NCBI GenBank assembly: GCA_965222155.1
Contig: CBDCTH010000004.1
Span: 352,001-416,000, forward strand
Source: Gammaproteobacteria bacterium
Lineage (GTDB): Bacteria > Pseudomonadota > Gammaproteobacteria > Eutrophobiales > Eutrophobiaceae
Reading direction: 5' to 3'
DNA: 64,000 nucleotides
Part shown: positions 1 to 64,000 of the stretch, piece by piece
Position numbering within the stretch: position 1 is the stretch's first letter
How the letters are laid out: the number at the start of each line of letters is the position of its first letter
Notes under the pieces: model-generated
Told to the model about the DNA's origin: nothing
Databases searched by the model: none
What the model saw: the letters and a program-made list of their open reading frames with translations, nothing else
Position numbers and translations under genes: made by a program

Positions 1-384
1 TTTCTTGGCCTCCCATAGTTTTCCAATGACTATTCCTGCTATACATGTGCTTATTCCTGTCACAAGTCCGATTATCCCGAGAAATATTGGTAGAACGGAA
101 TAATTTTCAATGAATAAGATGCTCAATACGGAAATAATAAGAACCAGACTATATCCGAGCACCATGGATTTTATTCTGATGTAATCAAAAAGGAAATACG
201 CAGCTAAGGTACCTGCTAAAAAGCCGCCGGTAAGAAATGAAAAAATTGCCGTCGTGGAAGTGACTTCCTTATTATATGCACTTGCTATCGGACCCGTGAG
301 CAAACCAATCTGTGTGACAAAACCGGCGATCACTACATATATTAAAATACAGATCAGCGAAAGCCTTAACTTTTCAGAAGTCAT
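1..384 (-). CDS. MFS transporter (TsgA-like), 5' part only; runs off window
   Basis: Hand translation from ATG at 384: MTSEKLRLSLICILIYVVIAGFVTQIGLLTGPIASAYNKEVTSTTAIFSFLTGG...; successive hydrophobic helices, open to position 1. Confidence 0.65.
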   Translation of the reverse strand, partial: MTSEKLRLSLICILIYVVIAGFVTQIGLLTGPIASAYNKEVTSTTAIFSFLTGGFLAGTLAAYFLFDYIRIKSMVLGYSLVLIISVLSILFIENYSVLPIFLGIIGLVTGISTCIAGIVIGKLWEAKK

Positions 385-498
385 CTAAGGTTTGTCTGTT
401 TTTGCCGGCCAGATTATTTCAATTAAACGGAGTTTCCAAATACTAAAACCAATTTGTTTGATATCTCGTCCAGGATATATTCAGAGGTAAAACAACCT

Positions 499-1569
499 TT
501 ATCGCATAAAATGATATGCAGGATGTGCCCTTGGATAAGTCTTGACAAATTGAAGAAATCTAACTACGGATGCATCAGCTTCGGTTAGTAAACCAGGATC
601 ATAATGCTGATCGCGGAGTATAATATGATCCTCATCCAGCATGGTTTCCCACATATCTGTAATTTCTGCTACTAATTCTCGTGCTTCAGCTTCCTCCTTA
701 TCTGAACCATTGCCTTTGTGAACCGCCGTCACATAATAATGCGAACTTGTCCCTGGTTTTGGTATTCCCAAGGCTGATAATAGAAAATGCCAGCGACCAT
801 TGAACGTTCCATGATTATGCCATAATGTGGTGCCTGTAATTTGTGCTTTATATACCAGTTTATCTTCCACTCCACCTGGTAATTGTCGGTTAACCGGGGC
901 ATCAAATTTTACAGTGTATTTATCATATTGATAGCTAGTCTCAGGATCAGGCCTATCGACATCTGCAATACTCATGTGGTGTACACAAGCGAAATGAGCC
1001 CAGTCCGGGGTGTTGCCTCTGATAGACCATGGGTCAACCGGCCAAGGGGGGCGGGGATCTTCGTGGGTAGAGATCAGGAGTTCATCGGGTGTATATTTTC
1101 CATCTTCAAAAAGATCGGGGAATGGATAGAGCGGAGACACTCCGTTAAAGGCAAAGATTATTCCGCAATGCTCTTCAGTGGGGAATGAGAATAACTTTGC
1201 TCTGGCGGGTGGCTTATCTCCAACACCTGTTCGAATACATTGTCCCAGCTCATCATATTCCCAATGGTGGAACGCGCATCTGAGTTCGTTGCCAATAACC
1301 TTTCCGTTGGCGAGATTAGCGCCCATATGTAAACAATAAGCACTGAATACCTTTGCTATTCCATCTTCTCCACGGAAGATTACAACCTGTCCATCAAGAA
1401 AATCTTTGCCGATCACACTTCCCACTGAGACCTCTGATGATAAACAGATGGGAAACCACGATTGAGTAAACAGGTTGTCCGTACCTTCTACTGGAATAGA
1501 AAATCTATTTCTTGGCCTTTCCAGATGTGGCGAACCTGAAGCTGTATCAACGTTTGTATCAGTCATCAT
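499..1569 (-). CDS. Rieske [2Fe-2S] non-heme iron oxygenase alpha subunit (VanA/KshA-like)
   Basis: Rieske motifs CLH and CAFH; DWAHFACVH mononuclear iron motif; GGAG RBS before ATG 1569. Confidence 0.9.
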   Translation of the reverse strand: MMTDTNVDTASGSPHLERPRNRFSIPVEGTDNLFTQSWFPICLSSEVSVGSVIGKDFLDGQVVIFRGEDGIAKVFSAYCLHMGANLANGKVIGNELRCAFHHWEYDELGQCIRTGVGDKPPARAKLFSFPTEEHCGIIFAFNGVSPLYPFPDLFEDGKYTPDELLISTHEDPRPPWPVDPWSIRGNTPDWAHFACVHHMSIADVDRPDPETSYQYDKYTVKFDAPVNRQLPGGVEDKLVYKAQITGTTLWHNHGTFNGRWHFLLSALGIPKPGTSSHYYVTAVHKGNGSDKEEAEARELVAEITDMWETMLDEDHIILRDQHYDPGLLTEADASVVRFLQFVKTYPRAHPAYHFMR

Positions 1570-1722
1570 GACCACTCCATCTAATTGTTTAATAAGATTT
1601 ATCCTTTGTTATACCTGTTCAAATGGATTTTATTGGATCCCATATTCAGAATTTTTGAGTGGGATATTTATAAAGTTATTTGCACTAGGTAAATAAATAT
1701 CACTATAATGGTATAACAATTT

Positions 1723-1750
1723 TATAAAATATAAAATATAAAATATAAAA
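1723..1750. repeat. (TATAAAA)x4 simple sequence repeat in divergent promoter region
   Basis: Read directly between the Rieske and TBDR genes. Confidence 0.8.
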
Positions 1751-1889
1751 TATAATTTGTTTTATATTAATTTAGGATTTAAAATAGCAGCATCAGTTGT
1801 GAGTTATATCTTAATTTGGGGCGAGCAGGAGTTAAGTCTCAATGGTGTTCTCTACTATGAAGTTTGATCAAGGTTAAGGGGGGCAGAAT

Positions 1890-4295
1890 ATGAATAGTAA
1901 CAATACACTAGTAAATCGTTTCGTTAATTGGCAATCAATTATAATTTTTCTCGCGATTTTCACTAACGGAACATATTTACCTATGACTTATGCGCAAAGC
2001 TCCATATTGGAAGAAGTGGTAGTTACAGCACGTAAAAGAGGAGCAGAATCTCTGCAAGACATCGGTGGCAGCATACAAGCGATCAATGGTGATGACCTGG
2101 CGGCAAATGCTGCAACTGGATTTAACGATTATATGAGATTGGTACCTAGCTTAGCCTACAATAACTCAGGGCCTGGTCAGACCCAATTACAGTTGCGCGG
2201 TGTCAATACGACAAGATTGAACCGCTTTAACGCAAACGTACCTGCAACAGTTGGTGTCTTTTTTGATGAAACCCCTTTGACAACATCTGGTTATCAGCCC
2301 GATTCAGGATTGATTGATATAGACCGTGTCGAAGTGCTGCGCGGCCCTCAGGGAACATTATTCGGGGCCAGTTCCATGTCGGGTGCGATCCGCATCATTC
2401 CCAAAGCGCCTGACTTTGAAGAGTTCGCGGCTGAAGGAGGTGTTTCTGCCTCACATACGAAACATGGTGACCCCAATTATGCGGGACATGCGGTAGTCAA
2501 TCTACCTGTTGCAGATAATTTCGCCGCGCGTTTCGTGGGTTTTAGTCATTCTAATGGTGGATTCATTGATAATGTCTATCCTCTTGGCGGCGATGAGGAC
2601 TATAACAGTGACGATACCTGGGGCGGCCGTGTTTCCGGTCTCTGGGATGCCTCTGATGACCTAACCTTGAAAGGCACATTTGCCTACCAGAAGACTAAGG
2701 CGGATGGCCGACCGGATGAGTACGTCCCAAATGACCCGATGGCGGGTATAGCAGCAGTAATGCAAGTAAGTCATCTTATATCCAGCGAATCACTGTCGCA
2801 GTGGCAGGTAACAGATGAGTTACAAACAGCAAAACCCATTGATGAAACGTTTGATGATGAAATGTGGTTTGCTACATTGCAGGCTGACTGGACGGTGAAC
2901 GAACGCTTACAGGTAACGTCTGTGACTGCCTATTCAGAACGGGACATTCTGGATATTCTGGAGGATACCCCGCGTTTTCGCGATTTTGCTTTACAGGCCG
3001 GCGGCATGTGTGGGGCAGTTTCCGGAGCCTGTGTTGGCGCCAACAACGATATTCCGGTTGTGGGTGCAACAAACATCAATGATACAAGGATGGAGCGTTT
3101 CAGCCAGGACCTGCGTGCCAATTTTGAATTAACAGAAAATATCTCAGGCCTGTTGGGATTCTATTATGAAGATGAACAACGTCTTTTTATATCGGATCTG
3201 CCAATACCCGGGTGGGATGCCTGGACACTTACTCCGATTGGCAGCTTCTATGGTTTTGTGCCCCCCAGCGTAATAGCTGATTCTGAAGGTATTGACAACA
3301 CCTTTCACGGTGTATTCGATATAAAAACAGAACAATTTGCGTTTTACGGCGAAGCGTCACTTCGTTTTGGCGATATCGAAGTTACTGGAGGGTTCCGCTA
3401 CTTCGATTATACACAAGATACATTCCTGGACTGGGCAGGCTGGGCCGAGTTTGGCCGCGATATAGTTGATGAATCAATATCGGAAAATGGCGTCAATCCA
3501 AAAGGTGAAATTGTCTACCATGTAAACGATGACATGCTGTTTTACGCCTCTGTAACGAAAGGATTCCGCTTGGGCGCTGTATCGCAAGTTGTCAACCTGG
3601 GTTTTTGTGCGGATGAAATTGCGGGCCTGGGAATAACCGAACTTCCACCCTTCGTTGAAAGCGATTCACTTTGGAATTACGAAGGGGGTGTTAAAGCAAC
3701 ATTATTAGGTAATACCACAGTACGTGTTTCGGGATACCATATCGACTGGAAAGATGCGCGAAATACGGTGAATCTCCAGTGTGGATGGATCGTCGAATTA
3801 GGGGATCTCCAGGTAGACAGTGATGGTATGGAATTGGAAGTCGCAAGTCAACTCGGTGAAGGTTTGTCTGTAAATTTTGCACTGGGATATAACAAATCTG
3901 AATTGAGTAAGGATGCGGGCAACATTAACGCATTTGCAGGTGACAGGACGCCATATGTTCCGGAATGGACCGCCAATGTTGGTTTTAGTTACGTTAACCC
4001 CGAGGCTTTTTTAGGTTGGGATTGGTCACTTCGAGGAGATATGTCATACGTCGATGATCAGGTTACCGAGTTAGGGACCGGCGGTGCCGTGCCGCTTCGT
4101 ACTATTCCCAGTAGTACAACCTTCAACCTTTACACTGGTTTTGCCACCGATAAGTGGGAGTTAACCCTCTATGCTAAAAACTTGACGAATGAAAGAGTGG
4201 TCACAGGTGCAGATTTTGATCGTCGACAACCGTTACATTATACACGGGGTCGACCGCTTAACATTGGTGCATCCCTGCGCTTTTTTTTCAATTGA
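1890..4295 (+). CDS. TonB-dependent receptor
   Basis: TonB box LEEVVVTARKR, plug motif RVEVLRGPQGTLFG, C-terminal aromatic beta-strand. Confidence 0.95.
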   Translation: MNSNNTLVNRFVNWQSIIIFLAIFTNGTYLPMTYAQSSILEEVVVTARKRGAESLQDIGGSIQAINGDDLAANAATGFNDYMRLVPSLAYNNSGPGQTQLQLRGVNTTRLNRFNANVPATVGVFFDETPLTTSGYQPDSGLIDIDRVEVLRGPQGTLFGASSMSGAIRIIPKAPDFEEFAAEGGVSASHTKHGDPNYAGHAVVNLPVADNFAARFVGFSHSNGGFIDNVYPLGGDEDYNSDDTWGGRVSGLWDASDDLTLKGTFAYQKTKADGRPDEYVPNDPMAGIAAVMQVSHLISSESLSQWQVTDELQTAKPIDETFDDEMWFATLQADWTVNERLQVTSVTAYSERDILDILEDTPRFRDFALQAGGMCGAVSGACVGANNDIPVVGATNINDTRMERFSQDLRANFELTENISGLLGFYYEDEQRLFISDLPIPGWDAWTLTPIGSFYGFVPPSVIADSEGIDNTFHGVFDIKTEQFAFYGEASLRFGDIEVTGGFRYFDYTQDTFLDWAGWAEFGRDIVDESISENGVNPKGEIVYHVNDDMLFYASVTKGFRLGAVSQVVNLGFCADEIAGLGITELPPFVESDSLWNYEGGVKATLLGNTTVRVSGYHIDWKDARNTVNLQCGWIVELGDLQVDSDGMELEVASQLGEGLSVNFALGYNKSELSKDAGNINAFAGDRTPYVPEWTANVGFSYVNPEAFLGWDWSLRGDMSYVDDQVTELGTGGAVPLRTIPSSTTFNLYTGFATDKWELTLYAKNLTNERVVTGADFDRRQPLHYTRGRPLNIGASLRFFFN

Positions 4296-4449
4296 TTGAA
4301 GATTGGAGCTTCGCTTAAACCCTGTTCAAGGCAGAGGGTCGGTCGGGTTAATAATATCTCAACTTTGACGCGAATGTTCGGGTTCATGGATGGGCATGTC
4401 ATTGGTTTTATAAAACTTGGCCTGATAGCTCGAAACGAGGGATGATATT

Positions 4450-5322
4450 ATGAAAGTGGCTTTTATTGGGCTCGGTATCATGGGCAGCCGAATGGCTCAA
4501 AATCTCCTAAGCGCAGGGCATGAATTAGTTGTACACAACCGGACCCATTCAAAAGCGGAGGGATTGCTTAGCAATGGTGCTGTTTTTGCCGAAGCACCTC
4601 CCATAGCAGCACAGGGTGCGGATGTATTGATCACGATGCTTGCTGAGCCTGCCACGGTTAATGCGGTGGCACGAGGCGAGCATGGTTTTCTCAATAGTTT
4701 GTCTCACGACACCGTATGGATGGATTGTAGTACCGTCGATCCAGCTTTCGCACGCGAAATAGCTGCCGAGTGCAAACAGCGAGGGCTTCGCTTTCTCGAA
4801 ACGCCGGTCTCGGGCACACGTGTGCATGCAGAAGAAGGTGCTTTAAAATTTAGTGTGGGAGGAGATAAGACCGATCTAGAGGTGGTTAGACCATTGATGG
4901 AAATTATGGGTAGTCAAATTGATTACTTAGGTCCATGCGGTAGCGCCTCTTCCATGAAATTGGTATTGAACCATATGATGGCATGCTCGGTTACGGCGTT
5001 CGCGGAAAGTGCTGTGCTAGGTCAGGCTCTGGGAATTGATCGCGATATGTTATTCGACCAAATAACAGGTAGTGTTGTTGCGGCACCTTTTTTAGTGACT
5101 GAAAAGGAAAAGATGAAGGGAATGGAATTCGAAATCGATTTCCCGCTGAACTTAATGACTAAGGACATGACGTTAATCTCCCAAGCCGCCTATGATGTGG
5201 GAGTCGTGATGCCGATAGCAAACTGTGTAAAAGAATCATATCAACTTGCAGAAGAGCATGGATATGGCGATGACGACTATACCGCTATTTATAAATTTTT
5301 AAATCATACGCAGTGTAAATAG
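4450..5322 (+). CDS. NAD(P)-dependent oxidoreductase, beta-hydroxyacid (3-hydroxyisobutyrate) dehydrogenase family
   Basis: MKVAFIGLGIMGSRMA Rossmann start, ETPVSG and KLVLN motifs. Confidence 0.9.
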   Translation: MKVAFIGLGIMGSRMAQNLLSAGHELVVHNRTHSKAEGLLSNGAVFAEAPPIAAQGADVLITMLAEPATVNAVARGEHGFLNSLSHDTVWMDCSTVDPAFAREIAAECKQRGLRFLETPVSGTRVHAEEGALKFSVGGDKTDLEVVRPLMEIMGSQIDYLGPCGSASSMKLVLNHMMACSVTAFAESAVLGQALGIDRDMLFDQITGSVVAAPFLVTEKEKMKGMEFEIDFPLNLMTKDMTLISQAAYDVGVVMPIANCVKESYQLAEEHGYGDDDYTAIYKFLNHTQCK

Positions 5323-5397
5323 TATATTTGGGTTTGAAACTAAGGTGAGACATCACACCAGCGAAATAAATAGCCGAGGTTCTACCACGGAGAGAAG

Positions 5398-6459
5398 TTG
5401 ATGCAATTTTCCAATATGATTACTGCAGTAGATGCACATGCTTGTGGAGAGCCTGGGCGTGTCATTACAGCGGGAGTGTTAGATGTGCCCGGGCAGTCAA
5501 TGTTCGACAAGATGAAGTGGATGGAAGCCAATGCCGATTACATCCGTCTGCGGATGTTACGTGAGCCCAGGGGGTATCCGGTCCTGTGCTGCAATGTCAT
5601 CATGCCTCCAACTCACCCCGACGCAGATGCTGGTTATATCATCATGGAACAGACGGAATACCCACCCATGTCAGGAACCAATACCATCTGTGTGACTACA
5701 GTGCTTCTTGAGTGCGGAATGATCCCCATGGTTGAACCCGTGACAGAATTGACATTAGAAGCCCCTGCAGGGTTGATCAAGGTTAAGGCGGATTGTGAGA
5801 ATGGAAAGGTAAAACAAGTCACTTTTAAAAACGTACCGGCATTTGCCATGCATCTGGACGCTGAAATTGATGTACCCCATTTGGGACGGGTTGTCGTTGA
5901 TATTGCCTGGGGAGGAATGTTCTATGTCATTGCCGATGCACAAAAACTAGGGATTGAACTCAGTTCTGAAAATGGTGGAGAGATCGCACGTGTGAGTGAA
6001 ATGCTACGTGTCGCTACTTGTGAACAATTACCTGTCGTCCATCCTGAAAATGATCAGATTACGGGGCCCACGATCTCTCAAATCTCCGGTCCACCAACAC
6101 ATCCTGATGCGAGTCGTAAAAATGCTGTGACAGTCGCGACCGGAATACTTGATTGGAAGCGACCGTCAACTTGGACTGGGGTTTTAGATAGGTCTCCTTG
6201 TGGCACCGGCACGTGTGCCAAAATGGCCGTGATGTATGCTAAGGGTGAATTAGCTCTCAATGAAAGATTTTGCCACGAAGGGGTGTTGGGAACCCTTTTC
6301 AATGGTAGTTTAACCGAAGAAACCCAGGTTGGCGGGTATAAGGCTGTTGTACCTACAATCAGTGGCCAAGCCTGGATTACAGGATTTGCCAACTATGTAT
6401 TAGATCCTTCCGATCCCTTTCCCAGCGGTTATAGAGTAGGTGATATTTGGGCCGGTTAG
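5398..6459 (+). CDS. Proline racemase/hydroxyproline epimerase superfamily protein (Ser/Cys dyad)
   Basis: DAHACGEPGR, PPMSGTN and DRSPCGTGT motifs. Confidence 0.9.
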   Translation: MMQFSNMITAVDAHACGEPGRVITAGVLDVPGQSMFDKMKWMEANADYIRLRMLREPRGYPVLCCNVIMPPTHPDADAGYIIMEQTEYPPMSGTNTICVTTVLLECGMIPMVEPVTELTLEAPAGLIKVKADCENGKVKQVTFKNVPAFAMHLDAEIDVPHLGRVVVDIAWGGMFYVIADAQKLGIELSSENGGEIARVSEMLRVATCEQLPVVHPENDQITGPTISQISGPPTHPDASRKNAVTVATGILDWKRPSTWTGVLDRSPCGTGTCAKMAVMYAKGELALNERFCHEGVLGTLFNGSLTEETQVGGYKAVVPTISGQAWITGFANYVLDPSDPFPSGYRVGDIWAG

Positions 6460-6530
6460 GAGCTGAATTCATTTTTCAACATAATTTCTGAGAACACTAA
6501 CCTGTATTCTCATTACGGGATAACAAATTT

Positions 6531-7025
6531 TTGATAAAACTTGTAAAAATAAGTTTCATGGTATCAATTGCACTTTGGGGCCTACTAGGTGGCATAGCTA
6601 ATTTGATGGCCTACCGGGATGGATATAATTCTGTTGCATTCGTTTTTTCTATGGAAGGAGCAATAAATGCTCCCGGCCTATGGCGTGCAATAGAAAGTCC
6701 GCCACTCATTCATATCGGGTTTGCTTTTATCTGGATTTCAAAATTAGCCATCGGATCGTTATGTTCGATTAGTGCCTTACAGCTTTGGAAGGTTCGTAAT
6801 ACAACTGTAGACGCCTTTAATTCGGCAAAAACTTTAGGCCTGGTGGGGGCTGGTATTTCCATGTTCATGCTTTTCTTTGGATTTGTCGTTATCTCTGGTA
6901 CTTATTTTGAGCTATGGCGGGACGTAGAAACAATGGGATACGAAGCGCATGTGTATGCATTCATATATTTTGGTTTTATTGGCATCCTGACCTTATTCAT
7001 CGCTCAACCAGAAATCGATAATTAG
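6531..7025 (+). CDS. Small integral membrane protein, DUF2165-like
   Basis: Four hydrophobic segments, WRAI motif, GTYFELW near C-terminus. Confidence 0.65.
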   Translation: MIKLVKISFMVSIALWGLLGGIANLMAYRDGYNSVAFVFSMEGAINAPGLWRAIESPPLIHIGFAFIWISKLAIGSLCSISALQLWKVRNTTVDAFNSAKTLGLVGAGISMFMLFFGFVVISGTYFELWRDVETMGYEAHVYAFIYFGFIGILTLFIAQPEIDN

Positions 7026-7096
7026 TGGAATTCATCAAAATAAATCTTTATTCAGTCTGTAGGCATCATTATGAACACCAATATGTGAGGTAGGAT

Positions 7097-7501
7097 ATGG
7101 TCAGTAATCGAAAGGTATTTCATTTGCATGAAGAAGCAGAAACCAATTTCGGATTTTCCCAGGCGGTCAAGGCAGGCAACTTGTTGTTTGTGTCAGGAAC
7201 GGTCTCAAGTAATGATGCCTTAGAGGCAGTGGAGACAGATAATATTGCTGGTCAATACCGTGTTATCTATGACAAGTTAAAGAGAACACTTGAAGCATTT
7301 AACTTAGGCTTCGGCCATGTGGTTAAAGAAAATATCTTCACGGAAGATTTAGCTGCTTTTTTTGAGAGCGGTAATGAAGTTCGGATGGAATATTATGACG
7401 GACTTGACTACTACCCTGCTGCTACAGCGGTTGAATCTTCACGAATCGCGTTTGATGGAAACCTGGTTGAAATCGAGTTAGTTGCAGTTTTTCCAGACTA
7501 A
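7097..7501 (+). CDS. RidA/YjgF family protein
   Basis: FSQAVKAGNLLFVSG, PAATAV and LVEIELVA motifs. Confidence 0.9.
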   Translation: MVSNRKVFHLHEEAETNFGFSQAVKAGNLLFVSGTVSSNDALEAVETDNIAGQYRVIYDKLKRTLEAFNLGFGHVVKENIFTEDLAAFFESGNEVRMEYYDGLDYYPAATAVESSRIAFDGNLVEIELVAVFPD

Positions 7502-7506
7502 CTTAA

Positions 7507-8523
7507 ATGGGTCTGGATGCAATATCAGGAAAAATAATGACTTTAAACGCTAACACGAAAATATGGATGTATGAGCAGATGCTCAAGAATCGTTACTTTG
7601 AAGCATGTATGACGGACGTCTATATGGAAGGGAAGAGTCCAAAGTTTGATTTAGCGAAAGGTATTTTTCCTGGAGAGTACCATGTGTCAGCCGGACAAGA
7701 ACCATGTGCAGCAGGTGTGATACCGCATTTACGCCATGATGACTGGTGCGGTACAGGCCACCGCTCACATCATATTGCTATAGCAAGAGGTGTTTCCGGC
7801 AAAGGAATGGCCGCGGAAATGCTGGGTAAAAAAACAGGACTTTGCAAAGGCTACGGTGGTCATATGCACTTATTTGATAAGAGTAAGAACTTTTCCACAA
7901 CAGGGATAGTTGCCGAAGGTATGCCAATGGCGCTAGGTGCAGCGCTGAGTTACAAAATGCGTGGCAGAGATAATGTTGCGGTCGTGTTTGTCGGCGAGGG
8001 TGCCGCAAATCAGGGAGCATTCCATGAAACGCTGAATATGGCTGGTTTATGGCGATTACCCTTAATTACCATTATAGAAGATAACTCATGGGGGGTATCC
8101 GTCTCAAAAAAAGAATCAACAGCCGTAGAGTCCAATGTTGCCAGGGCCGAGGGCTATAACATGCCGGGGATCCTGGTAGAAGATAATGATCCCTATCTGG
8201 TATATGAAGCAGCACGAGAGGCTGTAGGCAGGGCACGTGAAGGCGCTGGGCCGACGCTAATTGAGATTCAAACCGTACGGATGGAGGGGCATTTTAAAGG
8301 AGACGTCGAGCAGTATCGACCGGCCGAAGAAAAGAGTGCTTTGCCAGAAAACGATCCTATACCCAAACTACGCGCAAGACTATTAGACGAAAAAGTAACA
8401 ACAGAAGATGACCTGACGCGGCTGGAAGATGAAGTAAAAAAGGAAGTGGACTCATGGATAGTCTATGCACGTGAGAGTGAATATCCACGGCCTGAAGATG
8501 CATTAATTACTTCTTATGAATAA
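7507..8523 (+). CDS. TPP-dependent dehydrogenase E1 alpha subunit (AcoA/PdhA-like)
   Basis: GHRSHH, GGHMH, TPP-binding GEGAANQG...EDN, RMEGHF. Confidence 0.9.
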   Translation: MGLDAISGKIMTLNANTKIWMYEQMLKNRYFEACMTDVYMEGKSPKFDLAKGIFPGEYHVSAGQEPCAAGVIPHLRHDDWCGTGHRSHHIAIARGVSGKGMAAEMLGKKTGLCKGYGGHMHLFDKSKNFSTTGIVAEGMPMALGAALSYKMRGRDNVAVVFVGEGAANQGAFHETLNMAGLWRLPLITIIEDNSWGVSVSKKESTAVESNVARAEGYNMPGILVEDNDPYLVYEAAREAVGRAREGAGPTLIEIQTVRMEGHFKGDVEQYRPAEEKSALPENDPIPKLRARLLDEKVTTEDDLTRLEDEVKKEVDSWIVYARESEYPRPEDALITSYE

Positions 8524-8570
8524 ATAATAACACTCAGAGTTTACCAGGCAGATTAAAGAGAAGAATCGTA

Positions 8571-9584
8571 ATGACAAGCGTGAGTAATAGAAAGCTCAAC
8601 ATGGGGCGCGCCATCAGTGAGTCAATTGCTCAAGAAATGCGGCTTGATGATCGTGTGTTTTGTATGGGAGAGGACATTAGACACGTTGGTGGGATTTGGG
8701 GACATACCGCAGGTCTCTATGATGAATTCGGAGCAGAACGAATTATAGATACACCGATTTCAGAAACCGGATTCATTGGTGCCGGTGTTGGTGCGGCGAT
8801 TGAAGGTATGCGACCTATCGTTGATTTGATGTTTGTCGATTTCTTTGGTGTTTGTATGGGGCAAATCTACAGTGCTGCTGGCAAAACCCCTTACATGTCA
8901 GGAGGGCAAGTATCTGTACCGTTGGTTATCAATACTGCTGTTGGTGGAAGCTATGGTGACGCTGCACAGCATTCGCAGTGTTTGTACAGCACATTCGCCC
9001 ATTTACCTGGCCTCAAGGTAGTAATGCCCTCAAATTCCTATGATGCCAAAGGAATGATGACCTCTGCTATCAGAGATGATTCCCCGGTTGTATTCATGCT
9101 GCATAAAAATTGCCTGGGCGTTCCGTTTCTAGGGATCGAAGAACGAGCAACCGTAAATGTTCCCCGTGAACAGTATTGTACTCCCCTCAATAAAGCCAAT
9201 GTTATACGTGAAGGAACAGATGTGACTATCGTTAGCATGGGCATATGCCTTTATCATAGCCTCGACGCAGCAGATTCATTAGGAAAAGAGGGAATAAGTG
9301 CTGAGGTTATCGATATTCGTTCAATCGCACCGCTTGATCGTGAAACAATATTCAATTCAGTTGAAAAAACCGGGAGACTGGTCGCTGTAGATGATGATTA
9401 TCTAAGCTATGGCGTTGGTGCTGAAATTATATCGAGTGTCGTAGAAACCGATGTTCGAATTCTGAAATCCTCACCTCGACGAGTCGCCTATCCTGATATA
9501 TCAGTACCATTTTCTCCCCCTATGGAACAGTTCGCCTTGCCAAATGCGGAAAAAGTACTAGCAGCCATAAAAACAACTTTTTAA
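8571..9584 (+). CDS. TPP-dependent dehydrogenase E1 beta subunit
   Basis: DTPISETGFIG, AAQHSQ, EVIDIRSIAPLD. Confidence 0.9.
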   Translation: MTSVSNRKLNMGRAISESIAQEMRLDDRVFCMGEDIRHVGGIWGHTAGLYDEFGAERIIDTPISETGFIGAGVGAAIEGMRPIVDLMFVDFFGVCMGQIYSAAGKTPYMSGGQVSVPLVINTAVGGSYGDAAQHSQCLYSTFAHLPGLKVVMPSNSYDAKGMMTSAIRDDSPVVFMLHKNCLGVPFLGIEERATVNVPREQYCTPLNKANVIREGTDVTIVSMGICLYHSLDAADSLGKEGISAEVIDIRSIAPLDRETIFNSVEKTGRLVAVDDDYLSYGVGAEIISSVVETDVRILKSSPRRVAYPDISVPFSPPMEQFALPNAEKVLAAIKTTF

Positions 9585-9594
9585 GAAATCTAAT

Positions 9595-9825
9595 ATGGAT
9601 AACACAACAAAATTAGTATGGGAAGGAGATGGCGGTAGCCTGTTATCCCAATGGTTTTTCGAAGATGGTGATGATGTTGAAAAAGGAGACTTATTATGCG
9701 AATTAATGCAGGAGAAGGTGGCAGTTGAGGTGGAAGCGCCCGTATCTGGAAAATTAAAAATTATTATTTCCGAACCCGATACGGAAATTGCGCCGGGCAC
9801 ATTAATCGGTGAAATTTCAAGTTGA
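9595..9825 (+). CDS. Stand-alone lipoyl-domain protein
   Basis: 76 aa; WFFEDGDDVEKGDLLCELMQEKVAVEVEAPVSG with the lipoyl Lys (EKV); no E2 catalytic domain. Confidence 0.85.
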   Translation: MDNTTKLVWEGDGGSLLSQWFFEDGDDVEKGDLLCELMQEKVAVEVEAPVSGKLKIIISEPDTEIAPGTLIGEISS

Positions 9826-9849
9826 GTGTAATGTAGAGAAACATGATTT

Positions 9850-10824
9850 ATGAGTAACGATTCAGGAGTGTCATCATCGATACCCAAAATCATAAATGCA
9901 AATACAGTACTCGAAGCGACACCAATGGAAGTCCTGGTCGATGTAATTGATCATGCGTTTGCCCATCCTCCCGTTGCCCCTGAACGGCATCATCACACCA
10001 TGGAAGTCCATGAAAACGAACCTGATGCTACTTTACTGCTTATGCCAGCCTGGCGACCGGGCAAACATTTAGGCGTTAAAATAGCAACAGTTTTCCCAGG
10101 AGCCAATGCCATGGGCCTGCCCGCAGTGCAGGCTACTTATATACTGAGTCACGGCGAATCGGGTCAATTACTTGCCATTATTGATGGCAGCATGTTGACC
10201 GCACGTCGAACTGCAGCAGCTTCGGCTGTAGCCTCACGTTATTTGGCCGAAGAAGATGCCGAGACATTACTAATGGTTGGAACCGGAGCGCAAGCTCCTC
10301 ACTTGATTGAAGCGCATAGTTGTGTGCGTCCAATCAGAAAAGTATTAGTTTGGGGGAGACAAACGGAGAAAGCCAAAAACCTTATCGAACGTGTTAAAAA
10401 AGACAATATCGAATATGAGGTTGTATCTGATCTAGAATCGGCAGCCAAAATGGCAGATATAATTTCCTCTGCAACATTGTCTGAACAACCACTAATTCTA
10501 GGAGCCTGGCTAAAACCCGGTGTCCATGTGGATTTGGTAGGTAGCTTTAAACCCAATATGCGAGAAACCGATAATGAAGCGATTCAAATTGCCAAGGTGT
10601 TTGTGGATACACGCGCAGGCGCACTTTCCGAAGCTGGAGATCTCATTCAACCGATAGCCGCTAATCTATTTAGTGAGGAGTCAGTAATAGCTGAACTTTC
10701 TGAATTGTGTTCCGGCAAATGTGAAGGACGTACATCTTCCGATGAAATCACCCTTTTTAAGTCTGTTGGTGCGTCATTAGAAGACTTGGCAGCAGCTGAG
10801 ATGTTAATTAACTTAATTCAATAA
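9850..10824 (+). CDS. Ornithine cyclodeaminase/mu-crystallin family; probable Delta1-pyrroline-2-carboxylate reductase
   Basis: LLLMPAW, LTARRTAAAS, VGTGAQA, FKSVGASLEDLAAA; neighbours proline racemase and AcnX. Confidence 0.85.
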   Translation: MSNDSGVSSSIPKIINANTVLEATPMEVLVDVIDHAFAHPPVAPERHHHTMEVHENEPDATLLLMPAWRPGKHLGVKIATVFPGANAMGLPAVQATYILSHGESGQLLAIIDGSMLTARRTAAASAVASRYLAEEDAETLLMVGTGAQAPHLIEAHSCVRPIRKVLVWGRQTEKAKNLIERVKKDNIEYEVVSDLESAAKMADIISSATLSEQPLILGAWLKPGVHVDLVGSFKPNMRETDNEAIQIAKVFVDTRAGALSEAGDLIQPIAANLFSEESVIAELSELCSGKCEGRTSSDEITLFKSVGASLEDLAAAEMLINLIQ

Positions 10825-10921
10825 TATTGAATTTTGTACTTATCTCCTTGGTTTTAGTTATTGCTTTTGCGTGTTCGCACTTCCGTAATCAAACCAGAGA
10901 ACGTAATTTGTAGGATAAATA

Positions 10922-12169
10922 ATGCAGATTCCCAAACTTGACGACAGAGAATCTGAGATGCTGGCCGGGGGACTGGGTGCTGATAAACAACGAGCAATGA
11001 ACCTTTTAGTAGATTATGCCAAAGTGGTCGGAGCAAAAAAATTTGTTCCCATTGCTTCCGCCCACATTGATAGTTGCCTCTATCATGGACAATCCAGCAT
11101 AGATTTTATTGATAGATTTGTATCTCTTAAAGCCCGTGTCAGCGTGCCTACTACTCTTAATGTTGGTGCGGTGGATACGAAAAGTCCGGAATTAAATGTA
11201 GGTGATGAGGCTAGAATAGCAAGTCAACGTAAGTTAACGGAAAAATACACGAGAATAGGCTGTGTCCCCACACTTACATGTGCCCCATACCAGCGGCAAC
11301 AACGCCCAAAATTCGGTGAACATGTTGCCTGGGCTGAATCCAACGCGATCGTTTTTGCCAATTCAGTATTAGGAGCTCGAACGGAACGCTATGGAGATTT
11401 TGTTGATGTATGTGCGGCGATAACCGGCAGAGTCCCCCTAACAGGTTTACATTGCGATCAGAACCGTCTGGCATCAGTAGTGGTTGAAGTGGCAGAAATT
11501 CAGGAAGCGAAATTAGGTCGAGATATTTATTTTGGCTGCGTCGGTTATTGCCTTGGTAAGCATATTGGTTCCGCTATTTCCGTGATTATTGGAGTACCAA
11601 GCGATGCGAATGAGAATGAATTAAAATTACTGGGTGCTGCGGCAGCAACTTCTGGATCTGTAGCCTTGTTTCATATTGCTGGTATAACGCCGGAAGCACC
11701 GACTTTAGAACAGGTATTGCGCAGTTCTGACAGTAAAAACAAAAATCTCAACATTACAGCAGATGACTTACGGGCTGCCGCAAAAATGCTCTGTCCTGTT
11801 AAGCCAGGAGAGATCGTATCAGCAATTTGTCTGGGGACGCCCCATTTCTCAGTATCAGAATTTCAACACCTGACTGCTTTAGTCAAAGGCAAAAGGGCAG
11901 TAGTTGAAGTATATATTTCTACCTCACGAGAAATAGCCGCGCAAATTAAAGCTCAAAACTGGTATCAAAACCTGGTGGATTTTGGCGCATGTATTGTAGT
12001 AGATACATGTACTTATCTTGCACCAGTAGTGCGTGATTGCAGGGGTGTCATACTTACCAATTCCGTTAAATGGGCGCACTACGGCCCGGGCAATCTAAAG
12101 CGACGGGCCGGATTGATGTCAATTGAAGACTGCATTCGTTCAGCAGAATCAGGATTTGTCTGTGATTAG
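10922..12169 (+). CDS. Aconitase X catalytic (large) subunit; cis-3-hydroxy-L-proline dehydratase-like
   Basis: TCAPY, AWAESNAIVFANSVLGARTERY, GITPEA, LGTPH, DTC, TNSVKWAHY. Confidence 0.88.
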   Translation: MQIPKLDDRESEMLAGGLGADKQRAMNLLVDYAKVVGAKKFVPIASAHIDSCLYHGQSSIDFIDRFVSLKARVSVPTTLNVGAVDTKSPELNVGDEARIASQRKLTEKYTRIGCVPTLTCAPYQRQQRPKFGEHVAWAESNAIVFANSVLGARTERYGDFVDVCAAITGRVPLTGLHCDQNRLASVVVEVAEIQEAKLGRDIYFGCVGYCLGKHIGSAISVIIGVPSDANENELKLLGAAAATSGSVALFHIAGITPEAPTLEQVLRSSDSKNKNLNITADDLRAAAKMLCPVKPGEIVSAICLGTPHFSVSEFQHLTALVKGKRAVVEVYISTSREIAAQIKAQNWYQNLVDFGACIVVDTCTYLAPVVRDCRGVILTNSVKWAHYGPGNLKRRAGLMSIEDCIRSAESGFVCD

Positions 12170-12254
12170 TTGTTCAAGAATATATGTAATCAATTAGAAA
12201 AAAAGAGTATTTGAATTTAAATGGTTGGAATTATCGTACGGTCGAGATTACAAA

Positions 12255-12731
12255 ATGTCTAATGGTATGGATTCGCAAAACGTTACTCATGATACTTTTG
12301 ACGCTGACCATATTATTATAGGTGACACAATTCACCACGGCACCGCCCAAGGTGACATATTACTGTTAAATGAACCACTGAGTTTCTGGGGAGGGATCGA
12401 ATTAGAGAGTGGAGAAATTTGTGACACATCCCACCCGCAGCACGGTTTGAATATTAAGGACCGTATTCTTGTTATGGTGTCCGGCCGAGGATCTTCGTCA
12501 TCTTCCAGTGCATTAGTTGAGAGTGTATATAGACGTACAGCGCCTTGTGCAATCGTAATGCAATGCATTGACAGCATACTCGCAATAGGTGCGTTCGTAG
12601 CAGCAGATTTGTACAACATAAAGATTCCTGTTGTTACCGTCAGCGCGCAGGAATGGTTAAAACTAGCGAACAGTAAATTTCTCTCTATTGAAGCGACAGA
12701 TGAATGTGCTCACATACGAATAACGCCGTGA
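12255..12731 (+). CDS. Aconitase X swivel (small) subunit, DUF126
   Basis: PLSFWGG, HPQHG and GRGSSSSS motifs. Confidence 0.85.
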   Translation: MSNGMDSQNVTHDTFDADHIIIGDTIHHGTAQGDILLLNEPLSFWGGIELESGEICDTSHPQHGLNIKDRILVMVSGRGSSSSSSALVESVYRRTAPCAIVMQCIDSILAIGAFVAADLYNIKIPVVTVSAQEWLKLANSKFLSIEATDECAHIRITP

Positions 12732-12902
12732 AAACTGGGACACAGATATGACGGAATAGGCTAGGGAGGTATTCTAAATCCGAGGATACAGGCGCTACGC
12801 CCGCTTCGAGTTTCGTCGTTCAGTCTGGCTTCAACCACAAGTGAAACGGAAGGGTCAACAGCTACCCTGCCGGCGTTACTTGATTGTCAATCGGAGATTT
12901 TA

Positions 12903-13024
12903 AATTGTACTATTACACCTACAACGAAGTGATAAAATCAGTTTTTCATTTTGTGTAAGCGAATATAAGAGTTGTGCGAAGTGATTCAGTTAATAATACG
13001 GATGTCACTAAACCATTCAACATC
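12903..13024 (+). other. Putative attR-type junction 1 (non-thyA leader plus core GATGTCACTAAACCATTCAACATC)
   Basis: Colinear homology with 14262-14383; GATGT...ACATC inverted arms at the point where thyA homology starts. Confidence 0.55.
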
Positions 13025-13285
13025 GCCTCCTATTCCCTGCTGACCCTGATGATTGCCCAGGTCACCGGTCTTGCGCCGGGCGAGTTCGTGCATACGCTGG
13101 GAGATGCGCACCTGTATATGAACCACCTGGAGCAGGCGGACGTGCAGTTGACCAGAGATCCCCTGCCGCCGCCGCAGATGAAGATCAATCCCGAGGTAAA
13201 AAGTATTTTTGATTTCCGCTACGACGATTTTGAGCTAATCGAATACCAGGCGCATTCGTCCATCCCCGCACTTATCGCCGTTTAA
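13013..13285 (+). pseudogene. thyA: thyA 3' fragment (copy 1)
   Basis: [11 protein letters not shown]...GDAHLYMNH...IAV*; N-terminal two thirds absent. Confidence 0.9.
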
Positions 13286-13402
13286 ATGATCATTTCGCTT
13301 ATAATTGCCATGGACCGCCAGGACCACTCGGCAGACGCGCACAACGAATATCCCTACAGCTTCTTGGTACTGGCAAGAAACAAAAAGGATGCTCACCGAT
13401 AA
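13286..13402 (+). pseudogene. folA: Internally deleted folA remnant (38 aa)
   Basis: MIISLIIAMDR fused to QDHSADAHNEYPYSFLVLAR, matching the N- and C-termini of intact FolA at 16365-16868. Confidence 0.85.
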
Positions 13403-13477
13403 ATTGACTATCTATAAAAGATGACGATATAAAACAAACCCGCTATACTCAAAGTCAACAATCCGGATAGATTTGTT

Positions 13478-13672
13478 ATGGGTAAAAAAATAAAAAATTG
13501 GTTGCGAGGCGCGTCATCCACTCTTGAACTGTGGCCGGATACCTCTTCGAGGATGAAGGAGGAATTTCTGCGCCGCTCCGATTCAGAAGCGTTGTCCCGT
13601 GATTGGCAACGCATCGGCAACGATATAAAAACCGCTATAGGGAAATACGAACATGGGAAGACCGCGACATAG
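13478..13672 (+). CDS. Small hypothetical protein overlapping the DUF2335 gene
   Basis: 64-aa ORF with SDSEALSRDWQRIGNDI; overlaps next start. Confidence 0.55.
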   Translation: MGKKIKNWLRGASSTLELWPDTSSRMKEEFLRRSDSEALSRDWQRIGNDIKTAIGKYEHGKTAT

Positions 13673-14090
13673 CTCTCAGCGTAAAGCGCCTGTCAAAAAA
13701 CAACAGCTACCTACGCAACAACAAACCAGTCAACAAGTCGTTCAAGTTACGGAACAATTCAGTGGTCCCCTTCCTCCCCCGAACGTGCTCGAACGATATA
13801 ATCAGGTAGTGCCCGACGCTGCAAACCGTATCATTGCGGTGGCTGAGCAGGAAACAGGCCATCGCCGTAATATGGAGCGATTAATTATTTCTAACGAATA
13901 CCAGGAAGCAAAAATGGGACAGACCTGTGCGGTAATCATCGGTTCTTTGGCGATTATTTCCAGAGCGACCATATCAGTGCTGGGCGCACAGTTGGCAGGG
14001 GCGGCAATAGGAGGATGCGGCGTGATTGGCCTTGTTTCAGTATTTGTTCTCGGCAGAAAAGGTGATTTGCGACGTCAACAGGATAAGTAG
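13653..14090 (+). CDS. DUF2335-like membrane protein
   Basis: FSGPLPPPNVLERYNQVVPDAANRII motif plus two C-terminal TM helices. Confidence 0.8.
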   Translation: MGRPRHSSQRKAPVKKQQLPTQQQTSQQVVQVTEQFSGPLPPPNVLERYNQVVPDAANRIIAVAEQETGHRRNMERLIISNEYQEAKMGQTCAVIIGSLAIISRATISVLGAQLAGAAIGGCGVIGLVSVFVLGRKGDLRRQQDK

Positions 14091-14261
14091 AAATGGTGGG
14101 TATTTATCATTAATGAGAGCTGAATTTACAACCTTTTCCCCGCCGAACTAAAAAGTTTTCATCCCAGCCTTGCAGGCTACAGTTCTGTGGTGAGAAACGG
14201 GGACTGTTAATCTGATTTACTCTATCAGACGGAAGTCTTAGTTACTTATTTCCATATTTGT

Positions 14262-14383
14262 AATCGTACTATCCTGTCTCCAGTGAGGTGATAAAATCAA
14301 CTCCTCATTTTGTGAAAGCGAATATCAGAATTGCGCGAAGTGATTTGGCTACATTTATGGATGTCACTAAACCGTTCAACATC
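14262..14383 (+). other. Putative attR-type junction 2
   Basis: Same leader and core (GATGTCACTAAACCGTTCAACATC) as 12903-13024. Confidence 0.55.
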
Positions 14384-14644
14384 ACCTCCTATTCCCTGCT
14401 CACCCTGATGATAGCCCGGGTGACCGGTCTTGCGCCGGGTGAATTCGTCCATACGCTGGGAGACATGCACCTGTATATGAACCACCTGGAGCAGGCAGAT
14501 GAGCAGCTGAAAAGAGACCCCCTGCCACCACCGCAGATGAAGATCAATCCAGACGTTAACGATATATTTGACTTCCGTTACGAAGATTTCGAGCTGGTCG
14601 ATTACCAGGCGCACCCGTCCATAGCCGCCCCCATTGCCGTTTGA
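14372..14644 (+). pseudogene. thyA: thyA 3' fragment (copy 2)
   Basis: [11 protein letters not shown]...GDMHLYMNH...APIAV*; same start point and length (273 bp) as copy 1. Confidence 0.9.
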
Positions 14645-14739
14645 TCAGCGCCAGCGCTGCCAGGACATCTTTTGTTCCGGCTATAGCGCGTGAAATACTT
14701 TGACAATATCCCGGTTTGGAATTAATTTGTAATATGTAA

Positions 14740-14764
14740 AGACCATAAAATGGGTAAATGGTCT
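14740..14764. promoter_or_regulatory. Inverted repeat operator candidate upstream of hipB-like gene
   Basis: AGACCAT-N11-ATGGTCT just upstream of ATG 14782; TTGACA at ~14700. Confidence 0.45.
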
Positions 14765-14781
14765 ATATATAAATCAATATA

Positions 14782-15120
14782 ATGTCAAAATCAGTCACAC
14801 ACAGCTATTCACGTTACAGTCGCGCGGCAGTCAGTCTCCTGGGCAAACTGATTCGCGCCGCACGCAAGCAACGCAAACTCACCGCCCAGGAAACAGCGGA
14901 CCGGGCCGGCATTTCCAGGGGGCTGCTGCAACGTATTGAGAGAGGTGACCCGAAATGCGGGATCGGTGCAGTGTTTGAAGTTGCCACTGTCGTTGACGTG
15001 AAACTGTTTGACGCTGATGAAACCGTGCTTGCCCGTCATATTCAGCAAACGGAAAACCACCTGGCGCTCCTCCCCAAGTCAGTGCGCAGGTCCCCACGGA
15101 CGGTAGATGATGATTTCTAG
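14782..15120 (+). CDS. XRE-family HTH protein, HipB-like antitoxin
   Basis: RKLTAQETADRAGISRGLLQRIERG HTH; overlaps the HipA gene. Confidence 0.85.
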   Translation: MSKSVTHSYSRYSRAAVSLLGKLIRAARKQRKLTAQETADRAGISRGLLQRIERGDPKCGIGAVFEVATVVDVKLFDADETVLARHIQQTENHLALLPKSVRRSPRTVDDDF

Positions 15121-16357
15121 AGAGGCCTTTGTCTGGATATGGCTGCCCGATCAAACAGAGCCTGTTGTTGCGGGCAGGCTCGAAGCTGACAACGACCTGG
15201 TTCTATTCAACTACGGGCGAAGTTATCTTGAGCGGATCAACGATTCAATGCCTGCTATCCCCATCTATGATCCGGAATTACCGTTAAGGGCCGGCGAGTT
15301 GCCCCTCACCAATGGCTTGAGTATGCCTGGTTGTATTCGTGACGCCTCGCCCGATGCATGGGGTCGGCGGGTGATTATTAATAAAAAACTGGGGCTGAAG
15401 GCTGAGGGGACGGATACGGGCGAACTGGATGAACTGACTTATCTTCTGGAATCCGGTTCTGACCGTGCCGGGGCGTTGGATTTTCAACAATCGCCTTCTG
15501 AATATGTGCCTCGTTCTGCAGGCAACGTGGAATTGGAAGAGTTGCTTCAATCTGCCGAGCGTGTAGAGCAAGGCATACCGCTGACGCCGGAACTGGACCT
15601 GGCGCTACTGCACGGCAGTTCAATTGGTGGCGCACGCCCCAAGGCATTGATCGAAGACAGGGGTGTAAAATACATCGCAAAGTTCTCATCCGGCAGTGAT
15701 CTTTACAACGTGATCAAAGCGGAATTTATCGCGATGAAACTCGCCGCTCTCGCGGGGATCAATGTGGCACCGGTGAAACTGGCAAGTGCAGCCGGTAAGG
15801 GTGTACTGCTGGTCAAGCGCTTTGACCGGAATTACTCCGGTGAAGGCTGGACACGTAAAGCAATGGTGTCAGCACTGACGCTGCTTGGTCTTGATGAGGT
15901 GATGGCGCGCTATGCCAGCTATGAGACCCTGGCCGAGATAATCCGCCATCGTTTCACCGATCCGAAGCAGACATTGAGAGAATTATTCTCGCGCCTGGTC
16001 TTTAACGTTCTGTGCGGCAATACGGATGATCATGCGCGTAACCACGCGGCATTCTGGGAGGGCAGGGAATTAACGCTCACGCCGGCTTATGATATCTGTC
16101 CGCAGGGTCGTACCGGCAATGAAGCCTCGCAGGCAATGCTGATATCGGAGAACAATAATTCCAGCCGGCTGACAACCTGCCTTGAGACTGCACACAACTA
16201 CCTGATAGCGGAAGCTGATGCGAGAGCCGTTATTGATAACCTGAAAGCGGCAATCGAAGAACACTGGGATGCAGTATGCGATGAAGCAAAGCTTGGTGAA
16301 ATCGATAAAAGATTACTCTGGGGCAGGCAATTCCTTAACCCCTATTCGATTACTTAA
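15107..16357 (+). CDS. hipA: HipA-family Ser/Thr kinase toxin
   Basis: GSSIGGARPK loop, NTDDHARN catalytic motif, PAYD. Confidence 0.9.
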   Translation: MMISREAFVWIWLPDQTEPVVAGRLEADNDLVLFNYGRSYLERINDSMPAIPIYDPELPLRAGELPLTNGLSMPGCIRDASPDAWGRRVIINKKLGLKAEGTDTGELDELTYLLESGSDRAGALDFQQSPSEYVPRSAGNVELEELLQSAERVEQGIPLTPELDLALLHGSSIGGARPKALIEDRGVKYIAKFSSGSDLYNVIKAEFIAMKLAALAGINVAPVKLASAAGKGVLLVKRFDRNYSGEGWTRKAMVSALTLLGLDEVMARYASYETLAEIIRHRFTDPKQTLRELFSRLVFNVLCGNTDDHARNHAAFWEGRELTLTPAYDICPQGRTGNEASQAMLISENNNSSRLTTCLETAHNYLIAEADARAVIDNLKAAIEEHWDAVCDEAKLGEIDKRLLWGRQFLNPYSIT

Positions 16358-16364
16358 GAACTCA

Positions 16365-16868
16365 ATGATCATTTCACTCATTGTCGCCATGGACCGCCGG
16401 GGCGTGATCGGCGCCGGCGGCGCCTTGCCCTGGCGCCTGTCCGGTGATTTGCGCCATTTCAAGGCGATCACCATGGGCAAACCCATTATCATGGGCAGGA
16501 AGACCCATGAATCCGTCGCCCGCCCGCTACCCGGACGGCAGAACATCGTTCTCACCCGGCAACCGGATTACACGGCGCCAGGCTGTGACGTTTTCCATGA
16601 CGCGGAAAGCGCACTGGCTGCCTGCGCCGGCCATGAGGAGGTCATGATCATGGGAGGAGCCGCGTTGTACGAACAGTTCCTGCCCCAGGCCATGCGTATC
16701 TACCTGACCCGGGTGGAGGCGGAAGTCAACGGCGATACCCGGTTCCCGCAGTTCGACGAGAGCGCCTGGAACGAGGTCGAACGCCGGGACCACCCGGCGG
16801 ACGAGCGCAACGAGTATCCCTACAGTTTGCTGCTCCTGGAAAGAAAGGGAATTTTGGGGTCAGAGTAA
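16365..16868 (+). CDS. folA: Dihydrofolate reductase
   Basis: LPWRLSGDLRHFK, IMGRKT, MGGA, GDTRFP; real start at MIISLIVAMD. Confidence 0.95.
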   Translation: MIISLIVAMDRRGVIGAGGALPWRLSGDLRHFKAITMGKPIIMGRKTHESVARPLPGRQNIVLTRQPDYTAPGCDVFHDAESALAACAGHEEVMIMGGAALYEQFLPQAMRIYLTRVEAEVNGDTRFPQFDESAWNEVERRDHPADERNEYPYSLLLLERKGILGSE

Positions 16869-16931
16869 AAATACGCAAGAACAAATCAACGCGTTTTGCC
16901 AACCAGACTGTATTTTTACTCTGACCCCAAA
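16853..16931. repeat. 22-bp perfect inverted repeat (TTTGGGGTCAGAGTAAAAATAC) between convergent folA and apaH
   Basis: Arms at 16853-16874 and 16910-16931. Confidence 0.85.
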
Positions 16932-16937
16932 TATCTG

Positions 16938-17759
16938 TCATCTCTGCCTTGACGGCGTCCTGAAATACGTTTCATCCTCCAGCCGCAGGGCGACCAGTTC
17001 GCCGCCCCAGACGCAGCCCATATCCAGGGGGTAGACGTTGAAGCGGCCGTAGTCCTGGCGGTAATCCCTGAGTGCGGCCCAGTGGCCGAACAGGATTTTG
17101 TCCGGCCGGCTTTTTCTGTCTGTCACCTCGAACCAGGGCAGCGCGGATTCTGCGCCGGGCGCGCCTTTCTCTTCCAGTTCCAGCACGCCGTCCCCGCTAC
17201 AGTAGCGGATACGCGTCAGGCAGTTGGTGATAAAACGCAGCCGCTCCCAGCCGTCCAGGTCGGCGGACCAGCGGGCCGGTTCGTTTCCGTACATATTGGC
17301 GAAGTAGTCTTTGTATTGCGGACCCCGTAATACCTGCTCCACTTCCTGCGCGTATTCCAGGGCCTGGTCAAGCCGCCACTGCGGCGGCAAGCCGGCGTGC
17401 AACAGCGTGAAGCCGGTTTGTTCATCGTGATGGATCAGGGGCAGGTGTCGTAACCAGTCCAGCAGCTCGGCGCAATCATCCGTCGCCAGTATCTCATCCA
17501 GGGTATCTGCGTCATGCTGGTACTGGGGCTGGCCGTTGCCGATCGCCAGCAAATGCAGTTCATGGTTGCCCAATACCGTGATGGCCGTATCCCCCAGGTC
17601 TTTGACAAAACGCAGACAGGCCAGTGATTGCGGGCCGCGGTTGACCAGGTCACCGGTAAACCAGAGCCGGTCACGACCGGGTTCGAACCGGACCTGCTCC
17701 AGCAGGTCCATCAGTTCATCGTAGCATCCCTGCAGGTCGCCAATGGCAAAGGTCGGCAT
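16938..17759 (-). CDS. apaH: Symmetrical bis(5'-nucleosyl)-tetraphosphatase
   Basis: IGDLQGC, GDLVNRG, LGNHE, FGHWAAL, DMGCVWG. Confidence 0.95.
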   Translation of the reverse strand: MPTFAIGDLQGCYDELMDLLEQVRFEPGRDRLWFTGDLVNRGPQSLACLRFVKDLGDTAITVLGNHELHLLAIGNGQPQYQHDADTLDEILATDDCAELLDWLRHLPLIHHDEQTGFTLLHAGLPPQWRLDQALEYAQEVEQVLRGPQYKDYFANMYGNEPARWSADLDGWERLRFITNCLTRIRYCSGDGVLELEEKGAPGAESALPWFEVTDRKSRPDKILFGHWAALRDYRQDYGRFNVYPLDMGCVWGGELVALRLEDETYFRTPSRQR

Positions 17760-17836
17760 CGATATGTGGTCAGAAGCGGTTGGATATCACCAAATCCTGC
17801 GTGATCATCGCATCCATTGGTAATGAGAAATCCGGG

Positions 17837-18220
17837 CTAATGCAGCGTGTGCGGTGTGGCCAGGTTAAAAATCGGGATTGGGGAAGCGAATTCAACGCCG
17901 TCTTCAGCCAGCATGTCGTAAGCGCCCTCCATGCAGCCCACCGGGGTCTCCAGAACGGCGCCACTGGTATATTGAAAAGTCTGGCCGGGAAGCAGGTGGG
18001 GCTGCTCGCCGACGACCCCGTCCCCATGGACTTCCTGTACCTTGTTATTCGCATCGGTGATGACCCAGTGCCGGCGCAGCAGGGTTGCGGATACGCTACC
18101 TGTATTGGTAATCGAAATGGTATAGGCAAATACAAACCGGTTGTCTTCAGGAAGAGATTGTTCCTGAATATAGGCGGTTTTTACCCTAACGGAAAATTCG
18201 TAACGTTCAGTGTCCATCAT
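17837..18220 (-). CDS. apaG: ApaG protein
   Basis: RHWVITD, GDGVVGEQP and YTSG motifs. Confidence 0.95.
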   Translation of the reverse strand: MMDTERYEFSVRVKTAYIQEQSLPEDNRFVFAYTISITNTGSVSATLLRRHWVITDANNKVQEVHGDGVVGEQPHLLPGQTFQYTSGAVLETPVGCMEGAYDMLAEDGVEFASPIPIFNLATPHTLH

Positions 18221-18292
18221 AATGTATTTTACCTTATTGCCTGGCGTCAAACATGTCAATAATTACGGCCATGGTTTCGGTCGGCTGTCCTT

Positions 18293-19804
18293 TCAAACCC
18301 CGCCGGAACTATTGCGATAGGAAATCGCTTCGCTCAGGTGTTGCGGCATGATGGCATCGGATTCTGCCAGATCTGCCACAGTTCTTGCCACGCGTAACAT
18401 GCGATACATGCCGCGCGTGGATAAATTCAGTTGTTTTACGGCCTTGTGCAACAATTCAGTCAGTTGCTGGTCGAGGCAGCAGTATATTCCCAGTTCCTCA
18501 TTTTTCAACAGGTGGTTCTGCTTGCCGGCGCGCGCCTGTTGCCGGCGATAAGCCCGGATAACCCTGTGCCGCACCTGCGCGCTGGTCTCCGGCCGTTCAT
18601 CCTGCAGCCTCTCCAGGATGTCCGGTGAGACGTTCGCTACTTCGATATGGACGTCCACCCGGTCCAGCAACGGACCGGACACCTTACCCCGATAACGCCT
18701 GATCTGTTCTGAACTGCACTGGCAGCGCCCGCTGCGGTCACCAAAATGGCCGCAGGGGCAGGGGTTCATGGCGCCGATAAATTGAAACCTGGCAGGGTAT
18801 TCGGTTTGTCTTGCAGCCCGGGAAATGCTTATTTTCCCCGCCTCCAGCGGTTCCCGCAGGGCTTCGAGGACGGCGCGGTTGAACTCCGGCAACTCATCCA
18901 GGAACAGGACGCCGTTGTGCGCCAGCGATATCTCTCCCGGGCGCGGCTGACTGCCGCCACCCACCAGGGCGACAGACGAGGCCGAGTGGTGCGGCGAGCG
19001 CACCGGGCGCTGCTTCCAATCTTCAATGTTGAATCCCTGGGCGCTGACGGAATGAATCGCCGCCGTGGCCATGGCTTCCTCCTCACTCATGGGCGGCAGG
19101 ATGCCGGGCAAGCGCTCAGCCAGCATCGTTTTACCGCTGCCGGGGGGACCGACCATCATCAGGTTGTGGCCTCCCGCCGCACAGGTTTCCAGGGCGCGTT
19201 TGGCAAAATGATGGGAATGGACATCAGACAGGTCCGGGTATGTTGGAGTATCCAGGGGCAAATTCTTACTGTTGCTGAAGCGCGGCAACGAGCCGGGACC
19301 ATTGAGATGGGTGCAAACAGACAGCAAATGACTTGCCGCTAACACCGTCAACTTATTGATAAGTCCGGCTTCTGCGGCATTTTGCTCGGGCAGTATCAAA
19401 GCCCGTCCGGTTTTGTTGATGGCGTACGCACTGGGCAGTACGCCGACGACTGGTCTTAATTCGCCGGTGAGGGCCAGTTCACCGATAAATTCGTAGTGTT
19501 GCAGAGAGCCCCCGGCAACCTGGCCGGAGGCCACCAGAATCCCGATCGCGATAGCCAAATCATACCTTCCTCCTTCTTTAGGTAAATCCGCAGGAGCCAG
19601 GTTGACGGTGATCCGCTTCAATGGAAACTCGAAATGATTGGTTAAAATGGCGCTCCTGACGCGCTCCCGGCTCTCTTTAACCGCTGTTTCGGGCAAACCG
19701 ACTATATGAAATGTGGGCAGGCCCCGTGACAGGTGTATTTCGACCGTAACCTGGATTGAATCGATCCCTGCCAGGGCGCGTGAATAAGTCTTTGCAATCT
19801 CCAT
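18293..19804 (-). CDS. comM: ComM/YifB Mg-chelatase-like AAA+ ATPase
   Basis: NLAPADLPKEG, GPPGSGKT, LAHNGVLFLDE, MNPCPCG. Confidence 0.92.
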   Translation of the reverse strand: MEIAKTYSRALAGIDSIQVTVEIHLSRGLPTFHIVGLPETAVKESRERVRSAILTNHFEFPLKRITVNLAPADLPKEGGRYDLAIAIGILVASGQVAGGSLQHYEFIGELALTGELRPVVGVLPSAYAINKTGRALILPEQNAAEAGLINKLTVLAASHLLSVCTHLNGPGSLPRFSNSKNLPLDTPTYPDLSDVHSHHFAKRALETCAAGGHNLMMVGPPGSGKTMLAERLPGILPPMSEEEAMATAAIHSVSAQGFNIEDWKQRPVRSPHHSASSVALVGGGSQPRPGEISLAHNGVLFLDELPEFNRAVLEALREPLEAGKISISRAARQTEYPARFQFIGAMNPCPCGHFGDRSGRCQCSSEQIRRYRGKVSGPLLDRVDVHIEVANVSPDILERLQDERPETSAQVRHRVIRAYRRQQARAGKQNHLLKNEELGIYCCLDQQLTELLHKAVKQLNLSTRGMYRMLRVARTVADLAESDAIMPQHLSEAISYRNSSGGV

Positions 19805-19934
19805 TTGCCATCCTCAATGTGAATTGCGGCATGTCCGGGCATGCCGTATTCGTTGTACCAGGTTGTTAACGGGCCGGGGAAAATAGCGCTGCAAACCGGC
19901 CGCAATAGTTCACTGTCTTCAGACCGGACCTATT

Positions 19935-20204
19935 TTAACCGTCCGCTTGTTTTTCTGAAAGTGCTTTTTCCAGGGAGGTGATTTTTTTCTCCAGTTCATC
20001 CATCGCCGCACGGGTATTACTCAGTAATTGCGACTGGATGTCGAACTCTTCCCGGGTGACCAGGTTCATCCTGGAAAATGTCGCGTTCAGGGAGGCGCGC
20101 ACGACCTTCTCGAAATCCTCCCGCGAGCGACTCAGGTCCCTGGGCAGGAGGCGCAAGAACTGCTGAATGAAGTCTTCAATTTCCTGTGCCTTAATCATAT
20201 TCAT
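19935..20204 (-). CDS. ubiK: Accessory factor UbiK (YqiC/BMFP family)
   Basis: LVTREEFDIQ motif plus coiled coil; usual comM/glnK neighbourhood. Confidence 0.85.
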   Translation of the reverse strand: MNMIKAQEIEDFIQQFLRLLPRDLSRSREDFEKVVRASLNATFSRMNLVTREEFDIQSQLLSNTRAAMDELEKKITSLEKALSEKQADG

Positions 20205-20262
20205 AATTGTCCGGTGGGCCGACCCCGTATCATAGACATTTCCCTGTACCGGGACAACTGCT

Positions 20263-20310
20263 TGCACTATCGTTGTGCAATCCACCTGTTTTCTGCACGT
20301 TATGGGTGCA
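20263..20310. promoter_or_regulatory. Two NtrC binding boxes (TGCAC-N7-GTGCA), 31 bp apart
   Basis: TGCACTATCGTTGTGCA at 20263-20279 and TGCACGTTATGGGTGCA at 20294-20310. Confidence 0.8.
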
Positions 20311-20346
20311 ACGACAACAAACGCCTGCGCCGACACATTACCAAAA

Positions 20347-20535
20347 TGGATACCGGGTCAAGCCCGGTATGGTGACGGAGTTACCTGCCGGACAGGGCAA
20401 ACGCATACTTTTGAATTCAGATGTTTTTGCCCGATTCTGTCATTCTGGCGCAGGCCAGAATCCAGTGAATAACCCTTCATTACCCTGAGCCTGCGCTGTT
20501 GTTTGACTGGATGCTGGCATTCGCCAGCATGACGG
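20347..20535. repeat. REP family-2 palindromes (GTCAT..palindrome..ATCCAG type)
   Basis: TGGATACCGGGTCAAGCCCGGTATG, GTCATTCTGGCGCAGGCCAGAATCCAG, CTGGATGCTGGCATTCGCCAGCATGAC. Confidence 0.75.
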
Positions 20536-20623
20536 GCGGTGTTGTCCGGTTGGTTTCCTGTCTTCTGCAACAGAATCCAAAAGTATGCGGTTGCCCTGAC
20601 CTGCCGGAGGATAAACCATGGTT

Positions 20624-20640
20624 TGGCATGATATATGCAT
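20624..20640 (+). promoter_or_regulatory. Sigma54 (-24/-12) promoter
   Basis: TGGCATGATATATGCAT; GG and GC correctly spaced; upstream of the nitrogen operon. Confidence 0.8.
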
Positions 20641-20688
20641 ACGATTACAGTAGATATGATTAACGCAAAATAGTCCGGAGTGAAAAAC

Positions 20689-21402
20689 ATGCGAAAAACG
20701 ATTATTAATTTGGGCATCCTCATACTTTCCATATGTTCTGCAAACGCATCGGCAGAAGATTCACCGCACCAGTTCAGCGGCAACGTGGCGCTGGTGACCG
20801 ATTATCTTTACCGGGGCATTTCCCAGACCAGTGAGAAAGCGGCTGTCCAGGGCGGCATGGATTATTCGCATGGGCCATCCGGGTTTTACCTGGGTACCTG
20901 GGCCTCCAACGTGGATTTTGCCGAGGATCTGGAAATCGACGTCTACGGCGGCATTTCGGGTGAACTCGCCGGCGGTCTCAGTTGGGACGTAGGGGGTCTC
21001 TATTATATTTACCCCAGTTCCGATGCCCAGCCGGAAGAGAACTTCGTAGAAGTATACGCCAGCACCGGCTACACCTTCCCCGGCGCACTGGAACCCACCG
21101 TGGGCGCCGGCATTGCCTATTCCCCGGACTTTTTTGGTGAAGACGGAGACGGCATCTATCTGAACGGCAGCCTGGACCTGTCGCTGCCTCACGGTTTCGG
21201 CCTGTCGTTTTACGTTGGCTGGCAGGACGTGGAAGGGGACCAGACCACGGGACCGGAAGGCTTCAACTACACCCACTACAGCGTCGGCATCAGTAAAAGC
21301 GTCGGTCCCCTGAGCCTGAGCGCATCCTGGAACGATGCAGATAACGATTGCGGCGGAGAGATATGTGAGGCGCTTGTGGGCAGTATTTCCATGAGTTTTT
21401 AA
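20689..21402 (+). CDS. TorF-family putative porin
   Basis: Signal peptide, TDYLYRGISQT...AVQGGMDY, GFYLGTWASNV, C-terminal Phe. Confidence 0.85.
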   Translation: MRKTIINLGILILSICSANASAEDSPHQFSGNVALVTDYLYRGISQTSEKAAVQGGMDYSHGPSGFYLGTWASNVDFAEDLEIDVYGGISGELAGGLSWDVGGLYYIYPSSDAQPEENFVEVYASTGYTFPGALEPTVGAGIAYSPDFFGEDGDGIYLNGSLDLSLPHGFGLSFYVGWQDVEGDQTTGPEGFNYTHYSVGISKSVGPLSLSASWNDADNDCGGEICEALVGSISMSF

Positions 21403-21425
21403 GGTATTGCGTGTGGGGGGGAGAT

Positions 21426-21750
21426 ATGAAGTTCGTTTCGGCCATCATCCAGCCGTCAAAACGGAACAACCTGGAACAGGGCCTGGCTGAAATCGGCCTG
21501 CAAGGCATGACAGTCACGGAGGTCAGCGGTATAGGCCAGCAGAAAGGCCATACCGCGATCTATCAGGGAGCGGAATACGTGCTGGATTATTTACCGAAAC
21601 TGAAGATTGACATCGCCGCTGAAGACCGGTTGCTGGATGATGTGATTACGGTAATCATGGAGGCGTGTCAAACGAAAAGAACAGGTGACGGGAAGGTATT
21701 TATTAGCGAACTGGACCAAGTTGTCCGAATACGTACAGGAGAAACTGATA

Positions 21751-21764
<14 letters not shown>
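21426..21764 (+). CDS. glnK: P-II nitrogen regulatory protein (divergent copy)
   Basis: 112 aa; GQQKGHTAIYQGAEY, TGDGKVF, RIRTGE. Confidence 0.85.
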
Positions 21765-23455
<1,691 letters not shown>

Positions 23456-23540
23456 CAGGAAACACAGGCTGCTCCTGGGAATTTGGTAACAAAGGATCAG
23501 AGAGGAACCGGGAGATAAAAAAGAATTGCCGGAGGACTTT

Positions 23541-24836
23541 ATGAAACAACTTAAAATACGCTCGTTGATGGTTCTTGCCGGGCTCATCATCCCTGCAGTC
23601 AGCCTGGCCCAGGACGCACCTGAACTGAACGGCGCCAATACCGCCTGGATCCTGGTATCCACTGCCCTGGTGCTGTTCATGACACTGCCGGGGCTGGCCC
23701 TGTTCTATTCGGGCCTGGTGCGCAGCAAGAACGTCCTGTCCGTGCTCATGCAGTGCTTCACCATCGCCTGCCTGATGTCCATCCTGTGGTTGGTGCTGGC
23801 CTACGGTCTGGCCTTCGGTGACGGCGGCGGGATGAACTCGTTCATCGGAATGGGCAAGATTCTCCTCAGCGGGGTAGGTTGGGACAGCCTCAGCGGCGAT
23901 ATCCCCGAGACCGTATTTTTCATGTTCCAGATGACGTTCGCCATTATCACGCCCGCCCTGATCGTGGGCGGCTTCGCAGAGCGTATGAAATTTTCCGCGG
24001 TACTGTGGTTTTCATGCCTGTGGTTATTGCTGGTGTACGCCCCCGTGTGCCACTGGGTGTGGGGCGGCGGCTGGCTGGGCGATATGGGTTTCATGGACTT
24101 TGCCGGCGGTACGGTGGTGCATATCAACGCCGGTGTGGCTGCGATTGTCGCGGCGATAGTGCTGGGCAATCGCAAAGGTTTCCCCGGCACCGCGATGCCG
24201 CCACACAATATGACCCTGACCGTGGCCGGCGCCTCGATGTTGTGGGTAGGCTGGTTCGGCTTTAACGCCGGCAGCGCCCTGGCCGCCGACGGTAATGCCG
24301 GCATGGCCATGCTGGTCACGCATATCTCCGCGGCGGCAGGTTCCCTGGCCTGGGTTACCTGCGAATGGATCAAACACGGCAAGCCCAGCGTGCTGGGCAT
24401 CGTCACCGGTATGGTGGCGGGGCTGGGCACGATTACCCCGGCGTCGGGATTCGTCGGACCTCTTGGCGGGCTGCTGATTGGCATTTCGGCCGGTGTCGTC
24501 TGTTATTTCGCCACCCAGTACATCAAGCGCGGCCTCAAAATCGATGATTCCCTGGACGTCTTCCCGGTGCACGGGGTCGGCGGCGCACTCGGCACCTTGT
24601 TGACTGCGGTGTTTTTTGCGAGCAGCCTCGGCGGCCCGGCTGAGGCCGGCTACGCGATGGGATCACAGTTTGCGATCCAGGCCGTAGGCGTTGTCGCCAC
24701 CGTCGTGTGGTGCGGCGTAGTCAGCTACATCCTGTTGAAGGTCCTGGACAGCCTCGTCGGCCTGCGCGTGACCTCGGACGAAGAGACCGAGGGCCTGGAC
24801 CTGATATCACACGACGAGCGCGGGTATTCCTTCTAA
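23541..24836 (+). CDS. amtB: Ammonium transporter 2
   Basis: Same Amt motifs; GGAGG RBS before ATG 23541. Confidence 0.95.
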   Translation: MKQLKIRSLMVLAGLIIPAVSLAQDAPELNGANTAWILVSTALVLFMTLPGLALFYSGLVRSKNVLSVLMQCFTIACLMSILWLVLAYGLAFGDGGGMNSFIGMGKILLSGVGWDSLSGDIPETVFFMFQMTFAIITPALIVGGFAERMKFSAVLWFSCLWLLLVYAPVCHWVWGGGWLGDMGFMDFAGGTVVHINAGVAAIVAAIVLGNRKGFPGTAMPPHNMTLTVAGASMLWVGWFGFNAGSALAADGNAGMAMLVTHISAAAGSLAWVTCEWIKHGKPSVLGIVTGMVAGLGTITPASGFVGPLGGLLIGISAGVVCYFATQYIKRGLKIDDSLDVFPVHGVGGALGTLLTAVFFASSLGGPAEAGYAMGSQFAIQAVGVVATVVWCGVVSYILLKVLDSLVGLRVTSDEETEGLDLISHDERGYSF

Positions 24837-24847
24837 TCCGCCTACGT

Positions 24848-24964
24848 CGTCATACCAGCGCATGCCGGTATCCAGTAAAATAAAGAGCCGCTTTAGCGGC
24901 ACATTATTCGACTGGATACCGGGACAAGCCCGGTATGACGGACAAGGGGGACAAGCCCGGTATG
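24848..24964. repeat. Composite REPIN (family 2), copy left of aroE
   Basis: Near-identical direct repeat of 25843-25959. Confidence 0.85.
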
Positions 24965-24998
24965 GCGAACCCCGGCGTGACTGCCATATAATACCCCA

Positions 24999-25811
24999 AT
25001 GGATAATTACGCCGTCATCGGCAACCCGATAGCGCACAGCCTGTCGCCCCGGATCCACGGACTGTTCGCCGCGCAGACAGGGCAGGCGTTAAATTACCGC
25101 GCCATCCTCTCCCATTCCGACGACTTTACCGCCAGCGTCGAGGCATTCAGGCAGGCCGGCGGGCGCGGACTGAACGTCACCCTGCCGTTCAAGGAGCAGG
25201 CCTGGGAATACGTCAACGACAGCAGCGCCCGGGCGAACCGGGTGAGAGCCGTCAACCTGATACGCTTTGACGGCGCGGGCCAGGTTTACGGTGATTCCAC
25301 TGACGGGGCAGGACTGGTGCGCGATCTCGCCGTCAACCAGATGCAAATCAGGCAAAAACGCATCCTGCTGGTAGGCGCCGGCGGAGCAGTCAGAAGTGTA
25401 CTGGGGAGTCTCATAGACGAACAACCGGTGAGTATGACCATCATCAACCGCACCCGGTCCCGGGCGGAACAACTGCTGGAACTGTTTCCCGAAGCCCGGG
25501 GAATGCTCAATGCGCAGGGCTTTGACGAACCGGCAGGCGGCCCCTATGACCTGGTGGTCAACGGCACCTCAGCAGGCCTGGCCGGCCAGCCTTTACCGTT
25601 AGCGGATAGCATACTGGCAGATGGCGCTTGCTGCTATGACATGGCCTACGGCCAGGCGGCGCAGGTATTTCTGGACTGGGCCGCGAACAACGGCGCAGCA
25701 ATAATCAGCGACGGCCTGGGAATGCTGGTGGAACAGGCCGCCGAATCATTCTACCTCTGGCGCGGCATCCGCCCGGATGCGCAACCGGTCATACAAGCCC
25801 TCAGGTCATAA
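24999..25811 (+). CDS. aroE: Shikimate dehydrogenase
   Basis: GNPIAHSLSP, NVTLPFK, GAGGA, DGLGMLVEQAAESF. Confidence 0.95.
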   Translation: MDNYAVIGNPIAHSLSPRIHGLFAAQTGQALNYRAILSHSDDFTASVEAFRQAGGRGLNVTLPFKEQAWEYVNDSSARANRVRAVNLIRFDGAGQVYGDSTDGAGLVRDLAVNQMQIRQKRILLVGAGGAVRSVLGSLIDEQPVSMTIINRTRSRAEQLLELFPEARGMLNAQGFDEPAGGPYDLVVNGTSAGLAGQPLPLADSILADGACCYDMAYGQAAQVFLDWAANNGAAIISDGLGMLVEQAAESFYLWRGIRPDAQPVIQALRS

Positions 25812-25842
25812 AGGCTTAATACACACACCATTGCGCCCCCGC

Positions 25843-25959
25843 CGTCATACCGGCGCATGCCGGTATCCAGTAAAATAAAGAGCCGCTTTAGCGGCACATT
25901 ATTCGACTGGATACCGGGACAAGCCCGGTATGACGGACGAGGGGGACAAGCCCGGTATG
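25843..25959. repeat. Composite REPIN (family 2), copy right of aroE
   Basis: Near-identical direct repeat of 24848-24964. Confidence 0.85.
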
Positions 25960-25976
25960 ACGAGCCCTCAGTAGAA

Positions 25977-27290
25977 CTACAACCCCTGCATCCTGTCCAT
26001 CAGGTCAGGCAGCCAGGTGACCAGGATGGGGAACAGGCACAGCAGGATGATGGTAGCGACCTGTATCGATATGAAAGGAATGATCCCCTGGTAAATATGC
26101 TGGATACGGATCTCTTTCGGGGCCACCGCCTTCAGGTAAAACAGGGAAAAGCCGAAAGGCGGGGTCAGGAAAGACGTTTGCAGGTTGATGGCTATCAGTA
26201 CGGCAAGCCACAACAGGTCGACCCCCGTGGCAGCGGCGATGGGCGCCAGGATAGGAACGACGATAAAACATATCTGGAGAAAATCCAGGAAGAAGCCAAG
26301 GAAGAAGATCAGGAGCATGCTGGCGATGAGAAAGCCCAGTGTGCCGCCGGGCAGGTTGGTCATCACGTTCAGCACCAGGTCGTCGCCGCCCATACCCCGG
26401 AAAACCAACCCGAAAGCAGTGGCGCCGATCAGGATCATAAAGACCATACTGGTCAGGCGGGTGGTCAGCCGCATGGCCTCGCGCAGCCTGTCCAGGGTGA
26501 GTTGCCGGTGCATTGCCGCCAGAACCAGGGCGCCCAGAGCGCCGACCGCAGCCGATTCCGTAGGCGATGCAATACCGAAGAATATCGAGCCCAGCACACC
26601 GACGACCAGGATCAAGGGGGGCAGCAGAGTCAGGAAGACCTTGCGCAGTAAATTATCGTCTGTTTCGGCCTTGATCGTGGGCGCGACTTCCGGCCTGAGC
26701 CAGGCATACACGCTGATGTAGATCAGGAACAAGACCACGAGAAGCAATCCCGGCACAACGGCGCCGATGAACAACCGGCCTACGGGTACGCCAATCACGT
26801 CGCCCAGCAATATCAGGACGATACTCGGGGGGATGATCTGCCCCAGGGTGCCTGCCGCTGCGATAGTGCCGGTTGAAAGTTGCCTGGAATAATTACGTCG
26901 CAGCATGGTGGGCAGCGCAATGATCCCCATGGTGACTACCGTCGCTCCCACAACCCCGGTGGTAGCGGCCAGCAGTGCGCCGACGACAACGACGGAAATG
27001 GCCAACCCGCCGCGCAGCCGGCCGAACAGCAACCCCATCGTTTCCAGCAAGTCCTCCGCCAGTCCGGATTTATCCAGAACGATCCCCATGAAAATGAACA
27101 ACGGGACGGCCAGCAAGGTAAAATTGGTCATAACCCCCCAGATTCGCAGGGGCAGCAAGTGGAAAAAATCAAATCCAAGGAACACCCCGCCGAACAGCAG
27201 CGCAATCGCCCCCAGGGTAAAAGCGACCGGATAGCCCAGCATCAGCAAGACCATCAGGCTCAGGAACATCAGGGCGATCCAGACAGTCAT
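25977..27290 (-). CDS. TRAP transporter large permease (DctM)
   Basis: LAVPLF, GQIIPPSI, PTESAAVG, FLTPPFG. Confidence 0.92.
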   Translation of the reverse strand: MTVWIALMFLSLMVLLMLGYPVAFTLGAIALLFGGVFLGFDFFHLLPLRIWGVMTNFTLLAVPLFIFMGIVLDKSGLAEDLLETMGLLFGRLRGGLAISVVVVGALLAATTGVVGATVVTMGIIALPTMLRRNYSRQLSTGTIAAAGTLGQIIPPSIVLILLGDVIGVPVGRLFIGAVVPGLLLVVLFLIYISVYAWLRPEVAPTIKAETDDNLLRKVFLTLLPPLILVVGVLGSIFFGIASPTESAAVGALGALVLAAMHRQLTLDRLREAMRLTTRLTSMVFMILIGATAFGLVFRGMGGDDLVLNVMTNLPGGTLGFLIASMLLIFFLGFFLDFLQICFIVVPILAPIAAATGVDLLWLAVLIAINLQTSFLTPPFGFSLFYLKAVAPKEIRIQHIYQGIIPFISIQVATIILLCLFPILVTWLPDLMDRMQGL

Positions 27291-27808
27291 CGGTGCTTAC
27301 GGAGGATCAGAGACAGACTTTTCAGGCTCTCACTGACGCCCTGGATGATCAACAGGAAAAAGCCCAGCGGTATCGTCGCCTTCAGGATCCAGCGCAACGG
27401 CAGTCCGCCGGGGTCGGGCGAGCCCTCGGAAAACTGGTAGGCCTGGATTACGAAAGGCCATGAGCTTATTATGATGAGGACACAGAACGGGATCAGGAAC
27501 AGCAGCGAACAGCCCAGGTTGACCCAGGCGCGGCGGTAGTCCGACATGAAACGGCTGCGGTAGACCAGGTCCAGCCGCACATGGTCATCGTGTTTCAGGG
27601 TATAGGCAGCGCCCAACAGGAATATGATCGAAAACAGGTGCCACTCCAACTCCTGGATCGCAATGGACCCGCTCAGAAAGAAATACCTCATCACGACGTC
27701 ATAGGAAACCAGCACCACCAACACCAGTACCAGCCACGCCAACCCCCTCCCGGAGAGTTCACTGAAGCGCTCAATCCTGTCCGACAAACCCTGTATCAGT
27801 TGTTGCAT
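27287..27808 (-). CDS. TRAP transporter small permease (DctQ)
   Basis: YDVVMRY, QELEWH, HVRLD, SPDPGGL. Confidence 0.9.
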   Translation of the reverse strand: MQQLIQGLSDRIERFSELSGRGLAWLVLVLVVLVSYDVVMRYFFLSGSIAIQELEWHLFSIIFLLGAAYTLKHDDHVRLDLVYRSRFMSDYRRAWVNLGCSLLFLIPFCVLIIISSWPFVIQAYQFSEGSPDPGGLPLRWILKATIPLGFFLLIIQGVSESLKSLSLILRKHR

Positions 27809-27833
27809 AACCAACCCATTTTAACCCTTTCTC

Positions 27834-28434
27834 AATTCAGGACACCCATAAATTTGAAGACTCAATCCAGGATAACTTAATTCGGGACACCCATAAATTA
27901 AAACCCTCAATTCAGGACACCCATAAATTAATGGGTGTCCCGGATTTCCATAAATTAATGGGTGTCCCGGATTTCCATAAATTAATGGGTGTCCCGGATT
28001 TCCATAAATTAATGGGTGTCCCGGATTTCCATAAATTAATGGGTGTCCCGGATTTCCATAAATTAATGGGTGTCCCGGATTTCCATAAATTAATGGGTGT
28101 CCCGGATTTCCATAAATTAATGGGTGTCCCGGATTTCCATAAATTAATGGGTGTCCCGGATTTCCATAAATTAATGGGTGTCCCGGATTTCCATAAATTA
28201 ATGGGTGTCCCGGATTTCCATAAATTAATGGGTGTCCCGGATTTCCATAAATTAATGGGTGTCCCGGATTTCCATAAATTAATGGGTGTCCCGGATTTCC
28301 ATAAATTAATGGGTGTCCCGGATTTCCATAAATTAATGGGTGTCCCGGATTTCCATAAATTAATGGGTGTCCCGGATTTCCATAAATTAATGGGTGTCCC
28401 GGATTTCCATAAATTAATGGGTGTCCCGGATTTC
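27834..28434. repeat. Family-1 element: three GGACACCCAT left arms, then 18 perfect 27-bp tandem units ATGGGTGTCCCGGATTTCCATAAATTA plus a partial unit
   Basis: Array 27931-28434 read directly; (28417-27931)/27=18. Confidence 0.95.
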
Positions 28435-28441
28435 TTTGGGC

Positions 28442-29221
28442 TTATTCTAGGGAGTTGGACAGGTTTATGTAATTCGCGACGCTTAATTCGGCTGGTCTTG
28501 CGGAGGGGGGGATATCCAGGTCCTCCAGTTGTGTTGCGGTGAACCAGGGTTTCAGTCCGTTGCTGATTTTTTTACGGCGGGAGGAGAAGGCGGTGCGTAC
28601 CAGTTCGGTAAATTGGTCGAAATTTCGTATCCGGGTTGTTGCCTCGGGTATGACATTCAGCCGGACCATGGCTGAATCGACCTTCGGGCTGGGGCTGAAG
28701 GCTTCAGGTCCCACATCAAACAGTCTTTCCATGCGGCAGCGCGCCTGCACCATGACGCTGAGGCGGCCGTATTCGGGCGTGCCCGCATGGGCGCAGAGTC
28801 GGCCCACAACTTCTTTCTGCAACATGAACACCATCAGGCCGATCTGTTTGAAGCGCAGCAGGTGGAACAGCAGGGGAGTGGAAATGTTGTAGGGCAGGTT
28901 CCCCACCACTTTCAGGCGCTCCGCCGGGAACCTGGTAAAATCAAGCCGCAGCGCGTCCTGCCGAACCAGGTTCAAAGACCCTCTGTCCATGCACCTCTCG
29001 ATCAGGTCGGCAGCCAGGTCCCGATCAATCTCAACCACGTCAAGCCGGCCGATGCTGCTCAGCAGAGGTAGTGTCAGCGCGCCTTTCCCGGGGCCGATTT
29101 CCACGATTCTTTCACCGGGACGCGGGTCGATGGCTTGGATGATTCTCTCAACGACGGTCTCATCGACAAGAAAATGCTGGCCGAAGCGCCTGCGCGCTGG
29201 ATGCAGCCGGGTACTAGCCAT
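28442..29221 (-). CDS. rsmA: 16S rRNA m6,2A dimethyltransferase KsgA
   Basis: FGQHFL, EIGPGKG, GNLPYNIS, PKVDS. Confidence 0.95.
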   Translation of the reverse strand: MASTRLHPARRRFGQHFLVDETVVERIIQAIDPRPGERIVEIGPGKGALTLPLLSSIGRLDVVEIDRDLAADLIERCMDRGSLNLVRQDALRLDFTRFPAERLKVVGNLPYNISTPLLFHLLRFKQIGLMVFMLQKEVVGRLCAHAGTPEYGRLSVMVQARCRMERLFDVGPEAFSPSPKVDSAMVRLNVIPEATTRIRNFDQFTELVRTAFSSRRKKISNGLKPWFTATQLEDLDIPPSARPAELSVANYINLSNSLE

Positions 29222-29235
29222 ATGATAGCGCGCCG

Positions 29236-29517
29236 CTGCCATTCCCGCGGAAGCAGGAATCCAGTGAAACAAGGAGTCGCCCCCGGCTTACGACATGCCG
29301 GGGCAGGCTCCGGCGATACAACATCAGACTGGATGCTGGGTCAAGCCCGGCATGGTGATGAGGGCAACGGCCAACATTCTTGCGCACACTCCCACTGCCA
29401 TTCCTGCGGAAGCAGGAATCCAGTGAAACAAAGAGTCGCCCCCGGCTTACGACATGCCGGGGCAGGCTCTGGCGATACAACATCAGACTGGATGCCGGGT
29501 CAAGCCCGGCATGGTGA
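29236..29517. repeat. Tandemly duplicated ~120-bp composite REPIN (family 2)
   Basis: 29236-29358 and 29395-29517 are near-identical. Confidence 0.85.
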
Positions 29518-29527
29518 CGCCTGACTC

Positions 29528-30520
29528 TCATCTGCGCAGCACCATGTCAACGGCATAGTCGATGGCAGCAACCAGGCTGGTTTCCTCGGCATGGCCGGTA
29601 CCGGCCATGCCGAAGGCCGTGCCGTGGTCGACCGACGTTCTTATGATGGGCAGTCCCAGTGTGATATTCACGGTTTTACCGAAGCCGTGGGATTTCAATA
29701 CCGGCAGGCCCTGGTCATGGTACATGGCGATCACGGCATCCACGTTTTCCAGGGAAGAGGTGGTAAAAGCGGTATCCGCCGGGACCGGGCCGACCAGGTC
29801 CAGACCCGCGCATCTCAATTCATTGATGACCGGGTTGACGATCTCAATCTCCTCAGTGCCCAGGTAGCCCTGCTCGCCGGCGTGGGGATTGATGCCGCAG
29901 ACCAGCAGCCGGGGGGATTCGATGTAGAATTTTGCCCGCATATCAGCGGCAACGACCTCGATGACCTCGCGCAGGCGCCGGCGGGTGATGCGCCCGCTCA
30001 CCTGGTTCAAGGGCAGGTGAGTGGTGACCAGGGCCACCCGCGCAAAGTCGTTTGCCAGCATCATCACCGGCACCGGGTCACCGCAAAGCCCGGCAATGAA
30101 TTCGGTATGCCCGCTGAACGCATGCCCCGCGTCGGCGATCACGGATTTACTGACCGGGCCGGTCACCATGGCGTCGAATTGCCCTGCCATACAAGCCCGA
30201 ACCGCCTGCTCGATGGACGCCAGGACACAATCCGCATTCGCCGGATCCGGCCTGCCGGGCTCGACCTGCTGCGCCAGCGCCTGCCGGATATAACAGCAGT
30301 GCCCCGGCGTATGCGGCGTCGGCTCCGAACCCGGAACGAATTCGGACAGTTCAATGGCCATACCGAGCCGCCGCGCCCGGTCTTCCAGCAGATCCGGATC
30401 ACCGATAACGACAACCTGCGCCGGCAACGGCTGCCGGGCGCTTTTCAGGACGATATCAGGACCGATACCGGCAGGCTCACCCAGAGTCAACACCAACCGG
30501 GGCGGGGGTGATTTCTTCAT
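29528..30520 (-). CDS. pdxA: 4-hydroxythreonine-4-phosphate dehydrogenase
   Basis: GEPAGIGP, GHTEF, NPHAGE, MYHDQG, RTSVDHGTA. Confidence 0.95.
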   Translation of the reverse strand: MKKSPPPRLVLTLGEPAGIGPDIVLKSARQPLPAQVVVIGDPDLLEDRARRLGMAIELSEFVPGSEPTPHTPGHCCYIRQALAQQVEPGRPDPANADCVLASIEQAVRACMAGQFDAMVTGPVSKSVIADAGHAFSGHTEFIAGLCGDPVPVMMLANDFARVALVTTHLPLNQVSGRITRRRLREVIEVVAADMRAKFYIESPRLLVCGINPHAGEQGYLGTEEIEIVNPVINELRCAGLDLVGPVPADTAFTTSSLENVDAVIAMYHDQGLPVLKSHGFGKTVNITLGLPIIRTSVDHGTAFGMAGTGHAEETSLVAAIDYAVDMVLRR

Positions 30521-30540
30521 TTCATCCGTAGATTTGTTAT

Positions 30541-30664
30541 GCCACAGAGGACACAGAGAAGAAATAATACGAATAACAGACAGGACGAATTGATGAACAT
30601 GCAGTCTGTCCACACATAAAAAAAGAATCCCGATTCACTCTGTGATCTCTGTGTCCTCTGTGGC
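30541..30664. repeat. 19-bp perfect inverted repeat GCCACAGAGGACACAGAGA (further REP/MITE-like family)
   Basis: Arms at 30541-30559 and 30646-30664, between surA and pdxA. Confidence 0.85.
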
Positions 30665-30694
30665 TTTCAAATTTTTCTGCAGTTGCATCTTGCT

Positions 30695-31975
30695 TCATGA
30701 ATCCAGTCGATATTCCACGTAAGCCTCATCGCGCATCTGGCGCAGCCAGTCAGTGCGCGCCTCATCCAGTTTGCGCCTGCGAATCGCTTCCCTGGCCCGC
30801 GCCCGCTTGAGATCTTCGGTGCTGTCATGCTCCCTCCGGTCCAGCACCTGGACGACGTGAAAACCGAACTGGGTCCTGAACGGTTCACTGGTAGCGCCGG
30901 GTTCAAGCGAATCCATCACCCGTTGGAACTCAGGTACCAGGTCGCCGGGGTTGACCCAGCCCAGGTCCCCGCCTTGCGCGGCGCTCATGGCATCCACGGA
31001 ATGGGCCTTGGCCAGTTCGGCAAAATCATCTCCACCCTCAATGCGTACTCTCAATTGCTGCAGCCGGCGTAGTGCATCCTCGGGCGTTGTCAACTCATCG
31101 GGCTGGATCAGGATATGCCTGGCATTGGTCTGGGTGACCACAACCTGCTCACTGCTGCGCTTGTCGAGCAGCTTGATGATATGGTAACCGCTGGGGCTCT
31201 TGATAATATCGCTGAGACCGCCTACTTCCATATCGGTGATAAAATCAGCAAACAGCGTCGGGACCTGTCCGGCCTTGCGCCAACCCAGATCACCGCCGTC
31301 CAGCGCCTGCTGGCCGTCGGAGTAAGTGGCAGCCATATTGCTGAAATCGGCGCCCCCTTGAAGCTCACTCAATACTTTATCGGCGGTCTCCCTGGTTTTC
31401 GTGACCTGACGGGTCGAAGCCCCCTCGGTTATCGCAATCAGTATATGGGCGATATGGAATTCAATGTCCGTTTCACCCTGGAATTCCCGGTTCGAAAGAA
31501 AATTTTCGATCTCCCTTTCGGTTACGATTATCCGGTTGTCGACCTGTCGTTGTTGCAGACGTGAAATGAGGATTTCATTGCGTATGTCGTTACGAAAGGT
31601 CTCGTATCCGTAACCGTCACCTTCCAGGATTTCCCTGAACTGGTTGAGATTCAGTTCGTTTTCCGCGGCAATATTGCTGATGGTGCGATTCAGGGTTTCA
31701 TCATCGACCCGTATCCCGGTGTTTTGCGCCGTCTGGATCTGCAACTTCGTCATGATCAGCCGGTCCAGGACCTGCTTTTCCAGGATAGCCTGCGGCGGCA
31801 GAGGAATATTCTGCTCTTGCATCTGCTTTGTCACCGTCTTGATCTTCTCGGCCAGCTCGCTGCGCATGATCACGTCATCATTGATGACCGCAACTATCCG
31901 GTCCAGGTCCTGCACAGCCATGCCCGGGGTGGACAGCAGGACACCGGCGAACAGTATCAGGGCCCGTAGTTTCAT
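30695..31975 (-). CDS. surA: Periplasmic chaperone/PPIase SurA
   Basis: Signal peptide, LDRIVAVIN, two parvulin domains (GGDLGW x2). Confidence 0.95.
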   Translation of the reverse strand: MKLRALILFAGVLLSTPGMAVQDLDRIVAVINDDVIMRSELAEKIKTVTKQMQEQNIPLPPQAILEKQVLDRLIMTKLQIQTAQNTGIRVDDETLNRTISNIAAENELNLNQFREILEGDGYGYETFRNDIRNEILISRLQQRQVDNRIIVTEREIENFLSNREFQGETDIEFHIAHILIAITEGASTRQVTKTRETADKVLSELQGGADFSNMAATYSDGQQALDGGDLGWRKAGQVPTLFADFITDMEVGGLSDIIKSPSGYHIIKLLDKRSSEQVVVTQTNARHILIQPDELTTPEDALRRLQQLRVRIEGGDDFAELAKAHSVDAMSAAQGGDLGWVNPGDLVPEFQRVMDSLEPGATSEPFRTQFGFHVVQVLDRREHDSTEDLKRARAREAIRRRKLDEARTDWLRQMRDEAYVEYRLDS

Positions 31976-34302
31976 GGTAGCAGCACGCTGTCCCCGTAGC
32001 CGGGTATGGCCTGGTTCAGGAGTTCCGCAGTGCGCTCACCGATACTTCCCAGCCCCTTCAACTGGATCTGTAAAAAGATACCGGTATTGAAATCACCATC
32101 CAGGTTGGACAGGAAACGCCGTCCCACGGCCTTGATTGAAAAACAGCAACCCTCGTATTCCATGCCGAAGAACAGGTCCAGGGAACGCGCCTCGGAGAGC
32201 GCATAATTCCACCGGCCTACGAGATTCAACCTGTCGGTCACGGGCCAACTGAATGACACGTCCGATTGCTCAATGTCCGTCGGGACGCGCCGTATCAGGC
32301 CGGAATCGGCTCGCCTTACCCGGTAAGCCAGGTTGACGACCTTGCTGCCGGGCGGGTCGTATTGCGCTGAAAGCACCATTTTCCGGGTTATGCTGTCTTC
32401 GGTATCCCAGTATAGCTCGGCGCCCACGGTCAGATCATCGCGCAGGTTGGCAGTGGCCTCGACAATCAGGGGTGAAAGCAGGTCATCTTCCGGCGACCCT
32501 ATGTCCACAAGTTCCCCCCGGACGCCCAATATCTGCCTGATGACGTTCTGGTCTTCCAGGTAAAAGGATTGGGCAACCTGGAGAGAAGCGGTTTGCTTGC
32601 CGGTTTCCCGGTTGATCAGCCGGCTGCCCAGGGCCAGCGTGACCTGGTTCGTGTCACCAATCCGGTCATAGCCGCTGAACCTGTTTTCCCGGAACAGGGC
32701 GTTGTAGTCCAGGTTGAAAACGGACGAATCGAATACCGGCAGGTTGGACTGATCCTCGTGGGGTATGTACAGGTAGAAAAGCCTGGGTTCCAGGGTGTGC
32801 AGGTAATCGGTCGATTGCAGCCCCAGGTTGCGCTCCAGGAACACACCGCTGTCAACGCTGACTATCGGCAGGGTCCTGCTGGGGCTTTTGTTGAAAGGGC
32901 CTTGTTCGGTCAGGTTGTACTGGGTATAGCGCATGCCGACTTTGGGAATCAGGTAAGCAGACTGGCTGCGTATGGGATAGCTGATGGACGGATACAGGTC
33001 GGTGCGGAACCCGGTCACGTCTGTCGTGACCCCGGTTTCATCGGTGCGGTCGAAATAAGTGATATCCGATTGCAAGTTGAGATTGATTTTCCTGTTGCCT
33101 GTCAAAGGCCGATACCTGAACTGTACCCGGGGCAGGTTTTTATAGGGCCTGGATATGACCGCGATAGATCGATCGACAACCTGGTAGCTGTGTAACCGGG
33201 CCAGCAAATTCCAGTTCCTTCCCCGGTACGTCAAATCAGCCCGGCGCGGCAGGTAGCGGGTACTGGAAACGGCCAGTTCCGCACCGAAATCCTCCAGGTA
33301 TTCCGGGTCCGATGCCCGGTTATAAATCACGGAAAGCCGGCCCCGATCAAGGAAACTCTGAGTGTGTTCAAAATTGATTATGCTGCGGTCACGGTCGTCA
33401 AAGCCGACGTCGCCGGGCAGGTATTCGATGTTCACGCTGCCCTGCCCCCGGCTGAAAAGATAGCGGTATTCAAGCATGCCCATCACGCCGCTGTTGGCGA
33501 GCACCCTGGGGGTAAAGGTTGCGTCCATGTTGGGTGAGATATTCCAGTAATAGGGTAGCCGGGTTTCAAACCCGCCGTGGCTGTTCTTGCCGATCCCCGG
33601 TGCGAGAAAGCCTGATTTTCGTTCCCGGCTCAGGGGGAAGGTGAAGTAGGGCGCATAGAAGACCGGGATATTCTTTATCTTCAGTACGATGTCCCTGCCC
33701 GAGCCCCGGTTGGTCTCATGGTCGAGGTTCAGTTCACGGGCGGAGATTCCCCAGAAATTTTCTTCAATCCCGCCGCCGTTTTCCGGCGCGCAGGTGGTGA
33801 AGGCCATGTTCTTCCCCGAAGTCAGGGTACCGGGGTCAATGAACATTTCTTCAGCCTCGCCCCAGGCGCCGCTGTCAGGGATGTAGTATCGGGCTGCGTT
33901 CGCCCTTGCCGTATTGTCGTTCAGGTCGATGTGGGCGCGGTCACCGTCAAGGAACAGGGATTCTTCCCAGAACTTCACGTCGCCGGACAGGTCAACGTAA
34001 TTCCCGGCATCGTTATGGACCGCTTCATCCGCCCGCGCCGACCAGGTATCCGTGGTCATTTCGACGGAACCCACAAGCTGCGACACGCCTTTTTCCAGCA
34101 GGTCTATCTGGTCGGCATTGACATAGGTATCGCCTTCCTCCAGATCAACATCAACCACCGGCCTGTCGGGGATCTGGAACACCACCGGGCAATACGGCCC
34201 GGTGGCAGGCGTCTCCTGCGCCGCTGCAGTGGTACCCCACAACATGGGAAATAAAATAAGGAGCCGCCAAAGGCGGCACGTCGTTCCACTGGATTCCGGC
34301 AT
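31972..34302 (-). CDS. lptD: LPS-assembly outer membrane protein LptD (start uncertain; ORF extends in frame to 35814 through a repeat tract)
   Basis: FTTC, RKSGFLAP, PYYWNISPN, LEPRLFYLY, LFRENRFSGYDR; signal peptide ending TTAAA; ATG 34302 gives a typical ~776 aa. Confidence 0.9.
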   Translation of the reverse strand: MPESSGTTCRLWRLLILFPMLWGTTAAAQETPATGPYCPVVFQIPDRPVVDVDLEEGDTYVNADQIDLLEKGVSQLVGSVEMTTDTWSARADEAVHNDAGNYVDLSGDVKFWEESLFLDGDRAHIDLNDNTARANAARYYIPDSGAWGEAEEMFIDPGTLTSGKNMAFTTCAPENGGGIEENFWGISARELNLDHETNRGSGRDIVLKIKNIPVFYAPYFTFPLSRERKSGFLAPGIGKNSHGGFETRLPYYWNISPNMDATFTPRVLANSGVMGMLEYRYLFSRGQGSVNIEYLPGDVGFDDRDRSIINFEHTQSFLDRGRLSVIYNRASDPEYLEDFGAELAVSSTRYLPRRADLTYRGRNWNLLARLHSYQVVDRSIAVISRPYKNLPRVQFRYRPLTGNRKINLNLQSDITYFDRTDETGVTTDVTGFRTDLYPSISYPIRSQSAYLIPKVGMRYTQYNLTEQGPFNKSPSRTLPIVSVDSGVFLERNLGLQSTDYLHTLEPRLFYLYIPHEDQSNLPVFDSSVFNLDYNALFRENRFSGYDRIGDTNQVTLALGSRLINRETGKQTASLQVAQSFYLEDQNVIRQILGVRGELVDIGSPEDDLLSPLIVEATANLRDDLTVGAELYWDTEDSITRKMVLSAQYDPPGSKVVNLAYRVRRADSGLIRRVPTDIEQSDVSFSWPVTDRLNLVGRWNYALSEARSLDLFFGMEYEGCCFSIKAVGRRFLSNLDGDFNTGIFLQIQLKGLGSIGERTAELLNQAIPGYGDSVLLP

Positions 34303-35788
34303 ACGCCGGAATGACGACTCTCGCTTACATCCCTGCATCATGGCGCATGCCGTGATCCAGTGCAGCCTCCGCCCCATCATTCCGGCGTATGCGGTGATCC
34401 AGTGCAGCCTCCGCCCCGTCATTCCGGCGTATGCCGTGATCCAGTACAGCCTCTGCGCCGTCATGCCGGCGCATGTCGTGATCCGGTGTAGCCTCTGCGC
34501 CGTCATGCCGGCGTATGCCGTGATCCCGTGCAGCCTCCGCGCCGTCATGCCGGCGCATGTCGTGATCCCGTACAGTCGCCGCGCCGTCATGCCGGCGCAT
34601 GCGGTGATCCCGTACAGTCGCCGCGCCGTCATGCCGGCGCATGCGGTGATCCAGTGCAGCCTCCGCGCCGTCATGCCGGCGCATGCGGTGATCCAGTGCA
34701 GCCTCCGCCCCGTCATGCCGGCGTATGCCGTGATCCGGTACAGCCTCTGCGCCGTCATGCCGGCGCATGCGGTGATCCAGTGCAGCCTCCGCGCCGTCAT
34801 TCCGGCGTATGCCGTGATCCCGTACAGTCGCCGCGCCGTCATGCCGGCGCATGCGGTGATCCAGTGCAGCCTCCGCCCCGTCATGCCGGCGTATGCCGTG
34901 ATCCCGTACAGTCGCCGCGCCGTCATGCCGGCGCATGCCGTGATCCAGTGCAGCCTCTGCGCCGTCATGCCGGCGTATGCCGTGATCCCGTACAGTCGCC
35001 GCGCCGTCATGCCGGCGCATGCCGTGATCCAGTGCAGCCTCTGCGCCGTCATGCCGGCACATGCCGTGATCCCGTACAGTCGCCGCGCCGTCATGCCGGC
35101 GCATGCCGTGATCCAGTGCAACCTCCGCCCCGTCATGCCGGCGCATGCCGTGATCCCGTGCAGCCTCTGCGCCGTCATGCCGGCGCATGCGGTGATCCAG
35201 TGCAGCCTCCGCGCCGTCATGCCGGCGTATGCCGTGATCCCGTACAGCTTCCGCGCCGTCATGCCGGCGCATGCCGTGATCCCGTGCAGCCTCTGCGCCA
35301 TCATTCCGGCGTATGCCGTGATCCCGTGCAGCCTCTGCGCCGTCATGCCGGCGCATGCCGTGATCCCGTACAGTCGCCGCGCCGTCATGCCGGCGCATGC
35401 CGTGATCCCGTGCAGCCTCTGCGCCGTCATGCCGGCGTATGCCGTGATCCGGTACAGCTTCTGCGCCGTCATGCCGGCGTATGCCGTGATCCGGTACAGC
35501 CTCTGCGCCGTCATGCCGGCGCATGCCGTGATCCCGTGCAGCCTCTGCGCCGTCATGCCGGCGCATGCCGTGATCCCGTGCAGCCTCTGCGCCGTCATGC
35601 CGGCGCATGCCGTGATCCAGTGCAACCTCCGCCCCGTCATGCCGGCGCATGCCGTGATCCGGTACAGCCTCTGCGCCGTCATGCCGGCGCATGCGGTGAT
35701 CCAGTACAGCTTCCGCCCCGTCATGCCGGCGTATGCCGTGATCCCGTACAGCCTCTGCGCCGTCATTCCGGCGTATGCCGGAATCCAG
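34289..35788. repeat. ~35 units of a degenerate 42-bp tandem repeat derived from REP family 2, bounded by two intact oppositely oriented REPs
   Basis: Unit GTCATGCCGGCGYATGCSGTGATCCvGTRCAGyCkCyGCGCC; intact REPs near 34289-34315 and 35762-35788. Confidence 0.95.
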
Positions 35789-35814
35789 TAAGACACATTA
35801 TTCATTATATTCAT

Positions 35815-36381
35815 TCACGCCTTCGGCAGTGTTACCCCTGTCTGGCCCTGGTATTTCCCCTTCCTGTCCTTATAAGACGTCTCGCACGCCTCATCGGATT
35901 GCAGGAAGATCACCTGGGCGACGCCCTCGTTGGCATACACCTTGGCCGGCAGTGGCGACGTATTGGAAAATTCGAGGGTGACGTGACCCTCCCATTCCGG
36001 TTCCAGCGGCGTCACGTTGACGATGATGCCGCAACGGGCATAGGTGGATTTGCCCAGGCATATCGTCAGCACATCTCGGGGGATGCGGAAATACTCGACG
36101 GTGCTGGCCAGGGCGAACGAATTGGGCGGGATGATGCACACGTCCCCCTTGAAGTCCACGAAACTGTTTTCATCGAAATTTTTCGGATCGACGATAGCAG
36201 AATTGATATTAGTGAATATCTTAAACTCATCCGAGCAGCGAATGTCATAGCCGTAACTGGAGGTGCCGTAGGACACCAGCGAGGTGGAACCGTTATGTTT
36301 GATCTGCCGGGGAGTAAAAGGTTCAATCAGGCCCCGGGTTTGCGCCATCTCGCGTATCCATTTATCGCTTTTTACCGGCAT
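35815..36381 (-). CDS. dcd: dCTP deaminase
   Basis: [28 protein letters not shown]. Confidence 0.95.
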
Positions 36382-37473
36382 TCAGGCATTCTCGACGACG
36401 ATTTTTGGGAATTTGCTACTGAAGTCTTTCGCCCGCAACGATAATCTCGCCGCGGCCTTGCGGGCGATGGCCCGGTAAATCCCGGCAAGGGGCGAATCCG
36501 GGTTCATCGCCACGGTCGGACGCCCGTTGTCCGCGCCCTCGCGGATACTGATGTCCAGGGGCAGGGAACCCAGCAGACCGACGTCATATTGTTCGGCCAT
36601 CTGCTTCCCGCCGCCGCTGCCGAAGATGTGTTCTTCATGACCGCAGTTGCTGCAGATATGGGTGCTCATGTTTTCCACGACGCCCAGCACCGGCACCTCC
36701 ACCTTTTCAAACATCTTCAGCCCCTTGCGCGCATCGAGCAGGGCGATATCCTGGGGCGTGGTCACGATGATCGCCCCGGAGACCGGAATTTTCTGGCACA
36801 GGGTCAACTGGATGTCGCCGGTGCCCGGCGGCAGGTCTATGACCAGGTAATCCAGGTCCGACCAGTTGGTGTCGCCCAGCAACTGCTCCAGCGCCGAGGT
36901 GACCATGGGGCCGCGCCATATCATCGGCGTTTCCTCATTGACCAGGTAGCCGATGGACATGGATTGCAGGTGGTAACTGACGTTCGGTTCGATGGATTTG
37001 CCGTCAGGGCTGTCCGGCTTGGCGCGGCAACCGAGCATGCGCGGCTGGCTCGGGCCGTAGATATCCGCATCCAGGATGCCCGTCTTTGCCCCTTCCGCAT
37101 GCAGCGACAACGCCAGGTTGACGGCCGTCGTCGATTTGCCCACGCCGCCTTTGCCGGAGGCGACGGCAATCGTATTCTTGATATTGTCTACGGGTTTCAC
37201 GCCGCGCTGTACGGCATGGGATTTGATCTCCGTGGTGAAGCTCAGGTCAATCCCCTGCACACCCGGGATTTGCCGTAACCGCTCGGTGACGGCATCCCGC
37301 AGCGTGTCGATGTAACCGTTTGCCGGATAACCCATTTGCAGGGAAAGTCTGATATTATCTCCGTCAATCTGTATATCTTTCACCATATCGGCAGAGACGA
37401 TGTCCTTTTCCAGGTTGATGTCCTGCACTCCGGTCAGGGCTGTTTTGATTGCATCTGGGCTTGTATTTAGCAT
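36382..37473 (-). CDS. apbC: Fe-S cluster carrier ApbC/Mrp
   Basis: SGKGGVGKST, DADIYGPS, DLPPGTGD, CSNC. Confidence 0.95.
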   Translation of the reverse strand: MLNTSPDAIKTALTGVQDINLEKDIVSADMVKDIQIDGDNIRLSLQMGYPANGYIDTLRDAVTERLRQIPGVQGIDLSFTTEIKSHAVQRGVKPVDNIKNTIAVASGKGGVGKSTTAVNLALSLHAEGAKTGILDADIYGPSQPRMLGCRAKPDSPDGKSIEPNVSYHLQSMSIGYLVNEETPMIWRGPMVTSALEQLLGDTNWSDLDYLVIDLPPGTGDIQLTLCQKIPVSGAIIVTTPQDIALLDARKGLKMFEKVEVPVLGVVENMSTHICSNCGHEEHIFGSGGGKQMAEQYDVGLLGSLPLDISIREGADNGRPTVAMNPDSPLAGIYRAIARKAAARLSLRAKDFSSKFPKIVVENA

Positions 37474-37553
37474 GGGGGATCGGTATGTCGGTTAGTAAAC
37501 GGATATTTTACATGAATTTTGCCGGTCAAGCCGGAAAAAAAGAGGCCTCCCGT

Positions 37554-37680
37554 ACCATTCCTGCGAAAGCAGGAATCCATTTGTCGGGCCTTTTTCTGGA
37601 TTCCTGCCCCTGCTCAACAGCATACAGGGGTAAACTTTCGCAAATGGCTACGGGGCAGGAATGGTACGGGGCAGGAATGG
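37554..37680. repeat. REP family-2 pair with duplicated outer arm
   Basis: CATTCCTGCGAAAGCAGGAATCCA ... CTGGATTCCTGC ... GGGGCAGGAATGG x2. Confidence 0.6.
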
Positions 37681-37705
37681 CAACGAGGGCCTTGGTACTG
37701 ATAAG

Positions 37706-39736
37706 ATGACAACCCTACAACGCAAAATCTTTGTGACCAGCGCATTGCCCTATGCGAACGGGTCGATTCATATCGGCCACCTGCTGGAGGCGATACAAAC
37801 GGATATCTGGGTGCGGTTTCAGAAAGTCCGGGGCCACGAGTGCCTGTATATCTGCGCCGACGATGCCCACGGCACGCCGATCATGCTGAGCGCCGACCAG
37901 CAGGGCATTACTCCGGAACAACTGATTGCCCGGATCCACGCGCAGCACCAGCAGGATTACGCCGGCTTTGAGGTCGGCTTTGACAACTTCCATACCACCC
38001 ATTCCGAGGAAAACCGGGAAGTCGCGGAGGCGATATATGCGCGCCTCGATGGCGCCGGCCATATCAAGCGCCGCACCATCAGCCAGTTTTATGACCCGGT
38101 GAAACAAATGTTTCTGCCCGACCGGTTCATCCGCGGCGAATGCCCGTTCTGCCGCGCCCAGGATCAGTACGGTGACAGTTGCGAGTCCTGCAATCGGACC
38201 TACACGCCCACGGACCTGGTTAACCCCGTTTCCTCCATATCCGGCGCAACGCCGGTCAAAAAGGAATCCGAGCATTATTTCTTTGATCTCCCGGCGTTCG
38301 AGACCATGCTGCGGGACTGGGTCGGCGCCGGGCATTTGCAGCCCGAGGTCGCCAACAAGCTGGACGAATGGTTTGAGGCCGGCTTGAAGGAATGGGACAT
38401 CTCCCGTGACGCGCCGTATTTCGGCTTCGAGATCCCCGGCGCGCCCGGCAAGTATTTTTACGTATGGGTCGACGCGCCCATGGGCTACTTCGCCAGCCTG
38501 AAGAACCTGTTGGACCGGCAGGGGAGGGACCTGGAGGAGTACACGGGCGCAGACAGCAACGTCGAGATGTACCATTTTATCGGCAAGGACATCATGTACT
38601 TCCATACCCTGTTCTGGCCGGCCGTGTTGCGCGGCAGCGGCCATCGCCTGCCGAACAATGTCTTCGTCCATGGCTTTCTCACGGTCGACGGGCAGAAAAT
38701 GTCGAAATCCCGCGGCACGTTCATCAACGCCCGGACCTACCTGGATCACCTGGACCCGGAATACCTGCGCTATTATTTTGCCGCAAAATCAGGCAGCGGC
38801 GTGGATGATATCGACCTGAGCCTGGAGGATTTCCGCCAGCGCGTGAACGCCGACCTGGTCGGCAAGGTGGTCAACCTCGCCAGCCGGTGCGCGGGTTTTA
38901 TCCATAAACGTTTTGTCGGGAAACTGGCCGCAGCCATCCATGACGAAGCGCTGCTGCAGGAATTCACCGACACAAGCCAGGCTGTCGCGGCGGCCTATGA
39001 AGCCCGGGAATACGGCCGCGCCATGCGCGAGATCATGGGCTTGGCCGACAAGGCTAACCAGTACATAGACCGGCACAAGCCCTGGGAAATCGCCCGGCAG
39101 GACTCCGGTTCAGCCGAGTTGCAACAGGTCTGTTCTCTGGGTATAAACCTGTTCCGCATACTCATCATCTACCTGAAGCCGGTCCTGCCCGGCATGGCCC
39201 AGCGCGCCGAGGCATTCCTGGCCATCGACCCGCTTGCCTGGGACGACCTGGCAATGCCGTTGCTCGACCACCCGATAACGAAATTCAAGCCACTCCTCAC
39301 CCGGGTGGAACAAGACAGGATCGATGCCATGATTGAAGACAGTAAACAAGACCTTGAAGCTACGGACACCGGCACAGGTAATAAATATCTGGTCGACGAC
39401 CCCGTTGGTGCCGAGATCAGCATTGATGACTTTGCCCGGATAGACCTGCGCGTGGCAAAAATCACCCATGCCGCCCACGTAGAGGGCGCGGATAAATTAC
39501 TCCAACTGACCCTGGACCTGGACGGCGAGACCCGGAACGTATTCGCCGGGATCAAGTCCGCCTACCAGCCGCAAGACCTGGTCGGCAAGCTGACGGTAAT
39601 GGTGGCAAACCTCACCCCCAGGAAAATGCGCTTCGGCATCTCCGAGGGCATGGTGCTCGCCGCCGGTCCGGGCGCCGACGAAATATTCATCCTGACCCCC
39701 GACCCGGGCGCCAGACCCGGCATGAAAGTCAAGTGA
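37706..39736 (+). CDS. metG: Methionyl-tRNA synthetase
   Basis: HIGH and KMSKS motifs, Zn knuckle, C-terminal tRNA-binding domain. Confidence 0.97.
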
Positions 39737-39754
39737 TTGCTTGTCCCAGCCACT

Positions 39755-40117
39755 GGCGCCTCCCCCCGTCGTCTTACCGGCGTCTCCCCCCGTCGCCTTA
39801 CCGGCGTCTCCCCCCGTCGCCTTACCGGCGTCTCCCCCCGTCGCCATGCCGGCGCCTCCCCCCGTCGCCATGCCGGCGCCTCCCCCCGTCGCCTTACCGG
39901 CGTCTCCCCCCGTCGCCATGCCGGCGCCTCCCCCCGTCGCCTTACCGGCGTCTCCCCCCGTCGCCTTACCGGCGTCTCCCCCCGTCGCCTTACCGGCGTC
40001 TCCCCCCGTCGCCTTACCGGCGCCTCCCCCCGTCGCCTTACCGGCGTCTCCCCCCGTCGCCTTACCGGCGCCTCCCCCCGTCGCCTTACCGGCGCCTCCC
40101 CCCGTCGCCTTACCGGC
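39755..40117. repeat. ~15 units of a 24-bp C-rich tandem repeat CCGGCGYCTCCCCCCGTCGCC(TTA/ATG)
   Basis: Read directly after the metG stop, in front of a family-2 REP. Confidence 0.92.
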
Positions 40118-40129
40118 GACCGCTTTATC

Positions 40130-40316
40130 GTCATTCCGGCGAATGCCGGAATCCAGTCCGATAACGTGTCTCCCCTGGCTTACGACATGCCGGGGCAGGC
40201 TCCGGCGACGCTTTGTTCTACTGGATTTCCGTCCTTTGGTCCGTTGACGGCACATCCGTGTGCCACTACTCGGCCTTCGCCGGAATGACGACGGAGGGAG
40301 TCACCGGCATGGCGAC
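40130..40316. repeat. Composite REPIN (family 2) with nested inserts
   Basis: GTCATTCCGGCGAATGCCGGAATCCAG ... GGCTTACGACATGCCGGGGCAGG ... GCCGGAATGAC. Confidence 0.7.
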
Positions 40317-40354
40317 AAGGGCAACGGGCCAAAATTTTTCCGATTGGTTCAGTC

Positions 40355-40936
40355 ATGACTGAATTATCATTCATCTTCCTGGCCGCCTGCCTGGCGAACA
40401 ACCTGGTGACCGACCACCTGCTCGGCGTGAGCCCCATGCTGGCGGCCGCGCAGAAAATCGACATTGCCGTGGATATGGCACTGGCCGTCACAGGCATCAC
40501 CACCCTGGTGGCGTTTATTTCCTGCCTGCTGGACACCTTGTTCATTACCCCCCTGCACCTGGAAAACTACCGGTTGATCATCATGGTCATGACCGTCGTG
40601 TGCGTCTGCCAGTTATCCCGGAAAATACCGGGCGGGTATTTCCCCCGACTGTTTGACCGGGACGGCCGGTTCTATCCGCTGTTGCTGATGAATTGCGCGT
40701 TACTGGGCGTCATACTGCTCAACGCGCAACAGGGGATCAGCCTGCTCGGCGCGCTGTTTTTCGGCGCCGGCGCCGGCCTGGGCTTCTCCCTGGTATTACT
40801 GAGCTTCAGCGCCATAAACCAGCGCCTGATCGTCACCGACCTACCCGCCCCATTCAAAGGCCTCCCCCTGCAAATGGTCACCCTGGGCATCATCTCCCTG
40901 GCCTTCTCAGGCTTCACCAGCCTGATAAAAACGTAA
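40355..40936 (+). CDS. rnfA: Rnf/Rsx complex subunit A
   Basis: ANNLV..LLGVSP, PLLLMNCALLG, PAPFKGLP, LAFSGF. Confidence 0.85.
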   Translation: MTELSFIFLAACLANNLVTDHLLGVSPMLAAAQKIDIAVDMALAVTGITTLVAFISCLLDTLFITPLHLENYRLIIMVMTVVCVCQLSRKIPGGYFPRLFDRDGRFYPLLLMNCALLGVILLNAQQGISLLGALFFGAGAGLGFSLVLLSFSAINQRLIVTDLPAPFKGLPLQMVTLGIISLAFSGFTSLIKT

Positions 40937-40944
40937 TGCTGGAA

Positions 40945-41049
40945 CTCTCCTAATTTGGGACACCCATAAATTGGCTCTCCTAATTTGGGACACCCATAAA
41001 TTAGAGGCACCTGATTTTTTCGATACAATTTATGGGTGTCCTGAATTAG
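40945..41049. repeat. Family-1 element: duplicated ~30-bp left arm plus right arm
   Basis: CTCTCCTAATTTGGGACACCCATAAATT x2 ... TTTATGGGTGTCCTGAATTAG. Confidence 0.9.
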
Positions 41050-41077
41050 GCATGTTGCCTGATACGGCAGTGAGATA

Positions 41078-41590
41078 ATGTTGGAATTGATAATTGTTAC
41101 CCTGGCGCTTTATTTGCTGGCGCAGTCAGCGGCTGTGTTGTTATCCGCAGCAGGCGACACAAATACACGCGCCGGGGAAGAAACCATCAAGGCGCTGGAC
41201 GCGTTGCTGCCCCAGACCCAATGTGGCGATTGCGGCTATCCCGGATGCCTGCCTTATGCCAGGGCAATCGCTGAGCAGGACATCCCGCTAAACTTATGCC
41301 CCCCCGGCGGCGCAGTCACAGTCAGGAAACTGGAGAAATTACTCGGCATGACGTCTTACCGGCATATTGCCCCGGTGACGCCCGAAAATACCATTGCCCT
41401 GATAGACGAAGAAACCTGCATCGGCTGCGTAAAGTGCATTGACGCCTGCCCCGTCGATGCCATCGTCGGCAGCGCCAAACAACTGCACGCAGTCATCCCC
41501 GAATATTGCACAGGTTGCAAACTATGCCTGCCCCCCTGCCCGGTAGACTGCATCTCAATGATCCCCCATATTAATCCGGGACACTCATAA
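41078..41590 (+). CDS. rnfB: Rnf/Rsx complex subunit B
   Basis: [14 protein letters not shown] and two ferredoxin CxxCxxCxxxCP motifs. Confidence 0.93.
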
Positions 41591-41826
41591 AAATCGGGAT
41601 ACTCCTGATTTGTAAGATGCCTAATCCAGGACATCCATAAAATCGGGATACGCCTGGTTTTTATACGATGCAATTTATGGGTGTCCTGAATTAGACTATT
41701 TTTACGTTCCATTATATGGGTGTCCTGAATTAGTCTTCCTGAATTAGCTCTGAATCAGCTTATGCAATTTATGGGTGTCCTGAATTAGTGTCCTGAATTA
41801 GTGTCCTGAATTAGCTTCTGAATTAG
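41575..41826. repeat. Family-1 element cluster including (GTGTCCTGAATTA)x3
   Basis: Degenerate left arms (GGACACTCAT, GGACATCCAT) followed by several right arms. Confidence 0.88.
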
Positions 41827-41871
41827 GATAATATGCAGTGATATTGTGCTTATTTTCGGAGCAGTGGCGGT

Positions 41872-43401
41872 ATGCGTGAATTACATGATTTCCCGGGCGG
41901 GTTGTTGCTGGAGCCGCACAAGGAGATTACCGATCAGAAAATGTCTATCCTGCACCCGCTGCCGGAGCGGATGTTCCTGCCCCTGCAACAGCATATTGGC
42001 CAACCGGCTGAGCCGGTCGTAAAAATCGGCGACAAGGTATTGAAAGGACAGATCATCGCCCGCGCCGACGGCTATATAAGCGTACCCGTCCATGCCAGCA
42101 CATCCGGGAAAATATCGGATATTGGCGATTATCACGTACCGCATCCGACCGTAAGCAAAGCGCCGTGCATCGTACTGGAACCCGATGGAAACGACGCCTG
42201 GTTCGATATCAGGCCGACTGAAGAATACGATCGAACCGAACCGGCGAAACTGCAGGAGTTAATCAAGGATTGCGGCATAGTCGGTCTGGGCGGCGCAGGC
42301 TTCCCGGCCCACGTAAAATTGATGGAGGGGGTGGAAAATGCGGTCGATACGCTAATCATAAACGGCGTTGAATGTGAACCGCATATCAGCTGCGACGATC
42401 GGCTGATCCAGGAAAAAGCCTCCTACGTCGTATCCGGTGCGCGCATGATCCGTCATGCGGTGCAGGCCAGGCATTGCGTGATCGCCGTCGAGGATGACAT
42501 GCACCTGGCATACGACGCCCTGGCCGGCCTGGTTGATGATGACCTGGAACTGGTCAAAGTGCCCACCCGTTTTCCTGCCGGCAGCGAGAATCAGCTTATA
42601 AAAACACTGACCGGCAAGGAGGTCCCCAGCGAGGGCCTGCCGATCCACATCGGCATAGTCATCCACAACGTCGCCACGGCCGCCGCGGTATATCGGGCCA
42701 TCACCCGCGGCGAACCCATCGTCTCGCGCTACGTCACGGTGACCGGAAAAGTGGATAACCCCGTAAACCTGCAAGTCCTGATCGGCACGCCGGTGGAGGA
42801 TTGCCTCGCTACCTGCGGTTATCGACACAGTGAGGATAACAAGGTGATCATCGGTGGCCCCATGACCGGCCTGCGCGTTACCAGCCCCAACATGCCGGTG
42901 ATTAAGACCACCAACTGCGTCTTCATCGAAGAAAATACCCCTGTCCAGCCGGAGATGCCCTGCATCCGCTGCGGCAAATGTGTGGATGTCTGCCCGGCCA
43001 GGCTGCTGCCCCAGCAATTGTACTGGTTCGCCAAAACCGCGGATCTCGACCAGGCCCGGGAATATCGCCTGTTCGATTGTATAGAATGCGGCTGCTGCGC
43101 TTACGTCTGCCCCAGCCGTATCCCGCTGGTGCATTACTACCGCCATGCAAAAACGCAGATTGACGTTGAAGAAAACCATGACCGGGACGCCGACCTGGCG
43201 AGACAGCGCTTTATCCGGAAAAATGAACGTTTGATAAACGAGGCAGCCGAGCGGAAAGCAGCCAAAACAGACCCCGGCGCAGAGCAGGGACAAGACACCA
43301 AAGCTGCAAAAAAAGCCTATGTGCAGGACGCCCTCGCCAGGGTCCGGGCAAAACGCCAAAATCGGTTGAAACCGGAACAAAATACAGACGACTCCGGATG
43401 A
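41872..43401 (+). CDS. rnfC: Rnf/Rsx complex subunit C
   Basis: QQHIG, GLGGAGFP, NGVECEP, GGPMTG, CIRCGKC, CIECGCC. Confidence 0.95.
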   Translation: MRELHDFPGGLLLEPHKEITDQKMSILHPLPERMFLPLQQHIGQPAEPVVKIGDKVLKGQIIARADGYISVPVHASTSGKISDIGDYHVPHPTVSKAPCIVLEPDGNDAWFDIRPTEEYDRTEPAKLQELIKDCGIVGLGGAGFPAHVKLMEGVENAVDTLIINGVECEPHISCDDRLIQEKASYVVSGARMIRHAVQARHCVIAVEDDMHLAYDALAGLVDDDLELVKVPTRFPAGSENQLIKTLTGKEVPSEGLPIHIGIVIHNVATAAAVYRAITRGEPIVSRYVTVTGKVDNPVNLQVLIGTPVEDCLATCGYRHSEDNKVIIGGPMTGLRVTSPNMPVIKTTNCVFIEENTPVQPEMPCIRCGKCVDVCPARLLPQQLYWFAKTADLDQAREYRLFDCIECGCCAYVCPSRIPLVHYYRHAKTQIDVEENHDRDADLARQRFIRKNERLINEAAERKAAKTDPGAEQGQDTKAAKKAYVQDALARVRAKRQNRLKPEQNTDDSG

Positions 43402-44402
43402 TAAACAAAACCAGCAGCTCGCCACACTGGCACGATGGTCAGACCCTGGGGAGGGTGATGACGGACGTGTGCATCGCACTCGTCCCCGGATTGCTTTGTT
43501 ACATTTGGTTGTTCGGCTCCGGCGTGTTGCTGCAATGTATCCTGGCCGTGCTGTTCGCCCTCACGTTCGAATTTACCGTCCTCAAATTGCGTCGCCGCGA
43601 CCCCTGGGTTTCGCTGCGCGACGGCAGCGCGGTCGTCACCGCGTTGCTGTTTGCGGTCAGCATATCTCCGTTAGCGGCCTGGTGGGTCTGCCTGTGTGGG
43701 ATCGCCTTTGCCATCATCATCGCCAAACATGCCTTCGGAGGTATCGGCTACAATATATTCAACCCGGCTATGGCAGGTTTTGTATTCGTCCTGGTCTGCT
43801 TCCCGGTGCAGATGAATACCTGGCCGGCCCTGTCGGCGCACGCTATCGGCGCATACCTGGGCAGCATCTTCCCCGGCGCAGGCTCGGGGCCGGATATGCT
43901 GAGCGGCGCAACGCCCCTGGATGAACTGAAGACCCGGCTGGAAATGATGGAGATGGTGTCGGAGATGAAGACTGCCCAGTTGTTCGGCTATCTTGGCGGG
44001 GCCGGCTGGGAATGGATCAATATCATGTTCATGCTGGGCGGCATCTATTTGTTGTATCGCGGCGTCATCAAGTGGCAAATCCCTGCCGCACTACTGGCAA
44101 GCGTTTTCATCGTCAGCACAGTCCTTTACTTATACGATGCGGAAACCTACGCCTCTCCGCTGTTCCATCTCTTCAGCGGCGGCACGATGTTGTGTGCATT
44201 CTTTATCGCCACGGATCCCGTCACCGCGTCCACGACCAACCGCGGACGCCTGATCTACGGCGCCTTAATCGGAATACTCATCTGCCTGATGCGCCAATGG
44301 GGGGCATTCCCCGACGGGGTGGCTTTCGCGGTACTCCTGGCCAATATCTTCGTCCCGCTGATCGACCTGCTGACCCGCCCAAAGGCATTCGGAGAAACAT
44401 AA
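43398..44402 (+). CDS. rnfD: Rnf/Rsx complex subunit D
   Basis: SSPH, FGGIGYNIFNPAM, SGATPL flavinylation site, ATDPVT. Confidence 0.95.
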   Translation: MINKTSSSPHWHDGQTLGRVMTDVCIALVPGLLCYIWLFGSGVLLQCILAVLFALTFEFTVLKLRRRDPWVSLRDGSAVVTALLFAVSISPLAAWWVCLCGIAFAIIIAKHAFGGIGYNIFNPAMAGFVFVLVCFPVQMNTWPALSAHAIGAYLGSIFPGAGSGPDMLSGATPLDELKTRLEMMEMVSEMKTAQLFGYLGGAGWEWINIMFMLGGIYLLYRGVIKWQIPAALLASVFIVSTVLYLYDAETYASPLFHLFSGGTMLCAFFIATDPVTASTTNRGRLIYGALIGILICLMRQWGAFPDGVAFAVLLANIFVPLIDLLTRPKAFGET

Positions 44403-45019
44403 TGGCCACAAAGGGAAACCCGCTGGTAAATTCTCTGCCGCTGTTATTCATCTGTTTCACGGCAGTGCTGGGTATCTATGCCCTGAGGCAATTTCTTGAG
44501 GATAACATCACCCGCAACCGGCACCTGCCCATCCTTGAGATCAGCGCCGGGATATTGCCCCTTGAGCGCGACAACGACTTGCCCGCAGACAGGTTAAGCG
44601 TCACCATGCCCACGTATTTCGGCACCGAGACCGCGACCTACGTCTATCGCGCGCGATACGGGGAAACCCCGGTGGGGCTTATCTTCAGTCCGCTCCAGGC
44701 CAGGGGCTATAACGGCATCATGGAACTGGCCGTAGGCATTCAATACGATGGAACCCTGGCCGGCGTCAGGATCCTGCAACACCGGGAAACCCCGGGCCTG
44801 GGCGACCAGGTCCACCAGGACAATTCACCCTGGATACTCGGTTTCAACGGCCACTCCCTCGACAACACCCCACAGGAAAACTGGGCAGTGAAAACAGACG
44901 GCGGCATCTTCGACCATATCAGCGGCGCCACCTCCAGCCAACGCGCCGTCATCCGCGCCGTGGAACACACCCTGAACTACTACAACGCCAATCGAAAAAC
45001 CCTCTTTAACCAGGAGTAA
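44402..45019 (+). CDS. rnfG: Rnf/Rsx complex subunit G
   Basis: GYNG, ETPGLG, SGAT flavinylation motif. Confidence 0.92.
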   Translation: MATKGNPLVNSLPLLFICFTAVLGIYALRQFLEDNITRNRHLPILEISAGILPLERDNDLPADRLSVTMPTYFGTETATYVYRARYGETPVGLIFSPLQARGYNGIMELAVGIQYDGTLAGVRILQHRETPGLGDQVHQDNSPWILGFNGHSLDNTPQENWAVKTDGGIFDHISGATSSQRAVIRAVEHTLNYYNANRKTLFNQE

Positions 45020-45151
45020 AATTTGGGACACCCATAAATTTCGTGGTAAAAATTGGGGGAAATTTGGGACACCCATAAAATTTAGGAGTAAAAATCAGGG
45101 GGAAAATTTGGGACACCCATAAAATTTAGGGGTAAAAGTCAGGACACCCGT
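45020..45151. repeat. Four family-1 left arms (GGACACCCRT) abutting the transposase element
   Basis: Arms at 45026, 45067, 45111 and 45142. Confidence 0.9.
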
Positions 45152-46409
45152 AGTATTAAATCGAATGAACCACGCTTTCTATACATTGCGCGGGGATCTC
45201 TTCAGCGACATCAACTCCACGGTAGCTGTATTGCCGGCTGCGCCGGCCTTCAGTAGAGATAAACACAGTAGATGTTGTGCGCTGGTAAACCCCAGCCGGG
45301 CGGCGCGTGGGGTGTGGGGTCAGGCTTGACAGGGTTCAGGTTTAGTTCAGCGAGTAGCTGGCCTGCCAGAGCCAATGCTGGCCGATAGCCTGGCAGTATT
45401 TCTTTATGTGCGTGGCAGACCCCAGTGCCTTCTGATGGGAGAGTACAGGAGGCTTCATAGCTGTTTGCCAATGGGCCGGTGTTATGCTGAGTTGGTCAAT
45501 CAGAGGTGGAGCGTCTTCCGGTATGGCTCCTTGCTTATCCTCCCTGATGATTCGACCCGACCAATCCAGAAGCTGCAGATAGTCATCAAAGTAAAATGGA
45601 AGGTGGTAATAATGGTTCGTCACCGTCTCCGGTTTATCTGATTTGAATGGTAGCAGGTCAGAGCTATTCCCAGCCAGTCGGCGTTTGATGGAGGTGTACT
45701 CCGACCGCATTGGGTTGTGGCTGAGACCGGCTCGGACAGGGTTTAATTCCACATAGGCCAAACATTGCAGTAAAGCGGTTTCATCCAGTAATGCTTGCGA
45801 CAGGAAGCGTCCTTCCCAAAAGCGTCCTTTACAGCCATCCTCCACATTGGCCTTACGGGCGATACGTTCGTTCAAATACCCCATGAAGCGGCTGATGCTG
45901 ATCAGGATTTTGCGCATTCGGGCAATCTCCGTATCGACGATTTCCTTTTCCGCATCTGTTAACACATTCCCTGCTTTGAACCGTACCATAAGTGGACTGA
46001 GGCGATATAACTGCTGCCAGCGGGTAAGTATCGTCTCAGCAGAGAGGGATGCAGCCAGCTCCAGGTTGACTTTGACAATCACATGATAATGATTGGACAT
46101 GATGGCATAACCCACCACATCAACACAAAATGCCCGGGATTGCGCTAAAAGCTGTTGTTCCACCCATTCTCTACGGTGTTGGTAGCTTTTCCCGGACAAG
46201 GCGTCGAAGCCACATAGGAAAGCACGGCGAACACAACGGGAAATACAGTGGTAATAACAAGTTTCTGCAAGACAGATTTGCTGGCGCCGAGCAATGGTCA
46301 TGGTCAACTCCTGTAGTAATTGGGTATCCTGTAACGATTATTGTAATAACGTTTGGCTCAATGTCAATAGTCTGTCCGATGTCTAGAACCGGTTAATTTA
46401 TGGGTGTCC
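45142..46409 (-). mobile_element. Putative autonomous RAYT-like element bounded by inverted GGACACCCRT/ATGGGTGTCC ends
   Basis: Left end 45142-45151 and right end 46400-46409 enclose the Y1 transposase gene. Confidence 0.7.
45342..46307 (-). CDS. REP-associated-like tyrosine (HUH/Y1, IS200-related) transposase
   Basis: YHCISRCVRRAFL, HUH motif MSNHYH, FWEGRF, catalytic YVELNPVRAG. Confidence 0.88.
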   Translation of the reverse strand: MTMTIARRQQICLAETCYYHCISRCVRRAFLCGFDALSGKSYQHRREWVEQQLLAQSRAFCVDVVGYAIMSNHYHVIVKVNLELAASLSAETILTRWQQLYRLSPLMVRFKAGNVLTDAEKEIVDTEIARMRKILISISRFMGYLNERIARKANVEDGCKGRFWEGRFLSQALLDETALLQCLAYVELNPVRAGLSHNPMRSEYTSIKRRLAGNSSDLLPFKSDKPETVTNHYYHLPFYFDDYLQLLDWSGRIIREDKQGAIPEDAPPLIDQLSITPAHWQTAMKPPVLSHQKALGSATHIKKYCQAIGQHWLWQASYSLN

Positions 46410-46424
46410 TGGATTTTTCAGGGC

Positions 46425-46590
46425 AGGTAATTTGGGACACCCATAAATTTCGTGGGGAGGTAATTTGGGACACCCATAAATTTCGTGGGGAGTATTGGGA
46501 CATACATAAAATCAGTTTATGGGTGTCCCAAATTTGCTCCCAAATTTGTCTCTGGAATTTATGGGTGTCCTGAATTTATGTCCTGAATTT
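46425..46590. repeat. Family-1 element: duplicated 32-bp left arm plus right arms
   Basis: AGGTAATTTGGGACACCCATAAATTTCGTGGGG x2; ATGGGTGTCC at ~46519 and 46561. Confidence 0.9.
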
Positions 46591-46606
46591 ATGATAGAGT
46601 ACGGCG

Positions 46607-47989
46607 ATGCGACATTTCCCGGTTTTTCTGGACCTGAATGGGCGCCGTTGTCTTGTGGTCGGCGCTGGTGAGGTGGCCGCGAGGAAAGCCCAGCAATTGC
46701 TCAGGTCGAACGCTGATCTGTTGATCGTCGCGCCCCGGGCGGGGGAGGGGATACTGGCCCTGAAGCAGCAGGGCAGGGTGAGGTATGAGGCAAGGGAATT
46801 CCTGCCGGAAGACGTTAGCGGCTGCGCGCTGGTGATAGCAGCAACGCCTGACAAGCAGGTGAACAGTCAAGTCGCCAGCGCGGCCAAGACCGGCAACGTG
46901 CCGGTCAACGTGGTCGATAACCCCGCCCTGTGCAGCTTCATCATGCCTTCGGTGGTTGACCGGGACCCGGTGCAAATCGCGGTGTCCACGGGCGGGGCCT
47001 CACCGGTCCTGGCCCGGCTGTTACGGGTAAAACTGGAAACGCTGATACCGGCAACCTACGGCCGGCTGGCGACTGTGGTGCGGGAGTTCCGCGGCCGGGT
47101 AAAACAGCGCTTCCCGGAATTCAGACAACGGCGCCGGTTCTGGGAACATATCCTGCAGGGGCCGGTGGTCGAGATGCTGTTTGCCGGACGGGAAGCCGCT
47201 GCCATCGAGGCACTGGAGAACGAACTGGACAAAGCCACGCCGACGGATCACCAGACCGGTGAAGTCTACCTGGTCGGCGGCGGTCCGGGCGATCCTGACC
47301 TGTTGACGTTCCGCGCCCTGCGCCTGATGCAACAGGCCGACGTCGTGCTGTACGACAGGCTGGTTGCCCCGGCCATAGTGGAACTGGTCAGGAAAGAGGC
47401 CCGGCGGATCTACGTAGGCAAACAGAGTGACAGCCATACGGTGCCACAGTCCGAGCTTAACGCCATGCTGGTCAAGCTGGCGCAACAGGGCAAACGCGTA
47501 TTGCGCCTGAAAGGGGGCGACCCGTTCATATTCGGCCGCGGCGGTGAGGAAATTGAGGAACTTGCCGCCGCCGCCGTCCCGTTTCAGGTCGTACCGGGCA
47601 TCACCGCCGCCGCCGGTTGCGCCTCCTACGCCGGCATCCCGTTGACCCACCGCGATTACGCCCAATCCTGCCTGTTCGTAACCGGCCACCTGAAGGATGG
47701 CAAGCTGAACTTTAACTGGCCGGCCCTGATCCAGCCGAAACAGACCGTGGCCATCTACATGGGAGTCAAGGGAATCGACGTGCTACAAAAGAATCTCCTG
47801 GAACACGGCATGGACGCGGATATGCCCGCCGCCATCATTCAGCAAGGCACCACGCCGGAGCAGAAAGTCTATGTGGGAAAGGTATCCACCCTGACAAAAA
47901 CCGTCGCCGCCAATGAGATCAAACCCCCGTCAATGATCGTCATCGGCGAGGTGGTAAAGCTACACGAGAAGCTGACCTGGTACCGGTAA
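46607..47989 (+). CDS. cysG: Siroheme synthase
   Basis: VGAGEVA, NVVDNP, GGGPGDPDLLT, RLKGGDPFIFGRGGEE. Confidence 0.96.
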   Translation: MRHFPVFLDLNGRRCLVVGAGEVAARKAQQLLRSNADLLIVAPRAGEGILALKQQGRVRYEAREFLPEDVSGCALVIAATPDKQVNSQVASAAKTGNVPVNVVDNPALCSFIMPSVVDRDPVQIAVSTGGASPVLARLLRVKLETLIPATYGRLATVVREFRGRVKQRFPEFRQRRRFWEHILQGPVVEMLFAGREAAAIEALENELDKATPTDHQTGEVYLVGGGPGDPDLLTFRALRLMQQADVVLYDRLVAPAIVELVRKEARRIYVGKQSDSHTVPQSELNAMLVKLAQQGKRVLRLKGGDPFIFGRGGEEIEELAAAAVPFQVVPGITAAAGCASYAGIPLTHRDYAQSCLFVTGHLKDGKLNFNWPALIQPKQTVAIYMGVKGIDVLQKNLLEHGMDADMPAAIIQQGTTPEQKVYVGKVSTLTKTVAANEIKPPSMIVIGEVVKLHEKLTWYR

Positions 47990-48036
47990 ATCGGTCTTTC
48001 CCTGACTACGTCGCCATGACGGCGCCTCCTCCCCGT

Positions 48037-48205
48037 CGTCATTCCGATGCATGCCGGAATCCAGTGTAATAATGAGTCGCCTCCGGCGACACAGTATAAG
48101 ACTGGATACCGGGTCAAGCCCGGCATGACGGACGGGGGACAAGCCCGGTATGGTGACGGGGGCCGGAATGACGCTGGGGAGCATGCGCCGGAGTGACGGC
48201 AGGGG
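48037..48205. repeat. Composite REPIN (family 2) with G-rich expanded right arms
   Basis: GTCATTCCGATGCATGCCGGAATCCAG ... CTGGATACCGGGTCAAGCCCGGCATGAC, then degenerate copies. Confidence 0.75.
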
Positions 48206-48218
48206 CCGCGACTCCGTT

Positions 48219-48626
48219 CTAGCTTTCCTTATCCAAATTGAGGGCTACGGAGTTGATACAGTAACGCAACCCGGTGGGTTCCGGACCGTCGGGGAAGACG
48301 TGGCCGAGGTGGGCGTCACAGGCGCTGCATAGTACTTCCGTACGCGACCTGCCGAACAGGCTGGGGTCGTCCCTGGTCTTGACCGCGTCCGCATCTTCCG
48401 GCTTGAAAAAACTGGGCCAGCCCGTGCCGGAGTCAAACTTGGCGTCGGAACTGAACAGCGCCTGGCCGCAGCAGACACAGTTGTATGCGCCCGCGTCCTT
48501 GCAGTCATTATACTCGCCGGTAAACGGGCGCTCCGTCCCCTTGCGACGGCATACCTCAAATTGTTCCGGCGACAGCTCCTGTTGCCATTCCTGCTCAGAC
48601 TTGACGACTTTATCGCTCTCAGACAT
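48219..48626 (-). CDS. msrB: Peptide-methionine (R)-S-oxide reductase
   Basis: [30 protein letters not shown]; AAGGAGG RBS. Confidence 0.96.
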
Positions 48627-48720
48627 GTTCAACCTCCTTCACGAAAGGCTAAAAAGTTTACACCTTAATAATATAATAAAGAATAGTTATCCACCGCGCC
48701 AGAATGGCAAGCACCCCCAT

Positions 48721-48780
48721 CGCCATGCCGGGCTTGACCCGGTATCCATTCTAATAACGTGTCGCCGGAGGCGACTCATT
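48721..48780. repeat. Half REPIN (family 2), inverted relative to 48071-48128
   Basis: Reverse complement matches AATGAGTCGCCTCCGGCGACAC...GGATACCGGGTCAAGCCCGGCATG. Confidence 0.75.
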
Positions 48781-48781
48781 C

Positions 48782-50215
48782 TTACAATACAGGTGAATAA
48801 GCCGCACTATTCACAGGCGGTTGCACGGCTGTTTCCGGCGTTGTCTCCTCGTAGGTCAGGTGCATCAGCATGGCGTAGTACCTGCGGATGTTTTCCACGA
48901 ATTTGACCGGTTCTCTCCCCCTGGCGTGGCCGTGTTTTGTCTGCGAGTACCATTTGGATTGGTTCAACAGCGGCAGGGACTTTTTAACGGCGGCCCAGGA
49001 ATCAGGGTCGCCGCCGTTTTTCTGGGTTAGCACCCTGGCGTCTTCGAGATGGCCGTAGCCGACGTTATAGGAGGCAAGTGCAAACCAGGTGCGGTCCGGC
49101 TCGGCAATCCGGTCCGGCATCTTGTCTGCCAGGGTGGTCAGGTACTTGGCGCCGCCATGGATGCTCAGCACCGGGTCAAGGCGGTCGCTGATACCGATCT
49201 GCCGCGCCGTTTGTTTCGTCAGCATCATCAGCCCGCGTACGCCGGTGGGCGAGCGCGCCGAATTTTTCCAATGGGATTCCTGGTAGCTGATCGCGGCAAG
49301 CAGGCGCCAGTCAAAACCGAACTCGTTCCCGGCATTCATGAAATAAGGTTTCAACTCCGGCAGCAAGTCGTTGTAGCGGTCGATGAAACTGCGCGCCTCC
49401 ACATAATTTAATGAGTCCGCAAACGCATAAACCTGCTCGAGCAGGTCAGCCAGTTGACCCTTGCTCCTGATGTCATCCTGGAACTGCCTGATTGCCCTGA
49501 TGAGAGAATCATCATTCGGGGACTTACTGACAGCCCAGCCCAGGGGCTCAGGCGCGCTCAGGTCAAAGGCAACCCGAAGCTCCGGCAGGGAGATGCGCGC
49601 GTGGGCCACTTCGTTGGACCAGGCCACGGTGTAGAGGATTTCCCCGTTCTCTATCATCTCCAGCAGGTCGAGGTTGTCCTTGTCGTCGTACAGGACCAGG
49701 ATAAGGTCCGGGTGATGGGTTCGCAGCAGGTCAAGCTCCTCCGGGGTAAGGGCATTACGGCCCAGGTGAAGCCGGTGGGGCGCAATCTCAGCCAGCGAGG
49801 ATGGACGTATATAGCCGTAACGGTACACCACCTGCCGGGTCACCCATTGAAAACCGGGGCCGTACGCCAGGGGATCGTCCGGTTCGAAGGTCCTTGTCAA
49901 TCCGGCTGAGGCAACGTCCGCCTGTCCGGAGGCGAGCAGGTCGGTGATTTCCTCCCTGCCGTCAGCCTGGCTGAATTCGAAATCGACGCCCAGCCAGGCG
50001 GCGAACAGTTTGACCAGTTCGAATTCCAGACCGCGTCCGCCTTCCTCATCGTGCAGTTGATAGGTCGTCGGTCCAGCTACGGTGACGACGTTGACCACGC
50101 CCCGCTCCTGGATCTGCTCCAGCCGTGTTTTTTTCTCGGCACACCCCAGCATCAGCAGGTAGGCGGGCAGCACAAGCCCGATTAAAACCGGAACAAATTT
50201 CGCTGTCCTACCCAC
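48782..50215 (-). CDS. mltF: Membrane-bound lytic murein transglycosylase F
   Basis: SBP-like N-domain; YQESHW, SPTGVRGLMML, YNVGYGH. Confidence 0.93.
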   Translation of the reverse strand: MGRTAKFVPVLIGLVLPAYLLMLGCAEKKTRLEQIQERGVVNVVTVAGPTTYQLHDEEGGRGLEFELVKLFAAWLGVDFEFSQADGREEITDLLASGQADVASAGLTRTFEPDDPLAYGPGFQWVTRQVVYRYGYIRPSSLAEIAPHRLHLGRNALTPEELDLLRTHHPDLILVLYDDKDNLDLLEMIENGEILYTVAWSNEVAHARISLPELRVAFDLSAPEPLGWAVSKSPNDDSLIRAIRQFQDDIRSKGQLADLLEQVYAFADSLNYVEARSFIDRYNDLLPELKPYFMNAGNEFGFDWRLLAAISYQESHWKNSARSPTGVRGLMMLTKQTARQIGISDRLDPVLSIHGGAKYLTTLADKMPDRIAEPDRTWFALASYNVGYGHLEDARVLTQKNGGDPDSWAAVKKSLPLLNQSKWYSQTKHGHARGREPVKFVENIRRYYAMLMHLTYEETTPETAVQPPVNSAAYSPVL

Positions 50216-51209
50216 TTTGCGCTAGAACCAGGGAGAAATAGTGGTTATCCGGCTCAAAATGACGGATGACGTTAAGTCCAAAGTCCTCCAGTAAGGTTTC
50301 CAGTTCATCGAAGCAGAACTTGTAGCTCAATTCAGTCAGTATCTTCTCGCCGCTTTCCAGCCGGATGCTCTCGTTGAGCTTGCCCAGCGTGATTTCCTGG
50401 CGCAGCCCGGATACGAGATACATCTCGATTCTGTTCAACTCATTATTATAGACAGCCAAATGAGCAAAATTATCCGCGCGGAAGTTCGCGTCCAGTTCGC
50501 GGTTCAACACCTGCAATACGTTCAGGTTGAACTGGGCGGTAATACCCTGGGCATCGTTATAGGCGGCATTCAGCACCGCAGTGTCTTTAATCCGGTCTGC
50601 CCCCAGCAGCAGAAAATCGCCCGGCTCCATGCGCCGCCGGATGTCACCGATGAAAGCGCGCACCTCCGGGGGGGTGAAATTACCGATGGTGCCGCCCAGG
50701 AACAGGTACATCCCGGCGCCCCGGTAATGCGGCAAATTCTTCAGGCCGGCATGATAGTCCCCCAGCAGCGGCCTGACGTCGAGCCACTTATAATCATGCT
50801 GCAGTTTGCCGGCTGCCTCCAGCAATACGGGTTCACAGATGTCAAACGGCGCATACACGCAGGTATGGCCCTGTTTTTCACAGGCATCAAACAGGTTAGT
50901 CGTTTTTTTCGAGCTGCCGCTGCCCAGCTCGATAAAGTAATCGGGACGAGCCAGCGCGATGATATCGTCACCGTACTGCCGTAACAGCGTATCCTCGGTA
51001 CGGGTCGGGTAATACTCGGGCGTTTCACATATCCGGCCGAACAACTCCGCCCCACGCGCATCATAAAAATACTTGGGAAGCAGGGAACGAGGCCGCTCAA
51101 TCAGACCCGCACGAGCATCCTCCTCCAAGCCAGCAACATGCTTGGCCGGCGTGATCGTAATGCACTGAACAGCACCCGAATATCGATTAAGCTCGGTAAT
51201 GGTATCCAC
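50208..51209 (-). CDS. egtD: L-histidine N-alpha-methyltransferase EgtD
   Basis: PKYFYD, PEYYPTRTE, ELGSG, AYNDAQGITAQFN, TELSYKF; start uncertain (GTG 51209). Confidence 0.9.
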   Translation of the reverse strand: MDTITELNRYSGAVQCITITPAKHVAGLEEDARAGLIERPRSLLPKYFYDARGAELFGRICETPEYYPTRTEDTLLRQYGDDIIALARPDYFIELGSGSSKKTTNLFDACEKQGHTCVYAPFDICEPVLLEAAGKLQHDYKWLDVRPLLGDYHAGLKNLPHYRGAGMYLFLGGTIGNFTPPEVRAFIGDIRRRMEPGDFLLLGADRIKDTAVLNAAYNDAQGITAQFNLNVLQVLNRELDANFRADNFAHLAVYNNELNRIEMYLVSGLRQEITLGKLNESIRLESGEKILTELSYKFCFDELETLLEDFGLNVIRHFEPDNHYFSLVLAQSG

Positions 51210-51269
51210 TATGTCAAGAATATCCCGAAACAGGTTCGCTACCCGTAATTGTACCCGAGTTGCAGAATA

Positions 51270-51942
51270 AATTTGGGACACCCATAAATTCATTTTATGG
51301 GTGTCCTGAATTAATGGGTGTCCTGAATTAATGGGTGTCCTGAATTAATGGGTGTCCTGAATTAATGGGTGTCCTGAATTAATGGGTGTCCTGAATTAAT
51401 GGGTGTCCTGAATTAATGGGTGTCCTGAATTAATGGGTGTCCTGAATTAATGGGTGTCCTGAATTAATGGGTGTCCTGAATTAATGGGTGTCCTGAATTA
51501 ATGGGTGTCCTGAATTAATGGGTGTCCTGAATTAATGGGTGTCCTGAATTAATGGGTGTCCTGAATTAATGGGTGTCCTGAATTAAATTAATGCCTTGTT
51601 GAACATTACAAACTCATGGGTGTCCTGAATTAATGGGTGGAATTATGGGTGTCCTGAATTAATGGGTGTCCTGAATTAATGGGTGTCCTGAATTAATGGG
51701 TGTCCTGAATTAATGGGTGTCCTGAATTAATGGGTGTCCTGAATTAATGGGTGTCCTGAATTAATGGGTGTCCTGAATTAATGGGTGTCCTGAATTAATG
51801 GGTGTCCTGAATTAATGGGTGTCCTGAATTAATGGGTGTCCTGAATTAATGGGTGTCCTGAATTAATGGGTGTCCTGAATTAATGGGTGTCCTGAATTAA
51901 TGGGTGTCCTGAATTAATGCCTTGTTGAACATTACAAACTCA
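51270..51942. repeat. Family-1 element: one left arm, then 34 tandem 17-bp units ATGGGTGTCCTGAATTA interrupted by a copy of the downstream flank
   Basis: 17 units at 51297-51585, 1 at 51616, 16 at 51645-51916; ATGCCTTGTTGAACATTACAAACTCA at 51591 and 51917. Confidence 0.95.
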
Positions 51943-51982
51943 CTGGTTATAATAGTCCCAATTTAGGACATGATATTGGATT

Positions 51983-52285
51983 ATGAGGATTATCGCGCTC
52001 CCGACGCTCAAGAAGTTCTGGGAGCAGAGCCCTGCATATACGGATGCGGCTGAGCCGGTCCGGGCCTGGTATCGGCATGCATTACGAGCTGACTGGGCCT
52101 CACCCGCTGATGTCAAACAGGATTTTGGCAATGCCAGTATTCTGAAGGACGGACGAGTGGTGTTTAATATAGCCGGTAACAAGTATCGGCTGGTTGTCTG
52201 GATTAATTACGCTTATCGAGTGGTTTACATACGGTTTATCGGAACACACGCCCAATATGATCAAATCGACGCACAAGTTATTTAG
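51983..52285 (+). CDS. higB: HigB-family toxin
   Basis: MRIIALPTLKKFW, VVFNIAGNKYRLVV, FIGTHAQYD. Confidence 0.9.
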   Translation: MRIIALPTLKKFWEQSPAYTDAAEPVRAWYRHALRADWASPADVKQDFGNASILKDGRVVFNIAGNKYRLVVWINYAYRVVYIRFIGTHAQYDQIDAQVI

Positions 52286-52300
52286 CCTCTGGAGGAACAA

Positions 52301-52684
52301 GTGATGGACGTTAAACCCATCAAAACCGATGCCGACTATCAAGCGGCGCTGCAAGAGATAGCAACGCTGATGACGGCGCGATTGGATTCACCGGAGGGTG
52401 AAAGGCTGGATGTATTGACGACACTGGTTGAGGCTTATGAACGGAAGCATTATCCGCTTGAATTACCCGACCCGGTGGCAGCCATCAAGTTTGAAATGGA
52501 ACAAAAGGGTCTAACGGCCAAAGATCTGGAACCGATGATTGGCAGGAGAAACCGGGTCTATGAAGTTTTGAATCGCAAACGTTCACTTACCCTTAAAATG
52601 ATTTGGCGCCTGCATGAGCAGCTAGGCATCCCTGCCGAGTCATTAATCAAACAGGCCCCTGGTCCGGATAACCAGGCCGCATAA
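52301..52684 (+). CDS. higA: HigA-family HTH antitoxin
   Basis: PIKTDADYQAAL, LVEAYE, PDPVAAI, EVLNRKRSLTL. Confidence 0.9.
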   Translation: MMDVKPIKTDADYQAALQEIATLMTARLDSPEGERLDVLTTLVEAYERKHYPLELPDPVAAIKFEMEQKGLTAKDLEPMIGRRNRVYEVLNRKRSLTLKMIWRLHEQLGIPAESLIKQAPGPDNQAA

Positions 52685-52751
52685 ACGCTTTATCCAGACC
52701 TGGACGGTAACGTTCTGGATGACGAAGCTAACAAATTATGTGTTTGACTTG

Positions 52752-54029
52752 ATGGCCACACCGGTCTGCCGCCAGTGTCTTTTGCCGTTCCTCCTGCCCG
52801 GCATTGCCCCATCCATCGCTTTGGGCAACGAAGCATCAGGCACACAAGTTCCCGACCCTGAAGCGCCCGGGCTAACCTGGTCCATCGCCCGCTACGAAAC
52901 GCGTATTGCCGAACTGGAGGCCGCCGAAGGTCCCCATGCAGCCGAGCTGGTTGAAGCCCACTCCAGCCTGGGCATGCTCTACCAGCGGGCCGGAGACCAC
53001 GGCCAGGCGATTGCAGTATTGCGGGACGCCCTGCAGTCGGCGCGCGTCAACGATGGGCTGCACAATATGAGCCAGGTCGCCATCCTGGAGGCCATCATCG
53101 ACAGCCAGGTCGCCCTGAGCGCCAGGGATGATCTGCGGCGCAACTATGAATACCTGTTCTGGCTGTACCAGCGCAACTACGGCGATTACAGCGCCGGCCT
53201 GGTGCCGGTGATCAAGAGGGTGGGGCAGTGGTACTTCGACCTCTACAACTTCAGCCCCCCGAACACCACGGTGGAACCCCTGATCGCGGCGGACGCCCTG
53301 TATGCCAAGGCGCTGAAAATCCTCCCGGGGGATGCGCCGTCCCGGGACCGGGCAGACATCTTATATAAGGTGGCCGTCATCAACCACCACGTCGCTGAGG
53401 ACGTGCAGGCCCCGATGCTGTCCCACCGGGAAATACGGGAAGCCATGATCCCCCACGGCCGGGGCAGCCCCTACCTCAACGAAACGGCCGTGCGCCAGTA
53501 CTACGCCGACCAGAGCTTCCACAAGGGCAAGCGCTCGCTGAAGCGCATCATCGAGACCTATGAGAAAACCCTGCCCGACGGCATCATGGACTACACCCGG
53601 GCGCTGGTATTCATGGGCGACTGGCTGACCGTGCAACGCCGGGTCCTGGAGGGCGCCCGCCTGTACCAGCGCGCCTGGGCCGCCCTGAAAGAACACAACG
53701 CCGACCCGGCGCAGGTGGATGAACTGTTCGGCGAACCGCAACCCATAGAGCAACTCCCCATCCCGGGCGAGCCGGAGCCGCAAGTCGGCGCCGACAACTA
53801 CTACGTGGATGCCCTGCTGGACGTACCCGAGTCAGGCTGGCCCACCAACATCAGGATACAGGCCATCCACCCGCCCGGCGAAACCACCCTGATCCAGCGC
53901 GCCGAACGCGGTATCGCCGCCACCCGCTACCGCCCCCGCTACTGCAACGGCCAACCGGTCGTCACCAGCGACGTCCCCCTGCGCTTCATCTTCAAGCACA
54001 AAGACCAACCCGGCTGGCTGCATTATTAA
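52752..54029 (+). CDS. Exported TPR-like protein with TonB C-terminal-like domain, copy 1
   Basis: Signal-like N-terminus, helical repeats (LGMLYQRAGDHGQAIAVL), C-terminal RYRPRY.NGQPV. Confidence 0.6.
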   Translation: MATPVCRQCLLPFLLPGIAPSIALGNEASGTQVPDPEAPGLTWSIARYETRIAELEAAEGPHAAELVEAHSSLGMLYQRAGDHGQAIAVLRDALQSARVNDGLHNMSQVAILEAIIDSQVALSARDDLRRNYEYLFWLYQRNYGDYSAGLVPVIKRVGQWYFDLYNFSPPNTTVEPLIAADALYAKALKILPGDAPSRDRADILYKVAVINHHVAEDVQAPMLSHREIREAMIPHGRGSPYLNETAVRQYYADQSFHKGKRSLKRIIETYEKTLPDGIMDYTRALVFMGDWLTVQRRVLEGARLYQRAWAALKEHNADPAQVDELFGEPQPIEQLPIPGEPEPQVGADNYYVDALLDVPESGWPTNIRIQAIHPPGETTLIQRAERGIAATRYRPRYCNGQPVVTSDVPLRFIFKHKDQPGWLHY

Positions 54030-54034
54030 ACCTC

Positions 54035-54098
54035 TAAATTCGGGACACCCATAAATTGATTTTGTGGGTGTCCCGAATTAATGGGTGTCCCAAATTAA
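54035..54098. repeat. Family-1 hairpin element
   Basis: TTCGGGACACCCATAAA...TTTGTGGGTGTCCCGAA, plus an extra right arm. Confidence 0.9.
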
Positions 54099-54158
54099 TG
54101 CGTGAGCAGGAAAGCGGGCAGGACCAGGCCGGTTAAAATGGCAACACGTTGCACGGCA

Positions 54159-54633
54159 TTAACCACTTTGCGCCAGAACCAGGGAGAAATAGCGGTTGTC
54201 CGGCTCAAAATGACGGATGACGTCAAGTCCGAATTCGTCCAGCAGTGTCTCCAATTCATCATGGTCAAACTTGTAACTCAATTCGGTCAGTATCTTCTCA
54301 CCGCGTGCCAGCCGGATGCTCAAATCCAGCCTGCCCAGAGTAATCTGCTGGTCCAGTCCGGATACCAGGTACATCTCAATCCTGTGCAACTCATTATTAT
54401 AGAAAGCCAAATGCGCGAAATTATCCGCGCGGAAGGCCGCGTCCAGTTCCCGGTTGAGCACCCGCAACACGTTCAGGTTGAACTCGGCGGTAATCCTCTG
54501 GGCATCGTTATAGGCGGCATGCAGCACGTCATTGTCTTTTATCCGGTCTGCCCCCAGCAGCAGAAAATCGCCCGGCTGCATGCGCCGGCGGATGTCGCCG
54601 ATGAAGGCGCGTACCTCGGGGGGGGGGGGGGGG
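54159..54633 (-). pseudogene. egtD: Diverged duplicate of the egtD 3' half, truncated at a G16 tract
   Basis: PEVRAFIGDIRRRMQPGDFLLLGADRIKD...FSLVLAQSG*, paralogous to 50208-50670. Confidence 0.85.
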
Positions 54634-54644
54634 TAAATCCGGGA

Positions 54645-54847
54645 TAAATTCAGGACACCCATAAAATGGGGCAAATTCGGGACATCCATAAAATAGGGGT
54701 CAATCCAGGGGGATAAATTTGGGAGGGTAAATTTAGGAGGTAAATTTAGGACACCCATAAAATGGGCAAGAATAAATCCTGGACACCCACGAAATATTTT
54801 ATGGATGTCCTGAATCTATGGGTGTCCTAAATTTGCGTCCTGAATTG
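54645..54847. repeat. Family-1 element cluster
   Basis: Several GGACAYCCAY left arms, then ATGGRTGTCC right arms. Confidence 0.88.
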
Positions 54848-54882
54848 CGACCTATAATATCCAGGGGATACTGACAGATTTG

Positions 54883-55140
54883 TTACTCGTAATGATATCT
54901 GAGTTGAGCGATATACAAGTTATTACCGGCAACCTTGTAGACAATTCTATGCTCGTCATTGATCCGTCTGGACCAATAGCCCGTCAGGTTATGTCTCAGT
55001 GCTTCGGGTTTACCAATTCCTGCAAAGGGATCGCGCTGGATAGCCTTGATCAATGTGTTTATTCGCTTCAGCGTTGCTTTGTCCGTTTTCTGCCAGTAAA
55101 GGTAATTCTCCCATGCCGTGGAAGAAAACGTGAGTTTCAT
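54883..55140 (-). CDS. yoeB: Txe/YoeB toxin
   Basis: AWENYLYWQ, GIGKPEAL, WSRRINDEHR, RYHY. Confidence 0.93.
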   Translation of the reverse strand: MKLTFSSTAWENYLYWQKTDKATLKRINTLIKAIQRDPFAGIGKPEALRHNLTGYWSRRINDEHRIVYKVAGNNLYIAQLRYHYE

Positions 55141-55388
55141 TCAATAAGTTCCCGTTCCGTGCCCTTTCCGGCTTCCAGTTCGGCGATGGATTCCAGCAGG
55201 CGCCTTGAATTGGCCGGGGCTCGCAGCAGATAGGCGGTTTCTTCCAAGGCCTGATAATCATCCAGGGACAGCATGACCACGGCCGATTCCCGCTTACGGG
55301 TAATAATGATGGGGGTATGGTCGTTGCATACTTTTTCCATCGTCTTCGCCAGGTTCGCCCGGGCAGCGGTGTAACTAATAGCATCCAT
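55137..55388 (-). CDS. yefM: YefM antitoxin
   Basis: MDAISYTAARANLA, LEETAYLLR. Confidence 0.93.
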   Translation of the reverse strand: MDAISYTAARANLAKTMEKVCNDHTPIIITRKRESAVVMLSLDDYQALEETAYLLRAPANSRRLLESIAELEAGKGTERELIE

Positions 55389-55407
55389 ATCAGCCTCCGG
55401 TTTCTAT

Positions 55408-55425
55408 TGTACAGGATAATGTACG
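55408..55425. promoter_or_regulatory. YefM-YoeB operator candidate
   Basis: TGTACA and TGTACG cores 12 bp apart upstream of yefM, as in the E. coli yefM-yoeB operator. Confidence 0.6.
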
Positions 55426-55466
55426 TATATCCTACACGCAAAAGCAAATGATGATCAACCCGTTAC

Positions 55467-55568
55467 AAATTCAGGACACCCATAAAATGGGACAAATCCG
55501 GGACACCCACAAAATATTTTGTAGATACCCTTAATTTATGGGTGTCCTGAATTAGCTTCCTGAATTAG
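55467..55568. repeat. Family-1 element cluster
   Basis: Two left arms and one right arm with partial duplication. Confidence 0.88.
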
Positions 55569-55686
55569 CTGTCTTTCGCATTGACAGGAGCCTGAACAGA
55601 ATTAATACTGTCGATAACATTCGATATCCTTGACAACAGGTTTCGGGTTGGAGAATGGTTAATGCAATGAGGCACAAAACAGGTAA

Positions 55687-55920
55687 ATGGATTTTGAGAT
55701 TATCAGCATTATTCGTCATTCTGAAACCATCGCACAAGGCTTCAGGATTCGCGAGTTGAAACGCCTGCAGAAGATATATGGATCAGGCCGGTGGCGAAAA
55801 CGTAAAGGTGAAACTACTGTCAGGCTGGCTGATGGAACCATATTGGGTGCAGAAGTTCACTGGTACGAAGCTCACGGTATAGGAAAACGTGAATTCAAGA
55901 TTAAACGGTATCTGAAATAA
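55687..55920 (+). CDS. Small basic hypothetical protein (first gene of a two-gene module)
   Basis: 77 aa; AGGT RBS; YGSGRWRKRKG...AEVHWYEAHGIG. Confidence 0.7.
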   Translation: MDFEIISIIRHSETIAQGFRIRELKRLQKIYGSGRWRKRKGETTVRLADGTILGAEVHWYEAHGIGKREFKIKRYLK

Positions 55921-55925
55921 CACTC

Positions 55926-56135
55926 ATGGCAAATACAAAATTTGCGGTCTGTATTGATAACTCAGGTTACGAGGCATCTCTGGAGCGTCGAAAATTATAT
56001 CAACTGATCCCGGATGATGAGGCGGCAAAACATCATCAGTTGCGGGTCACGGATGAGTCAGGGGAAGATTATCTCTATCCGGAATCCTGTTTTGTGACTG
56101 CGGCCTTGCCCGAAGCAAAGAAAGCGGCAACATAA
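55926..56135 (+). CDS. Small hypothetical protein (second gene of the module)
   Basis: 69 aa; FAVCIDNSGYEASLE...RVTDESGEDYLYP; 5 bp after the partner gene. Confidence 0.7.
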   Translation: MANTKFAVCIDNSGYEASLERRKLYQLIPDDEAAKHHQLRVTDESGEDYLYPESCFVTAALPEAKKAAT

Positions 56136-56199
56136 TATAACCAAATCACCTCTGGTTATACCGGACAACCCCGTCATACCGAAAGAATCAGCCCGGTAT

Positions 56200-56260
56200 A
56201 AATCCGGGACACCCACGAAATATTTTGTGGATGTCCTGAATTTATGGATGTCCTGAATTT
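56200..56260. repeat. Family-1 hairpin element
   Basis: GGACACCCACGAAATATTTTGTGGATGTCC plus an extra right arm. Confidence 0.85.
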
Positions 56261-56310
56261 GCCACTGGCATGGTAGTATCTTATATATTAAAAAGTATGC
56301 ATCCGCCCTG

Positions 56311-57606
56311 ATGACCGAACCCGTCTGCCGATATTTTTTGCCATTGCTTGTTATCGGCATTGTTCCATCCTTCTCTCCGGCCAACGAGCCGGCAGACATC
56401 CACCGCCCTGACTCTACTGTCGCTACACAAGCCCCCTCCGATCCCGGGCTGACCCGGTCCATCGCAAGCTATGAAACCCGCATTGCCGAACTGGAGGCTG
56501 CCGGAGGACCTCATGCAGCCGAGCTCGTCGAAGCCCACTCCAGCCTGGGCATGCTCTACCAGCGGGCCGGAGACCACGGCCAGGCGATTGCAGTATTGCG
56601 GGACGCCCTGCAGTCGGCGCGCGTCAACGATGGGCTGCACAGCATGAGCCAGGTCGCCATCCTGGAGGCCATCATCGACAGCCAGGTTGCCCTGGGCGCC
56701 AGGGATGATCTGCGGCGCAACTATGAATACCTGTTCTGGCTGTACCAGCGCAATTACGGCGATCACAGCGCCGGCCTGGTGCCGGTGATCAAGAGGGTGG
56801 GCCAGTGGTACTTCGACCTCTACAACTTCAGCCCCCCGAACACCACGGTGGAACCCCTGATCGCGGCGGACGACCTGTATGCCAAAGCGCTGAAAATCCT
56901 CCCGGAGGATGCGCCGCCCCGGGACCGGGCAGACATCTTATATAAGGTGGCCGTCATCAACCACCACGTCGCTGAGGACGTGCAGGCCCCGATGCTGTCC
57001 CACCGGGAAATACGGGAAGCCATGATCCCCCACGGCCGGAGCAGCCCCTACCTCAACGAAACGGCCGTGCGCCAGTACTACGCCGACCAGAGCTTCCACA
57101 AGGGCAAGCGCTCGCTGAAGCGCATCATCGAGACCTATGAGAAAACCCTGCCCGACGGCATCATGGACTACACCCGGGCGCTGGTATTCATGGGCGACTG
57201 GCTGACCGTGCAACGCCGGGTCCTGGAGGGCGCCCGCCTGTACCAGCGCGCCTGGGCCGCCCTGAAAGAACACGACGCCGACCTGGCGCTGGTGGATGAG
57301 TTATTCGGCGAACCGCAACCCATAGAGCAACTCCCCATCCCGGGCGAGCCGGAGCCGCAAGTCGGCGCCGACAACTACTACGTGGATGCCCTGCTGGACG
57401 TACCCGAGTCAGGCTGGCCCACCAACATCAGGATACAGGCCATCCACCCGCCCGAACAGACCACCCTGGTCCGCCGCGCCGAGCGCGGCATCGCCGCCAC
57501 CCGCTACCGCCCCCGCTACCGCAACGGCCAACCGGTCGCCAGCACCGACGTCCCCCTGCGCTTCATCTTCAAGCACAAAGACCAACCCGGCTGGCTGCAT
57601 TATTAA
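56311..57606 (+). CDS. Exported TPR-like protein with TonB C-terminal-like domain, copy 2
   Basis: Near-identical to 52752-54029 apart from the N-terminal ~45 aa. Confidence 0.6.
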   Translation: MTEPVCRYFLPLLVIGIVPSFSPANEPADIHRPDSTVATQAPSDPGLTRSIASYETRIAELEAAGGPHAAELVEAHSSLGMLYQRAGDHGQAIAVLRDALQSARVNDGLHSMSQVAILEAIIDSQVALGARDDLRRNYEYLFWLYQRNYGDHSAGLVPVIKRVGQWYFDLYNFSPPNTTVEPLIAADDLYAKALKILPEDAPPRDRADILYKVAVINHHVAEDVQAPMLSHREIREAMIPHGRSSPYLNETAVRQYYADQSFHKGKRSLKRIIETYEKTLPDGIMDYTRALVFMGDWLTVQRRVLEGARLYQRAWAALKEHDADLALVDELFGEPQPIEQLPIPGEPEPQVGADNYYVDALLDVPESGWPTNIRIQAIHPPEQTTLVRRAERGIAATRYRPRYRNGQPVASTDVPLRFIFKHKDQPGWLHY

Positions 57607-57611
57607 ACCTC

Positions 57612-57719
57612 TAAATTCGGGACACCCATAAATTGGGTTTGGGAGGGATGAATTTGGGACACCCATGAATTGAATTTATGGGTGTCCTGAAATTGGAAAT
57701 TAATGGGTGTCCTGAATTA
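57612..57719. repeat. Family-1 element cluster
   Basis: Two left arms and two right arms. Confidence 0.88.
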
Positions 57720-57822
57720 CTCTGCCATTTGACATCATAATTCACTATGTAACTTACAAAATACATAATATTTTCACTTTTTGACTTCATTTTTCCAGTA
57801 AACCCCGTATAATGACCATAAA

Positions 57823-58998
57823 ATGAATTCAAAACCCCCGTTCATGTTCGAAAGACTCATTAAAAAACCGCTGGAATCACGCAAAAGTTTTTTTCTCTTC
57901 GGCCCAAGAGGGACCGGCAAGACCACCTGGTTGAAACACCATCTCCCCGATGCGCTGTTTATTAACCTGCTCCAATCTGAATTCTACAATCGCCTGACTG
58001 CGAACCCCGGATACCTCAGAGAGTTCATTCCCCCCGACTACACAAAGCGGGTTATTATTGACGAGATACAGCGTATCCCTGCGCTGCTGAACGAAGTACA
58101 TGACCTGATCGAATCAAGAAAACTGGACTTTGTCCTGACCGGTTCAAGCGCCAGGGCGTTAAGACGGAAAGGGGTCAACCTGTTAGCCGGCCGTGCCCTG
58201 ACGTATGCCATGCACCCGTTGACGGTGACTGAGCAGCAGGACGCATTCGACCTGCGCAAATCCATACGGCTCGGCCATTTACCCGCCCGGTTCAACGAGA
58301 ACGACCCTGGCAAATATCTCAAGGACTACGTGCAGACATACCTCAGGGAAGAAGTCATGCAGGAGGGCCTGACCCGCAACATCGGCCACTTTTCCCGATT
58401 TCTGGAAGTAGCCAGCTTCTCCCAGGGAACAACGGTCAATATCAGCGCCGTAGCACGCGAGGCACAGGTCGAGCGACCGGTTGCGGAGAACTATTTCTCC
58501 ATATTGGAAGACCTGCTCATAGCCGTGCGCCTGCCGGTATTCAGCCGCAAGGCAAAAAGAAAACTCATCACACACAATAAATTTTATTTTTTCGATGTCG
58601 GCGTGTATCGAGCGATACGGCCCGTCGGACCCCTGGACTCCGATGCAGAACTGGACGGTCCTGCATTGGAAACACTGGTGCTCCAGGAACTCAGGGCGCT
58701 GAACGATTATTTGGAATGCGATTACCGGATATACTTCTGGCGCACACGAACCAACCTGGAAATCGATTTTGTCCTGTACGGGCCGCGCGGCCTGCTGGCA
58801 ATCGAGATTAAACGCTCGGCGCATGTCCAATTCAAACAGACACGATCGTTGCGGGAATTCAAAAAAGATTATCCCCCCGCCAGGTGCTACGTGTTCTACG
58901 GTGGAACCACTCCCCGATACATGGAAGACGTCACCGTGCTGCCCATCGAATACGCACTGAAGAATCTAGACCGGATGTTAACGGACAACCTGAACTGA
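57823..58998 (+). CDS. AAA+ ATPase with DUF4143 C-terminal domain
   Basis: GPRGTGKT, IDEIQ, LTGSS, KFYFFDVG, EIDF...AIEIK. Confidence 0.88.
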   Translation: MNSKPPFMFERLIKKPLESRKSFFLFGPRGTGKTTWLKHHLPDALFINLLQSEFYNRLTANPGYLREFIPPDYTKRVIIDEIQRIPALLNEVHDLIESRKLDFVLTGSSARALRRKGVNLLAGRALTYAMHPLTVTEQQDAFDLRKSIRLGHLPARFNENDPGKYLKDYVQTYLREEVMQEGLTRNIGHFSRFLEVASFSQGTTVNISAVAREAQVERPVAENYFSILEDLLIAVRLPVFSRKAKRKLITHNKFYFFDVGVYRAIRPVGPLDSDAELDGPALETLVLQELRALNDYLECDYRIYFWRTRTNLEIDFVLYGPRGLLAIEIKRSAHVQFKQTRSLREFKKDYPPARCYVFYGGTTPRYMEDVTVLPIEYALKNLDRMLTDNLN

Positions 58999-59112
58999 TA
59001 TGGGTGTCCCGAATTTATGGGTGTCCTGAATTAGCTTCCCGTCCTGAACTAGCCCTTAGAAAGATTCAGGGACGGGTATCAACCCGTCCGTAATTCATGG
59101 GTGTCCTAAATT
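58999..59112. repeat. Family-1 right arms
   Basis: Three ATGGGTGTCC copies after the ATPase stop. Confidence 0.85.
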
Positions 59113-59119
59113 AAGGGTT

Positions 59120-59341
59120 CTAACAGTTAGCGGAAAACTCATCAACGGTAAGGCCGGCAGAGCGAATCAGGCTCCTCAAAGTTCCTTTGGCAACCTCCTT
59201 GTGGTCAGGCACAGAAAGCGTCGCTATTTCTCCTTCTTTTGTCATAATAATGTGGCTGCTTCTCCGGCGCGCCACGTTCCAACCAAAGCCCTTGAAAATC
59301 CGCACAACTTCCTGCCCACTTAAAGAGGGTAATACTGCCAC
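59120..59341 (-). CDS. hicA: HicA toxin
   Basis: GWNVARRRSSHIIM, SVPDHKEVAKGTLRSLI. Confidence 0.9.
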   Translation of the reverse strand: MAVLPSLSGQEVVRIFKGFGWNVARRRSSHIIMTKEGEIATLSVPDHKEVAKGTLRSLIRSAGLTVDEFSANC

Positions 59342-59547
59342 TAAGCTGCGACCTCTATTTGCTGTGTCTCAATAGTTAACGGCAACCCCTTTTCTGCACG
59401 TACCTCAAGACAGAGAGCAATCGCTTCCTTAATATTGTCCAGTGCTTGCTCTCGGGTCTCACCCTGACTGACACAACCCGGAATCGCGGGACATTCAACA
59501 ATCCATACCCCATCTTCGTCCCGGTCAACCGTTATATTGAATTTCAT
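59341..59547 (-). CDS. hicB: HicB antitoxin (short form)
   Basis: ECPAIPGCVSQGETREQALDNIKEAI. Confidence 0.9.
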   Translation of the reverse strand: MKFNITVDRDEDGVWIVECPAIPGCVSQGETREQALDNIKEAIALCLEVRAEKGLPLTIETQQIEVAA

Positions 59548-59669
59548 AATCTTCTTGGCCCCCGGCCACTGAGTTCATCACATTTATGAAAAGCGTACTA
59601 AAAAACGATTCAAGGATAAACCAAGGGCGAAAAAGAACAACAATTTCATTTTCAGTTGAATTCCAAATC

Positions 59670-60060
59670 AGACTGGATGCCGGGTGAAGCCCGGCATGGC
59701 GACGGGGACGCCGGGTCACAGCAAATCCGGGACCAAATCCGGGACACCCATAAAATCGTTTTGTGGGTGTCCCGAATTAATGGGTGTCCTGAATTAATGG
59801 GTGTCCTGAATTAATGGGTGTCCTGAATTAATGGGTGTCCTAATGGGTGTCCTGAATTAATGTCCTGAATTAATGGGTGTCCCGAATTAATGGGTGTCCT
59901 GAATTAATGGGTGTGAATTAATGGGTGTCCCGAATTAATGGGTGTCCCGAATTAATGGGTGTCCCGAATGAATTAATGGGTGTCCCGAATTAATGGGTGT
60001 CCCGAATTAATGGGTGTCCCGAATTAAGGGTGTCCCGAATTAATGGGTGTCCCGAATTAG
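59670..60060. repeat. Family-2 REP, then family-1 hairpin with a degenerate 17-bp tandem array (~16 units with internal deletions)
   Basis: ATGGGTGTCC(C/T)GAATTA units from ~59764 to 60059, including truncated units. Confidence 0.92.
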
Positions 60061-60074
60061 CTTTCCCAAGTCGC

Positions 60075-60608
60075 TCAGCCAAACACCCGCGGCACAAAAC
60101 CCACGTCGTTGGTGATACTTGCGCTGCTGCCGGTGGCCCGGATCACATACAGGCCCTGCCGTTGCGCATACACCTGTACGGACGCATCCGCCTTTAGGTA
60201 TGCCACCGCACCGTAGATCTTCTTTCCTTTGTAGACTGGCGCATAATCCGTGAACTTGCCCAGCTTCTCAAGAAACTGCGCCACGTCCTCTGCGCGCAGC
60301 GTGGTCTTTACCTCCACTACCACCACTTCTTCACCATTCTCAGCCAGGATATCAAACTCAAAATGCTCGCCATTACGCCGGCCATTCAATCGGGTATGCG
60401 TGGACCGTACGGTTATCCCTCGGGCGTGCAACAAGGGAACCAGGTCACCTTCCACCAGGCTCTCCATCAGTGCGCCCCACTGGCTGGTAAATAACCCTTC
60501 CAGCTTTTTCATCCGCCGGTTGGCCTCCTTGTGCTCATTGGACACCTCGCGCAGGATGGCCCGGATTTCTTCGAAGGTGGCGGGTTCACGTTGCAGTTCT
60601 TTTTCCAT
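60075..60608 (-). CDS. Coiled-coil plus PD-(D/E)xK nuclease-like protein (DUF3782-like)
   Basis: WGALMESLV, EFDILAENGEEVVVVEVK, GLYVIRATG. Confidence 0.7.
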   Translation of the reverse strand: MEKELQREPATFEEIRAILREVSNEHKEANRRMKKLEGLFTSQWGALMESLVEGDLVPLLHARGITVRSTHTRLNGRRNGEHFEFDILAENGEEVVVVEVKTTLRAEDVAQFLEKLGKFTDYAPVYKGKKIYGAVAYLKADASVQVYAQRQGLYVIRATGSSASITNDVGFVPRVFG

Positions 60609-60792
60609 GATGCATTTCTCCTTATCAGTTCAGGTGGCGTTCACGAATAGCGCGGAGCCGGGCATGTAATACAAACCCGTCCCCGTGTCAGACATATTAT
60701 TATAGATAACGCGAAATAAGCAAATTCAGGATAAGCAAATTCAGGACACCCATAAATTCACTTTGCAGAAAGAACCGGGCCAGGCTTCAACC

Positions 60793-60893
60793 CGTCATAC
60801 CGGCCACCCCCCCTCGTCATACTCGTCATACCCCCCCTCTCGTCATACCGCCACCCCCCTCTCGTCATACCGCCCCCCTCTCGTCATACCGGC
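60793..60893. repeat. Tandem degenerate family-2 left arms CGTCATACC(G)CCCCCCCT x5-6
   Basis: Read directly. Confidence 0.8.
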
Positions 60894-61159
60894 CAGGGAT
60901 TGGCCGGTACCCAGCCACAAGGACGTATAATAAAACACCTCCCCCAGCACCCCCCCACAAACACAAACCCCACCCCCCCGTTGCAACAAAGCAACACCTC
61001 CCCCCAAACCATCCACCCCCCAAACCACCCCCCCAAAACCCCCCAAAACCCAACCAAAACCCAACCACAAAACACCGCCACAAAAACTGACACGTATGTT
61101 GCCTGCTGATAAAACTTTAACTATACTGGGCTGAATTTTTTAACCGGATTAGACAATTT

Positions 61160-61450
61160 ATGCAGACTACAACCGTATCGCAACTCAAAATGTCGATGAG
61201 CGCCTATTTACGTCAGGTCAAGGCCGGTGAAGAACTGTTAATTACTGAGCATGGTCGTCCGGTTGCGCGTCTGTTGCCCGTTGCGGACCTTGCGTCTCTA
61301 CCCGAGCACCTGGCTGACATGGAAAAAAAAGGCTTGCTCAAACGTGCCGAGAAATCCTTGCCGGCGGATTTTTGGACCCTGCCTCGTCCCTCAGACCCAC
61401 AGGCGACAGTACGTTCGGCGGTCTTGCAGGAGCGCAAACAGGGCTGGTGA
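61160..61450 (+). CDS. Phd/YefM-family antitoxin
   Basis: LKMSMSAYLRQVKAGEELLITEHGRPVARL. Confidence 0.88.
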   Translation: MQTTTVSQLKMSMSAYLRQVKAGEELLITEHGRPVARLLPVADLASLPEHLADMEKKGLLKRAEKSLPADFWTLPRPSDPQATVRSAVLQERKQGW

Positions 61451-61905
61451 AATTCTGGGATACGTCGGCCATTGTGCCCCTGTATATGCATGAGCCGAAC
61501 TCGACCATAGTACAGCACCTGATCGCTGAGGATTCCTCAATCGTGGTATGGTGGGGCACGCACAGCGAATGCATATCCGCATTGATGCGACAGGTAAGAT
61601 CAGGCGGTTTCACAACGTCAGACGAACACGCCGCCCGTCAGGTATTGCATACTCTGATGCAATCCTGGGCAGAAATACAACCAGGTGAAGCATTACGCAA
61701 CACGGCTGAACGTTTATTGGCAGTGCATCCCTTACGCGCCGCGGATGCCTTGCAACTGGCCGCTGCCATCCAGTGGTGTCAGGGGCTCACAACCGGTCAG
61801 GGCCTTGTTGCCTTTGATCAACGGCTGCGTGACGCGGCATATCGGGAAGGCTTTACTGTTCTTCCCGGGAGTGAGGGCATCCCGCCCTCGACGGGGGCAG
61901 GCTGA
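61447..61905 (+). CDS. vapC: VapC/PIN-domain toxin
   Basis: FWDTSAIV, LRAADALQLAAA, FDQRL; GTGA overlap with the antitoxin. Confidence 0.88.
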   Translation: MKFWDTSAIVPLYMHEPNSTIVQHLIAEDSSIVVWWGTHSECISALMRQVRSGGFTTSDEHAARQVLHTLMQSWAEIQPGEALRNTAERLLAVHPLRAADALQLAAAIQWCQGLTTGQGLVAFDQRLRDAAYREGFTVLPGSEGIPPSTGAG

Positions 61906-61944
61906 TAAAATCAGCGGGACCAGCCGTTTTTTTCTGTTATACTG

Positions 61945-62373
61945 TTGACATGTCAGTTGAATACTGACATATTGCGGCCATTTTACGGCATGGGGGGGAT
62001 ATGTCGGGGAGAAAGGAGCACAGTTTAGTTCCGTGATACTGGCAAATGTCCGTCTTGGAATAGTGTAATCCGGGGCCAGTATCCAGGAAACATAAACCTG
62101 TTCACTTTTTTGATATTTTTTCCTGCCAGGTAGTTGACATCGTTGCGGAATACTGACATAGTGCTATTATCTTACAACACGGGGGAGAACGGCAGGTCAA
62201 ATCCTTGACAGACCTGCGGTATTTTTCTATTATGCTATTGACATACTTGTTGAATATCGGCATATTGCAACCGATAAAAAAATATGTAACATGGTTGACA
62301 AGCTGTAAACGCGCAGTATGATCAAGAATATTATAAATTATCTGTTGACTTATATCCGTCAGGGTGAGATATT
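61945..62373 (+). promoter_or_regulatory. Six tandem sigma70-like promoters
   Basis: TTGAC(A/T) at 61945, 62134, 62205, 62238, 62295 and 62345, each with a 16-17 bp spacer to a -10-like hexamer. Confidence 0.55.
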
Positions 62374-62479
62374 TGTGCGCAGTGATAATTTTTCTGTAAA
62401 AATGTGTAATAATGCGCAATAATGCGATAAACCAAAAGAATTCGTTTACTTCTATCTGATAGCACAGGAGAAAAAAGTT

Positions 62480-64000
62480 ATGCCAATTTCAATTGAGAAA
62501 TCACCGCAAGATGCGCCTGCAGCTCTCGACACCGGGTTCAGCTTCGCACCGCATTCTGATGGTTCATTCGATGAGAAAAATAACACGTTTATGGGCACAC
62601 TTAACGACTCGTCCGATGTAGACTGGATCGTAATTGATTTGCGAGCGGGGAAAGAGTACACAATCGGCGTGAAAGGCGATAAGGGTGGGGTGAATGACAC
62701 CATCCTGAAACTCCTCGATTCAAAGGGTGGCATTGTTGAAGATAATGACGACGTTGACGGCGCCAAGGGGGAGCTCAACTCGGAAGTGATGTTCACCCCG
62801 AAAGAGGACGCCAAATACTACATCAGCGTCAGCGCCTATACGGGTAACCCGCAAGCGAAAATGGACAATAAGGGCGCTTACACGGTTACGGTGACAGAGG
62901 AGGACGTAGGTCCTGCGGATATTCACGGTACTAAAACGCAGACAAACTCACCGGCACCGACGCAGGAGAGGAGATCGATGGGAAGGAAGGTAACGACGAA
63001 TTGAAGGGCGGAAGCGGTAACGACAACTTGATAGGCGGCGACGGTAATGACTTGCTCGTAGGCGGTTCGGGCGCCGATACGCTCAGTGGCGGCGCTGGCG
63101 ATGACACGATATCTTACGAGGATTCAATAAAGGGCGTTACCATAAACCTGCTCACCGACACGGCCAAGGGTGGCGACGCCGATGGAGATACGATTGTTGA
63201 TAAGAAGGGTGATCAGATCGAGAACGTTCAGGGTTCCATGTATGATGACCGGCTCACCGGTAATGATGTGGGCAACAAACTCTGGGGCTTGGGTGGCAAT
63301 GATGAACTGAACGGTGGCAGGGGCGCAGACACCTTGTCTGGCGGCCCCGGTGACGATGCTCTGGACGGTGGAGATGACAATGACACCCTGGAAGGCGGCG
63401 CCGGCGCGGACGAACTGACCGGCGGCAAGGGTGACAATACCGCATCCTACGCTAGTTCGGAGATGGGCGTGACGGTACGTCTTCATGCTTCCAAGGCCAT
63501 GGGCGGCGACGCCGAAGGCGATACCTTTGGCGGGATGGTAACTGTGAAGTATACGGATGAGGATGGCGATCCTCAAGGGGAAAACCTCCCTGATATAATT
63601 AAGCTTACAGGTTCTGCTCACGACGATATACTGGCGGGCGACTTCAGGGATAACGTAATCGAGGGCGGCGCCGGCAACGATAGGCTGTACGGCGGCCCGG
63701 GTGGTGGTGATGGCAAAGGTGACGACACTAACAAGGACACGCTGCATGGTCAGGCTGGCGACGATAAGCTGTACGGTGGTGCCGGCGATGACAAGCTGTA
63801 CGGTGGTGCCGGCAGTGACGTGCTCTGGGGCGGCCCGGGTGAAGACACCTACGAGGGCGGCGCTGGTGATGATACCATTCACGCCGATAAGGATGACGTG
63901 ATGATTGATGGTGATGGTGATGGTGATGATGAAGACGACGCAACTGAGAATGGTAAAAACGACACCGTATCTTATGCGAAGTTAGATGATGGAGTTACCA
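62480..64000 (+). CDS. RTX/hemolysin-type Ca-binding repeat protein with N-terminal PPC-like domain; frameshifted at ~62935; runs off window
   Basis: DVDW, DTILKLLD, DNDD (PPC-like); after the shift the frame stays open to 64000 with many GGxGxDxL nonapeptides; AGGAG RBS. Confidence 0.85.

Follow-up and report, generated by a model that had tools for sequence, protein, structure and literature searches.

The locus described here, from an uncultured gammaproteobacterium, raises the question of whether repeat elements lying between genes alter the DNA of the genes on either side. The window, i.e. the whole stretch of 64,000 nucleotides analysed (F1 cluster coordinates are those of contig C4 minus 352000), contains the rnf genes and cysG, interspersed with clusters of a short repeat, F1, and a preliminary description had reported third codon positions rich in C and A at gene ends running into such clusters and poor in them at gene starts just downstream. 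On recounting the codons with A or C in third position (M3; M is A/C and K is G/T), five of the six hand counts were reproduced exactly and rnfA differed by one (36/45 last codons instead of 37/45, with zero T), while whole-gene M3 of the genes counted was 0.52–0.64.

The rnfA end (last 60 codons, 40754..40933, + strand, of the gene at 40355-40936) runs into an F1 cluster (++-) at the rnfA/rnfB junction (40951..41048), recognized from its repeat copies and its fold as a REPIN-like hairpin, which, folded as DNA, has a 24-bp stem with −19.2 kcal/mol and z=−6.9; the same junction measures just about 10 nt in genomes G020, G003 and G008. In a per-gene comparison of orthologues that took in seven genomes, M3 of the rnfA end was 33/40, 34/44 and 33/44 where F1 is present and 23/40, 22/40 and 21/40 where the site is empty. 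At the rnfG end (last 65 codons, 44822..45016, + strand, gene 44402-45019), followed by an F1 cluster (+++) at 45019..45125, M3 is 53/66, with 54/65, 52/64 and 51/64 in occupied orthologues and 44/66, 37/65 and 38/65 in empty ones; at the cysG start (first 70 codons, 46607..46816, + strand), preceded by a cluster (-++--) at 46393..46590, it is 23/70, with 16, 20, 20 and 26 of 70 in occupied orthologues, 37/70 in G003 and 34/70 in G008. At all three sites the skew is missing without the element, M3 of the element-free orthologues being as their amino acids predict, so the skew must have developed on the spot and does not reflect a choice of insertion site. The internal control rnfD (43398..44402, + strand), which has no adjacent repeat, gave 21/40 at its start and 25/40 at its end; in each of the seven genomes its values lie near those expected from the amino acids.

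The two remaining gene starts behave in other ways. The G/T-rich start of rnfC (first 60 codons, 41872..42051, + strand; M3 10/36) lies downstream of an F1 cluster (++---) in the rnfB/rnfC spacer (41578..41813), and its M3 is 8–13/36 across all seven genomes, each of which carries an F1-like copy upstream; the rnfC-start and rnfB-end skews are common to all seven. The gene rnfB itself (41078..41590, + strand) has its stop codon inside an F1 copy, an F1-like copy at 41573-41584 overlapping its 3' end. Its G/T-rich start (M3 4/21) was ruled out as element-linked: empty-site orthologues give 7, 5 and 5 of 21, against an amino-acid expectation of 8–9, and since they share the skew it is largely a matter of Leu-rich amino-acid composition.

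Elsewhere in the window, the gene end adjoining an array of 22 F1 copies (+++ then 19 -; 27839..28427, C4:379839-380427), the 27.7–28.6 kb example of the preliminary description, has a shift (S) of +0.25, and the gene start adjoining a 34-copy array (51275..51910, C4:403275-403910) has S=+0.14. Nine further clusters lie between 54042 and 60756 (including 54042-54091, 54652-54828, 55473-55548, 56241-56254, 57619-57713, 59014-59107, 59741-60053 and 60743-60756), and the gene ends adjoining sites 54035 and 57612, which are paralogues, have S=+0.19 each.

Genome-wide, the F1 core GGACACCCAT is present in 237 copies forming 67 clusters, and its copy number varies in tandem arrays. The unit consists of two inverted 21-nt arms (AATTYYRGGACACCCATWAATT) giving a REPIN-like hairpin, the arms being lopsided in base content, one C/A-rich and the other G/T-rich. 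The family is tied to a single, vertically inherited gene for a RAYT-like Y1 (HUH) transposase of 321 aa (45342..46307, − strand), flanked by F1 repeats on both sides and assigned from profile matches below the curated cut-offs (Pfam Y1_Tnp, E=4.8e-4, 20.7 bits, cut-off 23; NCBIfam REP_Tyr_transpos, E=9.9e-11, 41.7 bits, cut-off 80). By tblastn the genome has one full copy; the gene is present in 14 of the 22 other genomes of the genus, in 12 of these as a single copy, and its position beside the rnf genes is conserved. Half of the F1 clusters lie within about 80 kb of it. In G003 and G008 the gene was not found and the repeats are almost missing, F1 remnants being present.

For the whole genome, 3,910 genes were called with a home-made ORF caller and no annotation was used. 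A metagene of 2,489 genes, with M3 of 0.475–0.505 in each 10-codon bin, shows no general skew at gene starts or gene ends. The third positions of the nearest 60 codons were then corrected for amino acids and read on the strand running into the hairpin, with F1 in the 5'-flank orientation. The shift toward C/A was +0.136±0.024 at 17 F1-facing gene ends and +0.065±0.028 at 19 starts, against +0.011±0.002 at 2,609 control ends and −0.001±0.002 at 2,603 control starts (Mann-Whitney p=1.2e-6; 4-fold sites, p=1.0e-5). The skew noted by hand is thus specific to F1 sides across the genome, with controls near zero. Left flanks (+0.115±0.030) mirror right flanks (+0.081±0.023), and both sides of F1 and both gene orientations are affected, whereas on the motif's 3' side the shift is −0.023±0.018 (n=22). 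By codon position 1, 2 and 3 the shift is +0.003, +0.011 and +0.108, and at 4-fold sites of gene ends C changes by +.118 and G by −.150. Noncoding spacers are shifted too, at gene ends (0.588±0.026 vs 0.508, p=.006) and at gene starts (0.541±0.018 vs 0.495, p=.016), and therefore the effect is not one of codon usage. In successive 10-codon bins outward from F1 the shift is.09,.19,.20,.16,.13 and.11, then about zero; it fades past 150–200 nt, and the profile is hump-shaped, with its maximum 10–40 codons from the gene boundary and the 10 nearest codons weaker. The more copies a cluster has, the stronger the skew tends to be (rho=0.43, p=.011). The skew is unevenly spread: raw shifts of at least 0.2 occur at 30.6% of the 36 F1 sides (11/36, most of them inside one 100-kb region) and at 1.15% of controls, and outside that region F1 sides shift by just +0.055±0.026 (n=16).

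Among the families tested, the skew belongs to F1 only. No flank shift was seen at any of five other repeat families, one of them a perfect 26-nt palindrome, so that the same polarity previously seen by eye around family-2 REPs was not borne out. No effect was found at 117 REP-adjacent gene sides of E. coli, where gene ends upstream of REPs have a 4-fold dC of −.03 to −.04 and no C enrichment, nor at the main repeat of a Psychromonas genome (1.2 Mb covered) that carries homologues of this RAYT.

Comparison of lineages dates the skew. Among the fixed differences that separate clades with the element from clades without it, changes toward C/A outnumber the reverse by 62:14 in the near flanks and by 107:88 in gene interiors, and the build-up is mainly a gain of C (from T 29, G 24 and A 13 of 95). 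In a paired comparison over 21 sites, occupied genes exceed element-free ones (.117 vs.055, p=.0055), and the skew is also there at the orthologous sites of four further genomes (S of.134,.102,.092 and.074), of which three are single-contig assemblies. The skew at silent sites beside F1 is real, about 200 bases in reach and younger than the arrival of the repeats, which seem to reshape the DNA of neighbouring genes. Its later history is uneven. At the 12 flanks where each of the four genomes compared has the element, K>M:M>K is 6:14 in G000, 11:6 in G019, 16:15 in G014 and 17:44 in G022; in G014 no RAYT homologue was found and the skew is kept, and in G022 the RAYT is present and the skew is being lost. 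At ten sites where G022 alone carries the element, K>M is not in excess (20:31; empty sister G014, 17:19), and 32 sites occupied solely in G014, G022 or G020 have S of.035 vs.034. At orthologous sites, element-free G003 and G008 keep about half the excess (.055±.022; sites that were never occupied,.011±.012; p=.07); at the gene 39 end, gene 80 end, gene 77 start and rnfB end their skew matches that of G000, and a different repeat family occupies the same intergenic regions.

After the arrival of an F1 hairpin between two genes, some 150–200 bp on each outer side drift in composition, the strand leading into the hairpin losing G (and T) and gaining C and A, so that the strand leading out becomes G/T-rich, with unconstrained sites alone moving. 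The most likely reading of this drift, to which we give a probability of roughly 40%, is a strand-asymmetric mutational process starting at the F1 element. The RAYT could, for instance, make a cut at the hairpin's foot and leave a 3'-OH, which a host polymerase would extend outward over a short tract, or the flank might be resected to a single strand; repeated resynthesis or exposure of the outward strand would then build up G/T. In the available part of Ton-Hoang et al. (PMC3333891), cleavage by TnpAREP is modelled as yielding a 3'-OH that is extended by host polymerases or degraded by nucleases. The activity appears to have been episodic: strong in the common ancestor of G000, G019, G014 and G022, and by now reduced or switched off in some lineages.

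Current substitution rates speak in part for this process. Inward-strand G>A at F1 flanks has a rate 2.0-fold that of gene interiors (p=4e-5); at gene-start flanks outward-strand C>T reaches 3.2-fold the rate of interiors (p=4e-7) and 2.2-fold that of control gene starts (p=4e-4), an excess in favour of mutation, and the skew-neutral changes C>A and A>C are about doubled (p=8e-4 and p=.03). Gene-end flanks are losing skew at present (K>M 38, M>K 77), with a K>M rate that is not raised (.097 vs.108 in interiors). This loss, the unbiased G022-only sites, the mismatch between RAYT and skew in G014 and G022 and the E. coli null are against continuing mutagenesis. Furthermore, plain cytosine deamination does not predict a build-up by C gains, synthesis primed at a nick should have its greatest effect in the 10 codons beside the element, where the profile dips, and the nulls in other families, E. 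coli and Psychromonas and the small effect outside the hot region also count against a mutational process. Of the localized, hairpin-centred mutation first proposed, the locality, mirror symmetry, confinement to silent sites and origin in place have stood, while the evidence for mutation as the cause is mixed; the corollary that elements mutagenize their neighbours gains from the gene-start C>T excess and loses from gene-end decay and the ten G022-only sites.

A possible but somewhat doubtful alternative is selection at silent sites, by which the flank leading into a fixed hairpin evolves to be G-poor and unstructured, either kept from competing with the partner arm for pairing, as RNA or single-stranded DNA, or acting as a C-rich, G-poor tract like a Rho loading (rut) region upstream of the hairpin; transcription attenuation at BIMEs depends on Rho. 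The rise of C and fall of G at gene ends, the predominance of C gains and the hump-shaped profile fit this, as does the reduced loss of C in extant lineages (C>T and C>G at 0.72 and 0.65 of the interior rate), which, with K>M not raised, resembles purifying selection. The null at E. coli REPs could likewise be explained, since REP arms are without the C/A versus G/T asymmetry of F1. The shift is, however, very large for silent sites (M3 of about 80% vs 55% over 45–66 codons) and symmetric, the antisense strand of downstream gene starts included, and the tracts lie in translated ORFs, some of them internal to an operon (rnfA-rnfB), a setting that would shield a rut site or make it harmful. The left and right flanks of a given cluster show no specific complementarity (−64.2 vs −60.5 kcal/mol, p=.17), the analogous prediction for the F3 palindrome fails (dC −.030±.012 vs −.014 in controls), and a 3.2-fold C>T at gene starts would need strong selection, at odds with a modest shift in equilibrium.

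It is improbable that the skew preceded the elements, with F1 settling or surviving preferentially beside gene ends and starts of that composition, and that it is a relic or the effect of some other property of these intergenic hot spots. The half excess and the equally skewed sites in G003 and G008 point that way, as do the zero skew of lineage-specific insertions, the present decay at gene ends and the presence of another repeat family in the same intergenic regions, which are therefore insertion hot spots; against this, the residual skew may reflect past occupancy, because F1 remnants occur in both genomes. A composition model predicts.037,.040 and.046 for codon positions 1–3, and 0/5,000 simulations reach the observed contrast; among control sides, an S of 0.2 or more is scarce. 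The empty rnfA-rnfB junction, rnfG end and cysG start have amino-acid-expected M3 in two or three outgroup genomes, and therefore the ancestral state was unskewed. Decay is also slower than neutral (M>K 77 seen vs about 110 expected from interior rates), and the data reject a model in which the skew is purely a decaying relic (p=.006 and p=1.5e-4). Chance or artefact (eye-picked genes, pseudo-replication by paralogous flanks, gene-caller errors, faults of a metagenome-assembled genome) is very improbable: 29 of 91 flanks in an element-centred analysis resemble another flank (paralogues, duplicated contigs), contamination is estimated at 7.28% and one 100-kb region supplies most of the signal, but the gene-side test used 36 distinct long genes and holds without a paralogue (n=35, +0.096±0.020, p=3.4e-6), the skew recurs in the four other genomes, and gene-end frames are independent of the caller because they are set by stop codons.

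F1 most resembles the REPIN-RAYT systems, in which REP/BIME elements are accompanied by a REP-associated tyrosine transposase, as presented in the available parts of Nunvar 2010 (PMC2817692), Bertels & Rainey 2011 (PMC3116915) and Ton-Hoang 2012 (PMC3333891). It shares with them short intergenic repeats in inverted pairs forming a long hairpin, a Y1/HUH transposase gene flanked by its own repeats at a conserved site, near absence of the repeats where that gene was not found and variable tandem copy number. It differs in its AT-rich arm with a GGACACCC core, itself no palindrome, in its long protein under both cut-offs, in having half its clusters within about 80 kb of the gene and in its flank footprint, which E. 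coli REPs are without; a full-text literature search found no description of a compositional footprint in genes flanking REPIN-RAYT elements.

Repair-induced mutations in flanking DNA of human cells and episomes (Chen, Miller & Furano, eLife 2014, PMC3999860) are similar in that processing of a local lesion raises the mutation rate of neighbouring DNA; in the available part of that paper mismatch repair is the trigger, and neither a mobile element nor an evolutionary footprint figures. In EvolvR, nCas9 fused to error-prone Pol I, the part of the source available (PMC13577105) describes extension of the 3'-OH at a site-specific nick by a nick-translating polymerase and, beside the nick, a one-directional window of raised mutation of 10–60 bp. 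The mutational process favoured here likewise assumes a nick, polymerase extension and a short one-directional window; EvolvR, as covered there, is engineered, whereas the F1 tract extends over about 150–200 bp from a hypothetical nick.

The C-rich, G-poor tract of about 100–200 nt upstream of the F1 hairpin at gene 3' ends resembles rut regions, but the F1 tract lies inside translated ORFs, has a mirror image on the antisense strand where downstream genes start and is also raised in A and lowered in T, and E. coli gene ends before REPs are without C enrichment. In replication strand asymmetry the leading strand has more G than C and more T than A, with a polarity switch at the origin. F1 shows the same base classes and polarity, the plus strand being C/A-rich to the left and G/T-rich to the right, restricted to weakly constrained sites. 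Unlike replication asymmetry, the F1 skew spans about 200 bp per side and not a replichore, is independent of which side faces the fork, has third-position C-G and A-T skews of about 0.2, several-fold larger than the chromosome-scale M3 shift of about 0.07, and recurs dozens of times, always around a mobile hairpin element.

The genome under study (G000; 4.55 Mb in 12 contigs, 53% G+C), in which the window corresponds to C4:352001-416000, has close relatives deposited as uncultured 'Gammaproteobacteria bacterium' MAGs. Every gene-based number was obtained with our own hexamer-based ORF caller (3,910 genes, 83% coding). The preliminary description had counted by hand a mirror-image skew between C/A and G/T at third codon positions around repeats, and had proposed a local strand-asymmetric mutational process. 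Recounting gave the same picture: the third position is A or C (its share is termed M3 below) in 36/45 of the last codons of rnfA (window 40355-40936; no T) and 53/66 of the last codons of rnfG (44402-45019), and in 4/21 of the first codons of rnfB (41078-41590), 10/36 of rnfC (41872-43401) and 23/70 of cysG (46607-47989), with 21/40 and 25/40 at the start and end of rnfD, located between rnfC and rnfG. In a metagene of 2,489 genes M3 stayed at 0.475-0.505 in each 10-codon bin, without a general trend at starts or ends. The same skew at repeat-free gene starts and ends, the first outcome that the preliminary description had named as speaking against it, is therefore not what was observed, and the skew cannot be put down to gene boundaries in general.

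Repeat families were found by k-mer counting. The family F1, whose 21-nt unit AATTYYRGGACACCCATWAATT bears AATT at its ends, is present in 237 copies (at most 1 mismatch) grouped in 67 clusters, the reversed genome giving 6 copies. The clusters are nearly always of the form (+)n(-)m, i.e. inverted arms, and as in REPINs the inverted pairs fold into a long hairpin, such as that at 40976-41052 (24-bp stem, -19.2 kcal/mol, z=-6.9). At 27839-28427 and 51275-51910 the arms form extended one-sided tandem arrays, with 22 and 34 copies, respectively; since the same sites hold minimal one-plus-one units in G014 and G022, two other genomes of the genus, array length changes fast between species. About 30 of the 67 clusters lie within ~80 kb (C4:379000-459000, i.e. 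window 27000-64000 and beyond) around the single RAYT-like gene, the other half being distributed over the rest of the 4.55-Mb genome, which suggests local spread or local retention. F1 copies also provide stop codons and reshape protein C-termini: rnfB terminates within a copy (41573-41590), and the C-terminus of rnfA varies among genomes exactly at the start of the element, ending before the stop codon in …SLIKT, …GLD or …LIA, and in …AIT where the element is absent. C4:418000-428500 contains at least five copies of a small gene (~90-125 aa) that is followed, after 41 nt, by an F1 cluster; their flanks share 97-99% identity. Contigs C7 and C10 both carry two F1 clusters with identical neighbours, which points to duplicated contigs and is consistent with the contamination estimate of 7.28%.

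F1 copies at 45019-45125 and 46393-46590 flank, on either side, a minus-strand ORF of 321 aa (45342-46307). Its translation scored 20.7 bits against Pfam Y1_Tnp (cut-off 23, E=4.8e-4) and 41.7 bits against NCBIfam NF047646 REP_Tyr_transpos (cut-off 80, E=9.9e-11), and contains H-Y-H (…SNHYHVIV…) and …YVELNPVRAGL…, which we take to be the HUH and catalytic-Tyr motifs. With both profile scores under the cut-off, the ORF is, judged from its sequence, a putative diverged Y1/HUH transposase, and F1 and this RAYT-like gene together are composed like a REPIN-RAYT system. Few repeats are as common in bacterial genomes as REPINs and REPs; the 5' foot of a REP carries a conserved cleavage/recognition tetranucleotide, GTAG in E. 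coli, and the REP is cleaved by the RAYT. One full copy of the gene is present in the genome; it occurs in 14 of the 22 other genomes of the genus, once each in 12, and adjoins rnf genes in several. Apart from four copies in G009, two matches in G021 that are adjoining pieces on one contig, a homologue with an internal stop (TAA) in G015 and only a distant partial match in G002, it is present once per genome where found, is inherited vertically and accompanies the repeat family. Among the 22 genomes searched no homologue was found in G003, G008, G004, G005, G010, G012, G017 and G014, and G003 and G008 contain 4 and 2 F1 copies, respectively, in 120 kb. G014 (single contig, 99% complete) holds ~100 F1 copies in 140 kb with no homologue found with this query; it and G015 may harbour orphaned REPIN populations. 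Marine Gammaproteobacteria widely carry homologues with 42-48% identity to the 321-aa protein; three complete genomes have 3-6 copies each, whereas one copy is the rule in the present genus.

For the genome-wide analysis every flank was oriented to the strand reading into the hairpin (the inward strand). Up to 200 nt from the outermost F1 copy, the A/C share at third positions was 0.587, versus 0.513 at 300-900 nt, a near-minus-far shift of +0.073±0.014 (n=72, p=3.5e-6); codon positions 1 and 2 gave -0.012 and +0.013, and flanks 3' of an F1 motif -0.023±0.018 (n=22). As 29 of 91 flanks resemble another flank, we relied on a gene-side test restricted to long genes. Corrected for amino acids, the shift was +0.136±0.024 at 17 F1-facing gene ends and +0.065±0.028 at 19 starts, against +0.011±0.002 and -0.001±0.002 at control ends and starts (MWU p=1.2e-6; p=3.4e-6 minus one paralogue), and at 4-fold sites it reached +0.170 and +0.082. 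The skew is found on both sides of the clusters, extends over 50-60 codons, being weaker in the first 10, and is accompanied by a skew in the same direction in noncoding gene-to-element spacers. It rises with the copy number of the cluster (rho=0.43, p=.011) and amounts to +0.134±0.026 (n=20) inside the hot region around the RAYT-like gene versus +0.055±0.026 (n=16) outside; within C4 no relation to distance from that gene was detected (rho=-0.21, p=.35).

Several simpler sources of the skew were rejected. Amino-acid composition accounts for the rnfB start and was excluded overall by the corrected and 4-fold tests, and dependence on replication direction by the effect on both sides of the clusters. 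Against the flanks belonging to a longer repeated element, resemblance among them is confined to paralogues and duplicated contigs (the 29/91 flanks), and extension of the hairpin stem into the flanks, or palindrome growth by template switching, was unsupported (duplex energy -64.2 versus -60.5, p=.17, 24 clusters). A position of the hot region at the origin was rejected, dnaA being on another contig (C12). The plus-strand A+C share at third positions falls from 0.52 at C4 360-440 kb to 0.44-0.47 past 440 kb, an origin-type polarity switch despite the location of dnaA on C12.

Syntenic regions from six genomes of the genus, with 87 genes codon-aligned, allowed occupied and empty sites to be compared. 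At the rnfA end M3 is 75-83% in four F1-bearing genomes versus 52-57% in G020, G003 and G008, where the rnfA-rnfB gap is ~10 nt and M3 equals the amino-acid expectation. The rnfG end has 80-83% with F1 versus 57-67% without, and the cysG start 23-37% versus 49-53%; the rnfB-start, rnfC-start and rnfB-end examples are uninformative because they are alike in all seven genomes. Over 21 sites the skew was.117 where occupied (G000/G019) and.055 where empty (G003/G008; p=.0055). Fixed third-position differences between the F1-bearing clade and the shared state of G003 and G008 ran 62:14 toward C/A in near flanks (p=2e-8), versus 107:88 in interiors and 90:60 in control flanks. From these orthologue contrasts and fixed differences it follows that the skew arose in place, in the element-bearing lineage. 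A preference of the element for inserting into C/A-rich flanks was rejected by the codon-position contrast: such a model predicts shifts of.037,.040 and.046 at positions 1, 2 and 3, whereas.003,.011 and.108 were observed, a pattern that was not reproduced in any of 5,000 simulations. In several intergenic regions that carry F1 in G000, G003 and G008 have another multi-hairpin repeat of greater length, which resembles the F4 family of G000 (…CATTCCGGCGAATGCCGGAATCCAGT…); evidently more than one repeat family makes use of these intergenic sites.

Whether the force still acts was addressed with substitutions polarised by parsimony (K, G or T; M, A or C), and the signals are mixed, varying by side and lineage. 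In pooled near flanks K>M and M>K counts are about equal despite M fractions of.73 and.68, and a pure relic was thereby rejected (p=.006 and 1.5e-4). Gene-start flanks are still gaining skew (53:34), and there C>T on the outward strand, which leaves the hairpin, is 3.2-fold relative to interiors (p=4e-7) and 2.2-fold relative to control starts (p=4e-4). At gene ends the flanks now lose it (38:77), but more slowly than interior rates predict. On asymmetric synthesis or exposure of the two strands as the cause, the substitution spectra give mixed evidence: in near flanks inward-strand G>A is doubled, but the build-up spectrum consists mostly of inward-strand changes to C. The skew persists in G019 and G014 and is being lost in G022 and G000, a difference that does not track the presence of the RAYT gene; F1 sites found in a single lineage showed neither skew nor induced bias.

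The genome contains at least five other abundant repeat families, among them a perfect 26-nt palindrome, GGGGGACAGATTTAAATCTGTCCCCC, with 103 copies, and TTTGGGGTCAGAGTAAAAATA, with 140. Five other families showed no flank skew, and a property of any hairpin repeat was accordingly rejected. The same holds for a general REP-RAYT property, the REPs of E. coli K-12 being free of skew (first 1.6 Mb, 117 REP-adjacent gene sides: -0.018±0.008 versus -0.006±0.002). A property of repeats in a genome carrying homologues of this RAYT found no support in 1.2 Mb of G041 (a Psychromonas sp. record), where the top noncoding repeat, which may or may not be RAYT-associated, gave -0.013±0.010 (n=25). The footprint has thus been seen in a single repeat family from a single genus, and not in E. 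coli. F1 is an element of an ordinary kind, and the footprint appears to be undescribed: a full-text literature search found no description of one.

The cause we favour, with a probability of roughly 0.4, is a mutational asymmetry starting at the F1 element. A serious rival, which we hold to be somewhat less probable, is selection favouring an approach to the hairpin that is poor in G and free of structure, and insertion preference or a relic is unlikely on the codon-position and pooled near-flank evidence. None of the three explains all data. In one version of the mutational reading, cleavage by RAYT would leave a 3'-OH that would then be extended or resected. The model of BIME amplification outlined by Ton-Hoang et al. 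(PMC3333891) already includes such a step, and its extension part is mimicked, in outline, by engineered mutators combining a nick with Pol I (PMC13577105). Tentatively, and with less confidence than the asymmetry as such, RAYT-nicked hairpins may be miniature two-sided start points of repair synthesis that continuously rewrite silent sites over ~200 bp of both neighbours. If so, they would be a natural counterpart of the engineered nick-plus-polymerase mutators, and the footprint would reveal, for the first time through base composition, the activity of RAYTs in living cells. To our knowledge, the in vivo role of REPIN/REP transposases is largely unknown. A strand-specific footprint of 200 bp at silent sites of neighbouring genes would represent a new kind of local mutational or selective landscape in bacteria, would allow the activity and age of elements to be read by computation alone, and would caution against treating synonymous sites beside such repeats as neutral.

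Two known systems offer a comparison. A Rho-dependent terminator has a C-rich, G-poor stretch of untranslated RNA (rut) upstream of the release site and a pause hairpin. The F1-facing gene ends resemble a rut region in their C-rich, G-poor composition but depart from it in that the tract is translated, occupying the final 60 codons, and has a mirror image on the antisense strand at gene starts. Replication asymmetry produces a skew of G+T versus C+A at weakly constrained sites, with a sign that flips where synthesis starts. The F1 skew is of the same type, being found only at third positions and in noncoding DNA and changing sign across each F1 cluster; in polarity each cluster looks like a miniature replication origin, with the strand leaving the hairpin G/T-rich on both sides.

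Follow-up and report, generated by a model that had tools for sequence, protein, structure and literature searches.

A subclass 2.3 TnpA-Y1 transposase gene lies at the centre of a halo of hairpin repeats that carry its end motif

A tyrosine transposase gene in this gammaproteobacterial genome lies at the centre of a halo of hairpin repeats that carry the motif of its own inverted ends, and across the genus the abundance of this motif correlates with the gene. The gene-centred, lineage-rewritten halo is the new element here, whereas the enzyme subclass and the kind of ends were already known. We found no description of a gene-centred halo in the literature on RAYT/REPIN, TIRYT and subclass 2.3, as covered by the main texts of non-subscription papers. 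The pattern of the halo across genomes suggests that the enzyme spreads repeats mostly near its place of synthesis and not chromosome-wide.

The window, which is the whole stretch of 64,000 nucleotides that we analysed, contains the transposase open reading frame at 45342-46307 on the minus strand. The 321-residue protein of the initial annotation is obtained from a TTG codon, but the likely start is the ATG at 46301, giving 319 residues. The gene, its ends and its neighbours are as follows.

44402-45019, plus strand: left neighbour, an FMN-binding Rnf/Rsx subunit, which we take to be rsxG
45020-45125, plus strand: three direct arm copies outside the downstream end, forming no hairpin
45142-45151, plus strand: inner downstream end arm, one mismatch, 191 nt beyond the stop codon
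45342-46301, minus strand: TnpA-Y1 subclass 2.3 gene, 319 aa, intact, the only copy in this genome
45753-45755, minus strand: putative catalytic Tyr183 within YVELNP, its role assumed from the family
46083-46091, minus strand: HUH motif codons H71-Y72-H73
46340-46367, minus strand: sigma70-like candidate promoter TTGACA-16-TACAAT, by consensus match only (11/12), just inside the upstream arm
46395-46415, minus strand: upstream end arm, core 46400-46409, 99-108 nt ahead of the ATG, the usual position in the subclass
46429-46590, unstranded: multi-arm hairpin abutting the upstream end, followed by a short stutter
46607-47989, plus strand: right neighbour, the sirohaem synthase gene cysG

The motifs on which the protein had been called a RAYT-like Y1 transposase are all present (NHYH from residue 70, FWEGRF from 161 and YVELNP from 183), and H71, Y72, H73 and Y183 are invariant in 60/60 family members. 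A predicted structure (pLDDT 86.7, from 60 sequences) gave Escherichia coli TnpA(REP) (4ER8) as its best fold match, with a Z score of 12.3 and an rmsd of 3.0 over 157 aligned residues, followed by the TnpA proteins of IS608 and ISDra2. The HUH motif and single tyrosine on this predicted Y1 fold place the protein in the TnpA-Y1 superfamily. 4ER8 surfaced only in the fold search, and a PDB sequence search with the family alignment returned no real match. The match to Pfam Y1_Tnp (PF01797) is weak at 20.7 bits, under the cut-off of 23, and the NCBIfam RAYT model NF047646 scores 41.6 bits, under its cut-off of 80. No Pfam match to a C-terminal helix-turn-helix of the DnaA_C, HTH_23 or HTH_28-like kind was found among the 60 members. 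The protein has NHYH, WE, YVELNP and TS, with D replacing E (YVDLNP) in most relatives, and 112 residues separate the HUH motif at 71 from the tyrosine at 183. For subclass 2.3, Table 1 of PMC6006769 gives NHYH, WE, YVDLNP and TS, about 325 residues and an HUH-Tyr distance of about 110; by motifs, length and spacing the sequence fits this subclass. The Y1 assignment and the TnpA(REP) fold stand, but the protein is not a classical RAYT.

The gene is enclosed by inverted arms, as had been proposed, although the pair is exact on one side only: the upstream core at 46400-46409 is ATGGGTGTCC, while the inner downstream arm at 45142-45151, GGACACCCGT, matches it at 9/10 positions. Duplicated arms are likewise stacked outside both ends, but the two stacks differ in kind. 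On the downstream side (45026-45120) there are three direct, non-folding copies (z -0.6), and on the upstream side (46435-46570) a separate forward-forward-reverse-reverse hairpin (z -8.3). Contigs from a public run cover 40752-46454 with one differing letter and 13 gap columns, and since they possibly come from the source sample, they do not count as independent support. In these contigs only, and among the joints listed, there was no clean joint excising the gene between its arms.

We surveyed the ends of 79 homologous loci, setting the six closest aside and counting only flanks that were long enough. The ends of the subclass are a short inverted GGACA(C/G/T)(C/T)CA, a relaxed arm pattern derived from those same 79 loci, which is found forward upstream in 44/70, reversed downstream in 41/65 and at both ends in 34/63. 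Arms in the wrong orientation occur in 1/70 upstream and 3/65 downstream flanks, and random windows give about 2%. Positions across the subclass cluster at -76 to -101 and at about +160 to +235, compared to -108 and +191 for the gene studied here. The expectation that homologues would be flanked by the motif is thus borne out. Because inverted arms bound the gene at both ends in many homologous loci, subclass 2.3 is, judged on sequence, TIRtron-like in the sense of PMC3733652. The arms have no GTAG foot and are not palindromic singly, in agreement with the early remark that the core is not a classical GTAG-type REP.

In this genome the transposase gene is present once, and it was found in 13 of the 22 other genomes of the genus. 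It occupies the orthologous rsx-cysG locus in 12/13 carriers, in ten by direct adjacency and in G012 and G016 via flanks at contig ends. It has a dS similar to that of its neighbours and a dN/dS of 0.13-0.33, and wherever groups are supported its tree and that of rsxG are congruent. By these measures the gene is single-copy, vertically inherited and conserved in the genus (G014 excepted), and it is for this reason not a jumping master copy in this lineage; the proposal that it is the autonomous member of its repeat family is not supported in that form. The subclass is mobile elsewhere: unrelated loci in G014 carry four recent copies that are 96-98% identical and have stacked ends, and other genera have 3-17 gene copies or fragments. 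On two contigs, G006:C54 and G023:C2, the gene and part of the rsx operon have been inverted, and the breakpoints fall at arm clusters.

The window holds 101 exact copies of the core against 0.18 expected from shuffles. These form 13 sites between 27840 and 60744, 11 of them away from the gene, which agrees with the dozen or so further sites first noticed from 27.8 to 60.8 kb. A search of 27000-64000 with Rfam returned nothing at gathering scores. The halo sites are listed below.

27834-28434, unstranded: three forward arms and a 19-copy tandem array of a 27-nt unit
40952-41047, unstranded: hairpin, z -8.0
41672-41825, plus strand: three reverse arms with truncated stutters
51270-51919, unstranded: hairpin and about 37 copies of a 17-nt unit
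54037-54096, unstranded: short hairpin and an extra arm, z -7.5
54647-54833, unstranded: multi-arm hairpin
55468-55553, unstranded: hairpin, z -6.9
56201-56260, unstranded: degenerate hairpin, GGACACCCAC variant
57614-57718, unstranded: two forward and two reverse arms
58995-59112, plus strand: three reverse arms
59736-60059, unstranded: hairpin and about 18 copies of a 17-nt unit
60738-60759, plus strand: single arm with stutter

The right side of the halo is a variable island. Between its arms lie a HigB-HigA pair, an AAA_14/DUF4143 ATPase, an Hjc-like nuclease and a PIN gene (51983-52684, 57823-58998, 60075-60608 and 61372-61905). A TPR-like gene is duplicated at 52719-54029 and 56311-57606 in this genome only, being single in eight relatives; the duplicated segment, 1.1 kb and about 97% identical, ends at an arm in both copies. 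This is a single case, and recombination between arms could explain it as well. Beyond the window, at G000:C4:418000-429200, four paralogous small open reading frames are each followed by the same arm in the same orientation, amid many single arms, which looks like repeated duplication of a gene with its arm.

Among 233 multi-arm clusters in the examined sequence of nine genomes, 160 run forward-then-reverse, which is the order of the gene's own ends, 57 have a single orientation, 16 are mixed and none is simply reverse-forward. The unit in one subclade measures 55 nt and folds into a hairpin whose stem is 21 bp and whose loop is 13 nt; outside that subclade, hairpin lengths and outer bases are lineage-specific. 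At arm-to-arm junctions, 20/240 show clean duplications, and 18 of these 20 end 8-15 nt outside the core with a variable inner start; as clean duplications are so few among the junctions, the support that they lend to a cut position is weak. There was no fixed cut dinucleotide at the arm junctions, and a replication-strand bias of arm amplification gave no consistent signal, the skews being weak. A fixed target-site duplication was rejected, with a direct repeat of at least 10 nt (10-27 nt) in 5/170 forward-to-reverse clusters and 2/1493 controls; one flanking repeat, of 27 nt, was compared with an empty site. Separately, young hairpins at G024:C1:1732600 and G019:C1:3586163 lie inside other repeat elements with direct repeats of 10 and 14 nt; six duplications of this sort carry a short filler whose second-last base is C, a feature noticed post hoc. 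Extra arms in the halo clusters of nine genomes tend to be gene-distal (34 vs 17 on the left, 46 vs 28 on the right) in a count that takes in gene-adjacent clusters and shared sites; the tendency is strongest in G023, G025 and G006 and reversed in G019. At one further locus (L031), arms are interleaved with many small unrelated open reading frames and two gene copies in a cassette-array-like arrangement.

Tandem amplification had been proposed to mark a distinct repeat-remodelling system, and this did not hold. Only 4/44 long tandem arrays in the genome carry the core, other repeat families often have arrays next to them, and REPIN clusters in tandem, flanks included, are already published, as the accessible text of PMC3116915 shows; tandem arrays were thus rejected as a hallmark. 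Long arrays with 24-, 42- and 25-nt units, at 39755-40118 and 34342-35780 in the window and at G000:C4:439935-440350, come from another hairpin repeat family, and many arrays genome-wide derive from families of that kind.

The repeats concentrate around the gene. In this genome 24/63 sites lie within 50 kb of it against 1.38 expected (p = 1e-23), so the hairpins described as dispersed do occur at sites beyond the gene but are concentrated round it. The six most abundant other repeat families have 0-4 sites within that distance and are not enriched, and a seventh, small family is mildly enriched (3/17, p = 0.006). For eight relatives we fetched 100-200 kb around the gene, and in 8/8 of them the 50 kb on either side of the gene, 1.8-2.9% of the genome, hold 26-69% of copies (counted as copies, not independent sites), an 11-39-fold excess. 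Between 31 and 74% of copies in the halo genomes lie outside the halo. With sites pooled, density is 5.9 per 10 kb in the first 2 kb from the gene and declines with distance, reaching 0.3 at 80-100 kb. The nine halos of the genus all lie round a single orthologous locus, and species have many sites and junctions in common, for which reason we count them as one origin with lineage-specific turnover. A second Y1 gene in this genome (L002, G000:C12:1984795-2024995), a 314-aa frame with subclass 2.1-like motifs by eye, has 6/17 sites of its end motif within 40 kb, two of them its own ends, and is a possible second, smaller halo. A third Y1 gene (L001) has no halo in its end family.

A halo of this kind could also arise if the enzyme diffused freely and each event were short-range, within the same fork or single-stranded gap, so that copies spread stepwise from the founding element and the halo is slow diffusion from the oldest source. 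We regard this as unlikely, although it is the most serious of the alternatives. Adjacent hairpins are more alike than permuted ones in 4/8 genomes, where neighbours share loops, and not significantly so in the other 4/8; a Mantel test of similarity by distance is significant in 1/8. A hairpin is closer to its same-genome neighbour than to its orthologous copy in 25/36 non-independent pairs, and whole elements in other genera also form local tandem groups: among 76 gene copies in 11 genomes, 25 have a second copy no more than 6 kb away, against 1.6 expected (79 rows, three fragment pairs merged). Stepwise hopping should, however, let distal copies seed secondary halos. Short gaps are not over-represented among the distal sites of 5/5 genomes, at least in the part listed, a random model fits the gaps, and the maximum is 4-6 sites per 100 kb; for four of the five, the count covers the chromosome part ahead of the halo, among the matches listed. 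An enzyme that acts close to its gene explains this better than hopping from any copy would, but the point is not decisive, in particular if the distal copies are young.

In its abundance the motif tracks the gene. Thirteen genus carriers hold 55-247 exact core copies, except G018 with 26, and 8/9 gene-less genomes of the genus hold 2-19. The remaining one, G019, holds 160 and has a single hairpin in place of the gene at the same junction. In a class survey of 400 genomes, the gene or a fragment was found in 7/9 motif-rich genomes, picked by eye, and in 5/39 others taken in list order (p = 0.0003, with kin not independent). A tenth motif-rich genome (G043) also carries the gene, G182 has 45 dispersed copies and a gene fragment only, and in the motif-rich G187 and G446 no gene was found with this query. 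Among 31 distant genomes that carry the gene, most show no amplification of the arm over the control.

The halo is also rewritten, and it thins once the gene is lost. G018 has 276 copies of the one-base variant GGACAACCAT, and in its 200-kb region 161 arms are of this variant and 14 of the old type; the rewriting of the halo thus postdates divergence. Around rsxG, 80 kb contain 41-100 relaxed arms in three gene-bearing genomes and 52 in G019, compared to three each in the gene-less G008 and G013 and none in G009, G010, G015 and G017; 160 kb of controls contain none. G008 and G013 are nested among gene-bearers, and a single gene tree underlies the order of losses. Other families, at unrelated loci, also have local pile-ups near the gene. 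In G280, 11/19 exact copies are on the 44-kb contig with the gene (5/12 sites once the end is removed), and in G078 no arm match is further than about 9 kb from a gene copy (16/16), although about six of the matches are element ends and the pattern was chosen from that locus. G380, G468 and G348 have 8-14 arms near the gene, nearly all in one orientation, counted without a genome-wide denominator. None of the conclusions given here draws on the unpublished genome G111.

These data bear on a second alternative, in which an ancestral burst in a permissive region produced the halo, host recombination and slippage homogenised what was inherited, and the enzyme's present position is incidental. The single orthologous locus with its many shared sites would agree with this, as would the greater reach of the halo on the side holding the variable gene island, the tandem arrays grown by other hairpin families and the new copies in G014, which have no halo. 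Yet the other abundant families are not enriched in the region, the G018 sweep would need both arms to have changed in concert at numerous sites, close and distant, the arms disappear once the gene is lost, pile-ups recur at unrelated loci, and on its contig the nearest GC-skew switch is about 250 kb away from the halo; we therefore find this reading improbable. An ordinary RAYT-REPIN pair acting in trans genome-wide, its local excess a large REPtron-side cluster, would account for the single copy, vertical inheritance, purifying selection, doublet hairpins with variable spacers and the 39/63 sites outside the halo, but it is very improbable and already largely refuted by the distance decay, given that in the accessible texts a random model fits REP spacing in P. 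fluorescens SBW25 beyond 200 bp (PMC3116915) and REPs are said to occur generally across the genome (PMC8266576, PMC3733652), against 11-39-fold over 100 kb here, and that the arm has no GTAG tag and is not itself palindromic.

The reading that we prefer, and hold to be somewhat probable, is a cis-preferring HUH nicking-and-joining enzyme belonging to a TIRtron-like subclass 2.3 element. This element would have settled at the rsxG-cysG junction in the ancestor of much of the genus and been inherited vertically since. The enzyme would recognise the GGACACCCA arm, that of G018 preferring the GGACAACCA arm, and would nick single-stranded DNA about 8-15 nt past the core, outside the arm, as the end-points of the duplications suggest. 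In the chemistry of the HUH/Tyr family a 5' end is held on the tyrosine and then joined to a 3'-OH. Here Tyr183 would hold the 5' end and rejoin it to another 3'-OH, and this nicking and joining could insert, replace or stutter two-arm hairpins of 40-60 nt, equivalent to the element's two ends without the gene. We propose that copies accumulate within about 50 kb and are continually rewritten because the enzyme works mainly in cis, near its own gene, with rarer long jumps scattering isolated copies.

More tentatively, and with rather less confidence than in the case studied here, domesticated HUH/Y1 enzymes of subclass 2.3, and perhaps also 2.1, may be short-range DNA editors with a territory of tens of kilobases round their own gene, in which they insert, overwrite and amplify end hairpins and sometimes duplicate neighbouring genes. 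If true, the chromosomal position of the gene would determine where a local zone of high evolvability lies, and this may explain its retention at one locus. The case for in vivo repeat spread by RAYT-like enzymes rests mostly on co-occurrence, and a gene-centred gradient that is lineage-rewritten and fades once the gene is gone offers unusually direct genomic evidence for causation. It also names a candidate substrate, the 55-nt hairpin, for a subclass without a described target, and connects, inside a single genus, a mobile state of several locally clustered copies with a settled state of one copy and its halo.

The closest known relatives are the other members of subclass 2.3, with which the protein shares NHYH, WE, Y-x-x-x-NP, TS, about 320 residues, an HUH-Tyr distance of about 110 and membership in a gammaproteobacterial, often multicopy subclass. 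Quentin, Siguier, Chandler and Fichant (2018), in the accessible text of PMC6006769, give subclass 2.3 as without REP-like flanks, a negative result for GTAG-type REPs and not a positive trait. Here, in contrast, hairpins flank the gene, inverted ends bound the subclass, and the genus amplifies these ends into a hairpin halo round a single-copy, vertically inherited gene. TIRtrons were defined by Di Nocera et al. (2013) as a tyrosine transposase gene between TIRs, with TIR families occurring single, as dimers or clustered (PMC3733652). The gene studied here is similarly bounded by inverted repeats unrelated to GTAG REPs, and the TIR motif GGGGWSAS is matched at 7/8 positions by the TTTGGGACAC variant and at 6/8 by CAGGACAC; published TIRYTs are, however, mostly of subclass 2.1 with a C-terminal HTH, and the accessible parts of that paper mention no spatial halo. 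RAYT/TnpA(REP) with REPINs shares the fold of 4ER8, single copy, vertical inheritance, doublet hairpins with a variable spacer and tandem clusters (PMC3116915, PMC8266576, PMC3479197 and bioRxiv 10.1101/2021.07.10.451892, in their accessible parts), whereas classical RAYTs (groups 2 and 3; subclasses 2.2 and 2.5) have GTAG-tagged palindromic REPs, both features that our arms lack. Copies here also concentrate round the gene, and relatives of the gene are mobile as whole units, while PMC8266576, in its accessible text, states no evidence of tnpA(REP) mobility. The DDE transposases of IS1 and IS903 are more active near the encoding gene, as we propose for our enzyme, a cis preference attributed for IS1 to transposase instability; their chemistry is different, and the preference was measured for the encoding element and not for a chromosomal cloud of miniature copies (PMC12903888, accessible parts). 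Lastly, the IS200/IS605 TnpA proteins (IS608, ISDra2) share the HUH/Y1 core but have about 150 residues, Y-x-x-x-Q and subterminal hairpins with no TIRs, compared to 319 residues, Y-x-x-x-NP and inverted ends here.
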